IMG/VR virus record: IMGVR_UViG_3300031920_000341
Location: 80,267 to 144,266 of that record
Direction: 5' to 3' (one strand)
DNA length: 64,000 nt
Origin: a virus
Taxonomy: Duplodnaviria; Heunggongvirae; Uroviricota; Caudoviricetes
The notes beneath the pieces were generated by a model. The model was given only the letters and a program-made list of their open reading frames with translations. It did no database searches and had not been told where the DNA came from. This document shows, in pieces, positions 1 through 64,000 of this stretch. The position numbers and the translations under genes are program-made. Position 1 is the first letter of the stretch. Each line of letters opens with the position of its first letter.

Positions 1-705
1 ATTTGTTAATACTATACGTAAATCTTTAGTATCAACATAACCATCTGCGCTAAATATACCATCAATAAAACCTTTAATATATTCATCACCTGAATTAAAT
101 ACTGAATTAGGTAAAATACTTTTATTATCTACACCAAGTGATTTTAAATATGTATCAAATTCTATACTTCTAACTTGAATACTTTTACATTTATCAAAAT
201 CAGTATTTTTCTTTAATTTTAAATAAGACTCATTGGTTTTATATGAATTTATTAATGGTAAAAGTTTTTCTCCAATATAATATTCATGTTGGGAAAATAT
301 AAATGTATATTGATTTATGTTACCAACATTAGATATACACCCATCCCCATATAACCATCCTAACATAAATCCATCTTCTTTATTTCTAATTATATTAGGT
401 TCAAAATCTATTTTATTAAAATGTTTATTAAATGCAAATATATTTGTTTCTTTAAGATTTTTTGTTTCTATTTTACCAAATCCACCTCCTATTAATTCAA
501 CTGGCCACTTATGTTCTTCAGTACTATAATATTCAATACCTGTTGATAATGTAATTTTATATAATTGTTTATTTTTACCACTTAATTTACATATAGCATC
601 TTTCCATTCATTATTAATTGTTTTAACTTTAAATTTTTCACCTTCTAATTGATCAATATCAAATATACCAGTTTTGGTTAAAACCTTTGTTCCTTTACGT
701 AATGA
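1..705 (-). mobile_element. Intein with LAGLIDADG homing endonuclease in nrdJ (partial)
   Basis: After ATNP (normally NP-CGE) the frame continues SLRKGTKVLTKTG (intein block A), then MLGWLYGDG and FIDGIFSADG motifs. Confidence 0.9.
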
Positions 706-1674
706 TGGATTTGTTGCACTAATATACTCCTCCCAATATAAATTATTGAGTTTATTAATAGTATCTACAAATAATACACCTGGTTCATTCCTTTTGTATG
801 TAGATTCCATAATAAGATCCCATAATTCATTAGCATCTTTAAATGTTTTGTATACTTTAGTTGGTAATCCTTCCTCTTTCCATGTTTTAATATTCCCATC
901 CCAAATTTCTTTATATACATCCTTAACAGTCTTTGCTTCATTATTAGGATCAAATTTGGAAGATACTTCTTGTGGAAGATATTCCATTTCTATATCAGGA
1001 AACTCTAAATCCCAGGGTAAGTGATTCTTTACAGCATGCATGAATTCATCTGTAATCAAAACCGACATATTAAATTTTGTAAGTCGACCTGGTGTCTGTT
1101 TTGATGTAATAAATTCTTCTACGTCTGGATGCCAACATGACATTGTTACCATTTGTGCACCCTTACGTATTTTTTTCTTTGCATTTTTGTTTTTACTTAC
1201 CTTACCGCTTCCTTCGGTAATGGTTGCAGATTGAGTATCCCACATATTAAGCATTGTAACTGCACCTGGTGTCTCATTTCCTATTCCTGCTACATACGTA
1301 CCTCTTGGTCTCATAACATCAGCACAAAAGCCGTAACCACCTTCAGATTTAAGTATAAGTGCTTGTCTTCTGAGCGCGGCAAGTATTCCTTCCATAGAAT
1401 CTTTATCTTCGCCCATAAACCCATCAACAAAACAATTAATCATTGTTGTGCCATTAATAGAAATCCCAGCATTGGATAGAATCCTTCCGCCAGGTATGAA
1501 TTTTAAAGTAGATGTTAAATCATAAAATTTTTGATACCAATGCTGTTGTTGTAATTCAATACTTGATATTTTTTCTGATATGCGTTCAAACATCCCTTCT
1601 ATTGATTCATTATTTGATCTATAGGTTGAATCGAATACCTCTATACTAAAATCGTTGTTTAAAATATTGGACAT
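1..1674 (-). CDS. nrdJ: Class II (B12-dependent) ribonucleotide reductase, intein-containing; runs off left edge
   Basis: Manual translation from ATG at 1674: FIPGGRILSNAG, NCFV, GGYG, RKGAQM, KFNMSV, EPGVLFVDTIN, ATNP. Absent from ORF track because it has no stop in the window. Confidence 0.9.
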   Translation of the reverse strand, partial: MSNILNNDFSIEVFDSTYRSNNESIEGMFERISEKISSIELQQQHWYQKFYDLTSTLKFIPGGRILSNAGISINGTTMINCFVDGFMGEDKDSMEGILAALRRQALILKSEGGYGFCADVMRPRGTYVAGIGNETPGAVTMLNMWDTQSATITEGSGKVSKNKNAKKKIRKGAQMVTMSCWHPDVEEFITSKQTPGRLTKFNMSVLITDEFMHAVKNHLPWDLEFPDIEMEYLPQEVSSKFDPNNEAKTVKDVYKEIWDGNIKTWKEEGLPTKVYKTFKDANELWDLIMESTYKRNEPGVLFVDTINKLNNLYWEEYISATNPSLRKGTKVLTKTGIFDIDQLEGEKFKVKTINNEWKDAICKLSGKNKQLYKITLSTGIEYYSTEEHKWPVELIGGGFGKIETKNLKETNIFAFNKHFNKIDFEPNIIRNKEDGFMLGWLYGDGCISNVGNINQYTFIFSQHEYYIGEKLLPLINSYKTNESYLKLKKNTDFDKCKSIQVRSIEFDTYLKSLGVDNKSILPNSVFNSGDEYIKGFIDGIFSADGYVDTKDLRIVLTN

Positions 1675-1702
1675 TATTGAATAAGATTATTATTTTGACA
1701 TG

Positions 1703-1734
1703 AAAATGGCAATGTTGTATAACACTGCCATTTT
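1703..1734 (-). terminator. Intrinsic terminator-like hairpin between S1 gene and nrdJ
   Basis: AAAATGGCAGTGTT-ATAC-AACATTGCCATTTT, 14-bp stem with one G-U pair, short U run. Confidence 0.6.
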
Positions 1735-1780
1735 AAAACATATTTTATTAAGTATTCATAGGTAAATTTATATATCTCTA

Positions 1781-2956
1781 TTAACAGAAATCAAAATTTA
1801 AAATTTTATTAATTACATCAACTTCATTTACCTTTATATTGTTATACTTATAAACTTTTCTTCGTATTGCTTTAAATGGTATTCTTATTTTTACTTCAAC
1901 ACCAGAACTTGGAAGAGTGATAAAGAAATCTTTATTATCATTCATTCTAAAGTTAATTATCTCACCTTCAACCTCATTTTTAAGATCTTGCCATTCTAAC
2001 ATATCTGGATTTATATTATCTTCATCCATTGTAAGAATAACCCGATAACTTCCATTTTTATTTATTGTATCTTTAATATAGAAGTCAATTGAATCACCAG
2101 CACCGAAATGTTGTTCTATTGCTGAATAATCATTAAATTCTGTTTTATGAATTAATCCAGTGAAGAAACCATTGCCAAATTCTACAAATAAACCGAATTT
2201 AGTAGGTTTGTCTGTTAAATGACCGGTATACTTAGTACCAAATTTCAATTCCTTGATTTTGGTTGGCATTGCATGTTTAACATATTTCTTAAATGAAACA
2301 ATATAGAAATTGCTAACATTATCGTAATTATCAATCATTACAGTAACTGTTTTATTAATATAAGTATTGAAATCTTTAATTATATTAGCAGCAGCTTGTC
2401 CGCCAGGTAAGAAACATTCAACACTTTCTTTATATAGCGCTTTATATCCACCTTTGATAAGTTCAACAATACGAACGTCAAATGCAGTATCGTTTTTATA
2501 TGCAATATCAAGTTCATTTTTATAGATAATAGAATTATATGCAATATTTGAACCAAAGAACATACCAGAATGTTCTCTTGTTATAATTATACCAATTCTT
2601 GGATTTTCTTTGATTTCATCAAATGATGGTATACACTCATTTACTGCAACATAAATTTGGGTTTTAGAATTAACCTCTTCGGTAGTATACAACATAGTCT
2701 CAGGACTAAATGATTTGATTATAACCTGATATGGTTCACCAACCATTAAATCTTTTGGCATTACTTTAAAGTCACCAATGAATTTACTTAATCTGTTGTA
2801 TTGTTCTTGTGCATATGGTTCTTTGCATAAAACCCTTACTCGGTTTTTCTTATCTGCTTCGGTAAGAATGATTCTCTCATTATATTTTCCGGTTGGAATA
2901 TCAAAAATTGCAATATCTTCTGGTTTATCGCTTCCATAAATAACTTTACTTTCCAT
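1781..2956 (-). CDS. rpsA: Ribosomal protein S1 (bS1)-like multi-OB-fold protein, 391 aa
   Basis: S1 repeats KGGYKALYKESVECFLPGGQ and GTKYTGHLTDKPTKFGLFVEFGNGFFTGLIHKTEF resemble bS1 domains 2 and 3. Confidence 0.75.
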   Translation of the reverse strand: MESKVIYGSDKPEDIAIFDIPTGKYNERIILTEADKKNRVRVLCKEPYAQEQYNRLSKFIGDFKVMPKDLMVGEPYQVIIKSFSPETMLYTTEEVNSKTQIYVAVNECIPSFDEIKENPRIGIIITREHSGMFFGSNIAYNSIIYKNELDIAYKNDTAFDVRIVELIKGGYKALYKESVECFLPGGQAAANIIKDFNTYINKTVTVMIDNYDNVSNFYIVSFKKYVKHAMPTKIKELKFGTKYTGHLTDKPTKFGLFVEFGNGFFTGLIHKTEFNDYSAIEQHFGAGDSIDFYIKDTINKNGSYRVILTMDEDNINPDMLEWQDLKNEVEGEIINFRMNDNKDFFITLPSSGVEVKIRIPFKAIRRKVYKYNNIKVNEVDVINKILNFDFC

Positions 2957-2986
2957 ATTAATTTTTATTAGTGAGTAAATATAATT

Positions 2987-3014
2987 ATTATATGATTGAG
3001 AATATGAAAGTTTT
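2987..3014 (-). promoter_or_regulatory. Putative promoter AAAACTTT-N14-TATAAT upstream of S1 gene
   Basis: Same bipartite motif and spacing recurs at 11413-11440(-), 18829-18857(-), 21185-21212(-), 21376-21403(-), 21431-21458(+). Confidence 0.6.
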
Positions 3015-3032
3015 ATTAAAATAAATAATATT

Positions 3033-3584
3033 ATGATAACACAAATTGCTAAAGATGCTTGTATTATTTTATGGGGCCAGACTTTATATTTAGATTATGA
3101 ATATCTTGAGATAGGAAATGATAATAGTAACCATCCTGATTTATTAGATGGATTTAAAGATGTAGTTGATGCATTTAATAATAAAGATGATAAAGAACTT
3201 GAAGAATTAGTTGATTGGTTTCAAGATGGAGCATCATATGGTGGCGTAAAATTACTTACTAAGAATACCTATGACATAATTATGGAAAGTAATCAAACTA
3301 TATTAATAGATGATTTACGTGTATTTAGAACTGGTGACTTTTATAATATACAAAAAGGATATTGGTTAAGTTTCTCAATGGAAGCTGAAAGATATGGAAG
3401 ACCAGACGATAAAGAACATACATTTATTATCGAAAAGGGTAAACCTATAATATATACAAGAGGACTTGCAGATCATGATGAAGTTATAATTAAATCAGAT
3501 ATTATAGTTGATATAATGAATAATGATACTTATATTAAAGAATGTAATGTTATGGTAAAAAGTTTTCCTGAAATCCGCCTTTAG
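3033..3584 (+). CDS. Hypothetical protein, possible ADP-ribosyltransferase-like fold
   Basis: 183-aa ORF with VFRTG...WLSFS...HDEVII resembling the R-S-E motifs; product call weak. Confidence 0.5.
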   Translation: MITQIAKDACIILWGQTLYLDYEYLEIGNDNSNHPDLLDGFKDVVDAFNNKDDKELEELVDWFQDGASYGGVKLLTKNTYDIIMESNQTILIDDLRVFRTGDFYNIQKGYWLSFSMEAERYGRPDDKEHTFIIEKGKPIIYTRGLADHDEVIIKSDIIVDIMNNDTYIKECNVMVKSFPEIRL

Positions 3585-6500
3585 TTTTTCCAGTATGACA
3601 AAAGTCATCAAGGAATACTGTAAATAAAATATTATCAAGAGTTAACCTTTCCCATGGTGGTATATCATCACATCGTAAAACCGGGTGTAAATTTCTTATT
3701 ATTTCACTATTGCCAAATGCTGCCAATGCACCAATCACAGGCCAAGGTATTAATTCTAGGTTTTTTAAGAGCATCATTGCTATTGATACCAAATCTGGAC
3801 TACTTAATGGAATATGTTTTCCTAAATCCATATCTTCACCTTGCATTTCTTGAAATTTTGACCACACTGACATAGGATCCATTACAATATCAAGTTGATT
3901 AATTTCGAAACCACGAAATGATGGAATTGACATAAATCCTTGAACAATAGTTAAAATTGGATCAATAATTGGATCAATTTGGGTTCCTATGACGTAATTA
4001 AGTAGCATTTTCATATCTATACTAGTGATTCCAAATAAAAACTCTCTGGAGTCGCCATATGAGCCCGAGGGTAGTATATTGACAAATCTTTCAAGTGTCT
4101 TATCTACAATATTTGTAATTCCGGCCATATACTCATTTAAATTAATATCAATGTGATCTGGTAGTCCAGTCGGCAAAGTAAGTTTAGGTATCATCGTTGC
4201 AATAAGACTAAGTGCAATGCTTTTGAATAGTAAAGTAAAATTAACATCAAAATCAGCAGGTGGCATTGGTATTGGTGGAATAAATTTTGATATCATATTC
4301 AACGCTGCTGAAAATAATTGATTTGGTTCTAATTTAGAAAATCCAAGCATTTGAATTAAGTCGGCTTGTGTAAGATTCTCTAACATGGCTGATGTTACAG
4401 ATGCCATATGTGCTTTAATAACAAGTGCAGGCAAATCAGTTGAATTCGGTACTACAATTGCTTCTTGACATATAAACATATCAAGTTTAAATGAAGCTAT
4501 AAATGCGGCAATACTTGCAATAAAAGTACCTTGTGTTAAAACATCGGTTAATATACCAAAGAATTTAGCAGCAAATGCTTTGAATTTTTCATGTCCCTCA
4601 TTAGTAGTTAAATCAAGTACAGGCATATTATTGGCCATATCATTTAATTCTGGATCTTCATATAAATCAATTGCCTTTAATTTCATTGTTTCCCTTAAAT
4701 CTAATACATCTAAAGCAGGAAGTTTAAATTTTTCAGATGAAAATTGAGTCATAATATCAAGTACTTTAGAAAAATCATCTTTTGGTTTAGTTTTACCATT
4801 ATCTTTTGGTATTCTAATATTAGGTAATGTAACATTACCTAAAAATGCAACAATATCATCTTTAACAGCTCTTGATACTTCACCAAGATCAACATTTCCA
4901 TCATCTCCAACTTGTGTTTTTAATTCATTTACTGAATTTAACTCTGGAGTTCCCCATCCATCAATCTTTTGTAATATGTCATTTATTATCTCAGATTTAT
5001 AATCTTCAATTGATTCTGGAGCTGATAATTCAGCACCTGCTATTTGCATATCAATATCAGCACTAAGTGCTAATGGTTTCAGTAAATTAGATGTTACTCC
5101 ACCAAATTTTGCCGAACAGCCAACTTCACTAGAAGGACCTCTTAATGTAAGTATAAATTTCTTTGAACCTTGATTACCGATATAAAATAACATTGGAGAA
5201 GGAAATATCCCACATACATTTAGAAATAATACCGCTGTACCAAATGGAGAACTTAATACAAATAACGGAAGCCATATCATTGGTAATGGAATCTTAACTA
5301 AACCAGCAGGTGTTGGAATCATTAAACCAACAGGCCAATATCTCATACCTATTCCAGGTGCAGTAGGTAATGGATCAGGAAATGGCAATAACCCATATAA
5401 TGTAGCCAATTCTGCAAATTTATTCCAATAACAATTTTTATTGGGTCCTGGTTTAGTTGGATCTTGTAGATTTGTAATTGTACCGGTATCTTCATCAAAC
5501 TTACCAAATGAATCTGTTAAATTTCCACCATTATCATCGGGTGGTGTTTGATTACCTGGTATAAATTCTACACACTCAACATCATTTTGTAATTTTTCAG
5601 TAACGCTATCTTGACTTAATTGTTCTTTTAATTCATTTTCAAGTTCTGTTAATCTTTGAATTTCTGCATTTAAATTATTATACATTATAACAGCCTCTTC
5701 TGAACGACTTATCATATCTTCCATTTGAAAATTATTAACAAGTGCCTTTGAAACATAATAACGTGCTTCTTTTTCTGCAAGTGCAACATAACGTAAAGAA
5801 ATATCATCAAGCATTGATTGTACAGTATTATCTCTTAACCATTGAATTTTAGCTTCAAGCTTATCTGGAAAATTTGAAAAGAATTCATCGAATATTACTT
5901 TATTATGGATATAATATGTTTGGTCATTATAAACAAACTTAGCCATATCAGATGGATTAATTTCATATCTAGGGCCACTTCCAAAATATGGATCAATTTG
6001 AGATGGACTTGTAGCAAGTCCACGTTCTTCAAGTGTGAATAAATTTTGTATCGGATCAGATAATAAATCATAATATTGAGAATATAAAGTACCGGTTAAT
6101 TCTACTTCTTGTTCTATTGGTTGAAAGTAAAATTCAGCAGATTCGGACGGGATAATAAAGCTTTTGTCGATTATCTCATCATTCTCTATTATATCTTCAG
6201 CATTTTTAATAAGAATAGTCGTACTAAATATGTTTACTTCATTTAACGTATTAAAAACGTTATTAAAGAAATCATTGAATGTAGTTTGTAATGCCGATGA
6301 ATATTCATTGGAATATGTGCTTAATTCTATTGCATAATCTGCAATCGATTGTGATAATACACTAATGCTTGTATTAAGAAGTAAATCTACATCAATTGTT
6401 TCTAAATGATATACTAGGTTTTTTAAATCATCAACATAATTTGTTATGATTATTACCATCTCGTTATTTAATGATGATAAATCCTGATTTAATTGATTGT

Positions 6501-7023
6501 ATGTATTTTGATCAGATTGAGATGGATTAGTTAAATCATTATAATATTCAAGGAATGTATCAAGCTGGGTTTGCTTTGAATCTATTTCAACTTGTTTATC
6601 ATTTCGTTTATTATAATGTTCCGTAAATATTTGTATTAATTCGCTATATTTATCGAATCTCCTTTTATGATACATGAAAGCAGGTGCTGAATTATCTTTT
6701 AATTCAATAAGACGCCATTTTGCTATTCTTACATTAGTATATCTTTCTCTTATTTCATCAATTTCTTTAATTACATCATCTGTCTGATCTTTACATCTAG
6801 TAATCTTGTCTATGAATGCCTGTTGTTTTTCTCTCTCTTCATTTATTTGAGCGTTTTCACTTTCATTAAATCCATTAAATACATCTGGAGCACCAGCTAG
6901 GCCTTCAAATATATCTGGACTAAAATATACAGGTTTACCATCAATTTCAATTTTACAAGAATCAACTTCATTGTTATCAATAGTAATTATTTGATTTTTA
7001 TCAATATTACATAATTCAGCCAA
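3550..7023 (-). CDS. Large hypothetical protein, 1157 aa (coiled-coil N-half, Pro/hydrophobic core)
   Basis: Long ORF preceded by GATAAATAA motif at 7042-7050. Confidence 0.8.
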   Translation of the reverse strand: MAELCNIDKNQIITIDNNEVDSCKIEIDGKPVYFSPDIFEGLAGAPDVFNGFNESENAQINEEREKQQAFIDKITRCKDQTDDVIKEIDEIRERYTNVRIAKWRLIELKDNSAPAFMYHKRRFDKYSELIQIFTEHYNKRNDKQVEIDSKQTQLDTFLEYYNDLTNPSQSDQNTYNQLNQDLSSLNNEMVIIITNYVDDLKNLVYHLETIDVDLLLNTSISVLSQSIADYAIELSTYSNEYSSALQTTFNDFFNNVFNTLNEVNIFSTTILIKNAEDIIENDEIIDKSFIIPSESAEFYFQPIEQEVELTGTLYSQYYDLLSDPIQNLFTLEERGLATSPSQIDPYFGSGPRYEINPSDMAKFVYNDQTYYIHNKVIFDEFFSNFPDKLEAKIQWLRDNTVQSMLDDISLRYVALAEKEARYYVSKALVNNFQMEDMISRSEEAVIMYNNLNAEIQRLTELENELKEQLSQDSVTEKLQNDVECVEFIPGNQTPPDDNGGNLTDSFGKFDEDTGTITNLQDPTKPGPNKNCYWNKFAELATLYGLLPFPDPLPTAPGIGMRYWPVGLMIPTPAGLVKIPLPMIWLPLFVLSSPFGTAVLFLNVCGIFPSPMLFYIGNQGSKKFILTLRGPSSEVGCSAKFGGVTSNLLKPLALSADIDMQIAGAELSAPESIEDYKSEIINDILQKIDGWGTPELNSVNELKTQVGDDGNVDLGEVSRAVKDDIVAFLGNVTLPNIRIPKDNGKTKPKDDFSKVLDIMTQFSSEKFKLPALDVLDLRETMKLKAIDLYEDPELNDMANNMPVLDLTTNEGHEKFKAFAAKFFGILTDVLTQGTFIASIAAFIASFKLDMFICQEAIVVPNSTDLPALVIKAHMASVTSAMLENLTQADLIQMLGFSKLEPNQLFSAALNMISKFIPPIPMPPADFDVNFTLLFKSIALSLIATMIPKLTLPTGLPDHIDINLNEYMAGITNIVDKTLERFVNILPSGSYGDSREFLFGITSIDMKMLLNYVIGTQIDPIIDPILTIVQGFMSIPSFRGFEINQLDIVMDPMSVWSKFQEMQGEDMDLGKHIPLSSPDLVSIAMMLLKNLELIPWPVIGALAAFGNSEIIRNLHPVLRCDDIPPWERLTLDNILFTVFLDDFCHTGKTKGGFQENFLP

Positions 7024-7065
7024 TAAGATTAGATATTTTTATTATTTATCTAGGTTAGTTGGAAG

Positions 7066-7668
7066 TTAAGACTTTCTCATGAATTCAGATAATGATACAA
7101 ATCCTTTACTACCATCAACAGGTTTAGCAATTTGTGTTTTTTCTGTATTTCTAATAGATTTACTAGACGTTTCTTTCATGATAGTCTTTTGTTCTTTAAC
7201 AGGAGCTGGTTTTTTAACCTCTTTCTTAGGTTTATCTTTCTTAACCTCTTTCTTTTTTACTTTAACAGGTTCTGGTTTCTTTTCTTCTTTAATTGGTACT
7301 TGTTTCACTTCAGGTGCTATTGGCGAAACATTAATACTAGGAATAACTTGTTTTAACGCTTGTCCGAACATTTCATTTACTTTAATGGATTTTTTAGTTC
7401 TAACACTAAATTCATCTTCCCATACATTGTAATATGAATCTTCGGCTACTAATTCAAATCTAAGTTTGCCTGCATTTTCATTTTCATATATTTTTAGCTG
7501 AGGTATATCAAAAGTACACACATCATTTTCTATTTCACCAAAAATAATATAGTTAATATTTTCATTTGCGATAAATACAAGTCTAGGTTGAATGCTATTA
7601 ACATCTATACCTTCTGCATTTATTTTAAACTTTAAGCTATCGTTAGTTTCATTATTATAAAATTCCAT
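7066..7668 (-). CDS. Hypothetical protein, beta-rich N-terminus with Lys/Pro-rich tail
   Basis: 200-aa ORF, downstream of ATATATAATTAAAA motif at 7682-7695. Confidence 0.75.
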   Translation of the reverse strand: MEFYNNETNDSLKFKINAEGIDVNSIQPRLVFIANENINYIIFGEIENDVCTFDIPQLKIYENENAGKLRFELVAEDSYYNVWEDEFSVRTKKSIKVNEMFGQALKQVIPSINVSPIAPEVKQVPIKEEKKPEPVKVKKKEVKKDKPKKEVKKPAPVKEQKTIMKETSSKSIRNTEKTQIAKPVDGSKGFVSLSEFMRKS

Positions 7669-7708
7669 TCTAATGGTCCCATTTTAATTATATATTTCCA
7701 TCAATGAT

Positions 7709-8077
7709 TTACGTTTTATCGCTATCTTTTAACAACTCTACTGTTACGCCTTTGTTTGACATAAGTTCAAGTTCGAAATCTTCAAAATTGATACCATATT
7801 TTCTTAATAATTCAGCAGTTATACTTTTCTTTAATTGTTTGACAGTAATTTTCTTCTTTTTCTTTCTATAATCAGTACGCCAATCAACCATGACTTTTAT
7901 AGCATCAATATGTTGTACGCCAACACCATAGATATCATCTATAAATTCACCATAACCACCGCCGCCTTTTATAACTTTAGTTGGTGTGATTATTTCATAC
8001 CTTACTACTAAATACTTTAACATCGGCAAAGAATTAATAATACCCTTTGTCAAGTAGTTCCATGCTATATTTGCCAT
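7709..8077 (-). CDS. Hypothetical protein, 122 aa
   Basis: ORF translationally coupled (TAATG) to the upstream 1033-aa gene. Confidence 0.7.
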   Translation of the reverse strand: MANIAWNYLTKGIINSLPMLKYLVVRYEIITPTKVIKGGGGYGEFIDDIYGVGVQHIDAIKVMVDWRTDYRKKKKKITVKQLKKSITAELLRKYGINFEDFELELMSNKGVTVELLKDSDKT

Positions 8078-11000
8078 TATGCTTCGATTACTTTATATGA
8101 GGTAATTCTTTCTTCTGAATCATATTCAGCGGTCATTAAATATTCTTTTAATGGATTTACATCATCATTTGTATCTGCTACTGTATCATATACCACAATT
8201 GTAGAAGATGTTATTGAACCAGATGTATTATAGACTTGATCTTTGATTCTAAAGTTATGTTGGGTTAATCCTAATACAAGTCTAATATTTGTATTCATAA
8301 CATTAATCTTATCGCCTATTGTTTCTAATATGAAATCATCTGGATCTGCATCCCAAACAGCTTGTGCAATTAAAGTAGGATCTGCTCCAGCACTTACATT
8401 AGCTAATGAATCACCGGCACTTCCAACATTTGTATGTTCTGATAATTGTGCATTCCAAACTGAATTTGAAATCATATCAGGTTTTATTGTGCCTGTTGGT
8501 AATATTACGTATGCGGAAGTTGAATCAGGAATAACTGGCCAACTACTTCCAACTGTCGCTATTTTAGTTGTTCCATCATATCCAATAATTCTTCTTGCTT
8601 GATCATCACCATACCCAGACCTAATAAATATTACCTGACCAATATATGTGCCATCTGTTGATGAAGCAAGTGGATTTAAAGTTATAGTTGTAGATGTTGC
8701 ATCTTGTGCGAGTCCTTCATTTACATGTTCTCTACCAGGATTACCTACAATTATAAATTTACTCGTATCATCTGGATTTATTTTCCAATTTCTATCAACT
8801 GTTGCCGTTCTAGTTGCACCTTCATATTCTAATATTAGTCTTGATTGACCCATACCAGTACCTTCTGATATCGATACAATAGCAGGATCATATGCTCCAT
8901 CATAATCGGCAGCATCTACATCAAAAATAATTTGATTATTAATTGCACCTAAACTTCTAGAAGTTCCTTCCCAAATAACATGTGCTGATAACTGTCGTAA
9001 TCTTCTACCTGCTGTTGTAGCTATATTATGTGTTGAACCAGTTAACGGTTCATCCCAGACACTTTCAGAAATAGCAATATGGCTTAGTGACCTAATATCG
9101 ACAACACATCCTACTGAACTATTGTCTGTAACTTCAGTAATACCACCAATAAATACTGAACCTGCGGTACATGTTGAATCTACTATTATCGTACCACCTA
9201 CCATATCAATAGCTAAAGTACTAACTGAAGTCTTGTTTGTTATTTTATATCCACCTCTACAACGAATAAGATTTACTAATGTATTATTAACAGATATTTC
9301 TTTCGGTTGAGTTGGGTCAGTAATATATGTATCACATTCTGTAAAATAATTAGCACCTGTTCCTACTATATCAATATTTCCAGTCAATAAACAATTTTTT
9401 GATCCTCCGTCATATTCATTAATATCACCTAAAACACAAGTAGTATACCTAACTGAACCATTCATTGTACCGGATACCGTTAAGTTTTCAAAATATGTAT
9501 TATTAGTTATTGCATCTGTTACGATAACAACATTACCAAAACTACTAGCTGATGTTAAAGTAAAACCACTTATATCTTCACCACCGCTTATAGTTAAAGT
9601 TCCATCAATATAAATATATGGAAATTCATGTATATTTGCAATAATAAGAGAATCAGCTAAGTTATTCGATGGATACTCATGAGTACCGATTGGATAAAGA
9701 GTTCCAGCTGAACCATTTATAACATCTATTACAACTTTATTATCATATGCTTGATGATACATTTCATGTCCGAATGTTTCGTGATCTAAATGATCTTTAA
9801 TAGGTTCGTCCCAAACGGCTTTTGCAATAGTAGATTTATTAATAAGAGCACTTGTTTCAACTGTCATGCCTATTCCTGAATTATCAATTAATGTACCAAC
9901 ACCTGTAATAATGACTTGTCCATCTGTACATGTTGAATCTAATTCAACACCACCTGATGTTAAAAATATTCTAATATCATTATTATCTGTACTGTTAATT
10001 AATGTAATAAATCCAGAATAATTTCTAAGTTGTAAACTACATGCTGTATCATTAAAATTAAAGATTGGTGAAATAGCTACTTCCGGTATTGACCAAGAAT
10101 CAACAATATAAATTGTACCAGTATATGTTGGTGATATTTTAGTTGTACCACCAACTAAACAATTAGTTAATATTATATCTAAGTTAGATGTATTATTTAT
10201 AAAAAAATCATCAAATTTACATTCAACAAATGATGATAGTCCTCTTGCTTCACCGGTAACTGTCGCATATTTAATAGCTGATTCTAAAAAAGTTGAACCA
10301 GTTTCGAATGTAAATATAGATGTATTAAATCCTCTGCCTATTAGTGTATGATGATGATCTATATAATCAGCTGAGGTAAATGTCCAATCTTCTAAAAAAT
10401 TTAATTCAGTAAATCCTCTGTCGTCTGCAATAGTATGTGCATCTACTAAATTGTTAGATGGTGTTTCTGGTGTACCTATTGGATATGCAGTACCTGCAAT
10501 TCCACCAACACTTAACCAAACACCACCATCAAATGAACTGTATTGAATTGCTCCTAATTCTTGAAGGGTTGCAGATGATGAACTTGATCTAACAACCTGT
10601 ACATTTGGAGTTTGAAAAACTGAAGGTAATTCTGCTCCAACATCATCAACGGCAACAAGATTACCACCAGCAATATTACATTGTACGTTGGGATATATAA
10701 AATAACTATCGCCAATTGTCCACGCTGTACTTAATCCGCCACTAAGAGCAAAACTATTAATATTATTTGCATCAGTAACAATACTAACAGCTGCCATTGC
10801 ACCGGTAGTAGCATTAAATACAGTACATCCTTCATATATGCCATCTCCTATAAAATCTGCATCATCTACATATAAATGAACTCCTAATGGATCTGTTAAA
10901 TCACAAGTTTTTCCTATGCCATAATCTAGTGCGGTAGTTCTACCGGTAAACATAATTCTTGCATTTTGGAGAGTTGCGGTAATACCTACGGTAACACCGC

Positions 11001-11178
11001 CACCTAATGCTTCTTTACCGGCAGCATCAATAAGAAATGGGTAATGTTGACCAACATCAGAATCTTCCCAAGCACGTATAGCATTAATTAATTCTTGTAC
11101 TGAAACATCAGTAACAGGAGATAATACTTCTATAATTCTAGGACTTAAATATGGATATACTTCTATATTAACAGCCAT
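8077..11178 (-). CDS. Putative virion fibre/appendage protein with internal duplications, 1033 aa
   Basis: Gly/Thr/Asp-rich; two GTxYPIGTxExPSNNLxD modules; four (A/S)VW(D/N) motifs typical of phage fibres. Confidence 0.65.
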   Translation of the reverse strand: MAVNIEVYPYLSPRIIEVLSPVTDVSVQELINAIRAWEDSDVGQHYPFLIDAAGKEALGGGVTVGITATLQNARIMFTGRTTALDYGIGKTCDLTDPLGVHLYVDDADFIGDGIYEGCTVFNATTGAMAAVSIVTDANNINSFALSGGLSTAWTIGDSYFIYPNVQCNIAGGNLVAVDDVGAELPSVFQTPNVQVVRSSSSSATLQELGAIQYSSFDGGVWLSVGGIAGTAYPIGTPETPSNNLVDAHTIADDRGFTELNFLEDWTFTSADYIDHHHTLIGRGFNTSIFTFETGSTFLESAIKYATVTGEARGLSSFVECKFDDFFINNTSNLDIILTNCLVGGTTKISPTYTGTIYIVDSWSIPEVAISPIFNFNDTACSLQLRNYSGFITLINSTDNNDIRIFLTSGGVELDSTCTDGQVIITGVGTLIDNSGIGMTVETSALINKSTIAKAVWDEPIKDHLDHETFGHEMYHQAYDNKVVIDVINGSAGTLYPIGTHEYPSNNLADSLIIANIHEFPYIYIDGTLTISGGEDISGFTLTSASSFGNVVIVTDAITNNTYFENLTVSGTMNGSVRYTTCVLGDINEYDGGSKNCLLTGNIDIVGTGANYFTECDTYITDPTQPKEISVNNTLVNLIRCRGGYKITNKTSVSTLAIDMVGGTIIVDSTCTAGSVFIGGITEVTDNSSVGCVVDIRSLSHIAISESVWDEPLTGSTHNIATTAGRRLRQLSAHVIWEGTSRSLGAINNQIIFDVDAADYDGAYDPAIVSISEGTGMGQSRLILEYEGATRTATVDRNWKINPDDTSKFIIVGNPGREHVNEGLAQDATSTTITLNPLASSTDGTYIGQVIFIRSGYGDDQARRIIGYDGTTKIATVGSSWPVIPDSTSAYVILPTGTIKPDMISNSVWNAQLSEHTNVGSAGDSLANVSAGADPTLIAQAVWDADPDDFILETIGDKINVMNTNIRLVLGLTQHNFRIKDQVYNTSGSITSSTIVVYDTVADTNDDVNPLKEYLMTAEYDSEERITSYKVIEA

Positions 11179-11196
11179 TACTGTATTATGATATTT

Positions 11197-11382
11197 TTAT
11201 CTTTCAGCTTTAATTACAATATTTGAATTTGCGATCAGCTCTTTCTTTTTAATAACTTCAATCATATCATAATACTCAGTAATAGTATTTCTTTCTTTTT
11301 CGATAGCTTTCTCGAAAATTATAATATTCTTTTTACAAGCCTCTATTCCATTTATTAAGGAATCTGTGTTATAATCTGGCAT
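11197..11382 (-). CDS. Small coiled-coil hypothetical protein, 61 aa
   Basis: ORF in operon, promoter-like motif at 11413-11440. Confidence 0.6.
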   Translation of the reverse strand: MPDYNTDSLINGIEACKKNIIIFEKAIEKERNTITEYYDMIEVIKKKELIANSNIVIKAER

Positions 11383-11442
11383 AATATTAAAATCTTTTTA
11401 TTATTTATGTAAATTATACGGAAATATAATTGTAAGTTTTAT

Positions 11443-11778
11443 TTAGACAGGATTATAGTTTAAATCTTTTTCCATTACAATTTTTAATTCAAAAACTGGC
11501 GGGAATACAGTATGCTTTGTACTAAAGTTAACATATCGTTCTTTACCTGGAATAGTTTTTCTACATCTTATTTCAATATCAGTACTGCTATCAATTGGTA
11601 AATTAATATTAACCTTTTCATCTTCGGTTATTTTAGAAAATAGTTTAGATTTATCTTCCATTTTATAAATAGCTACTTCTACACCAGATAAATATTCTCC
11701 AACAATATCTCTTATATGTAAAATAATATTACTTGAACTGTGTGTTGGAGCATTCTTTGTATATTTTCTTCTTGACAT
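11443..11778 (-). CDS. Stand-alone Ig/carboxypeptidase-regulatory-like domain protein, 111 aa
   Basis: Aligns by eye to the C-terminal domain of the adjacent 540-aa protein. Confidence 0.6.
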   Translation of the reverse strand: MSRRKYTKNAPTHSSSNIILHIRDIVGEYLSGVEVAIYKMEDKSKLFSKITEDEKVNINLPIDSSTDIEIRCRKTIPGKERYVNFSTKHTVFPPVFELKIVMEKDLNYNPV

Positions 11779-11793
11779 AGTAATGTTTTATTT

Positions 11794-13416
11794 TTAATTA
11801 TCTGCATTATTATTTGGATCTACAATCATAGTAACACTTAATGATAATCCTGTGGTTGCTGCAATAGTTTGGTTTGAACTGTAATTTATATATTTTGTTG
11901 CACCCAAAGATGCTTTACGTATCCATACTCTAACTATTCTTGGTGTTGATCCTGTATATGCATAAGTAACTTCTCCATTAATATCAGTATCTTGATTGAC
12001 AAGTTCAGTATCATCGTCATTTGTATATATACCAACTAACGCACCTGATATAACTACACCAGCAGCATCCTTTACAATAATTTTTACTGGTACTGAACCA
12101 GTTATTGTTGTAGTTGCACTTGTTCCATTGTTATATGTTGGTACGGTTCCAGTTCCTACTCCAATTGTTACTGCACCACCACTATTATTGTATATAGCTG
12201 CATTAGTTGTTAAATTTGCACCATATCCAGTAAAAGTACATCCAATTAAAGAGAATGATCCTCCTGCATGTGCTGATGTTAATTCAATTGCATATCCAGT
12301 TCCATCACTAGTAAAATCACAATATGTGATATTATCTAAATCATCAACTAACATAGCAATACCAGTTGGTTCTTCAAATAGACATCCTTCTAAAATAGCA
12401 GATCCTTGTGTAACTAATCCACATCTTCTAAATGTTGTATCAAGTAATTCACTATTAGATTGAAAAATAAATGTACTCATGTCTGTGAATACGCAGGTAT
12501 CTATTGCAAATATAGCGTTATCAATTACTTCTAATTGACCTGCTGACACAGTTCCCAGTGAAGTTATGTTTATATTTGTCCATTCAACATTAGATGAAAC
12601 ATGATGTATTTCTATTCTATTAAAGGCAGATGTAACATTAATAGTATTAGCGAATGTTATATTTCTATTCGCATCTCTAAAATCTACTGATGTTCCAGTC
12701 AGACCTATTGACATTAATCCCATTGCACTATATCCACCTTCTACTGGATCAAGTAAACTCCATTTATTAGTTGACGTAGCATCTACTGCTCCAAACCCTA
12801 AGAATGTTGCATATCCATTTGCTAAATCACCATCTGTATATTGTGCAATACATCTTCCGTATCTTATTGCATTACAAGCATGAGGATTACCCCTCGCTTG
12901 TGCTAATGCTCCAACTGCTCCACCAACTGTTGTATAAGGGCTAGCAGCTCCTGTACCAACGGTATCATCAGCTGTCCCTACTGCTGGATTAAGGGCGTAA
13001 GTAGTCCACCCGCCTTTAGGTGCTGGTTTAAAATCACTACCTGAACAGTTCCATGCACTAAAATCACCAAATCCATTACCTAATAATGTTTTTACGCCAC
13101 CGTTTGCTAAAGTGTTTAATGCTGGCGGAGCTGCCCATAAATGATGTAGTAATACTGCCCCGTCTGTTGGGATAGTCCAAGTTGTACCATGTACATACAT
13201 TATGGTAGCTGGTCCAGTCGTACCAGTACCATTACTATCTTTAGTCATTTGTGCAGATACACATTCTGTATTGTTGTAGTAAAGGTTTTGATCATCTACC
13301 ATTGCACCACCAGTATCCCAGCCAGCATCAGAACTTTCATCCCAAGTGCCAGTATCCACATTTAGATCACCAGTAGCAATTGTTGTTAAATCTGTTGTAT
13401 AACTTGGTGCTGCCAT
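11794..13416 (-). CDS. Putative virion protein with beta-helix region and C-terminal Ig-like domain, 540 aa
   Basis: Beta-helix-like repeats (TCVFTDM, TTFRRCG, GCLFEE, YCDFTS, GCTFTG); C-terminal VKIIVKDAAG...GALVGIY. Confidence 0.65.
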   Translation of the reverse strand: MAAPSYTTDLTTIATGDLNVDTGTWDESSDAGWDTGGAMVDDQNLYYNNTECVSAQMTKDSNGTGTTGPATIMYVHGTTWTIPTDGAVLLHHLWAAPPALNTLANGGVKTLLGNGFGDFSAWNCSGSDFKPAPKGGWTTYALNPAVGTADDTVGTGAASPYTTVGGAVGALAQARGNPHACNAIRYGRCIAQYTDGDLANGYATFLGFGAVDATSTNKWSLLDPVEGGYSAMGLMSIGLTGTSVDFRDANRNITFANTINVTSAFNRIEIHHVSSNVEWTNINITSLGTVSAGQLEVIDNAIFAIDTCVFTDMSTFIFQSNSELLDTTFRRCGLVTQGSAILEGCLFEEPTGIAMLVDDLDNITYCDFTSDGTGYAIELTSAHAGGSFSLIGCTFTGYGANLTTNAAIYNNSGGAVTIGVGTGTVPTYNNGTSATTTITGSVPVKIIVKDAAGVVISGALVGIYTNDDDTELVNQDTDINGEVTYAYTGSTPRIVRVWIRKASLGATKYINYSSNQTIAATTGLSLSVTMIVDPNNNADN

Positions 13417-13450
13417 TTATTCATTTAATTTTTTAATATACCTTTACATT

Positions 13451-13479
13451 AAAAAAGTGCTCTAATATTAGAACACTTT
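13451..13479 (-). terminator. Intrinsic terminator
   Basis: AAAGTGTTCTA-ATAT-TAGAGCACTTT followed by TTT on the minus strand. Confidence 0.65.
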
Positions 13480-13518
13480 CATTATTAATAATTTCAAAAA
13501 TAACATTGTATTCATACA

Positions 13519-13677
13519 TTATTCACCTTTAAATGAGTTAAAGTTATTATTGATATATTTTGCTATGTAAATTTTACCATCTCTAAAAAACACAGTATCA
13601 GATGGACCAAAACCCTTAGGAATTGATCCGATCTTTTTAACTGTTTTTTCATTAATAGCTTTCTTTGATTTTGCCAT
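13519..13677 (-). CDS. Small basic hypothetical protein, 52 aa (not in ORF track)
   Basis: MAKSKKAINEKTVKKIGSIPKGFGPSDTVFFRDGKIYIAKYINNNFNSFKGE fills the gap between the 821-aa gene and the terminator. Confidence 0.5.
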   Translation of the reverse strand: MAKSKKAINEKTVKKIGSIPKGFGPSDTVFFRDGKIYIAKYINNNFNSFKGE

Positions 13678-13711
13678 ATGAATTTATTATTTTTACCACA
13701 TTAAATATGGA

Positions 13712-16177
13712 TTATTGTATAATAGTATCTGCGGTACGAATTGTTGCAACCGATACGTCAGATCCAGTTGTTGTACCATCCACACTAAATGGTTTTATTT
13801 TAATAGTTGCTCTAGTATTTCTAACCTTTGCTCTATAGTAAATTTGACTAGCATATGTAACAGATACACTTTCTTGATCGGTTGTTGCGATTCTATCAAT
13901 AAACGGAACATAAACTTTATCAGCGGCATCAATTAATATAGGAGATGTGTTAATCTCATATGTATCTAAGTTTGCTACTGCTCCACCTAACGTGCTTTCA
14001 AATGTTAATTGAATATCGCTATCAACAGTTTTAACGTGAACACTTTCTCCATTTACGGTTACAAGGTCACCTCTGAAAACGTTACCATCAAATCCTCCAC
14101 CTGAATCGATTAGAGTTGTAGTTGAACCACCAGTTGCCGTACCAGTAATTTCATCTAATGTAAATACTAAACCAGTCCATGATGAATATCTTAATTTATA
14201 TTCTGCGCCATTATCTGAAATATCAACTAATACTAGTGTTCCACCACCAGATTTACCAACAGTATCTTGTGTAATAGATGCACCAACTGTTATAGAATTT
14301 GCTCCAACTGCTTCACCGCCGTCACATGCATATTCAGTCTTATCAATATCAGCTCCAGCTCCAGTTAATCTAAAGATAGAAACTCTATCATGAAGATTAG
14401 AAGTTTCTAGTCCTCCTACTAAATTAGTAACAGTCATAGTGATTGATGGTGGACGTTCCTTTGTACCACCTTCGATTGGAGTAAGAATGAATGAGTTAGC
14501 GTCAGCTGCTAAATAATTAGTTAAAAGAACTCCACGAGCGCCAAAGAATGTTCCTCCAGCAAATGTTCCTAATGGAGATGCTGTTTTGGGAGCAAACGTT
14601 GATACTGAGGTTGGAGTAAAGTTTCCACCTTGTTCACTGGTTACTAATCCACTTGTATCAAATGTTCCTCTTGTATCTCTAAGTAATATTACTCTAGTAG
14701 CGTCATCTACATCATTAAATGCAATAATAACACCAGTTGCTCCGGTACCTGCTTGTGTAACATCATCGCCTTCTGCAATTGTTCCAGTAACAGCACCAGT
14801 CCATGCTAAATAAACTTCACCACCAATATAATCTTCTCCGTTAATACCGTCGAGATCAGATGTTGTTTCTCCATTACGAGTAGCATACTTAATCCATTCA
14901 TAAACTTCAGTTAATGGGTTATTTAAACAATCAATTGTAATACCGTAATTTTCATTTACACTATTATCATCAATATCAGCAGCTATATATGTAAATGCAG
15001 CAGTTGGTATAGAATTACTGGTAAACCAAGTAGATAAACTTGGGCCTGCAGCACTAGGTGCTCCAATTCCAGTACCTGTTGTAGCACTAGCTGAAATAGC
15101 TTCAGCTGCTGTGAAAGCAATTTGTGGATCATCAATAGAAATATAAGTTAATGATACTCCAGCATCTACAAATGTTACAATACCACGTGCGCCTGATGTA
15201 CCACCTAAGATGATATCACCTACTATAAAAGTTCCTGAACCTGCAGTATAAGTAATATTCCAAATACCAGATGAGTTATCGAGGTCAGCCGCAGTTTGTA
15301 ACGGAATAGGGTTACGTCCACCAGATGTCGTAGAACAAGCTACTTCAAAGGATGCATATAAGTCACCATATTTTCTCGCAAGTACTGTAATGTATCCATC
15401 ATCGATAATATCCCACGTTGACAATGTTATATCTTTTAATGCAACACATATATCAATGTGACCATTATCGTACCAGTCTTGTGTATTATCATTCCATGAG
15501 AATAATCTTACTCTATCACCGTCTGTAGCAACAGGACCTTGATATTGATAAAGGTGAACGTTTGGATCAATGGTACCAAGTGAATATAAATTAGCCCATA
15601 TTTGTTCTCCTGTTGTTGATGCTGCATTTTGAGTTGCTGTGAAAGCACCTCTTGAGGAAGTAATAACTCCAGCAGCTGTATTAAAATCATTTGCTAATGC
15701 ACTTGTTAGTGGTCTAATTACCAAATAATCTGTAGTTCCGCCAGTATCAATAAATTCTACTAATGTACCAACATCGCCATCAGCATGAGTCATAGTTAAA
15801 CCTTCATCATCGGCTGCGGTAATCGTACCACCAGAAGCAACTGGAACTACAAGAACACCTGCATTAGTATCTACTACCCAAGTCCAACCTGATGTTCTAA
15901 GTGCACCACCTGTGATATGTTCCATTAAATCAAATGTAATATACCAAGGTTCAGTATCACCCGTGTCAATTTTTCCGATTGTGTACTCAACTGGTGTTTC
16001 TGCAGAAAAGCAAGTACCATCATCAATAGTAGTTGTCTCATCAAGCAGAGTTGCCATAGCTGAATAAATTTCATTCATTGTGTAGGTTAGATTAGTTCCA
16101 CCTAACCAACTTAATCTCTTTTGTCTGTTATCTGCTAAATAATCGACTTGAATATCCGCATTTAAAATTGTAGCCAT
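13712..16177 (-). CDS. Putative virion structural/appendage protein, 821 aa
   Basis: Gly/Thr/Asp-rich all-beta composition; heads the minus-strand structural cassette. Confidence 0.65.
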   Translation of the reverse strand: MATILNADIQVDYLADNRQKRLSWLGGTNLTYTMNEIYSAMATLLDETTTIDDGTCFSAETPVEYTIGKIDTGDTEPWYITFDLMEHITGGALRTSGWTWVVDTNAGVLVVPVASGGTITAADDEGLTMTHADGDVGTLVEFIDTGGTTDYLVIRPLTSALANDFNTAAGVITSSRGAFTATQNAASTTGEQIWANLYSLGTIDPNVHLYQYQGPVATDGDRVRLFSWNDNTQDWYDNGHIDICVALKDITLSTWDIIDDGYITVLARKYGDLYASFEVACSTTSGGRNPIPLQTAADLDNSSGIWNITYTAGSGTFIVGDIILGGTSGARGIVTFVDAGVSLTYISIDDPQIAFTAAEAISASATTGTGIGAPSAAGPSLSTWFTSNSIPTAAFTYIAADIDDNSVNENYGITIDCLNNPLTEVYEWIKYATRNGETTSDLDGINGEDYIGGEVYLAWTGAVTGTIAEGDDVTQAGTGATGVIIAFNDVDDATRVILLRDTRGTFDTSGLVTSEQGGNFTPTSVSTFAPKTASPLGTFAGGTFFGARGVLLTNYLAADANSFILTPIEGGTKERPPSITMTVTNLVGGLETSNLHDRVSIFRLTGAGADIDKTEYACDGGEAVGANSITVGASITQDTVGKSGGGTLVLVDISDNGAEYKLRYSSWTGLVFTLDEITGTATGGSTTTLIDSGGGFDGNVFRGDLVTVNGESVHVKTVDSDIQLTFESTLGGAVANLDTYEINTSPILIDAADKVYVPFIDRIATTDQESVSVTYASQIYYRAKVRNTRATIKIKPFSVDGTTTGSDVSVATIRTADTIIQ

Positions 16178-16279
16178 TTTTCATTGTTATTTTTTTGTAT
16201 AAGCTAATGTTATAGATTTATTTATTTCTATTTTTTATACAATTTCTTAACAATACATCATTGGCTAAAACTTTTTATA

Positions 16280-16672
16280 TTATAAGAGTAGGTTTTTTGC
16301 GCAAATAGCTGCAATTTTACTATCATACTGACCAGGATAATTTTCGTTTAGGAAGTCCATGACGTCTCTTATGCTTCTAATAGTAGGATTTTCTAACTTT
16401 TCTATAAAATGCTTTATACGGGCATTTAATTCATCATTAGGTATCATTTTAGGAAGGTATAACTCAAGATATTTATTTTCTTCTTCGGTATTCGTTAATT
16501 TATTATTAGCAATCATCTTTTTAATGATTTTAATAATTTCAATATCAGTTGGATCTTTACCAATTTTATTATCAACTTCACCAAGTAGTGTTGATAATAC
16601 TAATCTCATTTCTTTATCACCATTCCGTAATGCAAAAAGTTTATGATCGGTAATCTTTTCTTTTAATGTCAT
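16280..16672 (-). CDS. yqeY: GatB/YqeY domain protein
   Basis: TLKEKI...ALRNGDKEMRLVLSTLLGEV...IIKIIKKM...ELYLPKM matches the YqeY pattern. Confidence 0.85.
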   Translation of the reverse strand: MTLKEKITDHKLFALRNGDKEMRLVLSTLLGEVDNKIGKDPTDIEIIKIIKKMIANNKLTNTEEENKYLELYLPKMIPNDELNARIKHFIEKLENPTIRSIRDVMDFLNENYPGQYDSKIAAICAKNLLL

Positions 16673-16700
16673 ATTTTATTTTTTTTTTTTAATATTCAAG

Positions 16701-16774
16701 GGTGCCAAAAAAGGCTCGAACTTTTACTTCTAGAACCACAATCTAGTGTGCTAACCAATTACACCAAAGGCACC
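16701..16774 (-). tRNA. trnH: tRNA-His (GUG), encoded G-1 and C73, no CCA
   Basis: Anticodon arm CTAGA-TTGTGGT-TCTAG; T-loop TTCGAGC; two U-U mismatches at the base of the acceptor stem. Confidence 0.85.
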
Positions 16775-16781
16775 ATATTAA

Positions 16782-17639
16782 TTAATAATAAATATGTTCT
16801 CTATCGCGATGATCAACCCAATACACCATTCCGCCTGTAAATATTCCACTTACACCAGTCATATTATTTACGGTACGACCAGCAAAACCTTCAGAGAACT
16901 CAAACCAACCAACTAGATCATCCATTCTTATTCCATCTGGATTTCCACATGACTTCATTGTTCCACCGCCATATAAGTATTCAATTTCAGTTTTATGTAG
17001 ATTTCTATCATATATTAATACATTATCAATTATTCCTTTAAATGTATATAATTGAACATCATTTTTAGTACCAATCCAAAATGGTTTTATATTACCAAGT
17101 GGTTCAGTATGGCTTTCTATATTTATTGATGCGACAATTTGTCCATCTATCCAAATTGCGGCATATTCTAGTATATTATCACTTTCACGATATATTGTGA
17201 ATCCAATAAAATGATCTTTGCCATCATTTATTGAAAATTCTTCTGGACTAAGGACATTTTCAGTAGAACGCCCATTTAACTTAACCATCAATTTTAATTG
17301 ACCTCTACTATTCATTTGTAATCTAACATTATTATAATAATCAGTATTAAAATCTGATAAAATATATCCATATGGATAATCGCTTACTGTTGAAACCCAA
17401 CAAAACCAAGAAAATGAACCATAATAAGTATTGATTATTGCAGTATTAACATAACCCAAATCAACCAATCCAATACCACTATAATTCATTTCAACATACT
17501 TATCTTCTGATTGAGGCTGTGATTTAATATTAAATGAATCAGGTTCAATAATTATTTGATATTGAGCTGATGTACTATAATTAAATTGTAACATGATTAC
17601 AATTATAATCAGTAAATAATTTCTAAATTTTTTCATCAT
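16782..17639 (-). CDS. Secreted LamG/concanavalin-A-like domain protein
   Basis: Signal peptide MMKKFRNYLLIIIVIMLQF; DGKDHFIG...IWIDGQ...FWIG...FKGIIDNVLIYDRNL LamG signature. Confidence 0.8.
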   Translation of the reverse strand: MMKKFRNYLLIIIVIMLQFNYSTSAQYQIIIEPDSFNIKSQPQSEDKYVEMNYSGIGLVDLGYVNTAIINTYYGSFSWFCWVSTVSDYPYGYILSDFNTDYYNNVRLQMNSRGQLKLMVKLNGRSTENVLSPEEFSINDGKDHFIGFTIYRESDNILEYAAIWIDGQIVASINIESHTEPLGNIKPFWIGTKNDVQLYTFKGIIDNVLIYDRNLHKTEIEYLYGGGTMKSCGNPDGIRMDDLVGWFEFSEGFAGRTVNNMTGVSGIFTGGMVYWVDHRDREHIYY

Positions 17640-17901
17640 TTATAATTTTTGATATTATTTGTTTATTAATGTCAGAAGATAATATTTCTACGTTTTTTCC
17701 TGGAAAATCTAGAGATTTCCATCCATTATTTGGATCACCTAAAATAATTGCACCACGTTCAACAGATTCTTGAAATGTTTTAAAATCTGGATCGCCACAA
17801 CTACATTTATCTGTATGGCCACAATAACATAGCTTACCTTCTTCAGACTTAGTTGTTTTTCTAAGTATAAGCCAATCTTTATAGTCTTGTACTGTTATCA
17901 T
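17623..17901 (-). CDS. Hypothetical protein with CxCx5CxC motif (probable start MITVQDY at 17901)
   Basis: LCYCGHTDKCSCGDPD; the track's longer start lies deep inside the upstream ORF. Confidence 0.6.
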   Translation of the reverse strand: MITVQDYKDWLILRKTTKSEEGKLCYCGHTDKCSCGDPDFKTFQESVERGAIILGDPNNGWKSLDFPGKNVEILSSDINKQIISKIINDEKI

Positions 17902-18199
17902 AATTAAAATGCGTTTTACCTGGTTTAGGTTCCCATTCAAACCATTGCCAACTTGGTTTAATATAATAACACTTGTTGTTTTCATCAACAATCTTATGTG
18001 CATTATATTTACCAACATGTAACTTTTGTGGATTTGAAATTATTAAATTCTTGCCATTTGGATATACATATTCCCTATAATATTCATCAGAAATATCTGT
18101 AAATTCTAATCCACTCTGATTAATAAATTTAAATTCCTTTGGTGTAATATCATCAAATGCTTTTTCTTTAAGCTGTTTAAAAAATGTTCTTATATTCAT
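17879..18199 (-). CDS. Hypothetical protein, 106 aa
   Basis: ORF directly downstream of tRNA-Trp. Confidence 0.65.
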   Translation of the reverse strand: MNIRTFFKQLKEKAFDDITPKEFKFINQSGLEFTDISDEYYREYVYPNGKNLIISNPQKLHVGKYNAHKIVDENNKCYYIKPSWQWFEWEPKPGKTHFNYDNSTRL

Positions 18200-18224
18200 T
18201 ATTTAGTTTATTAGTTTAAAATTG

Positions 18225-18297
18225 CACGTATGACAGGCTTCGATCCCGTGACATCCACTTTTGGAGAGTGGCACTCTACCAGCTGAGTTACATACGT
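18225..18297 (-). tRNA. trnW: tRNA-Trp (CCA)
   Basis: ACGTATG acceptor stem; anticodon arm CCACT-CTCCAAA-AGTGG; no encoded CCA end. Confidence 0.9.
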
Positions 18298-18300
18298 ATA

Positions 18301-18792
18301 TTATTTTTTAATCCATATCTTCATTTTTTGTGGCGCTCTTGATTTTCCACCAAAATAAGGTCTTAACCAAAATCCCCAATTTTTATCATGTGTTTCAAAT
18401 ACTTCAACACTATTAGGATCCACATTTGTATTTAAGATATAACTTTCGCCATTTATTGTAATATAAATTATAAACCATTTATTAGTTTTAACATCACAAA
18501 GAAATTCTTTTTGATATCCTTCTTGACTTCCATCATACCAATAAGCATATAACTTAATAATATCTTTTTTATCAAAATCAGGTTGCCATCCAACACGTAT
18601 TGAGTTATTATGATGATCAAACCCAAATCCTAATCCACATAATTTATTAATTCCAGTAAATTCAACATTTTCTCTTTCATACCAACAATTTTTATCAAAT
18701 TTAATGTTAAAATGCGCATCAGTTATATTAACGTGTGGTTTTATAAAGAACGGAAAACTGTAATGTAAACCTTTTAATATTGTAAATTTCAT
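18301..18792 (-). CDS. Hypothetical aromatic-rich beta protein, 163 aa
   Basis: ORF between tRNA-Ser(GCU) and tRNA-Trp; promoter-like motif at 18829-18857. Confidence 0.75.
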   Translation of the reverse strand: MKFTILKGLHYSFPFFIKPHVNITDAHFNIKFDKNCWYERENVEFTGINKLCGLGFGFDHHNNSIRVGWQPDFDKKDIIKLYAYWYDGSQEGYQKEFLCDVKTNKWFIIYITINGESYILNTNVDPNSVEVFETHDKNWGFWLRPYFGGKSRAPQKMKIWIKK

Positions 18793-18860
18793 TCATATTG
18801 ATTATTTTTACTGCATTATTAATTATAAATTATACGAACTTTAATATTAAAGTTTTAAGT

Positions 18861-18944
18861 GGAAGGTGAGAGGATCGAACTCTCGCAAGTGTTACCTTGT
18901 CTCAGATTAGCAATCTGGCCCGTTACCACTCCGGCAACCTTCCA
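18861..18944 (-). tRNA. trnS: tRNA-Ser (GCU), type II
   Basis: GGAAGGT/ACCTTCC acceptor; loop TTGCTAA; long variable arm; C27-A43 mismatch and A73. Confidence 0.9.
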
Positions 18945-18981
18945 TATTTAACTGTATTTTTCAAAGAACTTTATTATAAAG

Positions 18982-19064
18982 CGGAAAGTAAACGAATCGA
19001 ACGCTCATCTGTAACGATGGCCTGGATTTCAAGTCCAGTTAGACACCATTGTCTGCTACCTTCC
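18982..19064 (-). tRNA. trnS: tRNA-Ser (UGA), type II
   Basis: GGAAGGT/ACTTTCC acceptor; CTGGA-CTTGAAA-TCCAG; long variable arm; G73. Confidence 0.9.
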
Positions 19065-19070
19065 ATAAAT

Positions 19071-19101
19071 AAAAAAACCGAGACTAATAAAGACTCGGTT
19101 T
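19071..19101 (-). terminator. Intrinsic terminator immediately upstream of tRNA-Ser(UGA); attenuator 3:4 hairpin
   Basis: AAACCGAG-T-CT-TTATT-AG-T-CTCGGTTT with a U7 tract ending 6 nt before the tRNA 5' end. Confidence 0.85.
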
Positions 19102-19149
19102 GTAAAAAGTATGATTAAAAATAAAAATTAAGCATTACTTGGCCGAGTC
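19092..19149 (-). promoter_or_regulatory. Antiterminator (2:3) pairing GACTCGG (19149-19143) with CCGAGTC (19098-19092)
   Basis: 7-bp GC-rich complement in otherwise AT-rich DNA that competes for the terminator 5' arm. Confidence 0.7.
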
Positions 19150-19205
19150 GCAAATATGTGACTAGATGAACTGGACCAACTGTGTATGTATAATATTTTT
19201 CTCAT
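19128..19205 (-). CDS. Putative attenuator leader peptide MRKILYIHSWSSSSSHIFATRPSNA (25 aa)
   Basis: ATG at 19205, TAA at 19128; codons 8-16 are CAC AGT TGG TCC AGT TCA TCT AGT CAC. Confidence 0.75.
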   Translation of the reverse strand: MRKILYIHSWSSSSSHIFATRPSNA

Positions 19206-19311
19206 TACTTAATTATGCTTTATTTTGTTAAATTTTATTAAAATATTAATTTTAAATGGATTAAGCACTAACCCTCTATCAAGTAGATTTATAAAAATCA
19301 TTCTTGATTAC

Positions 19312-19325
19312 TTTTAATTATATAT
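19312..19325 (-). promoter_or_regulatory. Putative late-type promoter motif ATATATAATTAAAA upstream of the leader
   Basis: Identical 14-mer upstream of genes at 7682-7695(-) and 22877-22890(+). Confidence 0.5.
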
Positions 19326-19342
19326 TCGAGTTTTAATGTATT

Positions 19343-19666
19343 TTATTTTTCAATAGGAGGTGGCTCAACATATGTCATTTCGTCATAAAGATCTTCTTCT
19401 GAAACATTAACTATTTCAGAAAGACGTTTTGAAAGAATCCTTCCACGTGCACTTTCTTTATTTAGTTCAATTTCTGCTGAATTCAATTGAGCGAGTTCTA
19501 ACGTTTTAGCATTCCTGATTGTACGGATATCTTGTAATTTTATATTAATTACTTTTCCGAGATCTTCAAATTGTTTTAATGCTATATCAAATGCAGATAC
19601 ACAACTTTTACTTTGTTGAGCAATTGATTTAACCATTTTAATTGTACCTGTTTTTACATTTCTCAT
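19343..19666 (-). CDS. Coiled-coil hypothetical protein, 107 aa
   Basis: ORF track; plausible operon position. Confidence 0.7.
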   Translation of the reverse strand: MRNVKTGTIKMVKSIAQQSKSCVSAFDIALKQFEDLGKVINIKLQDIRTIRNAKTLELAQLNSAEIELNKESARGRILSKRLSEIVNVSEEDLYDEMTYVEPPPIEK

Positions 19667-19683
19667 CTTTTTATATATTATTT

Positions 19684-20331
19684 TTATTTAACTCTACTTG
19701 CTTGTACTTGATTTCCTGATATTTTATTAAGTGATGCATATGCTGCACGTACTTGATCACGAGTCCATGTTGGCTCAAAATATAATGAAATTGTATTATT
19801 TTGTTCTGAACCACATTTCCAATAACCCATTGTTCCAGTAGAATATGCATTCATTATTTGGCCAGAACGACGAATATATTTCTGAGGATTATCCATATTA
19901 TTTTTTGGATCATTAATTTCTAATTCATCAATTAGATCGGTAGAAGAACTTATATTATCAAGAGTAGTATTGCTATTGTTATCATCAACAACTACTACTG
20001 GTATACTTAAATCATCATGATCAATACTTGGATAATAAACTCTAAATATAGAACCTTGTTCTATATAAATATCAATTTCTTGTTCATCACACAATTCCTT
20101 CATATCATATGATACAGTATGTTGTTCTGCAATAAAACCCCATATGCGTAATCTGTTTTTAACATCAAGCGTGGTTGTTTTACCAAACCTACGAAATTCA
20201 CATTTTACGGCACTAATAAGATTATCATGCCCATAAGGTAATTTATCTTTAAGTTTTGTTTCTTTACTTTCACCTACTATTCCAAGTGTTAAAACTCCTA
20301 ATGCACAATTATCAAAAATATTGTCTTTCAT
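19684..20331 (-). CDS. Hypothetical protein, 215 aa
   Basis: ORF track; plausible operon position. Confidence 0.7.
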   Translation of the reverse strand: MKDNIFDNCALGVLTLGIVGESKETKLKDKLPYGHDNLISAVKCEFRRFGKTTTLDVKNRLRIWGFIAEQHTVSYDMKELCDEQEIDIYIEQGSIFRVYYPSIDHDDLSIPVVVVDDNNSNTTLDNISSSTDLIDELEINDPKNNMDNPQKYIRRSGQIMNAYSTGTMGYWKCGSEQNNTISLYFEPTWTRDQVRAAYASLNKISGNQVQASRVK

Positions 20332-20405
20332 TTTTTATATTTTAGTTTTAAAAATAATATTGCAAACATACTACTTTATTTTGAAACAGAAAAGTAATTA
20401 TAATT

Positions 20406-21161
20406 TTAACTTGTTGAAATATTAAAATCGCTATATTCTAATATTTCTAAACCACATATCTTCAAAATAACATTAATTGTAGCTATAACATCATAAGAAC
20501 AATATTTAGCAATAAGATCAATATTATCATTCTCCCAATAAAAATATCCAACTTGATCGGCATGCATTACATCTTTCGGTGATGGTATATTTAAATGATG
20601 AGTTAAAATTTCTAAAGATATAAACGATTCTTGCCATGCACCAAATCCCCACATTTCAGATGTATCAATTATTGGACTTTCCCATGGTTTCAATATAGAA
20701 ACATCAATTAAAGGATAAGGAATCTCAATTGCATATTTATATGCACGTTTCATGATATATGGTATATCAAATCGTTTTATATTATGACCAATTATTTTAC
20801 CTTCACCTTGATATGCTTCAAAATATCTTTTTATAAAATTCATAAATTCTTGAAGTAATATTTCTTCATTTGTATTTACAAAAGTACGAATTTGACTTGG
20901 TATTCCTTTTACATTAAAGGTTCCCATTGAAATACATACTATTTTTGAAAACTCAGCATGAAGCGCAGCCTTTTCTGTATAAAGCTGAGCATCTGATACT
21001 TTTTCATTTTCTGGATACCGTCTTCTAAGATACTCACATCTTTTAGACCACATTTTACCCATTAATGAATCAGCTGCTAATAAATCAGTTAAAGTTCGAT
21101 ATTCTGATACTGTTTCAATATCTATAAAAAGATATTTTTCGATTTGTTGTTCTGAATACAT
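20406..21161 (-). CDS. PolB-related 3'-5' exonuclease (DEDD)
   Basis: LFIDIET (ExoI), GHNIKRFDIPYI (ExoII), YCSYDV (ExoIII); AALHAEFSKIVCIS and KPWE typical of Bacteroidota family members. Confidence 0.85.
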   Translation of the reverse strand: MYSEQQIEKYLFIDIETVSEYRTLTDLLAADSLMGKMWSKRCEYLRRRYPENEKVSDAQLYTEKAALHAEFSKIVCISMGTFNVKGIPSQIRTFVNTNEEILLQEFMNFIKRYFEAYQGEGKIIGHNIKRFDIPYIMKRAYKYAIEIPYPLIDVSILKPWESPIIDTSEMWGFGAWQESFISLEILTHHLNIPSPKDVMHADQVGYFYWENDNIDLIAKYCSYDVIATINVILKICGLEILEYSDFNISTS

Positions 21162-21475
21162 TTTTTATTAAATCTTTTATATGAATTATATGAAAAATTA
21201 GAAAAAGGTTTTTATATTTACTAAATCATATAACAAATTTTGTTAAACAAAAAATTTTAGGGAATTCGCGCGATGCGCATGCGGTTACTAAGATACTAAG
21301 ATAATATATATTTATAAAGATAATAAAGATAGTACGATTATAATGATAGTATTGTATTACCTCCCACCCACCCTATTTATACTTTGTTTATTGAAAAAGT
21401 TTTACTTTATTATAAATTATTTTACTGAATAAAACTTTATCATATTGTACTGTATAAACAATAAAGCACTGTTCA

Positions 21476-22168
21476 ATGTACATAATTGGAATAGATTTCT
21501 CAATAAAGTTTCCGTCCGCATGTATTACAAATGATTTTAAAAATTTTAAATTTATTTCTTTAGTTAATACTAATAATATATCAATAATACATAAAAAGTT
21601 TTTAATTGATGCTCAAAAAGCTTTACCTGACTTTAATATTAAATTTTCCGAAGGTGTACCTAAGAAAGAAGAATATTATATTACTGAACGTAATAAATTA
21701 TTAAATTATTCTTTATTAAGTAAAAATATGGTTAATCTTATAAAAGAACATATTGGAACAATTGATTCTAATGATATACCATTGTTAGCGATTGAAGGTA
21801 CATCTTTTAATAGTAAAGGTAGTTATGCCTTTGAATTACCAGCTGCTTCTATGCTTTTTAAGAATAATATGTATGAAAATGTACTTCTTAAAAATATTAA
21901 CAATTATTTTGTCTTTCCACCAGCTAATCTTAAACAAGCAATTGGATGTAAAGGCAATGCTAAGAAAGATATTATATTTAAACAATTTCTTGATGATCCA
22001 GGTATAGATGCTATTAAAGATACGAAGTTTTATAAGTTCTTAAAATTGAACAAAGATAATCCAAGAGTTTTCAATAATAAGACAGGATTGGTTGCATCAC
22101 CTTGGAATGATTTAATTGATGCTTATCTTGCTGTTTTAAAATTGTATAATATAACCTTTAAAAAATAA
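21476..22168 (+). CDS. RuvC-like Holliday junction resolvase
   Basis: IIGIDFS, LAIEG, PANLKQAIGCKGNAKKD, DLIDAY acidic motifs. Confidence 0.75.
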   Translation: MYIIGIDFSIKFPSACITNDFKNFKFISLVNTNNISIIHKKFLIDAQKALPDFNIKFSEGVPKKEEYYITERNKLLNYSLLSKNMVNLIKEHIGTIDSNDIPLLAIEGTSFNSKGSYAFELPAASMLFKNNMYENVLLKNINNYFVFPPANLKQAIGCKGNAKKDIIFKQFLDDPGIDAIKDTKFYKFLKLNKDNPRVFNNKTGLVASPWNDLIDAYLAVLKLYNITFKK

Positions 22169-22177
22169 TTCATAACA

Positions 22178-22867
22178 ATGGGATACGATGTAGGACCTAA
22201 ACTTAATATAAACAAAAAAGAATTACGTGAAGAAATAGTTAAATCAAAAGAAAATGATAAATTAACACCAAATGCTTTAAAATCATTAATTGAAATAGCT
22301 AATCATGCAATTAATAGATTACCTTATAATAATCCAATCGATAGAGAAGATTGTATACAGTCAGCTTTATATGATTTAATGAAATATTGGAGAAATTATA
22401 ATCCAGAAATTTCTGATAATGCTTTTGCTTTTTATACACAGATGGCCAAAAATGGTTATGCTAAAGTATTTAATGTAATTCATAAGAATAAAAAACTAAA
22501 AAGTCTTAAGGTATTTAAACCGAGTAATTCTTTTTATGATTTAAAATCATTAAAATATTCTTTACTTGATTATTACGATACTAATATAAAAGAACAATTT
22601 CTTGATAACAATACATCTAATTTTAGATATGATGTTCCAGATAATTTGGTTGAAAATTATTTTAGATATTCTGGCAATAAAAAGAAATGGAGTGCCTGGT
22701 CTAAATTTGATATAATGGAAATGGAACCAGATTTCGATGAAATATTCAGCCACGAAGATAATAATACAATAGACGCATACTTTTTTGAATTTAAGTTTGA
22801 ATTTAAGACAAATATTGATTTTGTTTCATTAGATCAGTTAGGTGAAAGCGAAATCTACAGTATTTAA
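22178..22867 (+). CDS. T4 gp55-like late sigma factor with inserted domain
   Basis: INKKELREEI...DREDCIQSALYDLMKYWRNYNPEISDNAFAFYTQMAKNG resembles the gp55 region-2 core. Confidence 0.75.
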   Translation: MGYDVGPKLNINKKELREEIVKSKENDKLTPNALKSLIEIANHAINRLPYNNPIDREDCIQSALYDLMKYWRNYNPEISDNAFAFYTQMAKNGYAKVFNVIHKNKKLKSLKVFKPSNSFYDLKSLKYSLLDYYDTNIKEQFLDNNTSNFRYDVPDNLVENYFRYSGNKKKWSAWSKFDIMEMEPDFDEIFSHEDNNTIDAYFFEFKFEFKTNIDFVSLDQLGESEIYSI

Positions 22868-22902
22868 TATAAAGGGATATATAATTAAAATAGCTGTTTT
22901 AA

Positions 22903-25900
22903 ATGAATGTTTTAAATCTAAACTTCTTTGATAGAGAAGGAAAACCACTTAATTTTGAATATAACATAGATGAAGCAAGATGGGAAGGTGTTATGTACTT
23001 CGATCCGTTATCAATAGGACTTTTTGATAATCAACATATATTCATTACTGAACTTATTGATACAGTTCATGCTCATCCAATTTTAACTGATACATATGAT
23101 ACCAGTCCAGGTCTTGATATACTTACATTTAATATGGAAGAATCAGAAAATAATGAATTTTTTCCATATGAAGTAATTGTAGATGATTCGCTTTCACTTC
23201 CATTTTTATCTAAACTTGATTTAGTTATTATTGATAATATCCCAGATATTGTTAGAATACCGGCACAGGTTAATATAGCATTTAATCCAAGTGCCGAAGA
23301 AGTTACTGAAATGGTATTAATTGGTAAATATGCAGGAATAGAAGTAATACGAATACAATTATATGGTGAAGGAATTGATGAAGATGAAAGAATGTTAATT
23401 TGGGCCAAGAATTTTGGTATAAAATTTAACAAAGAAGATGCATTGATTTTAAAAGATTACGATTTAGTTGAATCATTACCAGATTGGGAAGTTATTAATA
23501 ATAAAAGAAAAGAGCTTGTTTTAACAAAAGAAGAAGTATTTCCATATATAGGAACATATCGTGGCCTTATAAATATGATTGATTTATTTGGTTTTAAAGA
23601 TACGCTCGAAGTAAAAGAATATTGGTTAAATGTTGATAAAACATCACCATATTACAATAAATATTTTTTAACGGATATTGTTAATATGGTTAGTACTGGT
23701 CAGATTCAAACAGTTAAGTTAATGCAAAAAGACCGAGATATTAAATTCAGTAATGCATTTCAAAAGACAGGTTTTTTATCATTAGTTTATAGTTTTACAA
23801 AAGAAACTGGCGAATATGATGATATAGGATTGCCAGTAGTTGAATCTACAACTGAATTTACACAGAAGGATATTTTTTATAAGATGAATCGTTTATCAGA
23901 TAAATTAAAAGATGAATTTTTACCTGTTAATGTAGCTATTAAAGATGTTATAGGACAATATGTTTATTATACTGCATTTATTTTTAATACTTGGAACGAT
24001 ACTGTTATAATTTATAATACAAGTTTAAATGAATATGCCAATATAATTGCACATCAAGAATTTAATTATGGAATACGTGACTTAAGTGTTTTTAATGAAC
24101 AAACAAATATTAATGGCGTATTTTTTCCACAGGAATCAATAAATGATTCAGGAATACTTCCATATCAGGATGCTCAAATGTATCCAATTGAATCATTGCC
24201 TGCAATAATAACAGCTATTGATGCATATTATGATTTATTTACATCAACATCACATTATACAATTGATAATAGTATGAATTGGGAAAATAATTATTTGACT
24301 GAGGCTAAATCAGGTTGTCCTGTTATATTTGAATTAGTTGTACAAGAAATGCAAATTGATGATTTTAGATCAATGCAAATTGATGATTTTGTTGTAAGTA
24401 ATGAATTATTGGCATATTACACTTGGGAAAATATTAAATATAGAGATATTTATGAAATAGAATGGAATGTTCGTAAAGGTGGACCTAATTCATTTGATTT
24501 TAAAAGAAGATTATTAGTAAAAGATTTTTATAAACTTCCGATATTTTTACCATATGCTGGTACATATGATATTAGTGTAGTCTTATATGATTTACTTGGT
24601 GGAACGTCAAGAAAGTTTAAAATGTCATTTACTGTCGTAGATTCAATTGAACCACAAATAATGGCATTAACTAAGGTTCCTGATATATACAGTACAATAA
24701 TTAAAGATTATCAGTTTGTTAAAGTTGAGGATTTAGAAGATTCATATGCATATAATATATTTCCAAATTTTATAAGAGATGAAGATGCATTTACACGACT
24801 TGATCCAATATTAATGGATTGGAATTTTTATCGTAATAGTATGGGATATGCAATGGTATACAATGATGAAATTGATATTCCGGCATATGAATCATTTGCT
24901 ACAACAACATATTCAAAGAAAAAATACTTTGGCGTAAACGATTATGCATATTGTTTTAATATGTATTCAAAATCAACAATATCCGAGCTTGAATTTTTAA
25001 GACCTATCGATACAATGTTTCATGGACAAACATTAGCCGGGTTTATATTTCAAAATCCAAATCCGGGCGATATAATCAGATTTACAAGAACAAACTTATT
25101 AGTAGATGAACATGGTTATACTGATTATGTAATACCAGAGCTTTCTCCATTTACACTTGATAATTTAATAATAGCGTTAAATGCATCAGATCATGCAGCA
25201 ATTAAATTATTCACATATCAAGTAATAAATGGAAAAATTCAAGCAGCTGGAAAAGATTATGGTAATGAAGCATATCAAATAGTTGAATTTATTGATAATA
25301 GCATATATTCTCCTAGTTCACCTAGTTCTCCTAGTGAAGGATTAATATCTGGAAATTTATTTACATTTAATTTTCCATATTGGCTTTATAATGAAGATAC
25401 AATGAATGAGCTTAAAATAGATTACCCTGGGTTTGATATTGAATCAATGTTTTTATTTGCTCCAATGCACGATAGACTAAGGGGTTACACTGATATTGCT
25501 GATTATTGGGTTAGTAATCATAGTATAGAAATTCAAGATGATATACAACGAGGTCATTTACCATCTATTGTAGATGCTAACTTTTTAACCATGGGTAATA
25601 TTAAAGCATTTGATTCAACATTTACTATACCAAAATTTGCATATGTTGTATTTACGGTAAATAATATAGTAAGCAAGAAGAATTTTGTCTGGAAGATCTA
25701 TAAAACAGGAGAAACTATACCATATTTCACAGTAAAAGATGTACCATTTTTAATGTGGGTTTTTTCAGAAATAGGAAGTTTTGATATAGAGGTTTCATTT
25801 ACAGATTTTAACGGTAACTTAAGTATAACAAAGGTTGATAATTATGTAAAAGTTATCACAGCAGAAGATTATAAAAATTATGCAAAAGACTGGTTAGTTA

Positions 25901-25926
25901 CTAGAGCATATAAAAGAAATAAATAA
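22903..25926 (+). CDS. Baseplate wedge-like protein (gp7-type N-terminus, PKD-like domains), 1007 aa
   Basis: FPYIGTYRGLINMIDLFGF resembles gp7/P2-I motif; PKD-like GTYDISVVLYD and GSFDIEVSFTD. Confidence 0.6.
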   Translation: MNVLNLNFFDREGKPLNFEYNIDEARWEGVMYFDPLSIGLFDNQHIFITELIDTVHAHPILTDTYDTSPGLDILTFNMEESENNEFFPYEVIVDDSLSLPFLSKLDLVIIDNIPDIVRIPAQVNIAFNPSAEEVTEMVLIGKYAGIEVIRIQLYGEGIDEDERMLIWAKNFGIKFNKEDALILKDYDLVESLPDWEVINNKRKELVLTKEEVFPYIGTYRGLINMIDLFGFKDTLEVKEYWLNVDKTSPYYNKYFLTDIVNMVSTGQIQTVKLMQKDRDIKFSNAFQKTGFLSLVYSFTKETGEYDDIGLPVVESTTEFTQKDIFYKMNRLSDKLKDEFLPVNVAIKDVIGQYVYYTAFIFNTWNDTVIIYNTSLNEYANIIAHQEFNYGIRDLSVFNEQTNINGVFFPQESINDSGILPYQDAQMYPIESLPAIITAIDAYYDLFTSTSHYTIDNSMNWENNYLTEAKSGCPVIFELVVQEMQIDDFRSMQIDDFVVSNELLAYYTWENIKYRDIYEIEWNVRKGGPNSFDFKRRLLVKDFYKLPIFLPYAGTYDISVVLYDLLGGTSRKFKMSFTVVDSIEPQIMALTKVPDIYSTIIKDYQFVKVEDLEDSYAYNIFPNFIRDEDAFTRLDPILMDWNFYRNSMGYAMVYNDEIDIPAYESFATTTYSKKKYFGVNDYAYCFNMYSKSTISELEFLRPIDTMFHGQTLAGFIFQNPNPGDIIRFTRTNLLVDEHGYTDYVIPELSPFTLDNLIIALNASDHAAIKLFTYQVINGKIQAAGKDYGNEAYQIVEFIDNSIYSPSSPSSPSEGLISGNLFTFNFPYWLYNEDTMNELKIDYPGFDIESMFLFAPMHDRLRGYTDIADYWVSNHSIEIQDDIQRGHLPSIVDANFLTMGNIKAFDSTFTIPKFAYVVFTVNNIVSKKNFVWKIYKTGETIPYFTVKDVPFLMWVFSEIGSFDIEVSFTDFNGNLSITKVDNYVKVITAEDYKNYAKDWLVTRAYKRNK

Positions 25927-25944
25927 ATAAAATAATCATTTAAT

Positions 25945-26901
25945 ATGGCTACGTTTAGCGAATATATTCTACCCATTAAAACTATATTACAGACATCATA
26001 TATCCCAACTGCATTTGAGGATATGAATAGTAACTTTGTATACATCAAAGATTCGTTTGAAGATTTAGTGAACAATTTCGAAATTGATATAACAAATGTT
26101 GAAATTGGAAAAACAACACCTATCAGTTTAATGAACGCACTTAGGGTTCAAATTGTACATGATACCCCTGTTTCAACATATGGATTTCATTTACGAGAAA
26201 GATTAGATTATCCATCATTGGGTTATTTCCGTTTAGCTGAGGTATCACCTAGTGTACTTGGTACAGAATTAATGGTTGATAATATTACATTGAATGGAAC
26301 ATTAACCGGAACAAGTGGAACAATGTCAGTTCAATCAATAACAACATCTGATGCTTTAACAGTGGGTGGAAAAGCATTATTTAATGGACTAGCTGAATTT
26401 GATGCAGGCATGAAAGAATCATATGAATATGATCTTGAGGTTACAGTATCTACAACCGGAACAGTAGCGGCAGGAACATTATCATTAACTAAGAATACTG
26501 CAAAATATTTATATTTAACTATTAAATGTGATGCATCAACATATACCACAGGAACTGGACAGTTTAGTGCAGGTATGACAAGTTTTAGTATTATACTTGA
26601 TGTTGCATCAACATTTCCAAGTGAAGAAGGACAAGTGTTCCATATAATCGTAGCTAATATTATTGATGAAAATGGAGATGATGTTACAGCTGTAATGCCA
26701 GTGCCATTTCGATTAACAATGGGATATCAACAATCTGCATCACCAGCAACAGCATTATATTATACTGATAGTAGAACATATTTAACATTAATGCCAGATG
26801 CTTTAGCACATACAAAATATAAAAGAGTATTTAAAGTACAACAAATACTTGATGGTACAGATACTAAATTCCAGGTAATAGATGAATATATCGCAACTTA
26901 A
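25945..26901 (+). CDS. Putative structural protein, 318 aa
   Basis: In morphogenesis operon; N-terminal MNSNFVYIKDSF fibre-anchor-like motif. Confidence 0.65.
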   Translation: MATFSEYILPIKTILQTSYIPTAFEDMNSNFVYIKDSFEDLVNNFEIDITNVEIGKTTPISLMNALRVQIVHDTPVSTYGFHLRERLDYPSLGYFRLAEVSPSVLGTELMVDNITLNGTLTGTSGTMSVQSITTSDALTVGGKALFNGLAEFDAGMKESYEYDLEVTVSTTGTVAAGTLSLTKNTAKYLYLTIKCDASTYTTGTGQFSAGMTSFSIILDVASTFPSEEGQVFHIIVANIIDENGDDVTAVMPVPFRLTMGYQQSASPATALYYTDSRTYLTLMPDALAHTKYKRVFKVQQILDGTDTKFQVIDEYIAT

Positions 26902-26917
26902 AATAAAATTATAATAG

Positions 26918-28969
26918 ATGGCTACAACAGCGTTTATAAAACCAATTCCGAATAATAAGGGTATCTTTTATACATTTAAGAGTGCTGAAGATGATATTAT
27001 GTCAACTTTTAATCATGATCAGAAAAAATTTAAATTTTCTAAATTTGTTTTACTTAATATTCCTCCAATGGGTGTTCCTAATGGAATAGAAAATAAGGTA
27101 CAATTCTTAGCTCCAGGTGAAACTCCTATGATAGATGGTATAAGTTCTACTGACTATAATAAAAATTTAGCAGAAAGTTTTCAGAACTATTGTTTAAACC
27201 TTGAAGCATTGTTAATGTCTAGTACTAACTTTAATCCAGAACTTAGGCGTACAATAGCAGAACGTACATTTTGGAAATGGTTAAAAGAAACAGGCGCTTT
27301 ACGTTTTATTGAAACAGATGGAACAGTATCAGATGAAGAAAAGGATTATTTAATACTTGGTTCAGAAAAACGATTTACCGAAGAAAAGGAAATTGCAAGT
27401 GGTTCACCAGCGGTTACCGAATATTCTAAAGTTGTTCAATATGTTGGTGAGATTGATGTTGTATTAAGTCGTAAAGGAACAAATGCATATTCAATGATTT
27501 ATATTTATGTTCCTACTAATGTCGGTAATACTCCTTATATAATGTTTAGGTCACTTTCTGATGAGAATTATGATGAGGATATGACACTATTAAATAGTGA
27601 AGCAGCATATGAGGATATAGAATACTTATCAGGAAGAAAATATAATGATGTTCATCCATTTAATTTAAACATACATGCTTTTTATGATTTAGATGATGGT
27701 TCAATTGATAGTTATATTTCAGCTGGTAGTTCAACTCCATCATATACAACAGGATATTGGTTTACTGGAACAAACAATAATGCATATTATACTGATGAAG
27801 TTTTTGATATTGCAACTAATCAATGGATTAAAAAAACAGATGGTGTTAAAACCGTTGAATATTTAAGAAGTAAGTTAGATGGTGTTTTAATAGATTTCAC
27901 ATTAGAAAATTATAAATTAGCAAATGAAAATTCTGAAATTAAAACATTTGCTCAATTTAATGAATATACAGGAAGTAAAAATTTCCAATATAATGCAATA
28001 TTAATTTATTACGATATACTTAACGAAGATGATGAAACCGAAACAGTAACTAATATGTTCGGTATACAATTTCTTAATGAAACAATACCGGTAACATATG
28101 AGTATGAAATTCCGGCAATCGATAAGTTTATGCCAGATATGCTTGCTAAAACAAATGGAAATGCATTTGCACATGTTATTAATATTAAATTTGATACATC
28201 TACAAATACAGTTTCAGTTGAAAAATCAATTAATGATTATACTGGATTTGGTTTAGATCTTTTTGTTGATGCACTAAGTAATGTTGCATATCTAAATGAT
28301 GCATTTGAAGAAAACCTTAATTGGATGGTATCATTGAATAATGAACTTGATGCAACAAATAATGTAATGTTGAATACAAAAACAGTACAAGAATTAAATG
28401 ATAGAATTGTAACATTAGAAGATAGTTATAGTGCAGGTACGGCTTTATTTGATAATACAACAGCCGTAATGAATATGATTGATGATTTATATAAGAAGTA
28501 TAGTGATATACTTGACGAAGAATCAGTTGATATTACGTTTAAATATAACAAACGAGAACTGAATAATTTAATTGATAAAAATCAATCATTCAATCTATCA
28601 CAAACATATTATGGAAACATAATTGATAATAGTGAATTGATTTTGGTAAAGTATTCAAATTATTTTAGACATGACTATATTGAAAAAGTGGTCATAACTA
28701 ATGATTTTAACTTGTACATAAATGATAAACAATTTAATTGGGAAGATGGACAGTCATTTGAAATAGTATTTCATTCTGAATTTGATTTAGATGGAAAATA
28801 TTTCAACATATACACTGACTTTAATAACGTTAAAAACATGGGTGCTGGAAAGTATTTAATAAAAAGTTTAGATGAAACATTTTTTGAGAATTCTAATTTT
28901 ATGCCTATACTTAGAATTACTTGTGTTGATTCCAAAAATTTATTGTTTTTTGTAGATAAAATAAGATAA
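26918..28969 (+). CDS. Putative structural protein, 683 aa
   Basis: Long ORF in coupled morphogenesis operon. Confidence 0.7.
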   Translation: MATTAFIKPIPNNKGIFYTFKSAEDDIMSTFNHDQKKFKFSKFVLLNIPPMGVPNGIENKVQFLAPGETPMIDGISSTDYNKNLAESFQNYCLNLEALLMSSTNFNPELRRTIAERTFWKWLKETGALRFIETDGTVSDEEKDYLILGSEKRFTEEKEIASGSPAVTEYSKVVQYVGEIDVVLSRKGTNAYSMIYIYVPTNVGNTPYIMFRSLSDENYDEDMTLLNSEAAYEDIEYLSGRKYNDVHPFNLNIHAFYDLDDGSIDSYISAGSSTPSYTTGYWFTGTNNNAYYTDEVFDIATNQWIKKTDGVKTVEYLRSKLDGVLIDFTLENYKLANENSEIKTFAQFNEYTGSKNFQYNAILIYYDILNEDDETETVTNMFGIQFLNETIPVTYEYEIPAIDKFMPDMLAKTNGNAFAHVINIKFDTSTNTVSVEKSINDYTGFGLDLFVDALSNVAYLNDAFEENLNWMVSLNNELDATNNVMLNTKTVQELNDRIVTLEDSYSAGTALFDNTTAVMNMIDDLYKKYSDILDEESVDITFKYNKRELNNLIDKNQSFNLSQTYYGNIIDNSELILVKYSNYFRHDYIEKVVITNDFNLYINDKQFNWEDGQSFEIVFHSEFDLDGKYFNIYTDFNNVKNMGAGKYLIKSLDETFFENSNFMPILRITCVDSKNLLFFVDKIR

Positions 28970-28973
28970 TTAA

Positions 28974-31900
28974 ATGGCAAAAGATGAAATAACAAAAGTA
29001 ACGCCTACACATCTAATTACGAAGCTAACATATCTGTATAGTAATTTACAGGAACTTCTTAATAAATTAGTTGTATCTATGTCTTCATATTCTGAAACTG
29101 TTACAACAACATTACAGGCTACTGATGGTACACCAGAAATATACAATATACCTTCATTAGGATATTTGTTCAACGAAGTTGAAATACTTACTAAGCAGAT
29201 GGAATCACTCATTAATCTTAATAATGATACATTAAGTTTAAAGTATACAGACGGAAGCATAAAGAATTTTGAAATGAAAAAATTATCAGCTTTAATTGAT
29301 GAGCTTGAAGAATTTGCTGAGGTCGATTTGCCTTTACCTGAAGAATTTAGAATAAAGAATAATTGGTTTTTTGAATCATTTTTAAATCCAATGCTTTATG
29401 TTAATGTTAATCTTTCTGATATAATCGGTAATCTTGATATAGATTCATTTGCGGTTAAACGTGTTATTATTGAAAAAGACAATCAAGAAGCAGGAACATA
29501 TTTTGATGAGAGTATCAAAGGTCGTGCCGATATTAATATTACTGAAATATTAAATGAACTAGATAATCAAGGAATTCCATATTATATGGATGATACTATG
29601 GTTGACAGATCAACTTCAATCAATAGATATAATGGTTCATATGCAGTTACACAATTATTAAGTGATACTGCAGTAGTAGATAGTGTTAGTATTGAAAGAA
29701 AATTATATAAACTTGACACACTTAAATATTATGATTTAATCAATACCGAAAAATCAACTAAATTTTTAGCAAAAGGAGATATATTAATAACTAATAATGA
29801 TAGCGAATACGAAATTGTTGATATAAACTATGATAATAAAATAGTTTATTTGGAACGTAGTTTTGGCACAGATTCCATTGGTGTTGGTGCAAATGTACTT
29901 AAAATTAAACCATTGTTATATCGTTCACCTAATATACAGATTGGTATTGGATATAATGAAAGGAATATTATATTTATTAAACCAATATCTAAGCTAAGGA
30001 ATATGTCTGGTCATAATTGGAATAGCGGGGTTGCAATTTATACAAATGAATTACAAATTAAACTTTCTAATGGTGAACTTATAAATCTATCACAATATTA
30101 TGATACTTATGTATCTGATTTTAGTTTAATGTTTAGTAATTTTACTAAAGAATCTAAACTACCAGCTAGTGTTGCTATACAACCAGATTCACCAGTTCTT
30201 AATTTAAATAATTTTAATGTTGAATTAGTAAATGCACATATTAAGAATAGTATTTCAGAAGAAGGCATTGAAAATGATCTTGCAACAAAAGAAAAGCTTG
30301 AAAGTGATATTGCAGAATATAATAAAACCATAAGTGATTTAACAAGTAGAGTAAACAGTACTGAAACACTTAATAAAAGCGAAATTCAAAACCTTGATAA
30401 AGATATTAAAAAATCGACTGAAAGGAAAACAAATGCAACTAAGCAATTAACTTCTCTTATTAGTCAATTAAATTATAATATCAAGAGTAAACCCAATATG
30501 ATTAGTAATCCTAAATATAGGTTACGTGGCTTTTGGGAAATACCAGATCCTAAACAAAGTATGTATGGTGTACAACATGTAGTTAAATTTTTAGTTTCAT
30601 ATAGATACCTTAGTAAAGATGGTGCACCTAATGATACTAAACAAATGTCGTATGTTGATAAGACCGGTAAAAGTAATGTTGCATTCTTTTCAAATTGGAT
30701 TGAAGTAGATACTAAAGCAAGGATTAGAATAAAGAATGAAGATACTGATATATTTGAATGGCAGGATGAGGATACAAAAAATGCCGAAGAAGTAAATATA
30801 AATCAACTTGATATTCCAATTAATAAAGGAGAATCTGTTGAAATTCGTATTAAATCAATTTCAGAAGCTGGATATCCGGATAATCCTGTATTTTCTGATT
30901 TTTCAGATAGTGTTGTAATAACATTTCCTGAGATATTTGAAATGAAAGATAATGGCGAAGTATTAGTTCAAAAATTATTAATTGATGAATCAGTACTTAA
31001 TTTCAGTGAAGAGTTAAATGCTAAGCATCTTGATTTACATTTAATGAGTGGATTTATTCGCGGCGATCGTTATTATACACATAAATTATCTGATATATTC
31101 TCAGGTTCATATGATACAAATGGCGATATACTTGATGCTGAACAGAAAATTAGAAAATTAGAAGATAGAATAGTTGCATTAGAAAATGCTCTAACTGGAG
31201 CACGTGGCGTTATTAAAGTATCCATTGTTGATAACAATGGTAATATTATTAATGTTAACAAAGGAGATACTATTTCATTATTTGCTGGATATTATAGAGA
31301 TATAATTGAAGATAATACTGGTTTAAATGAAGGTGACATATTAACTTCGTCTTATGTAATTTCAATTGAGAATACTTCACAAACCCAACTTGAACTTGTT
31401 TCAAGACTTGCTGGCGGAATTGATGAAGTAGTTGAACCATCTCCAAATGCTGATGATTATGGTATAAATAGAAAATATGATAGAACGCCACTATTGGTAT
31501 CTAGTAATACTATACCAATGTTAGGTGAACTTAAACAACCTTCGCCTTGGCAATCTGGTAATGTTAAAAGTCAATTTATATATTCAAGATATAAAGATAA
31601 TGGTTTAATTAATAATTTATATGAAAATGATAATAAATTAAATGATTTAGCCGCATATGATTCAAATGATGTTATGACAACAGTTTCTAATTATGACTTT
31701 CTAGGCAATACGCCAAATGGAACAGGAGTAAAGGTTCCATTTAATGGTTATAACTATTTACCATATGATCCTACATATAGCGATTTTGGTTTATGGAATA
31801 CAAATACTGATGTTTGGGCAGGAACGCTTTCGAGCTCGCCTGCCGCACCAGATGGTGGTGGATACTTAAGTGATTTCTGTATTCATAAAGATCACCCAGA

Positions 31901-32543
31901 AGTCACCGCATTAACCGGTACGCCATCTGATATAACGTTATTCTATCGTCCAACAATGTTAACAAATCAGGCATACTATCCGTTTGCCCATGGTTTACAT
32001 TTTGAAACAAGTGTACAAGACGATACAAATATATTTGGAACTAAATATTATAAACAAATAATTTATAGAACACCAGATGAACCATCAGTTACTATACGTG
32101 ATAATCATTTTCCAGTTAAGATTGGATATCATGTTAATGATAAATATTTAATTGGTAAGTATACATGTGGTTCTTATTTGTTTATTGCACCAACTAAATA
32201 TGATGATATTTCTATTGATGGTAACCATCCAGATATTGCTAAGAAGACTATAGAATATGGTTCTGAAAATGCAATTAATATTCCATTGGCATTTCAATTT
32301 AGATGTGTTGATACATTAGGATATGTTGGTGGATTTAGTATGGACAGAACTCTTTCTAATGTTGAATATACAAAGAAAATTGGATTTGATATATATGATA
32401 GAGCAAATTCTACAACAAACCAATATGGCGATATATTCTCATTTGACGTAGAAGTTAATTGTAAATATAAACAAAAAACTCCAAATATTACACCAGTATC
32501 GTTTGTAACCAAAGGTGCAATTAATAAAATAAATTACGCATAA
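28974..32543 (+). CDS. Putative baseplate/structural protein with coiled coil and beta-sandwich domains, 1189 aa
   Basis: Long ORF; FN3-like VEIRIKSISEAG...SDFS segment. Confidence 0.7.
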   Translation: MAKDEITKVTPTHLITKLTYLYSNLQELLNKLVVSMSSYSETVTTTLQATDGTPEIYNIPSLGYLFNEVEILTKQMESLINLNNDTLSLKYTDGSIKNFEMKKLSALIDELEEFAEVDLPLPEEFRIKNNWFFESFLNPMLYVNVNLSDIIGNLDIDSFAVKRVIIEKDNQEAGTYFDESIKGRADINITEILNELDNQGIPYYMDDTMVDRSTSINRYNGSYAVTQLLSDTAVVDSVSIERKLYKLDTLKYYDLINTEKSTKFLAKGDILITNNDSEYEIVDINYDNKIVYLERSFGTDSIGVGANVLKIKPLLYRSPNIQIGIGYNERNIIFIKPISKLRNMSGHNWNSGVAIYTNELQIKLSNGELINLSQYYDTYVSDFSLMFSNFTKESKLPASVAIQPDSPVLNLNNFNVELVNAHIKNSISEEGIENDLATKEKLESDIAEYNKTISDLTSRVNSTETLNKSEIQNLDKDIKKSTERKTNATKQLTSLISQLNYNIKSKPNMISNPKYRLRGFWEIPDPKQSMYGVQHVVKFLVSYRYLSKDGAPNDTKQMSYVDKTGKSNVAFFSNWIEVDTKARIRIKNEDTDIFEWQDEDTKNAEEVNINQLDIPINKGESVEIRIKSISEAGYPDNPVFSDFSDSVVITFPEIFEMKDNGEVLVQKLLIDESVLNFSEELNAKHLDLHLMSGFIRGDRYYTHKLSDIFSGSYDTNGDILDAEQKIRKLEDRIVALENALTGARGVIKVSIVDNNGNIINVNKGDTISLFAGYYRDIIEDNTGLNEGDILTSSYVISIENTSQTQLELVSRLAGGIDEVVEPSPNADDYGINRKYDRTPLLVSSNTIPMLGELKQPSPWQSGNVKSQFIYSRYKDNGLINNLYENDNKLNDLAAYDSNDVMTTVSNYDFLGNTPNGTGVKVPFNGYNYLPYDPTYSDFGLWNTNTDVWAGTLSSSPAAPDGGGYLSDFCIHKDHPEVTALTGTPSDITLFYRPTMLTNQAYYPFAHGLHFETSVQDDTNIFGTKYYKQIIYRTPDEPSVTIRDNHFPVKIGYHVNDKYLIGKYTCGSYLFIAPTKYDDISIDGNHPDIAKKTIEYGSENAINIPLAFQFRCVDTLGYVGGFSMDRTLSNVEYTKKIGFDIYDRANSTTNQYGDIFSFDVEVNCKYKQKTPNITPVSFVTKGAINKINYA

Positions 32544-35500
32544 TGTCTTTGAATATTAGCTTTGATAGATTTCAGGAAAGTATTTCATCATTCCAGATGG
32601 TTCGTACTAATCCAAAATTAACAGGTAATGTTAAAATAAGTGTGGATTTCAACGAAGATATCTGGTTTAATTCTATTGATGCTAATGAACAATTAGCTAG
32701 TAGTGAATATAAAAAATTTCCTATATCGCTTACTGATAAACACGGAGTAAATCTTAGAAATTTTTTTAGAGCAGGAAAAACGCCACTTAATATCATTTTT
32801 GATGTTAAAAAGGAGGTTGATGATAAGTCAACCTCTTCTGATTATGCAAATCAATTCGATTTTTCAGGATATACATCTGGTGCAAAGTATCTTAAGAGTA
32901 AATTTTACGATGAACGATTTTCATATTTCGCTCCATTGTATTTAAAAGGAGATATACCACAATATTTTGTAATATTCAGAATAGACGGCCCAATGAATAA
33001 TAGCCAAACATTAAATGAAACAGTTATTAATAACAAAGAATATTTTCTTAAAATATTAAGAGAAGCAAAGGTAATTAAGACATTTGATTTAAGCGAAGAA
33101 ACAAATATTGGAAAATACGTCAAAAGTATTTTTAATGATAGTAAGAATAATAATTCAGACATTGATATTAGATTCAATAAAGATAATTTTACATATTGGA
33201 ATGGTTATTCGATTAAAAGTGGTAGTTATGTTAGCCGTGGCGAATATATGCAAAAAACATTTGAAGATGATTCACCAATTAAGATATTTGAAAAGTATGT
33301 AACAACTGGATATGAAAGACAAGGTATTATTAATCCTCATATTGTTAACTTAGAATTTTTCTTTGAAGATACTTTTGCTGATTATTATGATATGAATAGA
33401 TATATTGGATTTTATGTTAATAGCATAGATATGGTTGACATGGAATTTGATACAGATCGTTTATATGAAATGCAAAATGATTTAGGTAATTTACCTGTTA
33501 TAAAAGTAAAACCAAAGTTTATCGATGAATCAAGAATTATGACAAATACAAATGGTGTTAAACTTCCATTTGTTGGAAATATTACCGATATAGGTCCACT
33601 TGATTTTATGATTAATTCTAACAATATGATTTTACCTTATATTACAGGTAAAGATAAAACATTCTATACACTTGACCCAGATAATCCATTTGAAGTTTAT
33701 CATATAGATGAATTTGATTATGCGTTATTCAATATTAGAAATAAAAGCATGGATGTTGGCAATATGTATGGAACAGATCGTGTATTATTACAACAGAAAG
33801 CAAGTCAATTAGATAAACAAGGAAGATCATTTATTTGGATGGAATTCACAGATGATTTATCTAACTTTGATAGATTTTTAATTTATCACATAAATGGTTC
33901 TAAATTTGATGATACCCTTAATTTAAATTATGATGAGATTCATGTATTTAATGAATTTACACCAACATCTAATCCAGGTGAATATTATGTATATGAAGAT
34001 TATGTTGATCCAATTGATTCTTCAATATATGATTTATATTATATTAATGGTAAAATGTTACACGGTAGACCAGAATCAATAGTTGAAGCTATATCTGGTG
34101 CATTAAATACATTAGAGAAAATGCCATTTAACATTTATACAGAAGATGGTAAAATTTTATTTGTTAACAAAGCCGAAGGTAATCAAGATAGTAAATTTTC
34201 TATAAAATTTATTAGTACTTCATCTAGTTATCCTTATGTTACAATCAATAGATATACCAGTAATGATCTAATTGATACTATTATCTATGCTGAAGGTGGT
34301 TCTGATGATTGCTATAGAGTAAAGGTTGATGCTAAATATTATGAATATCTTACAGATAACCTTGGAAATATTTTATTAAAGACCAATAAATTCTGGGAAT
34401 ATTTACATAAGCTATCATATGATGTTGATGCTATTGATACAGGAAATATATCAGGTATTTTTAATAATATAGTATTATGTATTGATAAAACATATACTGA
34501 TGGTCTTGATATAACCGGTAATTTTATTTTAATAAAACGTGAATTTCATTCTCAATTAGGATTATTTTCATTTTATCCATTAAAAGATTTTGATTTTGGA
34601 TTTACCGATACAACTTATAACAGAATGCCATTATGGGAAATTTACAAATATTTTTTCATTCCGCCAAATACTAATTTAATAAAAGAAGGTATATGGTATA
34701 AAGTAGTAGGTGATGGTATAATTGAATATAATTCTATAGAATATAAAGCAGATGAGATATTCCAAGGTATTGTCAATAAAACCAGCTATACACTAAAGGA
34801 AGGTAATACATACATAATATATTCATCTGAAACATCAAGTGGAACAGATTTATTAGATATACCATTATATGATGGCGATAAAGACATTCAAAGATTTAAT
34901 GGATATTTTGCAATTCGCGATCCATTCCTTGAAAAAGAAAAAACTGATAATTATGATACAAGAGATGTATTCTTTGATAATATGTTAACATCTGAATATC
35001 ATTATTATAGAGAAAATTTTGTACCTGAATTAGCAATGGATTCTAGACTTGTACCTTATATTAGCAAATGGGGTTATGTTGATGGTAAGAATATAAGAGA
35101 TGTTAATTACAGATTGAATAATCATATATCATTTGGTATAAATAACTTTTCTCCGGATCATTTTGAATCTACTCAAAATCCACTTAATATGACACATGAG
35201 TGGTATTATCTTATAAGTGATTATGATTTTATAAATGATATATCAGTAAAGGTAAGTAATTATTCTTACTTTCCAACTGAATTAGATTTATTACAAACAT
35301 CTGCTATATTTACAGTAGAGACTGAATTCGAAGAATTCTTTAATTATACCTATGTAAATCAAGAAACACAACTTTCTAAAACACAGGAACGTTATTCTTA
35401 TATCAAATATAATAAAGTATTCAATAGATATGAAACATTCTTTAGGGGCGTTAAAATGATATTCAATGAACGTGATCTTAGTAATGATGAAGCGCTTCCA

Positions 35501-37414
35501 TCAGGAAAACCGCCAGTTAAGGTTAAATCAAGAAGATTTGATGATTATAGATTTACTGTGGTTTTAATTCCAAAACAAGAAGATATATTAGGGACCGCTC
35601 CACCTATAACATATAATTTTTATGAAAGTAAAGAAAATAAATTTATAATATTTGCGATAGAATTATATATTGGAGACATAACAAATGTTGATACTACTAT
35701 TCCTGAAATTACAGTTGATAATTATAGAGAGATGTTAACTAAAAGTAGTCCTAGTGATTCAACTGCTGATGGCGATTATAGAATATCATTTAATGAACAA
35801 GGTATATCTGATTTAACTTATTTGTACTTATATTCAGTACACAATAAAAAGTTTAGTAATTTACTTAATAATTTTTCAACAATAAAATTAACAGATATTT
35901 ATAGATTTGATTTATTACAAAGTTTAGGCGGAGATAATTATCTTATAAATGCTGAGGCTAATCCTAATTTTACTAATTATAAATTTAATGTTGGTAATGA
36001 AATTCAATCATTTAACGGAGTTTCTGTTATGATGATGGATCATATTGCATTAACCGATTTATTTTTTAATTTAGTTGATCCAATATCTAGTCCAGTACAA
36101 ATAATATCTGATAATCCAATGTTTCAAACAATTGATAGAGGAGTAAAGATTAAGAAAAAAAGCTATCAAGATTTTTATTTAACATATGGAGAAAATAGTT
36201 TATATACATCTATACCTACAACTAGTGTACCAACTAATTTTAGACAAGTAATGGGCGGTAAGAATTATTATAAGAATATATTTAGCATGATTTCATTTGC
36301 TCAAATAAAAGAATATATCAATTCAATTGATCCGGTTATTGAATATAATACATGGAATAGTACTGGGTTTACTAGTAATGAATTTTATGTAACCATTGTT
36401 AATCCTGATAAGGTTAAAAAAATGAATACAATAGTTCCTGTTGTAAATGAATCGCTTAAAATCGAACTTGGTTCAGAATCTGATGTTTCATTTGATTTAT
36501 ATAAACAAAGCATTAAACAAGGTTATGATATATTAAGATATTCTGGTGAATATGAACCAATATTTAAAGATATACTATTTTTTGATCGTGATGTTAATTT
36601 ACCAGAAAATGGAATTTCTAACATATTTATGTCTAATACTAAATTTGCAACTGATGTTGCTGATTTTGCTGTACTTAAAGATTTTACACACTTAAAGATA
36701 TCTGATAAATCTGTATTAAAAACAGAGAGTGATTTAAAATTATATCCTATTTATGAATTGATTGATGAAATAACAATTGGCAATGCTGATTATTATTATT
36801 TCTTATCTAATTGGGAATATGGTTATCATAAAAAATATATTGATAAAATTAATCATATTGATGTTCATGGTTCGTTGAGAATTGAAGAAGATTATAATTT
36901 CGTGGCTAAATTAATAAAACTAAAAGAAGAATTAGAATTGCTTGAATTTGAAGTTACTACACATAATGCACGTAGTAATATTGATAATTTAGATTTTAGT
37001 CAATATGAAATTGTTGTACAAGATGTTGATAATACAATAGTTGGTTATATTAACATAAAGAATATGTTAATCCGTTACTTATATGAAGATGGAATTTATG
37101 ATTTAATAAAAACATATTTAATTTATAATGTAACAACACTTGGAAAATTAACCATGAGAGAATATGTTAATTCATACATAGAAACTAATATAATTGATTT
37201 ATATAATGTTGATACAATTACATTTTTAGGCGAGGATTATAATAATGATGTTGATGCATCTAATCTATTTAGTAGTAGTTTAACAACTAACTCAAAAGAA
37301 TTTAAAGGTGTTGATATAAATAAAAAAGAGAAGTACTTGTATAAATTCACATATACAAAAAAAGATGGTGATAACAAGAAAATCAAATTTAAAACAAAAA
37401 TTAAGCTCATATAA
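32543..37414 (+). CDS. Large putative structural protein, 1623 aa
   Basis: TAATG-coupled to its neighbours in the structural operon. Confidence 0.75.
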   Translation: MSLNISFDRFQESISSFQMVRTNPKLTGNVKISVDFNEDIWFNSIDANEQLASSEYKKFPISLTDKHGVNLRNFFRAGKTPLNIIFDVKKEVDDKSTSSDYANQFDFSGYTSGAKYLKSKFYDERFSYFAPLYLKGDIPQYFVIFRIDGPMNNSQTLNETVINNKEYFLKILREAKVIKTFDLSEETNIGKYVKSIFNDSKNNNSDIDIRFNKDNFTYWNGYSIKSGSYVSRGEYMQKTFEDDSPIKIFEKYVTTGYERQGIINPHIVNLEFFFEDTFADYYDMNRYIGFYVNSIDMVDMEFDTDRLYEMQNDLGNLPVIKVKPKFIDESRIMTNTNGVKLPFVGNITDIGPLDFMINSNNMILPYITGKDKTFYTLDPDNPFEVYHIDEFDYALFNIRNKSMDVGNMYGTDRVLLQQKASQLDKQGRSFIWMEFTDDLSNFDRFLIYHINGSKFDDTLNLNYDEIHVFNEFTPTSNPGEYYVYEDYVDPIDSSIYDLYYINGKMLHGRPESIVEAISGALNTLEKMPFNIYTEDGKILFVNKAEGNQDSKFSIKFISTSSSYPYVTINRYTSNDLIDTIIYAEGGSDDCYRVKVDAKYYEYLTDNLGNILLKTNKFWEYLHKLSYDVDAIDTGNISGIFNNIVLCIDKTYTDGLDITGNFILIKREFHSQLGLFSFYPLKDFDFGFTDTTYNRMPLWEIYKYFFIPPNTNLIKEGIWYKVVGDGIIEYNSIEYKADEIFQGIVNKTSYTLKEGNTYIIYSSETSSGTDLLDIPLYDGDKDIQRFNGYFAIRDPFLEKEKTDNYDTRDVFFDNMLTSEYHYYRENFVPELAMDSRLVPYISKWGYVDGKNIRDVNYRLNNHISFGINNFSPDHFESTQNPLNMTHEWYYLISDYDFINDISVKVSNYSYFPTELDLLQTSAIFTVETEFEEFFNYTYVNQETQLSKTQERYSYIKYNKVFNRYETFFRGVKMIFNERDLSNDEALPSGKPPVKVKSRRFDDYRFTVVLIPKQEDILGTAPPITYNFYESKENKFIIFAIELYIGDITNVDTTIPEITVDNYREMLTKSSPSDSTADGDYRISFNEQGISDLTYLYLYSVHNKKFSNLLNNFSTIKLTDIYRFDLLQSLGGDNYLINAEANPNFTNYKFNVGNEIQSFNGVSVMMMDHIALTDLFFNLVDPISSPVQIISDNPMFQTIDRGVKIKKKSYQDFYLTYGENSLYTSIPTTSVPTNFRQVMGGKNYYKNIFSMISFAQIKEYINSIDPVIEYNTWNSTGFTSNEFYVTIVNPDKVKKMNTIVPVVNESLKIELGSESDVSFDLYKQSIKQGYDILRYSGEYEPIFKDILFFDRDVNLPENGISNIFMSNTKFATDVADFAVLKDFTHLKISDKSVLKTESDLKLYPIYELIDEITIGNADYYYFLSNWEYGYHKKYIDKINHIDVHGSLRIEEDYNFVAKLIKLKEELELLEFEVTTHNARSNIDNLDFSQYEIVVQDVDNTIVGYINIKNMLIRYLYEDGIYDLIKTYLIYNVTTLGKLTMREYVNSYIETNIIDLYNVDTITFLGEDYNNDVDASNLFSSSLTTNSKEFKGVDINKKEKYLYKFTYTKKDGDNKKIKFKTKIKLI

Positions 37415-39474
37415 TGGCGATATCAATTAATTTAAAGGCACTTAGCATAAATGATTCACAGGAACAGTTCATAGAAAAACTAACGTATAATATGAACAAC
37501 TTGATAGAGCTTGGACTTGGCAAAGACGGTCCAGACGGTATCGGTTTACGTGGATACCCAGGTCCTATCGGAGACACTGGAGTTACTGGAACCAGAGGAA
37601 GTTTATGGTACAATGGTACTGTTCTTCCAACATCAGATCTTATTGCTGGAGATCAATTCTTACATGAATCTGAATATGCAATATATAGTAGAGAAGATGC
37701 TTCTCCTGATATATGGACAAAAACTATTGATTTTTATGAAATCATGAATAGTTTAATTAGTTCAGATGCAAGTAATACATTTGTTAGATTAAACCCAACA
37801 AATGATCCTAACAATACAATAATAGTATTCAAAGATGCAATTGAATCACCGTATCCATCTGCTGCACATCGCGATAGATTACTTATGCTTGATTTTGATT
37901 TTGTATCACTTGATAATAGTGATAATATAACAATAATACGTTCTGCTATTCAAAGCATTTATTCATTTGATAATTGGTCTTTACTAATTGGCGATGGCGA
38001 TTTATTGGTTGGTACCGAATTACCCGCTCTTGCAGATTCTCTTAAAATAAAAACAGATGTTAAAAGTTTATATGTACATTCTTATTTTAATTTATCATAT
38101 GATCAATTAGATACTGAAATTACTAAACATTCAGGATTTAGATTTCATACATCTAATTCAACAATAGATGAAGATGCAAGATTTTATATGAGCGCTGGTG
38201 CATTTCAATCAGATGTTGCCGCTTCATTGCCTGCAACAGGATATGCTGCATTTGCATTGCATTCTACTTATAATGATTATTTCTTTAATATAGCAGTAGA
38301 AGCAAGTTCAACTGATTTTTATACAGATAATAATAATCCAATAAAATTTAATCAAGATATACATCCAGCCACAAACTTAACATATGATATTGGTACAACA
38401 TCTTTACTTTTTAATGTATTATATGTAAATTCATTACGTGAAAGTATTTATATTGGTTCAGGTGGAGAGCTTGGTGTAAATATGACAGTATCAACATCAG
38501 AATCAATACTGGCAAAATTGCAAGTTAATGGTAGTATTTGGTTAGATGGCACAACAGATAGAAGTATAATAATGGGTGATAGTGCATCAACTGGTAATGA
38601 TTTAACAATTAAATCTGGCGATGCGGCATATGGTTTAATTTCTGGTGGTGATTTATATCTATATTCTGGAGATAATGGTGGTGGAACAAGCGGTAGTGTT
38701 AATGGTTCAAATATTTATATTAGACCAGGTGAACATTTGGGAATTGGTGATGTAGGTAAAATAATTATGGCTGAAGCTGGTGGTTCTCCTAATGGTGCTG
38801 TATGTATTGGTATGAGCGATATATATGCAAGAGATTATATATTAAATGTAAATGGACTATCATATTTCGGAAATAATATATTACTTAATGGTGATTCAAA
38901 TAGATCAATTACTGTAGATCAAACTGGTGATATAGAAACAGGTGCTTCATTAACGATACAAGCTGGAACAGGTGGTGTTGGTGATTATGTCGGTGGCGAT
39001 TTATATTTATATGCAGGAAGTAATGACGGTAGTTCTAGTAGGGGTATAAATGGACCTAATGTATACATTAAAGGTGGTGAACCTGCATTAACTTATAGAT
39101 GGGGAGATGTTATTATGGTAGCAGATGGCACAACAGCTGAAGGTAGAGTACTTATTGGAACAGATACAACTTCATCTACTGATACTATACTTACAGTTAA
39201 TGGCGATACTTATATTGATACTAAATTAGGTATTAATATTGTAGCACAACAACACTTACATGTTAAACACATTCTTAGATTAGAACCATATTCTGGTACA
39301 CTTGTAGCATTTGAATCAGCATATAGCAGTAGTTTAGATACTGGTGATATGTTTACAATTATTGATGTAACTATTTGTAAAGTTCAATTATATATGTATG
39401 TAAGTGAAGTAGCTTCACCAGGAAGTCAATTACTTCATGAATGGGATATTGATGGATGTACACCTGTAGGATAA
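37414..39474 (+). CDS. Tail fibre-like protein with short collagen segment, 686 aa
   Basis: GPDGIGLRGYPGPIGDTGVTGTRG; duplicated GxDLTIxxG...GGDLYLYxG module. Confidence 0.7.
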   Translation: MAISINLKALSINDSQEQFIEKLTYNMNNLIELGLGKDGPDGIGLRGYPGPIGDTGVTGTRGSLWYNGTVLPTSDLIAGDQFLHESEYAIYSREDASPDIWTKTIDFYEIMNSLISSDASNTFVRLNPTNDPNNTIIVFKDAIESPYPSAAHRDRLLMLDFDFVSLDNSDNITIIRSAIQSIYSFDNWSLLIGDGDLLVGTELPALADSLKIKTDVKSLYVHSYFNLSYDQLDTEITKHSGFRFHTSNSTIDEDARFYMSAGAFQSDVAASLPATGYAAFALHSTYNDYFFNIAVEASSTDFYTDNNNPIKFNQDIHPATNLTYDIGTTSLLFNVLYVNSLRESIYIGSGGELGVNMTVSTSESILAKLQVNGSIWLDGTTDRSIIMGDSASTGNDLTIKSGDAAYGLISGGDLYLYSGDNGGGTSGSVNGSNIYIRPGEHLGIGDVGKIIMAEAGGSPNGAVCIGMSDIYARDYILNVNGLSYFGNNILLNGDSNRSITVDQTGDIETGASLTIQAGTGGVGDYVGGDLYLYAGSNDGSSSRGINGPNVYIKGGEPALTYRWGDVIMVADGTTAEGRVLIGTDTTSSTDTILTVNGDTYIDTKLGINIVAQQHLHVKHILRLEPYSGTLVAFESAYSSSLDTGDMFTIIDVTICKVQLYMYVSEVASPGSQLLHEWDIDGCTPVG

Positions 39475-39478
39475 AAAT

Positions 39479-40309
39479 TTAAAATGCAGGGGTAAGATGA
39501 TAAGGAAATTTATTTTCTGTTTCAATTACATTTAACATATTTTTGAATATTGACGGATTAAATTCTTTTGGACCAATAAATACACGGTTCATCATTACTA
39601 TATCTTTGGCTAAATAAATTCCTTTATTTACAGAATTACGTTTATTCATATTAACGTAAAATGAATTAGAAGTTTCAATTGGATCGTTATTATCAAAATT
39701 ATATTCAATAATTTTTTCAAGTAATTCTTCATTATCTTCATCATTAAGAAATTCAACTTCAAAACATTTTGTCATTTCATGTAAATAAGTAAGTTTATTG
39801 CCAAAAGATAATTTCCAAACTTGATGTTTAGATTTAAATCCGTCAGTAATTATAATATAGACAGAATCATCATTTTGATGTAATTTATCATTTTCAAAAT
39901 AGAATGAGCCTTCTGACATGAATTCAATCATTTCTTCAAGATAATTAGTTATGTTTTTATCAAGTATTTCTTTAGTATTCCAAATAACATTTGCAGTATC
40001 ACTAAACTTACTATCTTCTTTGAAATCAGCAAGTAACATATCAAGCATTTTATCATTCTTAATTTTCTTAAGTCTATTGTCATACATTTTATTTTCATCA
40101 ATAAATGTATTAAGATTTAGTGCATGATATATTATTTCATAAAAATGTTTGAAGTTTTTATTTTTTAAAGCATCATTGTATTGTTTATCCGCATTCAGAA
40201 TAGTTAATTCAACCATTTCCGGATCTATTAAATCCTTATTTGGTTTATCTAACGTAATCCAATTATATGGTAATAATTCTTTCGCCTTAATTCTTCTAGC
40301 CATTATCAT
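39479..40309 (-). CDS. Hypothetical protein, 276 aa
   Basis: Opposite-strand ORF filling the gap. Confidence 0.75.
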   Translation of the reverse strand: MIMARRIKAKELLPYNWITLDKPNKDLIDPEMVELTILNADKQYNDALKNKNFKHFYEIIYHALNLNTFIDENKMYDNRLKKIKNDKMLDMLLADFKEDSKFSDTANVIWNTKEILDKNITNYLEEMIEFMSEGSFYFENDKLHQNDDSVYIIITDGFKSKHQVWKLSFGNKLTYLHEMTKCFEVEFLNDEDNEELLEKIIEYNFDNNDPIETSNSFYVNMNKRNSVNKGIYLAKDIVMMNRVFIGPKEFNPSIFKNMLNVIETENKFPYHLTPAF

Positions 40310-40393
40310 ATGATACTTTTAATTATTTACTTATAAGTTTTACCAATAGATTTTGTAAAGTTTTGGATAAATAATAAAAATGTTCGTATTAGT

Positions 40394-42199
40394 ATGGGAA
40401 ATATTGCGTTAAAGATAATACCAAGTACCGAAAAGAATTATATAAGCTATAGTAAAAATTATAGAATATTTGGTACAGTGGAGAAAATTGAGTATGCAAG
40501 TAAAATTGTTAACTTCAAAGACTCAGTTTCTATAGGAAGTAATGATATCCAATTGCTTAATAGATTTTTTAGATATTCTAAAAACAAAGATATTTGGTCA
40601 ATGTGGTATGATATTGATAATGGTAGTTCACCTAATATGAGTGAAATAGCCGCAATTATATTAAATCCAGATGAAGATTTTTACGTTGAACTTAAATATG
40701 AATATGATAATGGAACAAATAATACTTTGCCAGATTCAATAGTTATCAATTTTGCGACCATTTATATTGAACTGGACGGTCCAAAAGTTACCCTAGGTGA
40801 TATTACTCCAAATGTTGCATGTTCAGATGAGAGTTGCCTTAGTGTCGTAATCAATAGGGATCCTTCATTTGATCCTTATGCTGTTGGTGATATGACTAAA
40901 CTTGCACAGAATATGTCGTTTGCCGTGAATCAAATATTTGGTTTAGATTCAGTATATTTTCATACATCACCGGTCGAAGGAGCTGGTGATTATATTTTCA
41001 AAGAATGGAACTTATATGATGTAGATGCAATGAAATGTGTTAAAATAGCATTACCTGGTAATAAATTTCCTGATAATATGCCATACTTTCATGAAGATGG
41101 ATTAGATTATGAAGAACCATTTGAAGTGCATATCGATAAGATTTATTTTGAAAGTATTTTTGGTAAAGAAGCTGAACCACGAAATAAAGATTTTGTATAT
41201 TTTCCATTAGTTAACAGGATTTATAAAATATCCGGCGCATATTTAAAACGTGGGTTTATGATGCAACATATATTTTGGAGATTAATGTTAACTAAATTTA
41301 AACCAAACATTAATTATATATTAAAAGCAGAAGAAACTCAATATTTAGATAACCTACTTCTAAATAGTGAGAATACCCTATCTGAAATTGCAAATAAAGA
41401 GACAGAGGACGCTTTAATGCCAAAACAGTATAAAACCATATCAGAACGATTTGATGAGACCAGACGAGCTCTAAATGAGAATTTGATAATGAAACAACTT
41501 AGCTTATATTATAACTATAATATGTTTATTGAATATTATTATGATCAAAATGAAATGCTTGATGATACATATCCGGTAGTATACAAGGAATCACCTAAAT
41601 TAAATGATGAAGTTCAGAATATTACATATACTTCATTATTTAAAATGAATTCAGATACAACTATGATTGAGTTGTTATATGGCAAAGAAATACCAGGTTC
41701 ACCTAGTTCGCCCAGTGATGATACAAGCGGAATTCATTTATATGGAATGTATGATGCAGCACTTGAATTAATAAACATATTTATTGTAATAAATGATATT
41801 ATAGAAATTGTTACAATAGAAGATGTAGAAATAGATAAATGGTATGGTATTATATTACAAGCATCGGTTGAATTTAACCAATATTCATTATTTGTATATG
41901 ATACAACCGTTGATTCTATTGATGAAGGAAATATTACAGATTTTAATTTAAAGAAAAGACATATTGTTCAAGTTGCATATTCAAGTCCTAATCCTTTAGA
42001 ATTTAATGTTGATGCATATTATACAATTAAGAAAAGCAATATTGACTTAGCTAATATACGAATATTTAAAACAAATATTAAAGAAGAACAACATTCATAT
42101 ATTTTAAGTAGTTTATTTGTTAAAAACGAAAGTGATCTTATTTTAATCGATAATTGTAGACCTAGACTTAATGCACCATTCATAGCAAAATCAAGATAA
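40394..42199 (+). CDS. Neck/head-tail connector (gp14-like) with C-terminal LamG-like domain
   Basis: PFEVHIDKIYFESIFG...PRNKDFVYFPLVNRIYKI; C-terminal DKWYGII...ANIRIF; sits next to a gp15-like gene. Confidence 0.55.
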   Translation: MGNIALKIIPSTEKNYISYSKNYRIFGTVEKIEYASKIVNFKDSVSIGSNDIQLLNRFFRYSKNKDIWSMWYDIDNGSSPNMSEIAAIILNPDEDFYVELKYEYDNGTNNTLPDSIVINFATIYIELDGPKVTLGDITPNVACSDESCLSVVINRDPSFDPYAVGDMTKLAQNMSFAVNQIFGLDSVYFHTSPVEGAGDYIFKEWNLYDVDAMKCVKIALPGNKFPDNMPYFHEDGLDYEEPFEVHIDKIYFESIFGKEAEPRNKDFVYFPLVNRIYKISGAYLKRGFMMQHIFWRLMLTKFKPNINYILKAEETQYLDNLLLNSENTLSEIANKETEDALMPKQYKTISERFDETRRALNENLIMKQLSLYYNYNMFIEYYYDQNEMLDDTYPVVYKESPKLNDEVQNITYTSLFKMNSDTTMIELLYGKEIPGSPSSPSDDTSGIHLYGMYDAALELINIFIVINDIIEIVTIEDVEIDKWYGIILQASVEFNQYSLFVYDTTVDSIDEGNITDFNLKKRHIVQVAYSSPNPLEFNVDAYYTIKKSNIDLANIRIFKTNIKEEQHSYILSSLFVKNESDLILIDNCRPRLNAPFIAKSR

Positions 42200-42212
42200 A
42201 AACATAAAAGAA

Positions 42213-43016
42213 ATGATACAAAAGAATAATTTAAAAAATAATGTATTTAGAAATGCAACAATTGCAGCATTGGATCATTTGAATCGTGTAATTATATTAC
42301 AACAACATGAAACAGATGGAATTCATGAATATCCAATAAAATTCTTTTACGATTTTAAAAACGATAAACAGTTTATAAAAGATATGTTTTTAGAATTGCC
42401 GCATGGTTGTGCTATACCTAGTCATGCCGAAGGTAATTTTGATATAAGTCCCAAAGGTACATTAATTCTTAATAATTTTGTTGTAAAAAAAGATGAAATA
42501 ACAAATAGATTTGTTCGTGCCACAAAATCTCAAATAACATATGATGAAAATAATAATCCACAAAAGAAAGCATATTCTGGTTTAATGTTTGTAATGCCTA
42601 TGAAGTTATCATATACGTTAACATTATATTCGGATTCTCAACTTCAAATGTATTTATTGGCACAAGAAGTGTTATCACAAGTATACAAGAATACTATACT
42701 ATATTATGAATACGATGGAATGAGAATGCCAGTACAACTATATATTGGAGAAGATCCAAATGCAACATTACCAACCGAATTTAAATGGGAAAATGATGAT
42801 GAACATAGAATGCAAATTGCAGTATCTGTTGAAACATTTTTACCGGTATTTGATGAAAAATCATTAATATTTAAAGGTAATAGAATACACGAATTTTATA
42901 ACAATATTTATAATGATAATCAAGAGTATTTAATTAGAGCGGATGTTGTTACAAAAGATACTGTACTTAAAGTTAATCCTACTGAATCATCACAGGATGA
43001 TATAAATTTAGGTTAA
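42213..43016 (+). CDS. Tail sheath stabiliser/terminator (gp15-like)
   Basis: RNATIAALD...PKG...PMKLSYTLTLYSDSQ pattern and gene context. Confidence 0.55.
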   Translation: MIQKNNLKNNVFRNATIAALDHLNRVIILQQHETDGIHEYPIKFFYDFKNDKQFIKDMFLELPHGCAIPSHAEGNFDISPKGTLILNNFVVKKDEITNRFVRATKSQITYDENNNPQKKAYSGLMFVMPMKLSYTLTLYSDSQLQMYLLAQEVLSQVYKNTILYYEYDGMRMPVQLYIGEDPNATLPTEFKWENDDEHRMQIAVSVETFLPVFDEKSLIFKGNRIHEFYNNIYNDNQEYLIRADVVTKDTVLKVNPTESSQDDINLG

Positions 43017-43574
43017 CTTTTCTAACTGATCATGATTTAATGTTAAATCCCAATCATTATATGTAAACTTTGCTGTGAATGTATTCATTATAGGTTCGTT
43101 CTTACTATATGCCATTTTAAAATTTGTCATACCAGTAAGAATTACTTTATGTAAATCTAAGAAAATCATAGCATACCCTTCATTATTAAGCAATACTATT
43201 CTGAATCCATCAAAATATTGTTGTTTATTATTGAAATCTAAATACTGTAATGCGTTATCATAAAATATAAAATAATTAATAAATGCATCGCTGAGTTTAA
43301 ACTCAACATTAAATTGTCTTTCAACCAAATCTTTTATAGGCTTAGCATTTTTAAAGTCTTGTTCTGCACCATGCATTCTAGTCTGTCTAACCATTCCCAT
43401 ATCCCAACCAGGAAAATCAATAGAAGATATTGTACTAGACATAAAATCATCTAATCTATCATATGGCAATAGCATTTGCTTATGATAAGCATTATATCGT
43501 TCTTGTATTTCCGAATAAAAAAAAGTATTAGGAAACAACAGTATAAAATTATTTAATCGTTGGTTTAATATCAT
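43008..43574 (-). CDS. Tail tube-family protein (gp19/gp54-like)
   Basis: ISSIDFPG, FNVEFK, FTAKFTYN; size and context. Confidence 0.5.
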   Translation of the reverse strand: MILNQRLNNFILLFPNTFFYSEIQERYNAYHKQMLLPYDRLDDFMSSTISSIDFPGWDMGMVRQTRMHGAEQDFKNAKPIKDLVERQFNVEFKLSDAFINYFIFYDNALQYLDFNNKQQYFDGFRIVLLNNEGYAMIFLDLHKVILTGMTNFKMAYSKNEPIMNTFTAKFTYNDWDLTLNHDQLEKLT

Positions 43575-43975
43575 TATTTCATAAACATGTTTATTATGTA
43601 TACTATTGCAGCAAATGCGCTAGTACCGCCAATTATAATGAGCGATATTCTTAATAATAAGAATTTACTCAAATTTACAATAGAATTTTTAACCGATTCT
43701 AATGTTTGTTCAATTTTATATAACATATCCAATTTCTGTTTCATTGAATCTAATTTGTCATCTAATCCTTCATTGCTTGAATTCACAACTTCAGTTAGTA
43801 ATTTCACAAGACCATCACGATTTTTGAAAAAATCTACTGTGCCTTTCGTATTGCTATTAATTTCAGATAATATATTATTTTGAGCTTCCGTTCTCTTAGC
43901 AAAGAGCTCGAATGTTTTAATCAAAATACTAATGTCATCTTTAATTACACCATCAGGGAATAATGCTTCATCCAT
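43574..43975 (-). CDS. Coiled-coil protein with C-terminal transmembrane helix, 133 aa
   Basis: ISLIIIGGTSAFAAIVYIINMF hydrophobic end. Confidence 0.7.
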   Translation of the reverse strand: MDEALFPDGVIKDDISILIKTFELFAKRTEAQNNILSEINSNTKGTVDFFKNRDGLVKLLTEVVNSSNEGLDDKLDSMKQKLDMLYKIEQTLESVKNSIVNLSKFLLLRISLIIIGGTSAFAAIVYIINMFMK

Positions 43976-45675
43976 TACACTTTACCTTTTTTTAAGGAAT
44001 CAGCAAGTTCGCTGTTAGACCGTACTAATTTATCTATGTTGTTATTTAACATTAAAAAAGCTTCAACATTTCTTTTAGTTGTAATGTCATTTATTACATA
44101 GATAGTATGCTCTCCATCTTCAGAGATTGACCTTCTTGCACTTATACTAACAAGAATTATATTTCCGCTATCATCAATAAGTTTAAATTCAGCATTATTT
44201 ATTTTTGGTTTTGAATTTAGCATATTTGATAAATTTCTAAAATCATTTTTATCTAAGAATAATGTACCAATATTTTTATTCAATAATTCTTCAAATGATT
44301 TTAATTTAAATAATTCAATCAATGGATCATTTGCAAATATTATATCATTAGCCTTATTGCATGCAATAACAGGTTCAGGTATCATATTTATTAAGTTTTT
44401 AAACTTCTTTTTTTCATGTTCAATTTTAGTTTGAGCTAATTTTTGTTCAGTAATATTAGTTAATAATTTAAATCTAACTTTACTACCATCAATCCAATCA
44501 ATTGATTTCATTGTTATTAAATAATATAAACCAGATACACTATCAAAATATTCAGTATTTACTACATGTTCATCATCTTCTTCAAGTTTGTAGTTATAAC
44601 AATCATTACAAACTTCATCTCTTGAATGTACCGCATAATGACATGTTTCATTAACAAATGATTTCTCAAAATGATCATTTGAATATTTATTTGAAAATAT
44701 AATTTCATTAGTATCAAATCTACTAACATAAATTGGCGATTCTATGCTATTAAACAATGAATACATTTTATCATGTTCAATCTTAACTATATTTTCAGCT
44801 TTTTTTCGTTCTGTTATGTTTATCATTATTCCACGAGTACCAGATATTTTACCATTTTTAACACGATTTATTCTTAATATAACCGGAAAAATTTCTCCTT
44901 TTGAATTTATTCCATAAATATCTTGTGTCATTGTTTGTTTTTCAGCATGTATACACATATCAAAAATTGCTTTAACCGTATCAACATTTTCTTTAGCAAT
45001 AAAATCAATTAAGTTAACTTTGCTTAAATCTACATCAGAATCTATACCAAATGTTTCATATCCATCATTATTTAAAAATAAAAAATTACCATCCACATCG
45101 GTTTCAAATATAATTTCAGGAAGCATTTCTGCAATTTCTTTATATTTAGTTTGACTTTTAATTAATTCATGTTTTGTTTCTTGTCCAATTATGAAATTTC
45201 TTAGAATATTAATTATACTATTAAATGGTATTTCAACACTTTCTGTTATATCTATACCTGCATCGGTTTCAACAAGAATAAAACCCCAACATCCATTATT
45301 TGATGAAATAGGAAATATTCTAATATTTGAATTTTCGCTTAATGTAAAATCACTTATATCACCTTTTGATATTCCTTTAAGTTCTGTAATCATTTTTGAT
45401 TTACATAAATTATTTGCAAATTCCATAGATATTTCTTTTTTCTCAGGAGTTAAATAATTTGTTAATCTACCATTTTTCGATAAAATGAAAGTTTGGTCAA
45501 TTATTGGTTTATCATGTTTAGATATCTTGTATAATGATACTATTGAATTGGCGCTACAATCATTTATAAAATCCATAAATATATTTTGTAATGCAATAAT
45601 AAAATCTTTTTCATTATCCTGTGCTTCAGTAAGAGCTAATAAGTGTGTATGGAAGTCGACTAAATTTTTTTTCAT
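43975..45675 (-). CDS. Multi-PAS domain protein (possible GAF + 3 PAS) with no output domain, 566 aa
   Basis: KYKEIAEMLPEIIFETDVDGNFLFLN...NITERKKAE; SIESPIYV...NITEQK; MIPEPVIAC...DITTKR. Confidence 0.85.
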   Translation of the reverse strand: MKKNLVDFHTHLLALTEAQDNEKDFIIALQNIFMDFINDCSANSIVSLYKISKHDKPIIDQTFILSKNGRLTNYLTPEKKEISMEFANNLCKSKMITELKGISKGDISDFTLSENSNIRIFPISSNNGCWGFILVETDAGIDITESVEIPFNSIINILRNFIIGQETKHELIKSQTKYKEIAEMLPEIIFETDVDGNFLFLNNDGYETFGIDSDVDLSKVNLIDFIAKENVDTVKAIFDMCIHAEKQTMTQDIYGINSKGEIFPVILRINRVKNGKISGTRGIMINITERKKAENIVKIEHDKMYSLFNSIESPIYVSRFDTNEIIFSNKYSNDHFEKSFVNETCHYAVHSRDEVCNDCYNYKLEEDDEHVVNTEYFDSVSGLYYLITMKSIDWIDGSKVRFKLLTNITEQKLAQTKIEHEKKKFKNLINMIPEPVIACNKANDIIFANDPLIELFKLKSFEELLNKNIGTLFLDKNDFRNLSNMLNSKPKINNAEFKLIDDSGNIILVSISARRSISEDGEHTIYVINDITTKRNVEAFLMLNNNIDKLVRSNSELADSLKKGKV

Positions 45676-45677
45676 TT

Positions 45678-45923
45678 TTAGTTAAGTCTTTTTTCATTTT
45701 TATGCGTAGCAATATTTGCAAATGTTTTAATTGATTTAACAGATTCAATTAATTGATACATTATATCATTAACATAAGTTAAGAATGTGGTAAATGTTGT
45801 ATTGGAACTATACATTTTAGCTGATAGATTACGTTCCATTACAACATCTTTATAGTCAAACCCTTGGTGTAATAACTTATCATTACGAGTGTTAAGTTTC
45901 CAATATAAACCATCATGTATCAT
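45678..45923 (-). CDS. Small hypothetical protein, 81 aa
   Basis: Coupled ORF in operon. Confidence 0.7.
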   Translation of the reverse strand: MIHDGLYWKLNTRNDKLLHQGFDYKDVVMERNLSAKMYSSNTTFTTFLTYVNDIMYQLIESVKSIKTFANIATHKNEKRLN

Positions 45924-47269
45924 TACACTAAGTATTTTTTTAATTCCTCCATAACATTATCCTTTAATAATTTAACACCATAGTGTAATTTCTTAGGATT
46001 TGCTTCAAAGAGTTCATTCCAACTAAACCATTGATATTTTTCTATTTCCCAATTTGGTTGTGGCATAAATTCGTCACCGACTAAGCCAACATAATTATAG
46101 AAAGTAAATCCATTGGATTGATTAACATAAACTTCATTTAATGTTAATTCGCCCATATATCCGGTCTCATCTGAAAATAGTCTTTCGCTTTCTATTTTCG
46201 CATGCTCATTATTATTTATTTGTTTATTTAAGTTAAATGTTATCAAACCCCAAGTTCCTGCTTCCGCATCCTCTGCTGAACGCTTACCAAGTAGTATTTG
46301 TTTAGTTTTTGTTGAAATAACAAATACACCTGCCGCAGTCTTCTCACCATGTTCGTCTACGATTTCATTTAAGCTCATATATGGAGTTAAAATAGAAATT
46401 ACACGTTCCAATATTTCTTCCTTTTTATCATCGTTTACATTCCACCATGTTTGTCCACCATCATCACTAAAATATGATGGATCACGTAAGTTTTGCCACA
46501 TAACTCCAGATTCTCCACTAATTACTTCAGCTGTATCTTGCCATTCAAATGGATTATTAGTTATTGGAGTTATTGTTTTATATTGAGCAAGTAAATCAAA
46601 TAATTGTGTTGTCATTCCTGCACTAAATCCACTATGTCCTTGTTTTGAAAATTTATCAATAAGTTCTATAACAGATTTTGATACCATATTATTATATTGC
46701 GCAGAAATTTTATCATCAGTTTCACTAGGATTCTCTTCAATCATTCCAGCAAGCATTAGTTCACGTTTAGCGTGTGCAACCAATGCACCTTCAAAGGTAG
46801 GAATAAATTCAGTATAACGCGATTCTTGAATTAAATCTAATCCATTAAGATATTCAAGAAGTTCTTCTGAAGTATCAAAGGTTTTATAAACACTATGCCC
46901 AAATGTATAAATACTACTTGTTCTTCCACCCATTACAAATGAATGATAGGCCTTAGCTAATTCAACATCATCCATATTGTATACACCATACTTTCTAAAA
47001 TTATCTGTTATTTCAGGATATATTGTTTCTTGAAAATCACTTGCTTTATCAAAACCCTTTTCAGGTAATGATACAAGCTCTTCATGACTCATTGGAATTC
47101 TGTATATTTCATTACCAGAATCATTTCTATGTATAAATAGAAATATTTTCTCATCATTTTCTTCAAACGCATAACATTGCACATAATTTGGATCATCATC
47201 ATCAGTAAATATTAAAATACGTAATGGGTCCATTCCAATTATATTTCCTTGTGAATCAATTTCAGCCAT
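45923..47269 (-). CDS. Multidomain protein with C-terminal degenerate Nudix fold, 448 aa
   Basis: AAGVFVI...ILLGKRS...GTWG...DETGY...WEIEKYQWF. Confidence 0.65.
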   Translation of the reverse strand: MAEIDSQGNIIGMDPLRILIFTDDDDPNYVQCYAFEENDEKIFLFIHRNDSGNEIYRIPMSHEELVSLPEKGFDKASDFQETIYPEITDNFRKYGVYNMDDVELAKAYHSFVMGGRTSSIYTFGHSVYKTFDTSEELLEYLNGLDLIQESRYTEFIPTFEGALVAHAKRELMLAGMIEENPSETDDKISAQYNNMVSKSVIELIDKFSKQGHSGFSAGMTTQLFDLLAQYKTITPITNNPFEWQDTAEVISGESGVMWQNLRDPSYFSDDGGQTWWNVNDDKKEEILERVISILTPYMSLNEIVDEHGEKTAAGVFVISTKTKQILLGKRSAEDAEAGTWGLITFNLNKQINNNEHAKIESERLFSDETGYMGELTLNEVYVNQSNGFTFYNYVGLVGDEFMPQPNWEIEKYQWFSWNELFEANPKKLHYGVKLLKDNVMEELKKYLV

Positions 47270-47271
47270 TT

Positions 47272-48084
47272 TTATTGTTGTTTTATTAATTTAATAACAT
47301 CAGATTCGGTTAATTTATATTTGCTAAGTAAACCTTCTAAGTTATCACTTGTTTCAATTACATTAGGTTTTTGATTTGGTTTTATTGACCATATGCCAAA
47401 TCTTGGTATTGTAAATTGTGGTCCATCTGTTTGTTGTACTACTGGCGAAATACCTAAATCAGTTATAAAGATTTCTGTATTAGGACCTTCGCTTTCATTA
47501 ATTAATATTTCATACATATCAGCTTCTTCATCTGTTACAATTCCTAGTTGCTTAGCTAAAGCTATTGCTGTTTTTTCATCAACTAAACCAGATTTAATCA
47601 GTTCAGTATAATATTCTTTATTTTGGTCTAAGTGATCCATTGATATTTCCATGGCAGCATCTTCGTATTTAGTATGTTCTTTTTGAACTTGTACCCCAAC
47701 CGCTAATTGATCTTGAGGATAATCATCAGGATCATGTCCATCGCTGTAGTCGAGACCTTCTTTTTCAAATTCAGGAAAATCTTCAATATCAAGACCATTT
47801 TGTGTAGCAAGATAAGACATGACAGCTTCAGCAAAAAGTAATTTAATTGCTTCCATATCTTCTTCACCTAAGTCATTTAATGTTATTTCGGTTTCATCAC
47901 TTAAATTTTCTATACCTTGTACTTCACCTGGTTCATATCCCCCTTCTGGAAGATTAAAAGAAATTATAAGATCAAGAGGATCATTATTATCAGTAAATTT
48001 TTGATGTAATACATTTATCAATTGAGATTTATTCTCATCTAATACACCGTGTTTAAATTCATTTATTGTTGGGACAGTATACAT
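47272..48084 (-). CDS. DUF5661-like domain protein, 270 aa
   Basis: QLAVGVQVQKEHT...ISMDHL...YYTEL. Confidence 0.6.
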   Translation of the reverse strand: MYTVPTINEFKHGVLDENKSQLINVLHQKFTDNNDPLDLIISFNLPEGGYEPGEVQGIENLSDETEITLNDLGEEDMEAIKLLFAEAVMSYLATQNGLDIEDFPEFEKEGLDYSDGHDPDDYPQDQLAVGVQVQKEHTKYEDAAMEISMDHLDQNKEYYTELIKSGLVDEKTAIALAKQLGIVTDEEADMYEILINESEGPNTEIFITDLGISPVVQQTDGPQFTIPRFGIWSIKPNQKPNVIETSDNLEGLLSKYKLTESDVIKLIKQQ

Positions 48085-49725
48085 TTATTCAGATCTTTTT
48101 GTTATATCTTTTATAAGTATGTTCATACTACATAGATTTTCATCAGATAATCCACTTTCATATGTATTGCCATACCTATCACTCCAACCACCACGTATAA
48201 TTGGTAATTCATTCTTAGCAATAATTATGTCATTAAAACTATCAATACTAATATTATCAGAATTAGGATATAGTATTTTATGTTTTTCATTCTTTTCACT
48301 AATTATATTTATTGATACTGAATCAACACCACTAATATCTTCAATGATTTTAATTATATCACTTTTTGGTATTCTATCAGATCTACTAATTGTTAAGAAG
48401 TAATTACTTACGGCATCAATGATATCAATTTTAATAATATCAGTTGGTACATCATCATAAGATACAATTCCTATGTTAAGTACATACCTACTAATTATTG
48501 GATCAACTATTTTTATATCAGTTGCAATAATCTTAGTTCCCATCATTTCTATTGTCTGTAATAATCTTTCTTTTTGAGTTGTGGAAAGTAAGAATCGTTT
48601 TTCTTCAATTGTAAAATAATTTTCATTTCCAGTTAATAATAAATCAACACGTGGAATTAAAAATAAATTTAACATACGTTGATCGTCTGGATCAGGAAAT
48701 ATTCTGATTATTGAGAATGACTGTAACCGTTTTAATAATAATTCATAATTAGGATAACTAACAAGAGGCGTTTCGCTTTTTGATATCATTTGTCTTGTTA
48801 AAGTAATAGGTTCAGCATTTGCTCCATAATAGGGCGCAAGTGTAGTAGTAGGTTTAAGTATACCATTAATATCAAGTTCTTCTCCAAATATTGTGAAACA
48901 ACTATCTTTAAATTCAAATGATACGGCTTCGGGATTACTTACATTTATATTACCTGCTAATCCATCAGATATTAAATATTCAACACGTATTTCGGTTCCT
49001 AATTCAGGAACAGTACCAAAGTGTCCATTACCAAAAAATATATCAATACCAGATGTAACACCAGTTCTGATATAGAATCCTTGATCTTCTCTTGGCATTT
49101 CAAATATTTTTGTATATCTTTTGAATTTTACATCATTAACATATACATTTACATAATGATTATCAATAAGAAAGTTTTTACTAAACTGTAATGAGAAACT
49201 TTGATAATCTGTTCCTTTACCAGTAAAATATTGTGTTTCGATTCTACCTTGTTTTAATACGATTCTTGTACTTGTTGCAAGATCTTCTGTATTTATTTTA
49301 ATTTCATCTTGTGGTAAAATCATTGAATAATCTAGACTATTATTTAAACAAGTTAATATTGAATAATTAGGTATTATAATAGTATGGTTTGGTATTTCAT
49401 CAATAATTGTAGTAAGCGGTGTTACTGAGATTTCAGCCGAAGCGGCAATACCTCTACTTGGTTGATATCCATTCATAGATGATAGTGAATGTACAGAGGT
49501 CATACGTGACGCCTCTTTGATGTTTAATTCGGTTATCGCATCTTCTATATAATAGAAAATTAAGTGTGCCAAGTTTTGAAGCACAAATAATATTTGCCCA
49601 AACGGAGATGCTACTGTAAATATCTTTCTTGATTGCTTAAATCTATCTACAAGATAATCTGTTGCATCAATTAGAAGCTCATGTGTTTTTATTCTGAGTG
49701 TATTGAATATTTTTAACGTGCTCAT
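48085..49725 (-). CDS. Baseplate wedge protein (gp6/baseplate J-like)
   Basis: ASRMTSVHSLS..NGYQPSRG, IFFGNGHFGTVP..G..IRVEYL..DG..GN, GANAEPI. Confidence 0.8.
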   Translation of the reverse strand: MSTLKIFNTLRIKTHELLIDATDYLVDRFKQSRKIFTVASPFGQILFVLQNLAHLIFYYIEDAITELNIKEASRMTSVHSLSSMNGYQPSRGIAASAEISVTPLTTIIDEIPNHTIIIPNYSILTCLNNSLDYSMILPQDEIKINTEDLATSTRIVLKQGRIETQYFTGKGTDYQSFSLQFSKNFLIDNHYVNVYVNDVKFKRYTKIFEMPREDQGFYIRTGVTSGIDIFFGNGHFGTVPELGTEIRVEYLISDGLAGNINVSNPEAVSFEFKDSCFTIFGEELDINGILKPTTTLAPYYGANAEPITLTRQMISKSETPLVSYPNYELLLKRLQSFSIIRIFPDPDDQRMLNLFLIPRVDLLLTGNENYFTIEEKRFLLSTTQKERLLQTIEMMGTKIIATDIKIVDPIISRYVLNIGIVSYDDVPTDIIKIDIIDAVSNYFLTISRSDRIPKSDIIKIIEDISGVDSVSINIISEKNEKHKILYPNSDNISIDSFNDIIIAKNELPIIRGGWSDRYGNTYESGLSDENLCSMNILIKDITKRSE

Positions 49726-49819
49726 ATAAATATTGTTTTTACTATTTTATTTATTTATAATGTTAAGGTTAGATATTTTGGATAAATAAAGATATATTAT
49801 TATTAAAAAAATTAAGCGA

Positions 49820-51136
49820 ATGTATACAGAACTTAAAGATAGAAATATTTACGAAAATGCAAATGTCAATTTTGTCTTTGATTTTTTTTCACCATATAAA
49901 CGCAGAAAACTTGCATCATTGATGTCTAAGGCTTTATTACGTAAGGTTTCGTTCAGTAATAAGTATGATCTTTTTTCAAGAACAATGGAAAATAAAACCA
50001 AATTATATCCTAATTTTATGGGTGGATATCGTATGCATACACTAGAAAGCGGGTTTATACCATATAATGAAGCAATTAATATATTATTAAGATCACTTTC
50101 ATTTATTGAAGGTAATGGATTTACAACAGATAAATGCAGAATGAAAATGTATATCAATTTTAATTCAAAGGGAACTGATATAAATGAAGCACAGATGTTA
50201 AATAAAATCAAATTTTCTCTTAGAATAAACGAAAGTAAATATTTTGATATATGGTATAGAGATAATTTTGAACGTCCAAGACGTAATTTTATGTCATATG
50301 TATATCCAACACAAATATTTGAAAGAGTAATAAATGAAAACAATATTATTAATTTACCATTAAGCGAATTTAACTATCCTGATTCACAATATTTTGGTAT
50401 AGATTATAATAATTTAAGCAAAGGATATGTCGGATTAAAATATCCAGGCGGTAGAAATTATCATAAACGTAAGAATGAAATATTAGACCTTATGAATAAT
50501 GGAATAAAAATATTCCATACTGTTCTTAGTGAAGGCGGTTCATATAATGATAATGATATGATTAAATTTAGGAAAGTAATAAGTGAACAAAAACAACTTG
50601 TTAATTCAATAAAAACATACGAAGGCTTTAAATTAGGACATAAGAATATCTTACTTACATATGATTTAGATGATAATCCAACAAAAGTTAAATTTAAATA
50701 TAATGAATTTAGACAAGTATTGTTTGAATTACTTGCATATGGCGATGTGGTAAGAGGTGAAGTAAATTATGATTCGGCAAGAAATAAAATGCAAGTACAA
50801 AATACAGTAGTAAGAAATGGTATAGGTATACATGGACTTGAATTTTTTAATTCTAATTTAGATGGCGATTTTACAAATTGTTCATTCTTTGGTTGCTCGA
50901 TTAAAAGAAGTCGTATATTTGATAGTGCATTTTTACATGAAAATAATATTGTTAATAGTATTATGAGAAATGCAAATTATCTTGATGATTCAACAGAAAT
51001 GAATAATACATATATCGATAATGATTCTGAATTTATTATTGATGGTAAACTTATTAATTGTATTGTTAGAAATGGTACAGTATCATTTAATGCAAGTATT
51101 GACAAAGAAACCGAAATAATAAACATTGATGCATAA
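49820..51136 (+). CDS. Degenerate amidoligase-like protein with C-terminal beta-helix
   Basis: VNFVFDFFS in place of GxExE; TTDKCRMKMYI in place of T..CGxHxH; C-terminal repeats FTNCSFFGCSI. Confidence 0.45.
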   Translation: MYTELKDRNIYENANVNFVFDFFSPYKRRKLASLMSKALLRKVSFSNKYDLFSRTMENKTKLYPNFMGGYRMHTLESGFIPYNEAINILLRSLSFIEGNGFTTDKCRMKMYINFNSKGTDINEAQMLNKIKFSLRINESKYFDIWYRDNFERPRRNFMSYVYPTQIFERVINENNIINLPLSEFNYPDSQYFGIDYNNLSKGYVGLKYPGGRNYHKRKNEILDLMNNGIKIFHTVLSEGGSYNDNDMIKFRKVISEQKQLVNSIKTYEGFKLGHKNILLTYDLDDNPTKVKFKYNEFRQVLFELLAYGDVVRGEVNYDSARNKMQVQNTVVRNGIGIHGLEFFNSNLDGDFTNCSFFGCSIKRSRIFDSAFLHENNIVNSIMRNANYLDDSTEMNNTYIDNDSEFIIDGKLINCIVRNGTVSFNASIDKETEIINIDA

Positions 51137-51150
51137 AAACTAAACACAAA

Positions 51151-51960
51151 ATGGCACAAGATATATTAACAAGGCTAAATGGTGTTAAAGTTATAAATGG
51201 TACAACAGTAAGAACATTTCTAAATATAAGTAATTCTAACTTTGCAAATATAACTTCTGCGCTAAAAGATTTTTTATCCGATATTAATTTTGATGAAACT
51301 TCTAACAGTATTTCCGTAAAATATCTAAACACTGAAAATATAAATTTATCAAAGAAACTTGATTTCATTGTTAATGGAGAAAATGTTTTTAGTATTGATG
51401 CATTAGGTCGTGTTCGTGGAAAGTATGTTACAATATCTGACATTGTTGAAACAAAACGATTAAGATTATTAAGATATCCAAATTATCCAGATGTAGGTAT
51501 AGATGGGGAAGTAATATATAGTGGTTCTGATTTTTATGGTTATATTGATACTATAGGTTGGGTATCATTAACAAGTGGCGAAGGTGGCGGCGGCGGTGCT
51601 GGTGTGGGATACTTTAGAGGTTTAGTTAATGGAATCGCATCAACTAATATAGGTATAGATACTAGTGATAATGATGGTAGACATCTTATTGATTGGAGAG
51701 TTACAGCAACAGATGATTTTGCGGGACATGAAGGTGAAATTGCTATTTATGAAAGCGGGTGGGAATTTACAGCGCCAGGAATTGGATTTGCTGTTGCGGT
51801 TCGTAATGAAAGCAATAGCATTTATGTATGTCAAGAAGAGTCTCCAATTACTTGGATAATCTCAGGATATTTTTATGAAGAAATAGTAGGAGGCGTTCAT
51901 TATGTAAAACATATGCATCCAACTGGTGAAACTGCAATTGTTTCTAGTGTAATCATATAA
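51151..51960 (+). CDS. Putative fibre-associated protein with DUF2793-like C-terminus
   Basis: DFAGHEGEIAIYESGWEFTAPGIG after a Gly linker. Confidence 0.55.
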   Translation: MAQDILTRLNGVKVINGTTVRTFLNISNSNFANITSALKDFLSDINFDETSNSISVKYLNTENINLSKKLDFIVNGENVFSIDALGRVRGKYVTISDIVETKRLRLLRYPNYPDVGIDGEVIYSGSDFYGYIDTIGWVSLTSGEGGGGGAGVGYFRGLVNGIASTNIGIDTSDNDGRHLIDWRVTATDDFAGHEGEIAIYESGWEFTAPGIGFAVAVRNESNSIYVCQEESPITWIISGYFYEEIVGGVHYVKHMHPTGETAIVSSVII

Positions 51961-52010
51961 TTCTCTCAACCTCTTTTTATAAATAAATAAATAAAATATT
52001 AGACCGTAAC

Positions 52011-53555
52011 ATGGCTATAAAAAGATACGTTGGAGATAAATATGTTGGACTTTCTACTGATGTTAAACCATTAGATGTTGATGATGGCGCAGATTTCATT
52101 GAAATTGATAGTACTGTACTAGTCGAAGATAATCCAGAAATTGATATATGGATTAAAAAAGATGGAGATTGGATTCCATTGGGAATTCCTTCACTCTGGA
52201 ACGCAATAGATAAATTAACACCAGATCTTCCAGATGGATTATCAGGTAAAGCAATATTAATAAGCGGTTTCTATACCGCACTTGAATCAGGTACAGGTAC
52301 ATCACATAACTATTGTACTAGTGATCGTACACCAACCGGCTCGGTTAGTAATTTTTATGATGGAGATACTGGTATATTATCAGCTAATATTGATAGTGGT
52401 GAAGTTGGTTCAAGAATATTAACTACAACAGATGATACAGGTGTTTATTCATATTTACGTATAACAGATGATTATGATCCATTTGTTGGTATACCTGGAA
52501 AAGAAGGTTTTTATAAAGTGTTAGATTCTAATATTACTCCTAGTGCAAATCTTACATATGCACAACATACATATCAATTATTACATTCGGTTACCGGTAA
52601 TTCTTTAATTAAAACATTATATGTTGATGATCCAGATACGGTTACTATAAGTAGTATAACTTATACATTACCTGGCGCTTCAACTGGATGGACAAGTGGT
52701 GTACCATCATTAGTATCCGGCGATACTATTTCATTTGATTTTAATGTGGTAAATGCAGTAAGAAAGCATTACCATCCAACTAGATTGGCACTTATAAGTT
52801 CTTCATATACAACATCTAATACATGTGCACCTCCTGGTACACCACCAATAGAAGGTGCAACAGTAGCATATACAAATAGAACAATAACGGTTTCAGATGG
52901 AATATATACTGAAAATTTAAATGTTAGCATACGAGGATATAATAGTAAAAATATTGGTGGAACATTAAGTAATCAAAATACTGGTGCTAGAGTTGATACG
53001 GTTTCAGATGAATCATTAAGAAGGATTTCTGGATCTGGCCAGTATCCATCAACTGGATATGGCGGAGCATTTATTTCTACTACATCTTTACTTACAACAT
53101 ATACAGAAGAATTACAAATGTTAAATGGTATATATCAAATTCCATTGGGTGATTATACCGGAAATCTTCCTACTGCTGGACCTGATTATTCTACCGGAAT
53201 GGGTTCAAGTGTAAGATGGGTAACATTTCCTATGGTAACATTAAGCAATGACTTAGCATTTACTTTAACATTTAATAATCCAACTGGAACATGGAGTGGA
53301 ACAGAAACATCTAATATACAAATTTATGCAAAAGTTGAAGGAATTACTGGATGGATAGATGCAAATGCTCCTTATCCTGGTGTAGGTACTCCGGTAAATG
53401 ATGGTGATCCAGCAATGGTATTTGGATCGAGTAGTGTATATGTTAAACGTGTTACACTAGGAATAGTAAGAAGCGGTATTCTATATGTAAGAGTAGGATT
53501 ACCTATTGGAAGCGATAAAAAATTTACTGGTATTACGATATCAGACATAAATTAA
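52011..53555 (+). CDS. Putative virion structural protein, 514 aa
   Basis: Thr/Gly/Ser-rich; GLSTDVKP N-terminal motif; structural operon. Confidence 0.65.
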   Translation: MAIKRYVGDKYVGLSTDVKPLDVDDGADFIEIDSTVLVEDNPEIDIWIKKDGDWIPLGIPSLWNAIDKLTPDLPDGLSGKAILISGFYTALESGTGTSHNYCTSDRTPTGSVSNFYDGDTGILSANIDSGEVGSRILTTTDDTGVYSYLRITDDYDPFVGIPGKEGFYKVLDSNITPSANLTYAQHTYQLLHSVTGNSLIKTLYVDDPDTVTISSITYTLPGASTGWTSGVPSLVSGDTISFDFNVVNAVRKHYHPTRLALISSSYTTSNTCAPPGTPPIEGATVAYTNRTITVSDGIYTENLNVSIRGYNSKNIGGTLSNQNTGARVDTVSDESLRRISGSGQYPSTGYGGAFISTTSLLTTYTEELQMLNGIYQIPLGDYTGNLPTAGPDYSTGMGSSVRWVTFPMVTLSNDLAFTLTFNNPTGTWSGTETSNIQIYAKVEGITGWIDANAPYPGVGTPVNDGDPAMVFGSSSVYVKRVTLGIVRSGILYVRVGLPIGSDKKFTGITISDIN

Positions 53556-53570
53556 AATATAAAAATTTAA

Positions 53571-56500
53571 ATGGCGTTAACTACAGATCAAAAATCAAGC
53601 TTGTTATTTAAGAAGTGGCTAGGTAAAGGAGAAACAAATACACTTAGACAATTTTTTGAAGAACCATATAGTGGCAGATCAGTTGTACTTCAGAATCAAA
53701 TTTGGACAGATTCCGAACTTATTCCTGTTCCTGCTCCAACTTTATTAGATGGACAAGATGATGGTATTGTTAAATATTATGTTGATCTCACATTAACTGC
53801 CGTACCTGGAACAGCTAATTCATTCCAATCAGATAGTCTAATTGATTCTATTTCGTTTAACTATGGTGACGGAAGCTATAATTATGCCATAAAAGACCAT
53901 ATAGGCTCTTCTATACCATTCGGACAAGGAGACTGGATAGTTGACACAGAAGCAGGAACATTAACATTCTATGGTGATTCTGGAGCACCTGATTATCCAG
54001 ATTTATCTGGAGCGCCAACAGTTACATTTTATCAATACATAGGACGTAAAGGTGGTGGATCAGGAGAATCATTGTGGTATAGAGGTGGAGTAGGTTCACC
54101 AACACAAGCAACTATACTTTCAAATAGTGGAGATACTGTTGTAATTGGAGATATTATAGGTTCACCACTTCCAATAGATTATGCTTTAGCATTACAAATA
54201 ACTGGCGATACTCAAATTATTGGTAATTTAACATTAGAATATGGAACAAATGTAAACGAAATAGTAGATTCAGTAACAGGAAGTCCAGTTGGTATAGGAA
54301 GTTGGAGTACAGACGATCAACTAGCAACAGCAGCTGCAACCTATGATTTTATATATGATTTAGGGTTAATATTAACAGATACTTATGTAGCAGTTGGAAC
54401 AGGAACAGGAATAGAAGGCGATGTTAATTTCACATGGGATGGAAGTATATTAGATGTTGGCGGTGAAATACATTTTGGAACATATGGTATTTTAATAAAT
54501 GATTCAAGAGGATTATTATTAGGAACATCTAGTTCACTCGGAACAAATGTAGTAATTTCTACAACTGGTGCATATTCACATGGTATACCAACAGATATTC
54601 AAGGTAATTATAATGTTTATGTTGGGAATGATGGATTAAGTTCTGCAGCAACGGGCGATAATAATGTTATGATTGGACATTGGGCGGGATATAATTTCAC
54701 AACAGCAAGTTATAGTATAGGTATTGGTTACTCAGCATTAGAACATAGTGAAACAGGAACTAATAATATTGGTATAGGATCTAATACATTAGATGGAAAT
54801 AATGGATCTAATAATCTTGGTATGTTAAATAGGGGTGGATATGGTAGTCATGGTGATGATAATATATACATTGGATATTATTCTGGATTTGGTGTAACAG
54901 GTGATAGTAATATTGGATTTGGTCGTTTAAGTTTATATAATGCAACAGGAAGTGATAATATTGCAATTGGAGATACTGCATTACGTGATATAACAGGAAG
55001 TAAAAATATTGCAATTGGATATAATGTAGGAAATTATTATAATAATGGAGCTAGTGTTTCTAATCGTTTATTAATCGATAATGAATATAAAGCAAATGAT
55101 GAATATTTTATAGAAGGTGATATGGCAAGCAATTGGCTTAGATTAAGATCTACTGTTACAATTTATACTGGATTAGTATTGCCATTTAGTCCAACATTAG
55201 GATTTGTATTAACATCAGATGCATCCGGTATTGCAACATGGCAAGATCCTAATTTATTAATAGATACTCATAATCATTATCTAAGTGAATTATTAGATGT
55301 AACAATAACAGGAAGTCCAATAGGAACAGGTGATATTTTAAAATGGAGCGGAACAGCATGGGAGAATGTGGCAGATGAAACCGGTGATAATTATTATCTT
55401 AGTGCAGTTGATGCTATTGATATAAGTGCAGTTGATTTTACAATAACAGGTGGAGCAGATATATTGAACGTTGATTTTAGTCATACAATTGAATCACATA
55501 CTGATGTTACAATAACAGGAAGTCCAATTGGAACCGGCGATATTTTAAAATGGTCAGGTGTAGCATGGGAAAACGTAGCAGATGAAACCGGAGATAATTA
55601 TTATGTTGAAACAGTTTCATTTAATACATTAGATGGTATACTTACATTTGAACGCACTTCACCATTAATTGATCTTACAGTTAATCTTGATGGAAGATAT
55701 GAAGAAGAATTTGTTAAAGGTGATATTTTACCTGGCGATTCAAATCAATTAACAGTAACTGGTGGCACAGGCGTATTATATATTAATGATACTACATTAA
55801 CGATAGTACATGGTATAATAGCATCAGCATCAACTGATTTGGTATTATCTGGAGATATTTTTGATGCATTTAGCGGTAAAGTAGATATTGGATTAAATCC
55901 AGCAGATAATAGTATAGCTGTATGGTCAGATGGAACAACGATAGAAGGTGATACTAACTTTACTTGGGATGGAACATTATTAGATATTTCTGGTGCGATA
56001 CAACTATCGATAGGAACATCTGTAAATGAAATAATAGATTCAGTTACAGGAAGTCCAGTTGGAACAGGAAGTTCAGTTGGAATAGGAAGTTGGAGCACTG
56101 ATAATCAACTTGCAACAGCAGCTGCAATATATGAATTTGTTAATGATGCAATTGGTTCATTACCAAGTGATATTTATGTTACAGGAGCTAGTTTCAATAC
56201 TACTGATGGTATAATAACATTAACAAGAAGCGCAGGAGAATCAGATCTTACATTTGATCTTGATGGTAGATATTCATTAGATACTCATAATCATTATTTA
56301 AGTGAATTATTAGATGTTACTATTACTGGTTCACCTATTCCAACAGGGGATATTTTAAAATATAATGGAACAGCGTGGGAGAATGTAGCAGATGAAACTG
56401 GATTGAATTATTATCTTAGTGATGTTACAATAAATAGTATCAATGATGTTGATTTTATAATGTCAGGTGGAGCATTAAATATCGAAGGAATTGATTTTAG

Positions 56501-59500
56501 TCATACAATAGAATCACATACTGATGTAATAATTACAGGAAGTCCAGGAATATTACTTAATGATATTCTAAAATGGACAGGATCGTCATGGGAAAATGTT
56601 GAAGAATATTCTTATACGCATCCTATTGAATCAGGCGATGATATTAACTTAGATACTACAACATCACAAGTAATTGATACACTGATAGTAACAACGAATA
56701 CATTGGGCCACGTAACTGCAGCATCTGTAACAACCAGAGTTTTAACGCCAGGTGATATAGGTGCGGAAGTTGCATTTACAAAGGGTAATCTTACATCAGG
56801 TACAGCACAATTAACATTATTACCTGGAACAGGAACAGGAGTATTAGTAGATACAAGTGTAGAATTAAGTATAGCGATAGGCACAATAGCAGATACATCA
56901 TTAGTTTTAGTAACATCTGGTGATATTTATACAGCACTTATTGGTAAAGTAGATATTGGAACTACTCCAGTTACTAATTATATTGGAGTATGGGAAGATC
57001 CAACAACAATGCTAGGTGATATTAATTTTACATGGGATGGAAGTATATTAGATGTTAATGGTACTCTTCATATTGGTAAAATAGTTGCTACTGCAAATAA
57101 TGATGTAATTATAGAAGGTTCTTCAGCACTTGGTACTGGCAATGAACCTAATGTTATAATACATGGATTAAAACTTTATACACCAGGTGATGTTGATGCC
57201 ATATATGCAGCTGGAGCAAGAGGTAATGTATTTGTAGGTATCGATATGGCTAAATCTACATTAGTAGGTGATTTTAATGTTGGTGTTGGATTATCGGCTG
57301 GTCATTCAATTACTACTGGTAACAATAATGCTTATTTTGGTTATCAAGCCGGTATAATTAATGCAACAGGAGATGAGAATTCATCATTTGGTTCAGATGC
57401 AGGAGTAAGAAATTTAGGTAATTATAATGTTGACTTTGGTGCATTTGCCGGCAATTCATTTTTGATGTCAGGCATAACTACAAATAGTGCTAATACTAAT
57501 ATTGGATATAAAGCAGGTTATCAATATGAAAATGCAACTCCACCAACTACATTATATGAAAATACTTATATTGGTTATGGTGCAGGAGAATGGAATCAAG
57601 GTGGACAGAAAAATGTATTTATGGGCGTATATGCTGGATATGCTGCTGAATATACCGAACAAAGTATATTTATAGGTAATAGTGTAGGTTTAGGTTGGTC
57701 AGGTGGTAATAATTATCTTTTAATTGATAATGACACAGTCCCTTCTGGTGATTATTTTATTAAAGGTAATATGGATACAAATGAACTTACAATAAATGGT
57801 TCTTTTAAATTAAATACAAGTACTAGCGTAAATGATATTGTCGAATCTATTGCCGGTAGTCCAAATGGAATAGGATTATGGAGTACAGATGATCAATTAG
57901 CAACAGCTGCTGCAATTTATGAATTAGTTAATAATGCAATTGGTACATTACCTAGCGATATTTATGTTACAACTGGTAGTTTCAATACTAGTGATGGTAT
58001 AATAACATTAACAAGAACTGCAGGACAATCAGATATTACAATTGATATAGACGATAGATATTCATTGGATACACATAATCATACATTAGATAGTTTAAGT
58101 AATGTAACTGTAACATCTATACAAATAAATGATATACTAAAATGGAGTGGAACAACATGGGAAAATGTAGCAGATGAAACTGGATTGAATTATTATCTAA
58201 GTGGCATTACAGTAAATAGCATCAGTGATGTAGATTTTACAATGACTGGCATTGCTGATATTACTGGCATTGATTTTGGACATGATTTAGAAACACACGA
58301 TAATGTTACAATAATATCATTAACAACAGATGATATTTTAAAATGGAGCGGAACAGCATGGGAAAACGTTGCTGAATATTCTTATACTCATCCTACTGAA
58401 TCTGGCGATGATATTGATTTAGATACAGTTACGAACCAAGTAATTGATACACTTATAGTAACAACTAATACATTAGGTCATGTAACAGCGGCATCGGTAA
58501 CAACGAGAGTTTTGACACCGGGTGATATAGGAGCAGAGATTGCATTTACAAAATATGATTTAAGTTCAGCTACTACATCACAGTTAACACTAACAAATGG
58601 AACAAGTGCGATAATAGGAGCAGATGTAGCATTAAGTATAGTTCATGGAGCAATAGCATTAGGATCAACTGATTTAGTATTATCTGGTGATATTTATGAT
58701 GCAATAAATGTATTATCTGGTGATAATTTTTATCTAAGCGCAGTTGATGCTTCAGATATAAGCGCAGTTGATTTCACAATAACAGATGGTACAGATGTAT
58801 TGAATGTTAATTTTAGTCATACGTTAGATAGTCATACTGATGTTATAATTACCGGAAGTCCAATAGGAACAGGCGATATATTAAAGTGGAGCGGAACGGC
58901 ATGGGAAAACGTATCAGATGAAACTGGAGATAATTATTATCTAAGTGACGTTACTGTAAATAGTATAAGTGATGTTGATTTTATAATGTCAGGTGGAATA
59001 GGAAATATAGAAGGCATTGATTTTGGGCATGATTTAGAAACGCATGATAATGTTACAATAACATCATTAACAATAGATGATATTTTAAAGTGGAATGGAG
59101 CAGCATGGGAAAATGTAGCTGAATATACACATCCTACTGAATCAGGTGATGATATTAACTTAGAAACTACAACAAACCAAGTAATTCATAGACTTGCTAT
59201 AACAACGAATACATTGGGCCATGTTACAGCAGCATTGACAACAACAAGAGTTTTAACACCAGGTGACATAGGAGCAGAGATTGCATTTACTAAATATGAT
59301 TTAAGTTCAGCAACAACAAATCAATTGACATTAACAAATGGAAAAGGTGCGATAATAGGATCAGATGTAGCATTAAGTATAGTTCATGGCATAATAGCAT
59401 CAGGATCAACTGATTTAGTATTATCTGGTGATATTTACGATGCTATAAGCGGATTATCTGGCGATAATTTTTATCTAAGTGCCGTTGATGCTACTGATAT

Positions 59501-62500
59501 AAGCGCAGTTGATTTTACGATAACAGGTGGAACCGATGTATTGAATGTTAATTTTGGTCATACATTAGATAGTCATACTGATGTTACAATAACAGGAAGT
59601 CCAATAGGAACAGGCGATATACTAAAATGGTCAGGTATTACATGGGAAAACGTAGCAGATGAAACCGGTCTTAATTATTACGTGGAGAATATTTCATTTA
59701 ATACATTAGATGGTATACTTACACTTGAACGTACATCGCCATTGGGAGATCTAACAGTTGATCTTGACGGAAGGTATGAAGAAGAGTTTACAAAGGGAAA
59801 TCTTACATCAGGTACAGCACAATTAACATTAACAGCTGGAACAGGAACAGGAGTATTGGTAGATACAAGTGTAGAATTAAGTATAGCGATAGGCGCAATA
59901 GCAAGTGCATCGACAGACTTAGTAACATCTGGTGATATTTATGATGCTATACAACAAACTGCATTAGGTTATGTAGATTATACCGGAACACCTGTAAATA
60001 ATCAAGTTGCAGTATTTACAGATGAAGATACAATAGAAGGAGATGGTGATTTTCTATGGAATGGTGTAGGTGTTACGATATCAAGCGATACGAATGGTCC
60101 TGCTTTTTTATTGAATTTACATAATGCAAATACAGGAACACAAGCTACAACAGAAATAAGATTTAATGTAGCTAGTAGTAGTAGTTACGCTGGTATTATT
60201 GGAACTGCTGCACCAGCACATAGTACTTATAGTACAGAATTTTTCTTTGTTAATAAACAAACAGGTGGATCATTTACATGGTATAATTATTTAGGTACAC
60301 AATTAGCAAGTATTACTTCAGGTGGTACTGCAACTTTTACAGGAGAACTATTTGTTACAGATGGAACAGGAGATACTTTTTTTGAAATGATACCAGGTAA
60401 TAGTTTTGTAATAGATAGTAATACTAATAGAATTATTGAAATTGTATTAGATGCTGTAGGATATGAAAGTATAGATTTTAATACTAATGCTGGTCATTTT
60501 AATATTGATACAAATTCATTTATTGTAGCACCAGGTGGTTTTCCTATAATAGAAACAACTGGATTAGCATCAAGTGGTAATACATATATACAACTTGGTG
60601 ATATTGATGCAGAAGCTTGGGCAACAATATTAACAATAGATGATGCAAATTTAAAAGTTAATATTACCAATTCATTACAATTAAATACAAGTCAACTTGT
60701 TAATGATATAATAAATTCAACAACAGGATTAAGTGCAGCATCATTAGACACTGATTTAGTAACAGCTAAAGCAGTATGGGATGCTATAAGCGGATTATCT
60801 GGCGATAATTTTTATCTTAGTGCAGTTGATGCTACTGATATTAGTGCAGTTGATTTCACTATAACAGGCGGAACAGATATATTGAACGTTGATTTTAGTC
60901 ATACAATTGAATCACATACTGATGTTACAATTACTGGAAGTCCAATAGGAACAGGTGATATTTTAAAATGGTCTGGAACAGCGTGGGAAAACGTAGCTGA
61001 TGAAACTGGAGATAATTATTATGTTGATAACATTTCATTTAATACATTAGATGGTATTTTAACGTTAGAACGTATATCATTGGGAGATTTAACAGTTGAT
61101 CTTGATGGAAGATATGAAGAAGAGTTTACAAAAGGCGATATTTTACCAGGCGATTCAAATCAATTAACAGTAACAGGTGGAACAGGCGTATTATATATTA
61201 ATGATACTACATTAACGATAGTACATGGCGCAATAGCATCAGCATCGACAGATTTAGTATTATCTGGAGATATTTTTGATGCATTTAGCGGTAAAGTAGA
61301 TATTGGATTAAATCCCGCAGATAACAGTATAGCGATATGGTCAGATGGAACAACGATAGAAGGTGATACTAACTTTACTTGGAATGGAACATTATTGAAT
61401 ATTTCTGGTGCGATGCAGCTATCAATAGGTACGTCCGTGAACGAAATAGTAGATTCAGTTACAGGAAGTCCGGCTGGTATTGGTGTTTGGAGTACAGATG
61501 ATCAGTTAGTAACAGCTAAAGCAATTTATGAATTAAATGCAATATCCGATACTTATGTAGTAGTAGGAACAGGAACAGGCATAGAAGGCGATCCTAATTT
61601 TACATGGGATGGAACAACATTAGAAGTAGTTGGAAATTTATATATTACAGAAGATACTTATATTGGATATATGGATGTTTATTTGGACCCTAGTGATGAT
61701 CCATATGTAGATATATATGTAGCAAATGAGCTTGAGGAAAATACATCTAGTATTTATATGTCTATAAATACTGTTGAAATATTTACAACAGCACTAACAG
61801 GTTCAGGTGCTATTTCTACAGATGCAATAACCACTACAGTAGAGAATTCTAATAGTGTAGATATTCGTGCTAATAATATTAATTTTACTAATAATACTAG
61901 TAGTGCTTTTACTGGAGATGTAATTGATACTTATTTCAGAGCACGAAGAATACAGGGTCAAAATGTAAATTATGCTAGAATACAGGGTTATGTTGAAAGT
62001 CCAGTAAATGATGCACAATATGGATCAATTAGATTTGGTGTATCTGTTAATGGAACTTTACTTGATGATAATATAGTTGATATGTTAAAGTTAGATGAAG
62101 ATGGTATGACATTACAACTTGGAACATCTGTGAACGAAATTGTAAATTCGGTAACAGGAAGTCCAAATGGCATAGGAAGTTGGAGCACAGACGATCAGTT
62201 AGTAACATCTAAAGCAATATATGAATTTGTTAATGATGCTATAGGTACATTACCTAGTGATATTTATGTAACGGGCGCAAGTTTCAATACTACTGATGGT
62301 ATAATAACATTAACAAGAAGTGCAGGAGAATCAGATATAATAGTTGATATAGACAATAGGTATTCATTGGATACACATAATCATACATTAGATAGTTTAA
62401 GTAATGTAACTGTAACATCTATACAACCAAATGATATTTTAAAATATAATGGTTCGGCGTGGGAAAACGTAGCTGACGAAACTGGATTGAATTATTATTT

Positions 62501-64000
62501 AAGTGACGTTACAGTAAATAGTATCAGTGATATAGATTTTATAATGTCGGGCGGAATAGCAAATATAGAAGGAATTGATTTCAGTCATACACATCCAATA
62601 AGTGAAATTGTTAGTTTACAAACTGAGCTTGATGATAAAGTAAACATAGGAACCACTCCTGCTTTTAATTATATTGGCGTATGGGAGAATACTACTGATA
62701 TGATGGGATATTCCACTTTCATATACGATGGTACCGATATGACAGTAACAGCTGGTAGTATTATAACCGATACATCATTTATAATTGATGCACTTCAATT
62801 ATTAACAATAGAAGCAACTACACATGGAGCTAGCGATATTATTCAAATGTCAGATGCAGGATCACGTGATTTTATTGGTATGAATTCAAATCAAGGTGTT
62901 TGGATTGGATCTCCTATAGTAGGCGAACTTCCAGGTTTCGGTGATTTAACTATATATGGACAAAGCGCCAATGATACATTTTTATCTATTACATCAGAAG
63001 ATGGCAATAAACAATATATTGATTTTTATGATTATACTGGATCATCATTTTCTTTTGGTAATAATACAACAAGCAATAAAATGGAACTTTGGACTGATGT
63101 TAGTTTAGGTGGCGGTAGTATATTATTAGCAATTGATGCTGCAGGACTTACATTATTTGATACATATACTTTACCGATAGCCGATGGTTCTGCAGATTAT
63201 ATATTAGCGACAGATGGCGCAGGTACAGTATCATGGCAATCACTATCGGCAGTCGGTAGCGTAATAGGTTCTGGCGTAGCTGGACAAGTTGCATATTGGG
63301 ATGCGACAGATTCCATTACTGGTGATTCTAGTTTTACTTGGGATGGTACTGATTTTATAATAACAACAGGTAGAGCAAGAGCAAATAATATTATAGCATA
63401 TGGTTCTTCTGTAGGTTGGCCATCAGGAATAGGTTTTTATACTGCAACCTATATGTATGGTGATATTGGTAGATTATTTGTTTATAATGGTTCTACTTAT
63501 GGTGATTTAGCAATAGGCGATTATAATAGTGGCAATCCAAATATTATGCTTAAAGTTGGTGGTGATGTTGGTATAAACAAAGGTTTACCTTTATATAAAT
63601 TAGATGTTGATGGAACAATAGCTGGAACAGGATTTGGTTTAACTAATATTACAACAGTTTTAGTTGATGAAATAGTAGATTCAATTACAGGAAGTCCGGT
63701 TGGCATTGGTGATTGGAGTACAGACGATCAATTGGCAACATCTAAATCTATAGTAGAATATGTTGATTCTATAGTATCCGGTATAATAATTGCACCAGCA
63801 GCACCTACTACATTGGTTTTAACTGAAGTTACATCTACTATTGATGTACAATTTGTTGCAGATATAAATAATGATGCATATGAAATATGGTCAAGTCAAA
63901 CTTCTTCATCAGCTGGATTTAAAAAAGTTGCTGATATAAAAAAAGATGATATAACAGCAACTTTAAATATAACAGATGATACATATACAAGAAAAAGTCA
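53571..64000 (+). CDS. Giant repeat-rich tail fibre/adhesin-like protein, >3,470 aa, runs off right edge
   Basis: ATG GCG TTA ACT at 53571. The frame is still open at the window end (TLNITDDTYTRKS), and no stop-terminated ORF is listed in this frame. Confidence 0.85.
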   Translation, partial: MALTTDQKSSLLFKKWLGKGETNTLRQFFEEPYSGRSVVLQNQIWTDSELIPVPAPTLLDGQDDGIVKYYVDLTLTAVPGTANSFQSDSLIDSISFNYGDGSYNYAIKDHIGSSIPFGQGDWIVDTEAGTLTFYGDSGAPDYPDLSGAPTVTFYQYIGRKGGGSGESLWYRGGVGSPTQATILSNSGDTVVIGDIIGSPLPIDYALALQITGDTQIIGNLTLEYGTNVNEIVDSVTGSPVGIGSWSTDDQLATAAATYDFIYDLGLILTDTYVAVGTGTGIEGDVNFTWDGSILDVGGEIHFGTYGILINDSRGLLLGTSSSLGTNVVISTTGAYSHGIPTDIQGNYNVYVGNDGLSSAATGDNNVMIGHWAGYNFTTASYSIGIGYSALEHSETGTNNIGIGSNTLDGNNGSNNLGMLNRGGYGSHGDDNIYIGYYSGFGVTGDSNIGFGRLSLYNATGSDNIAIGDTALRDITGSKNIAIGYNVGNYYNNGASVSNRLLIDNEYKANDEYFIEGDMASNWLRLRSTVTIYTGLVLPFSPTLGFVLTSDASGIATWQDPNLLIDTHNHYLSELLDVTITGSPIGTGDILKWSGTAWENVADETGDNYYLSAVDAIDISAVDFTITGGADILNVDFSHTIESHTDVTITGSPIGTGDILKWSGVAWENVADETGDNYYVETVSFNTLDGILTFERTSPLIDLTVNLDGRYEEEFVKGDILPGDSNQLTVTGGTGVLYINDTTLTIVHGIIASASTDLVLSGDIFDAFSGKVDIGLNPADNSIAVWSDGTTIEGDTNFTWDGTLLDISGAIQLSIGTSVNEIIDSVTGSPVGTGSSVGIGSWSTDNQLATAAAIYEFVNDAIGSLPSDIYVTGASFNTTDGIITLTRSAGESDLTFDLDGRYSLDTHNHYLSELLDVTITGSPIPTGDILKYNGTAWENVADETGLNYYLSDVTINSINDVDFIMSGGALNIEGIDFSHTIESHTDVIITGSPGILLNDILKWTGSSWENVEEYSYTHPIESGDDINLDTTTSQVIDTLIVTTNTLGHVTAASVTTRVLTPGDIGAEVAFTKGNLTSGTAQLTLLPGTGTGVLVDTSVELSIAIGTIADTSLVLVTSGDIYTALIGKVDIGTTPVTNYIGVWEDPTTMLGDINFTWDGSILDVNGTLHIGKIVATANNDVIIEGSSALGTGNEPNVIIHGLKLYTPGDVDAIYAAGARGNVFVGIDMAKSTLVGDFNVGVGLSAGHSITTGNNNAYFGYQAGIINATGDENSSFGSDAGVRNLGNYNVDFGAFAGNSFLMSGITTNSANTNIGYKAGYQYENATPPTTLYENTYIGYGAGEWNQGGQKNVFMGVYAGYAAEYTEQSIFIGNSVGLGWSGGNNYLLIDNDTVPSGDYFIKGNMDTNELTINGSFKLNTSTSVNDIVESIAGSPNGIGLWSTDDQLATAAAIYELVNNAIGTLPSDIYVTTGSFNTSDGIITLTRTAGQSDITIDIDDRYSLDTHNHTLDSLSNVTVTSIQINDILKWSGTTWENVADETGLNYYLSGITVNSISDVDFTMTGIADITGIDFGHDLETHDNVTIISLTTDDILKWSGTAWENVAEYSYTHPTESGDDIDLDTVTNQVIDTLIVTTNTLGHVTAASVTTRVLTPGDIGAEIAFTKYDLSSATTSQLTLTNGTSAIIGADVALSIVHGAIALGSTDLVLSGDIYDAINVLSGDNFYLSAVDASDISAVDFTITDGTDVLNVNFSHTLDSHTDVIITGSPIGTGDILKWSGTAWENVSDETGDNYYLSDVTVNSISDVDFIMSGGIGNIEGIDFGHDLETHDNVTITSLTIDDILKWNGAAWENVAEYTHPTESGDDINLETTTNQVIHRLAITTNTLGHVTAALTTTRVLTPGDIGAEIAFTKYDLSSATTNQLTLTNGKGAIIGSDVALSIVHGIIASGSTDLVLSGDIYDAISGLSGDNFYLSAVDATDISAVDFTITGGTDVLNVNFGHTLDSHTDVTITGSPIGTGDILKWSGITWENVADETGLNYYVENISFNTLDGILTLERTSPLGDLTVDLDGRYEEEFTKGNLTSGTAQLTLTAGTGTGVLVDTSVELSIAIGAIASASTDLVTSGDIYDAIQQTALGYVDYTGTPVNNQVAVFTDEDTIEGDGDFLWNGVGVTISSDTNGPAFLLNLHNANTGTQATTEIRFNVASSSSYAGIIGTAAPAHSTYSTEFFFVNKQTGGSFTWYNYLGTQLASITSGGTATFTGELFVTDGTGDTFFEMIPGNSFVIDSNTNRIIEIVLDAVGYESIDFNTNAGHFNIDTNSFIVAPGGFPIIETTGLASSGNTYIQLGDIDAEAWATILTIDDANLKVNITNSLQLNTSQLVNDIINSTTGLSAASLDTDLVTAKAVWDAISGLSGDNFYLSAVDATDISAVDFTITGGTDILNVDFSHTIESHTDVTITGSPIGTGDILKWSGTAWENVADETGDNYYVDNISFNTLDGILTLERISLGDLTVDLDGRYEEEFTKGDILPGDSNQLTVTGGTGVLYINDTTLTIVHGAIASASTDLVLSGDIFDAFSGKVDIGLNPADNSIAIWSDGTTIEGDTNFTWNGTLLNISGAMQLSIGTSVNEIVDSVTGSPAGIGVWSTDDQLVTAKAIYELNAISDTYVVVGTGTGIEGDPNFTWDGTTLEVVGNLYITEDTYIGYMDVYLDPSDDPYVDIYVANELEENTSSIYMSINTVEIFTTALTGSGAISTDAITTTVENSNSVDIRANNINFTNNTSSAFTGDVIDTYFRARRIQGQNVNYARIQGYVESPVNDAQYGSIRFGVSVNGTLLDDNIVDMLKLDEDGMTLQLGTSVNEIVNSVTGSPNGIGSWSTDDQLVTSKAIYEFVNDAIGTLPSDIYVTGASFNTTDGIITLTRSAGESDIIVDIDNRYSLDTHNHTLDSLSNVTVTSIQPNDILKYNGSAWENVADETGLNYYLSDVTVNSISDIDFIMSGGIANIEGIDFSHTHPISEIVSLQTELDDKVNIGTTPAFNYIGVWENTTDMMGYSTFIYDGTDMTVTAGSIITDTSFIIDALQLLTIEATTHGASDIIQMSDAGSRDFIGMNSNQGVWIGSPIVGELPGFGDLTIYGQSANDTFLSITSEDGNKQYIDFYDYTGSSFSFGNNTTSNKMELWTDVSLGGGSILLAIDAAGLTLFDTYTLPIADGSADYILATDGAGTVSWQSLSAVGSVIGSGVAGQVAYWDATDSITGDSSFTWDGTDFIITTGRARANNIIAYGSSVGWPSGIGFYTATYMYGDIGRLFVYNGSTYGDLAIGDYNSGNPNIMLKVGGDVGINKGLPLYKLDVDGTIAGTGFGLTNITTVLVDEIVDSITGSPVGIGDWSTDDQLATSKSIVEYVDSIVSGIIIAPAAPTTLVLTEVTSTIDVQFVADINNDAYEIWSSQTSSSAGFKKVADIKKDDITATLNITDDTYTRKS
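54235..63740 (+). repeat. Interspersed coding repeat modules in the giant fibre
   Basis: 11 copies of DILK(W/Y)xGxxWENV; 7 copies of N(E/D)I(V/I)xS...(S)TDxQLxT; 3 copies of THPxESGDDI...TLGHVTAA; a block of about 620 bp at 55385-56000 repeated at about 60800-61415. Confidence 0.85.

Follow-up and report, generated by a model that had tools for sequence, protein, structure and literature searches.

A candidate ribosome-mediated attenuator with control codons matching the tRNA genes downstream in a Bacteroidota-type jumbo phage

Nine consecutive codons of a 25-codon open reading frame (ORF) in a jumbo-phage genome are all cognate to the four tRNAs whose genes follow it, and we regard it as likely that this arrangement, unit A, is a ribosome-mediated (leader-peptide) transcription attenuator gating a phage tRNA operon. 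The two serine tRNAs and the tRNAs for tryptophan and histidine would then probably be made only when ribosomes decode those codons slowly. An attenuator had been proposed in a preliminary description, and that interpretation is supported by the computations reported here. They establish the ORF, its codon match, the terminator, three mutually exclusive pairings that depend on ribosome position, and the recurrence of the design, with matching codon sets, both elsewhere in this genome and in other phages; from these we infer leader translation, coupling of transcription and translation, stalling, regulated read-through and a natural trigger.

The window, that is the whole stretch of 64,000 nucleotides analysed, corresponds to bases 80267-144266 of a 208,266-bp IMG/VR record (29% GC; completeness estimate 78%) from a marine-sediment metagenome. 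Among the sequencing runs searched, it was present solely in the source marine-sediment sample, and no RNA run was listed as containing it. The record contains 14 tRNAs, grouped in three clusters. Genes of the phage lack a Shine-Dalgarno signal, the stretch from -17 to -10 relative to their start codons is rich in A, the promoters carry TAnnTTTG, which is the Bacteroidota -7 box, and the nearest cultured relatives by PolB-type exonuclease are Cellulophaga and Flavobacterium phages. Together these features point to a jumbo phage with a Bacteroidota-type host. The phage stands very much apart: no DNA relatives of it were found among GenBank phages or in IMG/VR, and the closest exonuclease relatives (54-66% identity) sit on contigs too short to be informative.

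Leader A and the tRNA genes of unit A

The leader and the genes that follow it are listed below.

19128-19205, minus strand: leader A, ORF of 25 codons plus TAA (ATG at 19205, TAA at 19130-19128)
19158-19184, minus strand: control codons 8-16 (His Ser Trp Ser Ser Ser Ser Ser His), codon match to the downstream tRNAs
18981-19064, minus strand: tRNA-Ser(UGA), the first gene that would be gated (ARAGORN; Rfam clan match)
18859-18943, minus strand: tRNA-Ser(GCU) (ARAGORN; RF00005, 53.4 bits)
18792-18301, minus strand: 163-aa ORF, its stop 3 nt ahead of tRNA-Trp(CCA)
18224-18297, minus strand: tRNA-Trp(CCA) (ARAGORN; RF00005, 58 bits)
16700-16773, minus strand: tRNA-His(GUG), last tRNA of unit A (ARAGORN; RF00005, 52.3 bits)
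16672-16280: YqeY/GatB-like 'tRNA amidotransferase' gene, the window gene equivalent to T5.081

The 25-codon ORF with its H-S-W-S-S-S-S-S-H run lies on the minus strand at 19205-19128, where the preliminary description had placed it. Codons 8-16 (19184-19158) read CAC AGT TGG TCC AGT TCA TCT AGT CAC; the serine codons among them (AGU, UCC, UCA and UCU) sample both Ser boxes, and Trp and His are sampled as well. Over the whole leader, the four tRNAs read 10 of 24 codons, whereas the codon usage of 175 long ORFs of this genome predicts 2.25 (P = 3e-5), and under a strict wobble rule 8 of 24 are cognate (P = 3e-4). In a ranking for the Ser/Trp/His codon set that took in every ATG-ORF of 15-60 codons from either strand of the 208-kb genome, leader A was first of 1592. 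The proposed correspondence between the leader codons and tRNAs Ser(UGA), Ser(GCU), Trp(CCA) and His(GUG) is thus confirmed at this level of significance. Both His codons of the run are CAC, which is rare in the phage (2.2 per thousand vs 14.4 for CAT) and is the exact Watson-Crick partner of the GUG anticodon. The start context of the leader equals the median of the phage's real genes and stands at the 98th percentile among all ATGs.

A further ORF lies just upstream:

19209-19301, minus strand: 30-codon ORF between the 16-mer described below and leader A, status uncertain

Its TAA is 3 nt ahead of the leader A ATG, and by start context it ranks at the 23rd percentile among the phage's real genes; by inspection alone, its composition has no obvious correspondence with the tRNAs of unit A.

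Homologues of leader A were not found by megablast or blastn against GenBank phages, in which tRNA-Ser was the sole match, nor by an exact-pattern search of IMG/VR. The flanking 107-aa protein led to no homologue of the leader either; it is an orphan with 0 relatives among 5.8 billion proteins. In addition, a cmscan of 16000-20000 at E up to 10 gave no match to the Rfam leader families His_leader, Trp_leader, Thr_leader and Leu_leader or to the T-box, returning tRNAs and weak chance matches alone. The leader of unit A belongs to no described RNA family.

The order of unit A is tRNA-Ser(UGA), tRNA-Ser(GCU), the 163-aa ORF, tRNA-Trp, three ORFs and tRNA-His. No minus-strand terminator was detected between 19071 and about 13456, and therefore the four tRNAs named by the leader are exactly the tRNAs of the unit. 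Its other contents are ORFs of no recognisable function, a lectin-like protein and a YqeY-like protein. The 163-aa ORF belongs to a family with 1319 representatives that is not linked to tRNAs; six contigs carrying a member, on which tRNAs were looked for, had none.

Terminator, modelled ribosome-dependent pairings and candidate promoters of unit A

Three structures were located between the control codons and the first tRNA gene.

19071-19101, minus strand: intrinsic terminator (3:4), -12.2 kcal/mol, z = -4.7
19139-19179, minus strand: 1:2 hairpin (anti-antiterminator), in the minimum-energy and centroid structures
19092-19149, minus strand: antiterminator (2:3), GACUCGG/CCGAGUC pairing around a helix at about 19140-19107

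In the terminator, an outer stem of 8 bp is joined by 2 inner pairs and followed by a U7 tail; 0 of 200 shuffles gave a fold of equal stability. Between the end of the U-run and tRNA-Ser(UGA) there are 6 nt, so that the earlier account of a U7 terminator at this place, with this spacing, is borne out. About 25 further terminators of this genome belong to its class; a simple terminator scan missed the one in unit A only because the loop was read as longer than 8 nt. The fold of the entire leader region has z = -4.0. As had been described, the leader segment GACUCGG (19149-19143) is the exact complement of the terminator 5' arm CCGAGUC (19098-19092). In the 1:2 hairpin, region 1 lies within the control codons and region 2 includes GACUCGG. 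Of the competing structure first proposed, the UUGGUC/GGCCAA pairing and the sequestration of GACUCGG stand; the inner register has to be corrected to AGUU/GACU in place of AGUC/GACU.

The dependence of these pairings on the ribosome was modelled by folding the nascent RNA up to the terminator loop with about 30 nt around the ribosome blocked. Without a ribosome, the RNA adopts the 1:2 hairpin at -16.4 kcal/mol and the arm of the terminator stays single-stranded. With the ribosomal A site at codons 8-15, the GACUCGG-CCGAGUC pairing forms together with the enclosed helix, at -12.6 kcal/mol. With the ribosome at codon 16 or later, the antiterminator is absent. The constrained folds therefore separate three states as the attenuator proposal had anticipated, 1:2 when the RNA is free, 2:3 with the ribosome at codons 8-15 and, once codon 16 is reached, neither of the two. 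The pairing gain of the arm is -8.6 kcal/mol in the stalled state vs 0.0 in the free state. In a control of 1500 leaders obtained by mononucleotide shuffling, 0.5% reached the stalled-state value and none (0/1500) gave both behaviours. Chance is excluded as the source of the codon match and the switch of unit A, because 10 of 24 codons are cognate, the leader ranks first of 1592 and the switch is matched by none of the 1500 shuffles. In full-length equilibrium folds, the terminator is favoured even when the ribosome is modelled as stalled, so that antitermination has to be kinetic. In trp and other classical attenuators the terminator likewise wins at equilibrium and the choice is kinetic.

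Two sequences upstream of leader A are candidates for its promoter.

20363-20396, minus strand: nearest upstream copy of the bipartite promoter, 1.2 kb upstream of leader A
19312-19327, minus strand: 16-mer GAATATATAATTAAAA, candidate second-class promoter, shared with the upstream region of leader B

The bipartite promoter of the phage comprises a TACTTTTC box, 18 nt and then TAnnTTTG, and 13 copies are present in the genome. The copy at 20396-20363 drives ORF215 and ORF107 and might also read into leader A. The 16-mer GAATATATAATTAAAA has an identical copy 12 nt upstream of the leader B ATG and a 13/16 copy upstream of leader C, and four other genes have a one-mismatch copy 10-25 nt ahead of their start codons; judged by this distribution, it may represent a second promoter class feeding leader A.

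Downstream of the leader, no copy of the bipartite promoter was found between leader A and the tRNAs or down to about 13456. In the form of this promoter, a transcription start between the terminator and tRNA-Ser, which would argue against the attenuator, was thus looked for and not found. Given this result and the gap of 6 nt after the U-run, tRNA-Ser(UGA) would be reached by read-through. A 7/8 match to the promoter upstream box (TACTTTTT, 19109-19102) is found just ahead of the terminator; no -7 box follows it at the required spacing. Promoters of types other than the bipartite one may exist inside unit A. The preliminary description had pointed to a promoter-like motif at 18829-18857 that could serve the Trp and His tRNAs independently. 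An internal start before the 163-aa ORF may occur; this motif is sigma-70-like and is uninformative in a Bacteroidota-type phage. A sigma-70 promoter scan gave sites no more numerous than in shuffles and is unsuited to such a phage. No promoter could be defined from the loose AATATATAAT motif, since its 229 one-mismatch matches are noise in DNA of 29% GC.

Codon-matched leaders at other tRNA clusters

Two other tRNA clusters of the same genome are preceded by comparable ORFs.

G000:C1:182799-182876: leader B, 25-codon ORF ahead of Arg(ACG)/Leu(UAA)/Ile(GAU)/Arg(CCU)/Cys(GCA)
204033-204146: leader C, 37-codon ORF ahead of Pro/Asn/Thr/Lys/Asp, with a strong terminator

Arg codons number 8 in leader B, alongside 5 for Leu, 3 for Ile and 1 for Cys; with 16 cognate codons out of 24 (P = 8e-10), it gave the strongest result among all 4776 ORF-by-set tests. 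CGA, a rare codon in the genes of this phage, occurs in it four times, and its 3' end reads CGA-UGU-AGG. Unit B has a full bipartite promoter between the leader ORF and tRNA-Arg and is without a good terminator. Leader C ranks 10th of 1592 for its own tRNA set, its enrichment alone being weak (P = 0.08). The antiterminator of unit C is the default fold without a ribosome, and on this modelling the logic of unit C would differ from that of unit A. A simple attenuator model does not fit every unit, and unit B deviates from it.

Relatives were sought among IMG/VR jumbo phages reached via the exonuclease at about 44% identity, and their tRNAs were mapped; some of their leader ORFs were chosen by eye, with GTG starts in two cases. 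Four of them (G001, G002, G003 and G026) carry a 23-codon leader and a terminator immediately ahead of a Cys/His/Leu/Arg cluster. The cluster of G026 adds two Ser tRNAs, and Ser codons in its leader match them, 16 of 22 codons being cognate. An Arg(ACG) gene is present in G003 and not in G002, and the leader Arg codons number six in G003 vs three in G002. Pairing reaches 94% in the antiterminator helix that joins the 3' end of these leaders to the terminator arm; two pairs are compensatory, changed on both sides between two clades, and shifting the partner by one column or more makes the pairing collapse. Compensatory stem changes, which had been named as a check on the proposal, are thus found in the Cys/His/Leu/Arg leader of relatives. 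This covariation, from four sequences and one event, is supportive of an attenuator and not decisive for it. In G001-G003, a longer leader and a terminator precede a second cluster with 13 to 18 tRNAs, depending on the phage. Among 30 further IMG/VR relatives, 23 were fragments without tRNA. Leader-less tRNAs also occur in relatives: solitary Ser(UGA) and Leu(UAG), and two tRNA-Met genes that come after GC-rich structured non-coding regions (L136, L140).

The cultured Cellulophaga phage phi4:1 (NC_021788.1) contains three units of promoter, leader, terminator and tRNAs. In the first leader, an unbroken run of 11 codons (Q R L H L Q E L E Q P) covers all 7 downstream tRNAs. The second overlaps the annotated gp075, and the annotated 5' end of this gene appears to be promoter sequence. 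The third contains N, Y, C, S, W and F codons and precedes Tyr, Ser, Asn, Trp and Phe tRNAs together with a 'pseudo' tRNA with a GCA loop. In phi4:1, about 4 nt separate the promoter -7 box from the leader ATG, which suggests that the leader transcripts have a short 5' end. In phage T5, by comparison, the small ORFs upstream of tRNAs, as far as they were translated, are not codon-matched to the tRNAs that follow. The only exception is T5.070, a Cys-rich ORF with paired CxxC motifs that precedes the matching tRNA-Cys, and the annotated T5 promoters sit directly ahead of tRNA groups. The design is therefore not universal.

To obtain an overall measure, eight units were compared: three from this genome, two from IMG/VR and three from phi4:1. 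G002 and G003, being near-copies of G001, were omitted, as were the G007 Asp/Met/Met unit and the G005 unit, in which a short ORF overlaps the terminator. Each leader scored best against its own tRNA set, and the true assignment was the single best of 40,320 permutations (P = 1/40,320). Co-variation of leader codons with the identity of downstream tRNAs, a check proposed at the outset for related phages, is therefore seen in this genome, in IMG/VR relatives and in phi4:1. Across the leaders, composition is kept rather than sequence. Somewhat less firmly than for unit A itself, we think it probable that multivalent sensors of decoding speed form a family in Bacteroidota-type phages, with one codon-listing mini-gene ahead of each tRNA operon, and that they autoregulate the phages' own tRNA supply set by set.

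Proposed mechanism, alternatives and known systems

The mechanism envisaged for unit A is as follows. RNA polymerase would transcribe the 25-codon leader and a ribosome would begin to translate it. With an ample supply of charged tRNAs for Ser, Trp and His, the ribosome would pass codons 8-16 to the stop codon and cover region 2, so that the terminator (19101-19071) forms and transcription ends 6 nt before tRNA-Ser(UGA). If the leader is left untranslated, the 1:2 hairpin would sequester region 2 and termination would likewise follow. When Ser, Trp or His codons are decoded slowly, the ribosome would stall within region 1 and leave GACUCGG free to pair with CCGAGUC; with the antiterminator formed, polymerase could continue into tRNA-Ser(UGA), tRNA-Ser(GCU), the 163-aa ORF, tRNA-Trp, the three ORFs and tRNA-His. 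The tRNA products would then relieve the stall, giving negative feedback on the supply of exactly these tRNAs. A role in anti-defence, as a response to tRNA cleavage, is speculation.

Unit A might also be a decoding-speed sensor with another output, such as Rho-dependent termination, RNA processing or stability, or with another signal, mainly host amino-acid starvation. It is established for attenuation that a stalled ribosome cannot distinguish an absent amino acid from an absent tRNA, according to the account in PMC1183508. A non-classical sensor would also suit the two sister units: unit B joins a codon-matched leader to a promoter after it, with no convincing intrinsic terminator, and in unit C the antiterminator is the default state. 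We nevertheless consider this explanation improbable for unit A, which has terminator, antiterminator and anti-antiterminator in an arrangement that is statistically unusual and depends on ribosome position in the classical way. As to the signal, the regulated products are tRNAs, and tRNA supply would close the loop most directly.

Two further explanations dispense with the sensor. If leader A were a real gene for a small Ser-rich peptide with its own terminator, the tRNAs would have to come from an unrecognised promoter and the codon match would be incidental. Small genes are common in phages, the start context of the leader is gene-like and the terminator is of an ordinary class, all of which would suit such a gene; but a switch architecture is unexpected at an ordinary gene end, and 8 of 8 leaders in three lineages match their own tRNA sets with composition, not sequence, conserved. 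The near-match to the promoter upstream box at 19109-19102 could speak for an independent tRNA promoter; it is opposed by the missing -7 box at the required spacing and by the gap of just 6 nt between the U-run and tRNA-Ser. Therefore, a peptide gene of this kind seems very unlikely. Scarcely credible is a chance ORF in AT-rich DNA, with the hairpin serving as the terminator of the upstream ORF215-ORF107 operon. ORFs of this length are indeed frequent (1592 of 15-60 codons in the genome), and the nearest recognisable promoter is the one that drives ORF215-ORF107. However, the terminator lies 240 nt past the ORF107 stop, leader A is first among those 1592 for the cognate set with nine cognate codons in succession, the 7-nt antiterminator complement is exact and accompanied by a ribosome-dependent switch, and the design is repeated at other clusters and in other phages. 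The leader-peptide attenuator is therefore the reading that we prefer.

To our knowledge, little has been learnt of what governs the expression of tRNA genes carried by phages. The debate on phage tRNAs centres on why they are carried, be it codon bias, host shut-off or escape from tRNA-cleaving defences, and attenuation is a textbook mechanism of amino-acid operons. The preliminary description knew of no such attenuator for phage tRNA genes, and our search of full-text literature likewise found no description of attenuation of tRNA genes, phage or other. If the proposal is true, unit A would be the first case of leader-peptide attenuation governing tRNA genes. Attenuation would then extend from amino-acid operons to the translation apparatus itself, as a demand-driven supply circuit that reads the decoding speed of exactly the codons served, and the supply of phage tRNAs would rise automatically when host tRNAs are depleted, degraded or cleaved. 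Such leaders would also have practical uses. They would indicate which tRNAs share a transcription unit and flag odd tRNA genes, as with the Cys codon in the phi4:1 leader and the 'pseudo' tRNA with a GCA loop, and they could provide compact codon-specific sensors for Bacteroidota synthetic biology.

Clusters of tRNAs mixed with small ORFs, as in unit A, are also found in the tRNA regions of T4 and T5, which in addition hold homing-endonuclease genes, tRNA-like stable RNAs and a YqeY/GatB-like gene (T5.081). Unlike leader A, the small T5 ORFs that were translated show no codon match, T5.070 apart, and the annotated T5 promoters stand immediately before the tRNA groups. T-box riboswitches (RF00230) resemble unit A in that the state of a specific tRNA decides between terminator and antiterminator upstream of translation-related genes. 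In contrast to unit A, they bind uncharged tRNA directly, without ribosome or leader ORF, each responds to a single tRNA, and their targets are aminoacyl-tRNA synthetase and amino-acid genes instead of tRNAs. The polycysteine leaderless short ORFs of mycobacteria, as presented in bioRxiv 10.1101/834739, are likewise codon-rich sensors near a transcript 5' end that control an operon; in that account they sense one amino acid and regulate cysteine metabolism genes, not tRNAs.

The closest likeness in design is to classical attenuators, in which the position of the ribosome on a translated leader chooses between antiterminator and intrinsic terminator (as set out in PMC3082878 and PMC1183508). 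Like unit A, thrL, ilv, hisL, trpL and pheL have a short leader with regulatory codons and 1:2, 2:3 and 3:4 hairpins, and thrL (Thr, Ile) and the ilv leaders (Leu, Val, Ile) sense several amino acids with one leader, as leader A would. Unit A differs from these enterobacterial leaders in being phage-encoded, in a host without Shine-Dalgarno use and in having no sequence relation to them. The enterobacterial leaders govern biosynthetic enzymes, whereas unit A would govern tRNA genes, whose product acts directly on the sensor. Unit A thus departs from the habit of the attenuator class, the genes behind its leader being neither amino-acid biosynthesis genes nor aminoacyl-tRNA synthetase genes but the tRNAs named by the leader itself.

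Leaders at the other two tRNA clusters

Both of the other leaders lie outside the window, elsewhere in the full IMG/VR record (G000:C1):

182799-182876, plus strand: leader B, an ORF of 25 codons
204033-204212, plus strand: leader C with its terminator region

Sixteen of the 24 codons counted in leader B are cognate to the tRNAs downstream, which are Arg(ACG), Leu(UAA), Ile(GAU), Arg(CCU) and Cys(GCA). A clear terminator was looked for in this unit and none was present. A full bipartite promoter was seen at 182883 of the same record, between leader B and tRNA-Arg.

Leader C is longer (37 codons) and is rich in Thr, Lys, Pro, Asp and Asn. It is followed by a strong terminator (-17.8 kcal/mol), and tRNA-Pro begins about 12 nt further on. 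The 5' arm of this terminator can pair with either of two segments of the leader, codons 16-18 or codons 29-31, and the default fold of the unit is the antiterminator.

Promoter-like sequences

Two kinds of promoter-like sequence were located in the window:

20363-20396, minus strand: a copy of the bipartite promoter of this phage, made up of a TACTTTTCTGTTTCA-like box and, at fixed spacing after it, TAnnTTTG
19312-19327 (minus), 22875 (plus) and 7697 (minus): the 16-mer (G/A)AATATATAATTAAAA, a short distance 5' of genes

The genome holds 12 further copies of the bipartite promoter; across about 37 nt, the copy at window 20396 differs very little from the one at genome 203889. The 16-mer is found 10-25 nt 5' of the start codons of several genes and also upstream of leaders A, B and C. 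It may represent a second promoter class, of which the phage's own putative sigma factor (window 22178-22867), for example, may be the user.

Upstream elements in other phages

The following features belong to a stretch of Cellulophaga phage phi4:1 (L143, NC_021788.1 86300-91200) and to phage T5 (L144, NC_005859.1):

L143 1690-1809: gp075, annotated as a CDS
L143 4554-4627 (record 90853-90926): annotated pseudo tRNA with a Cys-like anticodon loop, UUGCAAA
L144 7628-7756: T5.070, a 42-aa ORF just 5' of tRNA-Cys

The annotated start of gp075 falls within repeated promoter sequence; a shorter leader ORF is more likely here than the CDS as annotated. The leader preceding the phi4:1 pseudo tRNA contains Cys codons. 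T5.070, whose six Cys form paired CxxC motifs, probably encodes a zinc-ribbon protein; its Cys match with the adjoining tRNA is probably coincidental.

In stretches of two IMG/VR relatives, L136 (G030) and L140 (G017), an apparently structured, GC-rich non-coding segment of about 150 nt precedes tRNA-Met(CAU). This segment contains no ORF in either stretch, and in L140 it ends in a terminator-like hairpin; as an upstream element it is of another type.

Protein genes within tRNA unit A

Three protein genes of the unit, all on the minus strand, are considered here:

18301-18792: 163-aa ORF between tRNA-Ser(GCU) and tRNA-Trp
16782-17639: concanavalin-A-like lectin/glucanase domain protein (Laminin_G_3)
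16280-16672: YqeY/GatB-like protein (PHROG 'tRNA amidotransferase', Pfam YqeY)

The 163-aa ORF, which had no match in Pfam or PHROG, is a member of a large family (1319 representatives at E <= 0.001) that is uncharacterised; His, Asn, Ser, Arg and Tyr occupy invariant positions in it. No linkage of this family to tRNAs was found at other loci. The Laminin_G_3 protein gene sits within the tRNA operon, flanked by tRNA-Trp on one side and tRNA-His on the other. Directly 3' of tRNA-His lies the YqeY/GatB-like gene, and a gene of the same kind (T5.081) is present in the tRNA region of phage T5.
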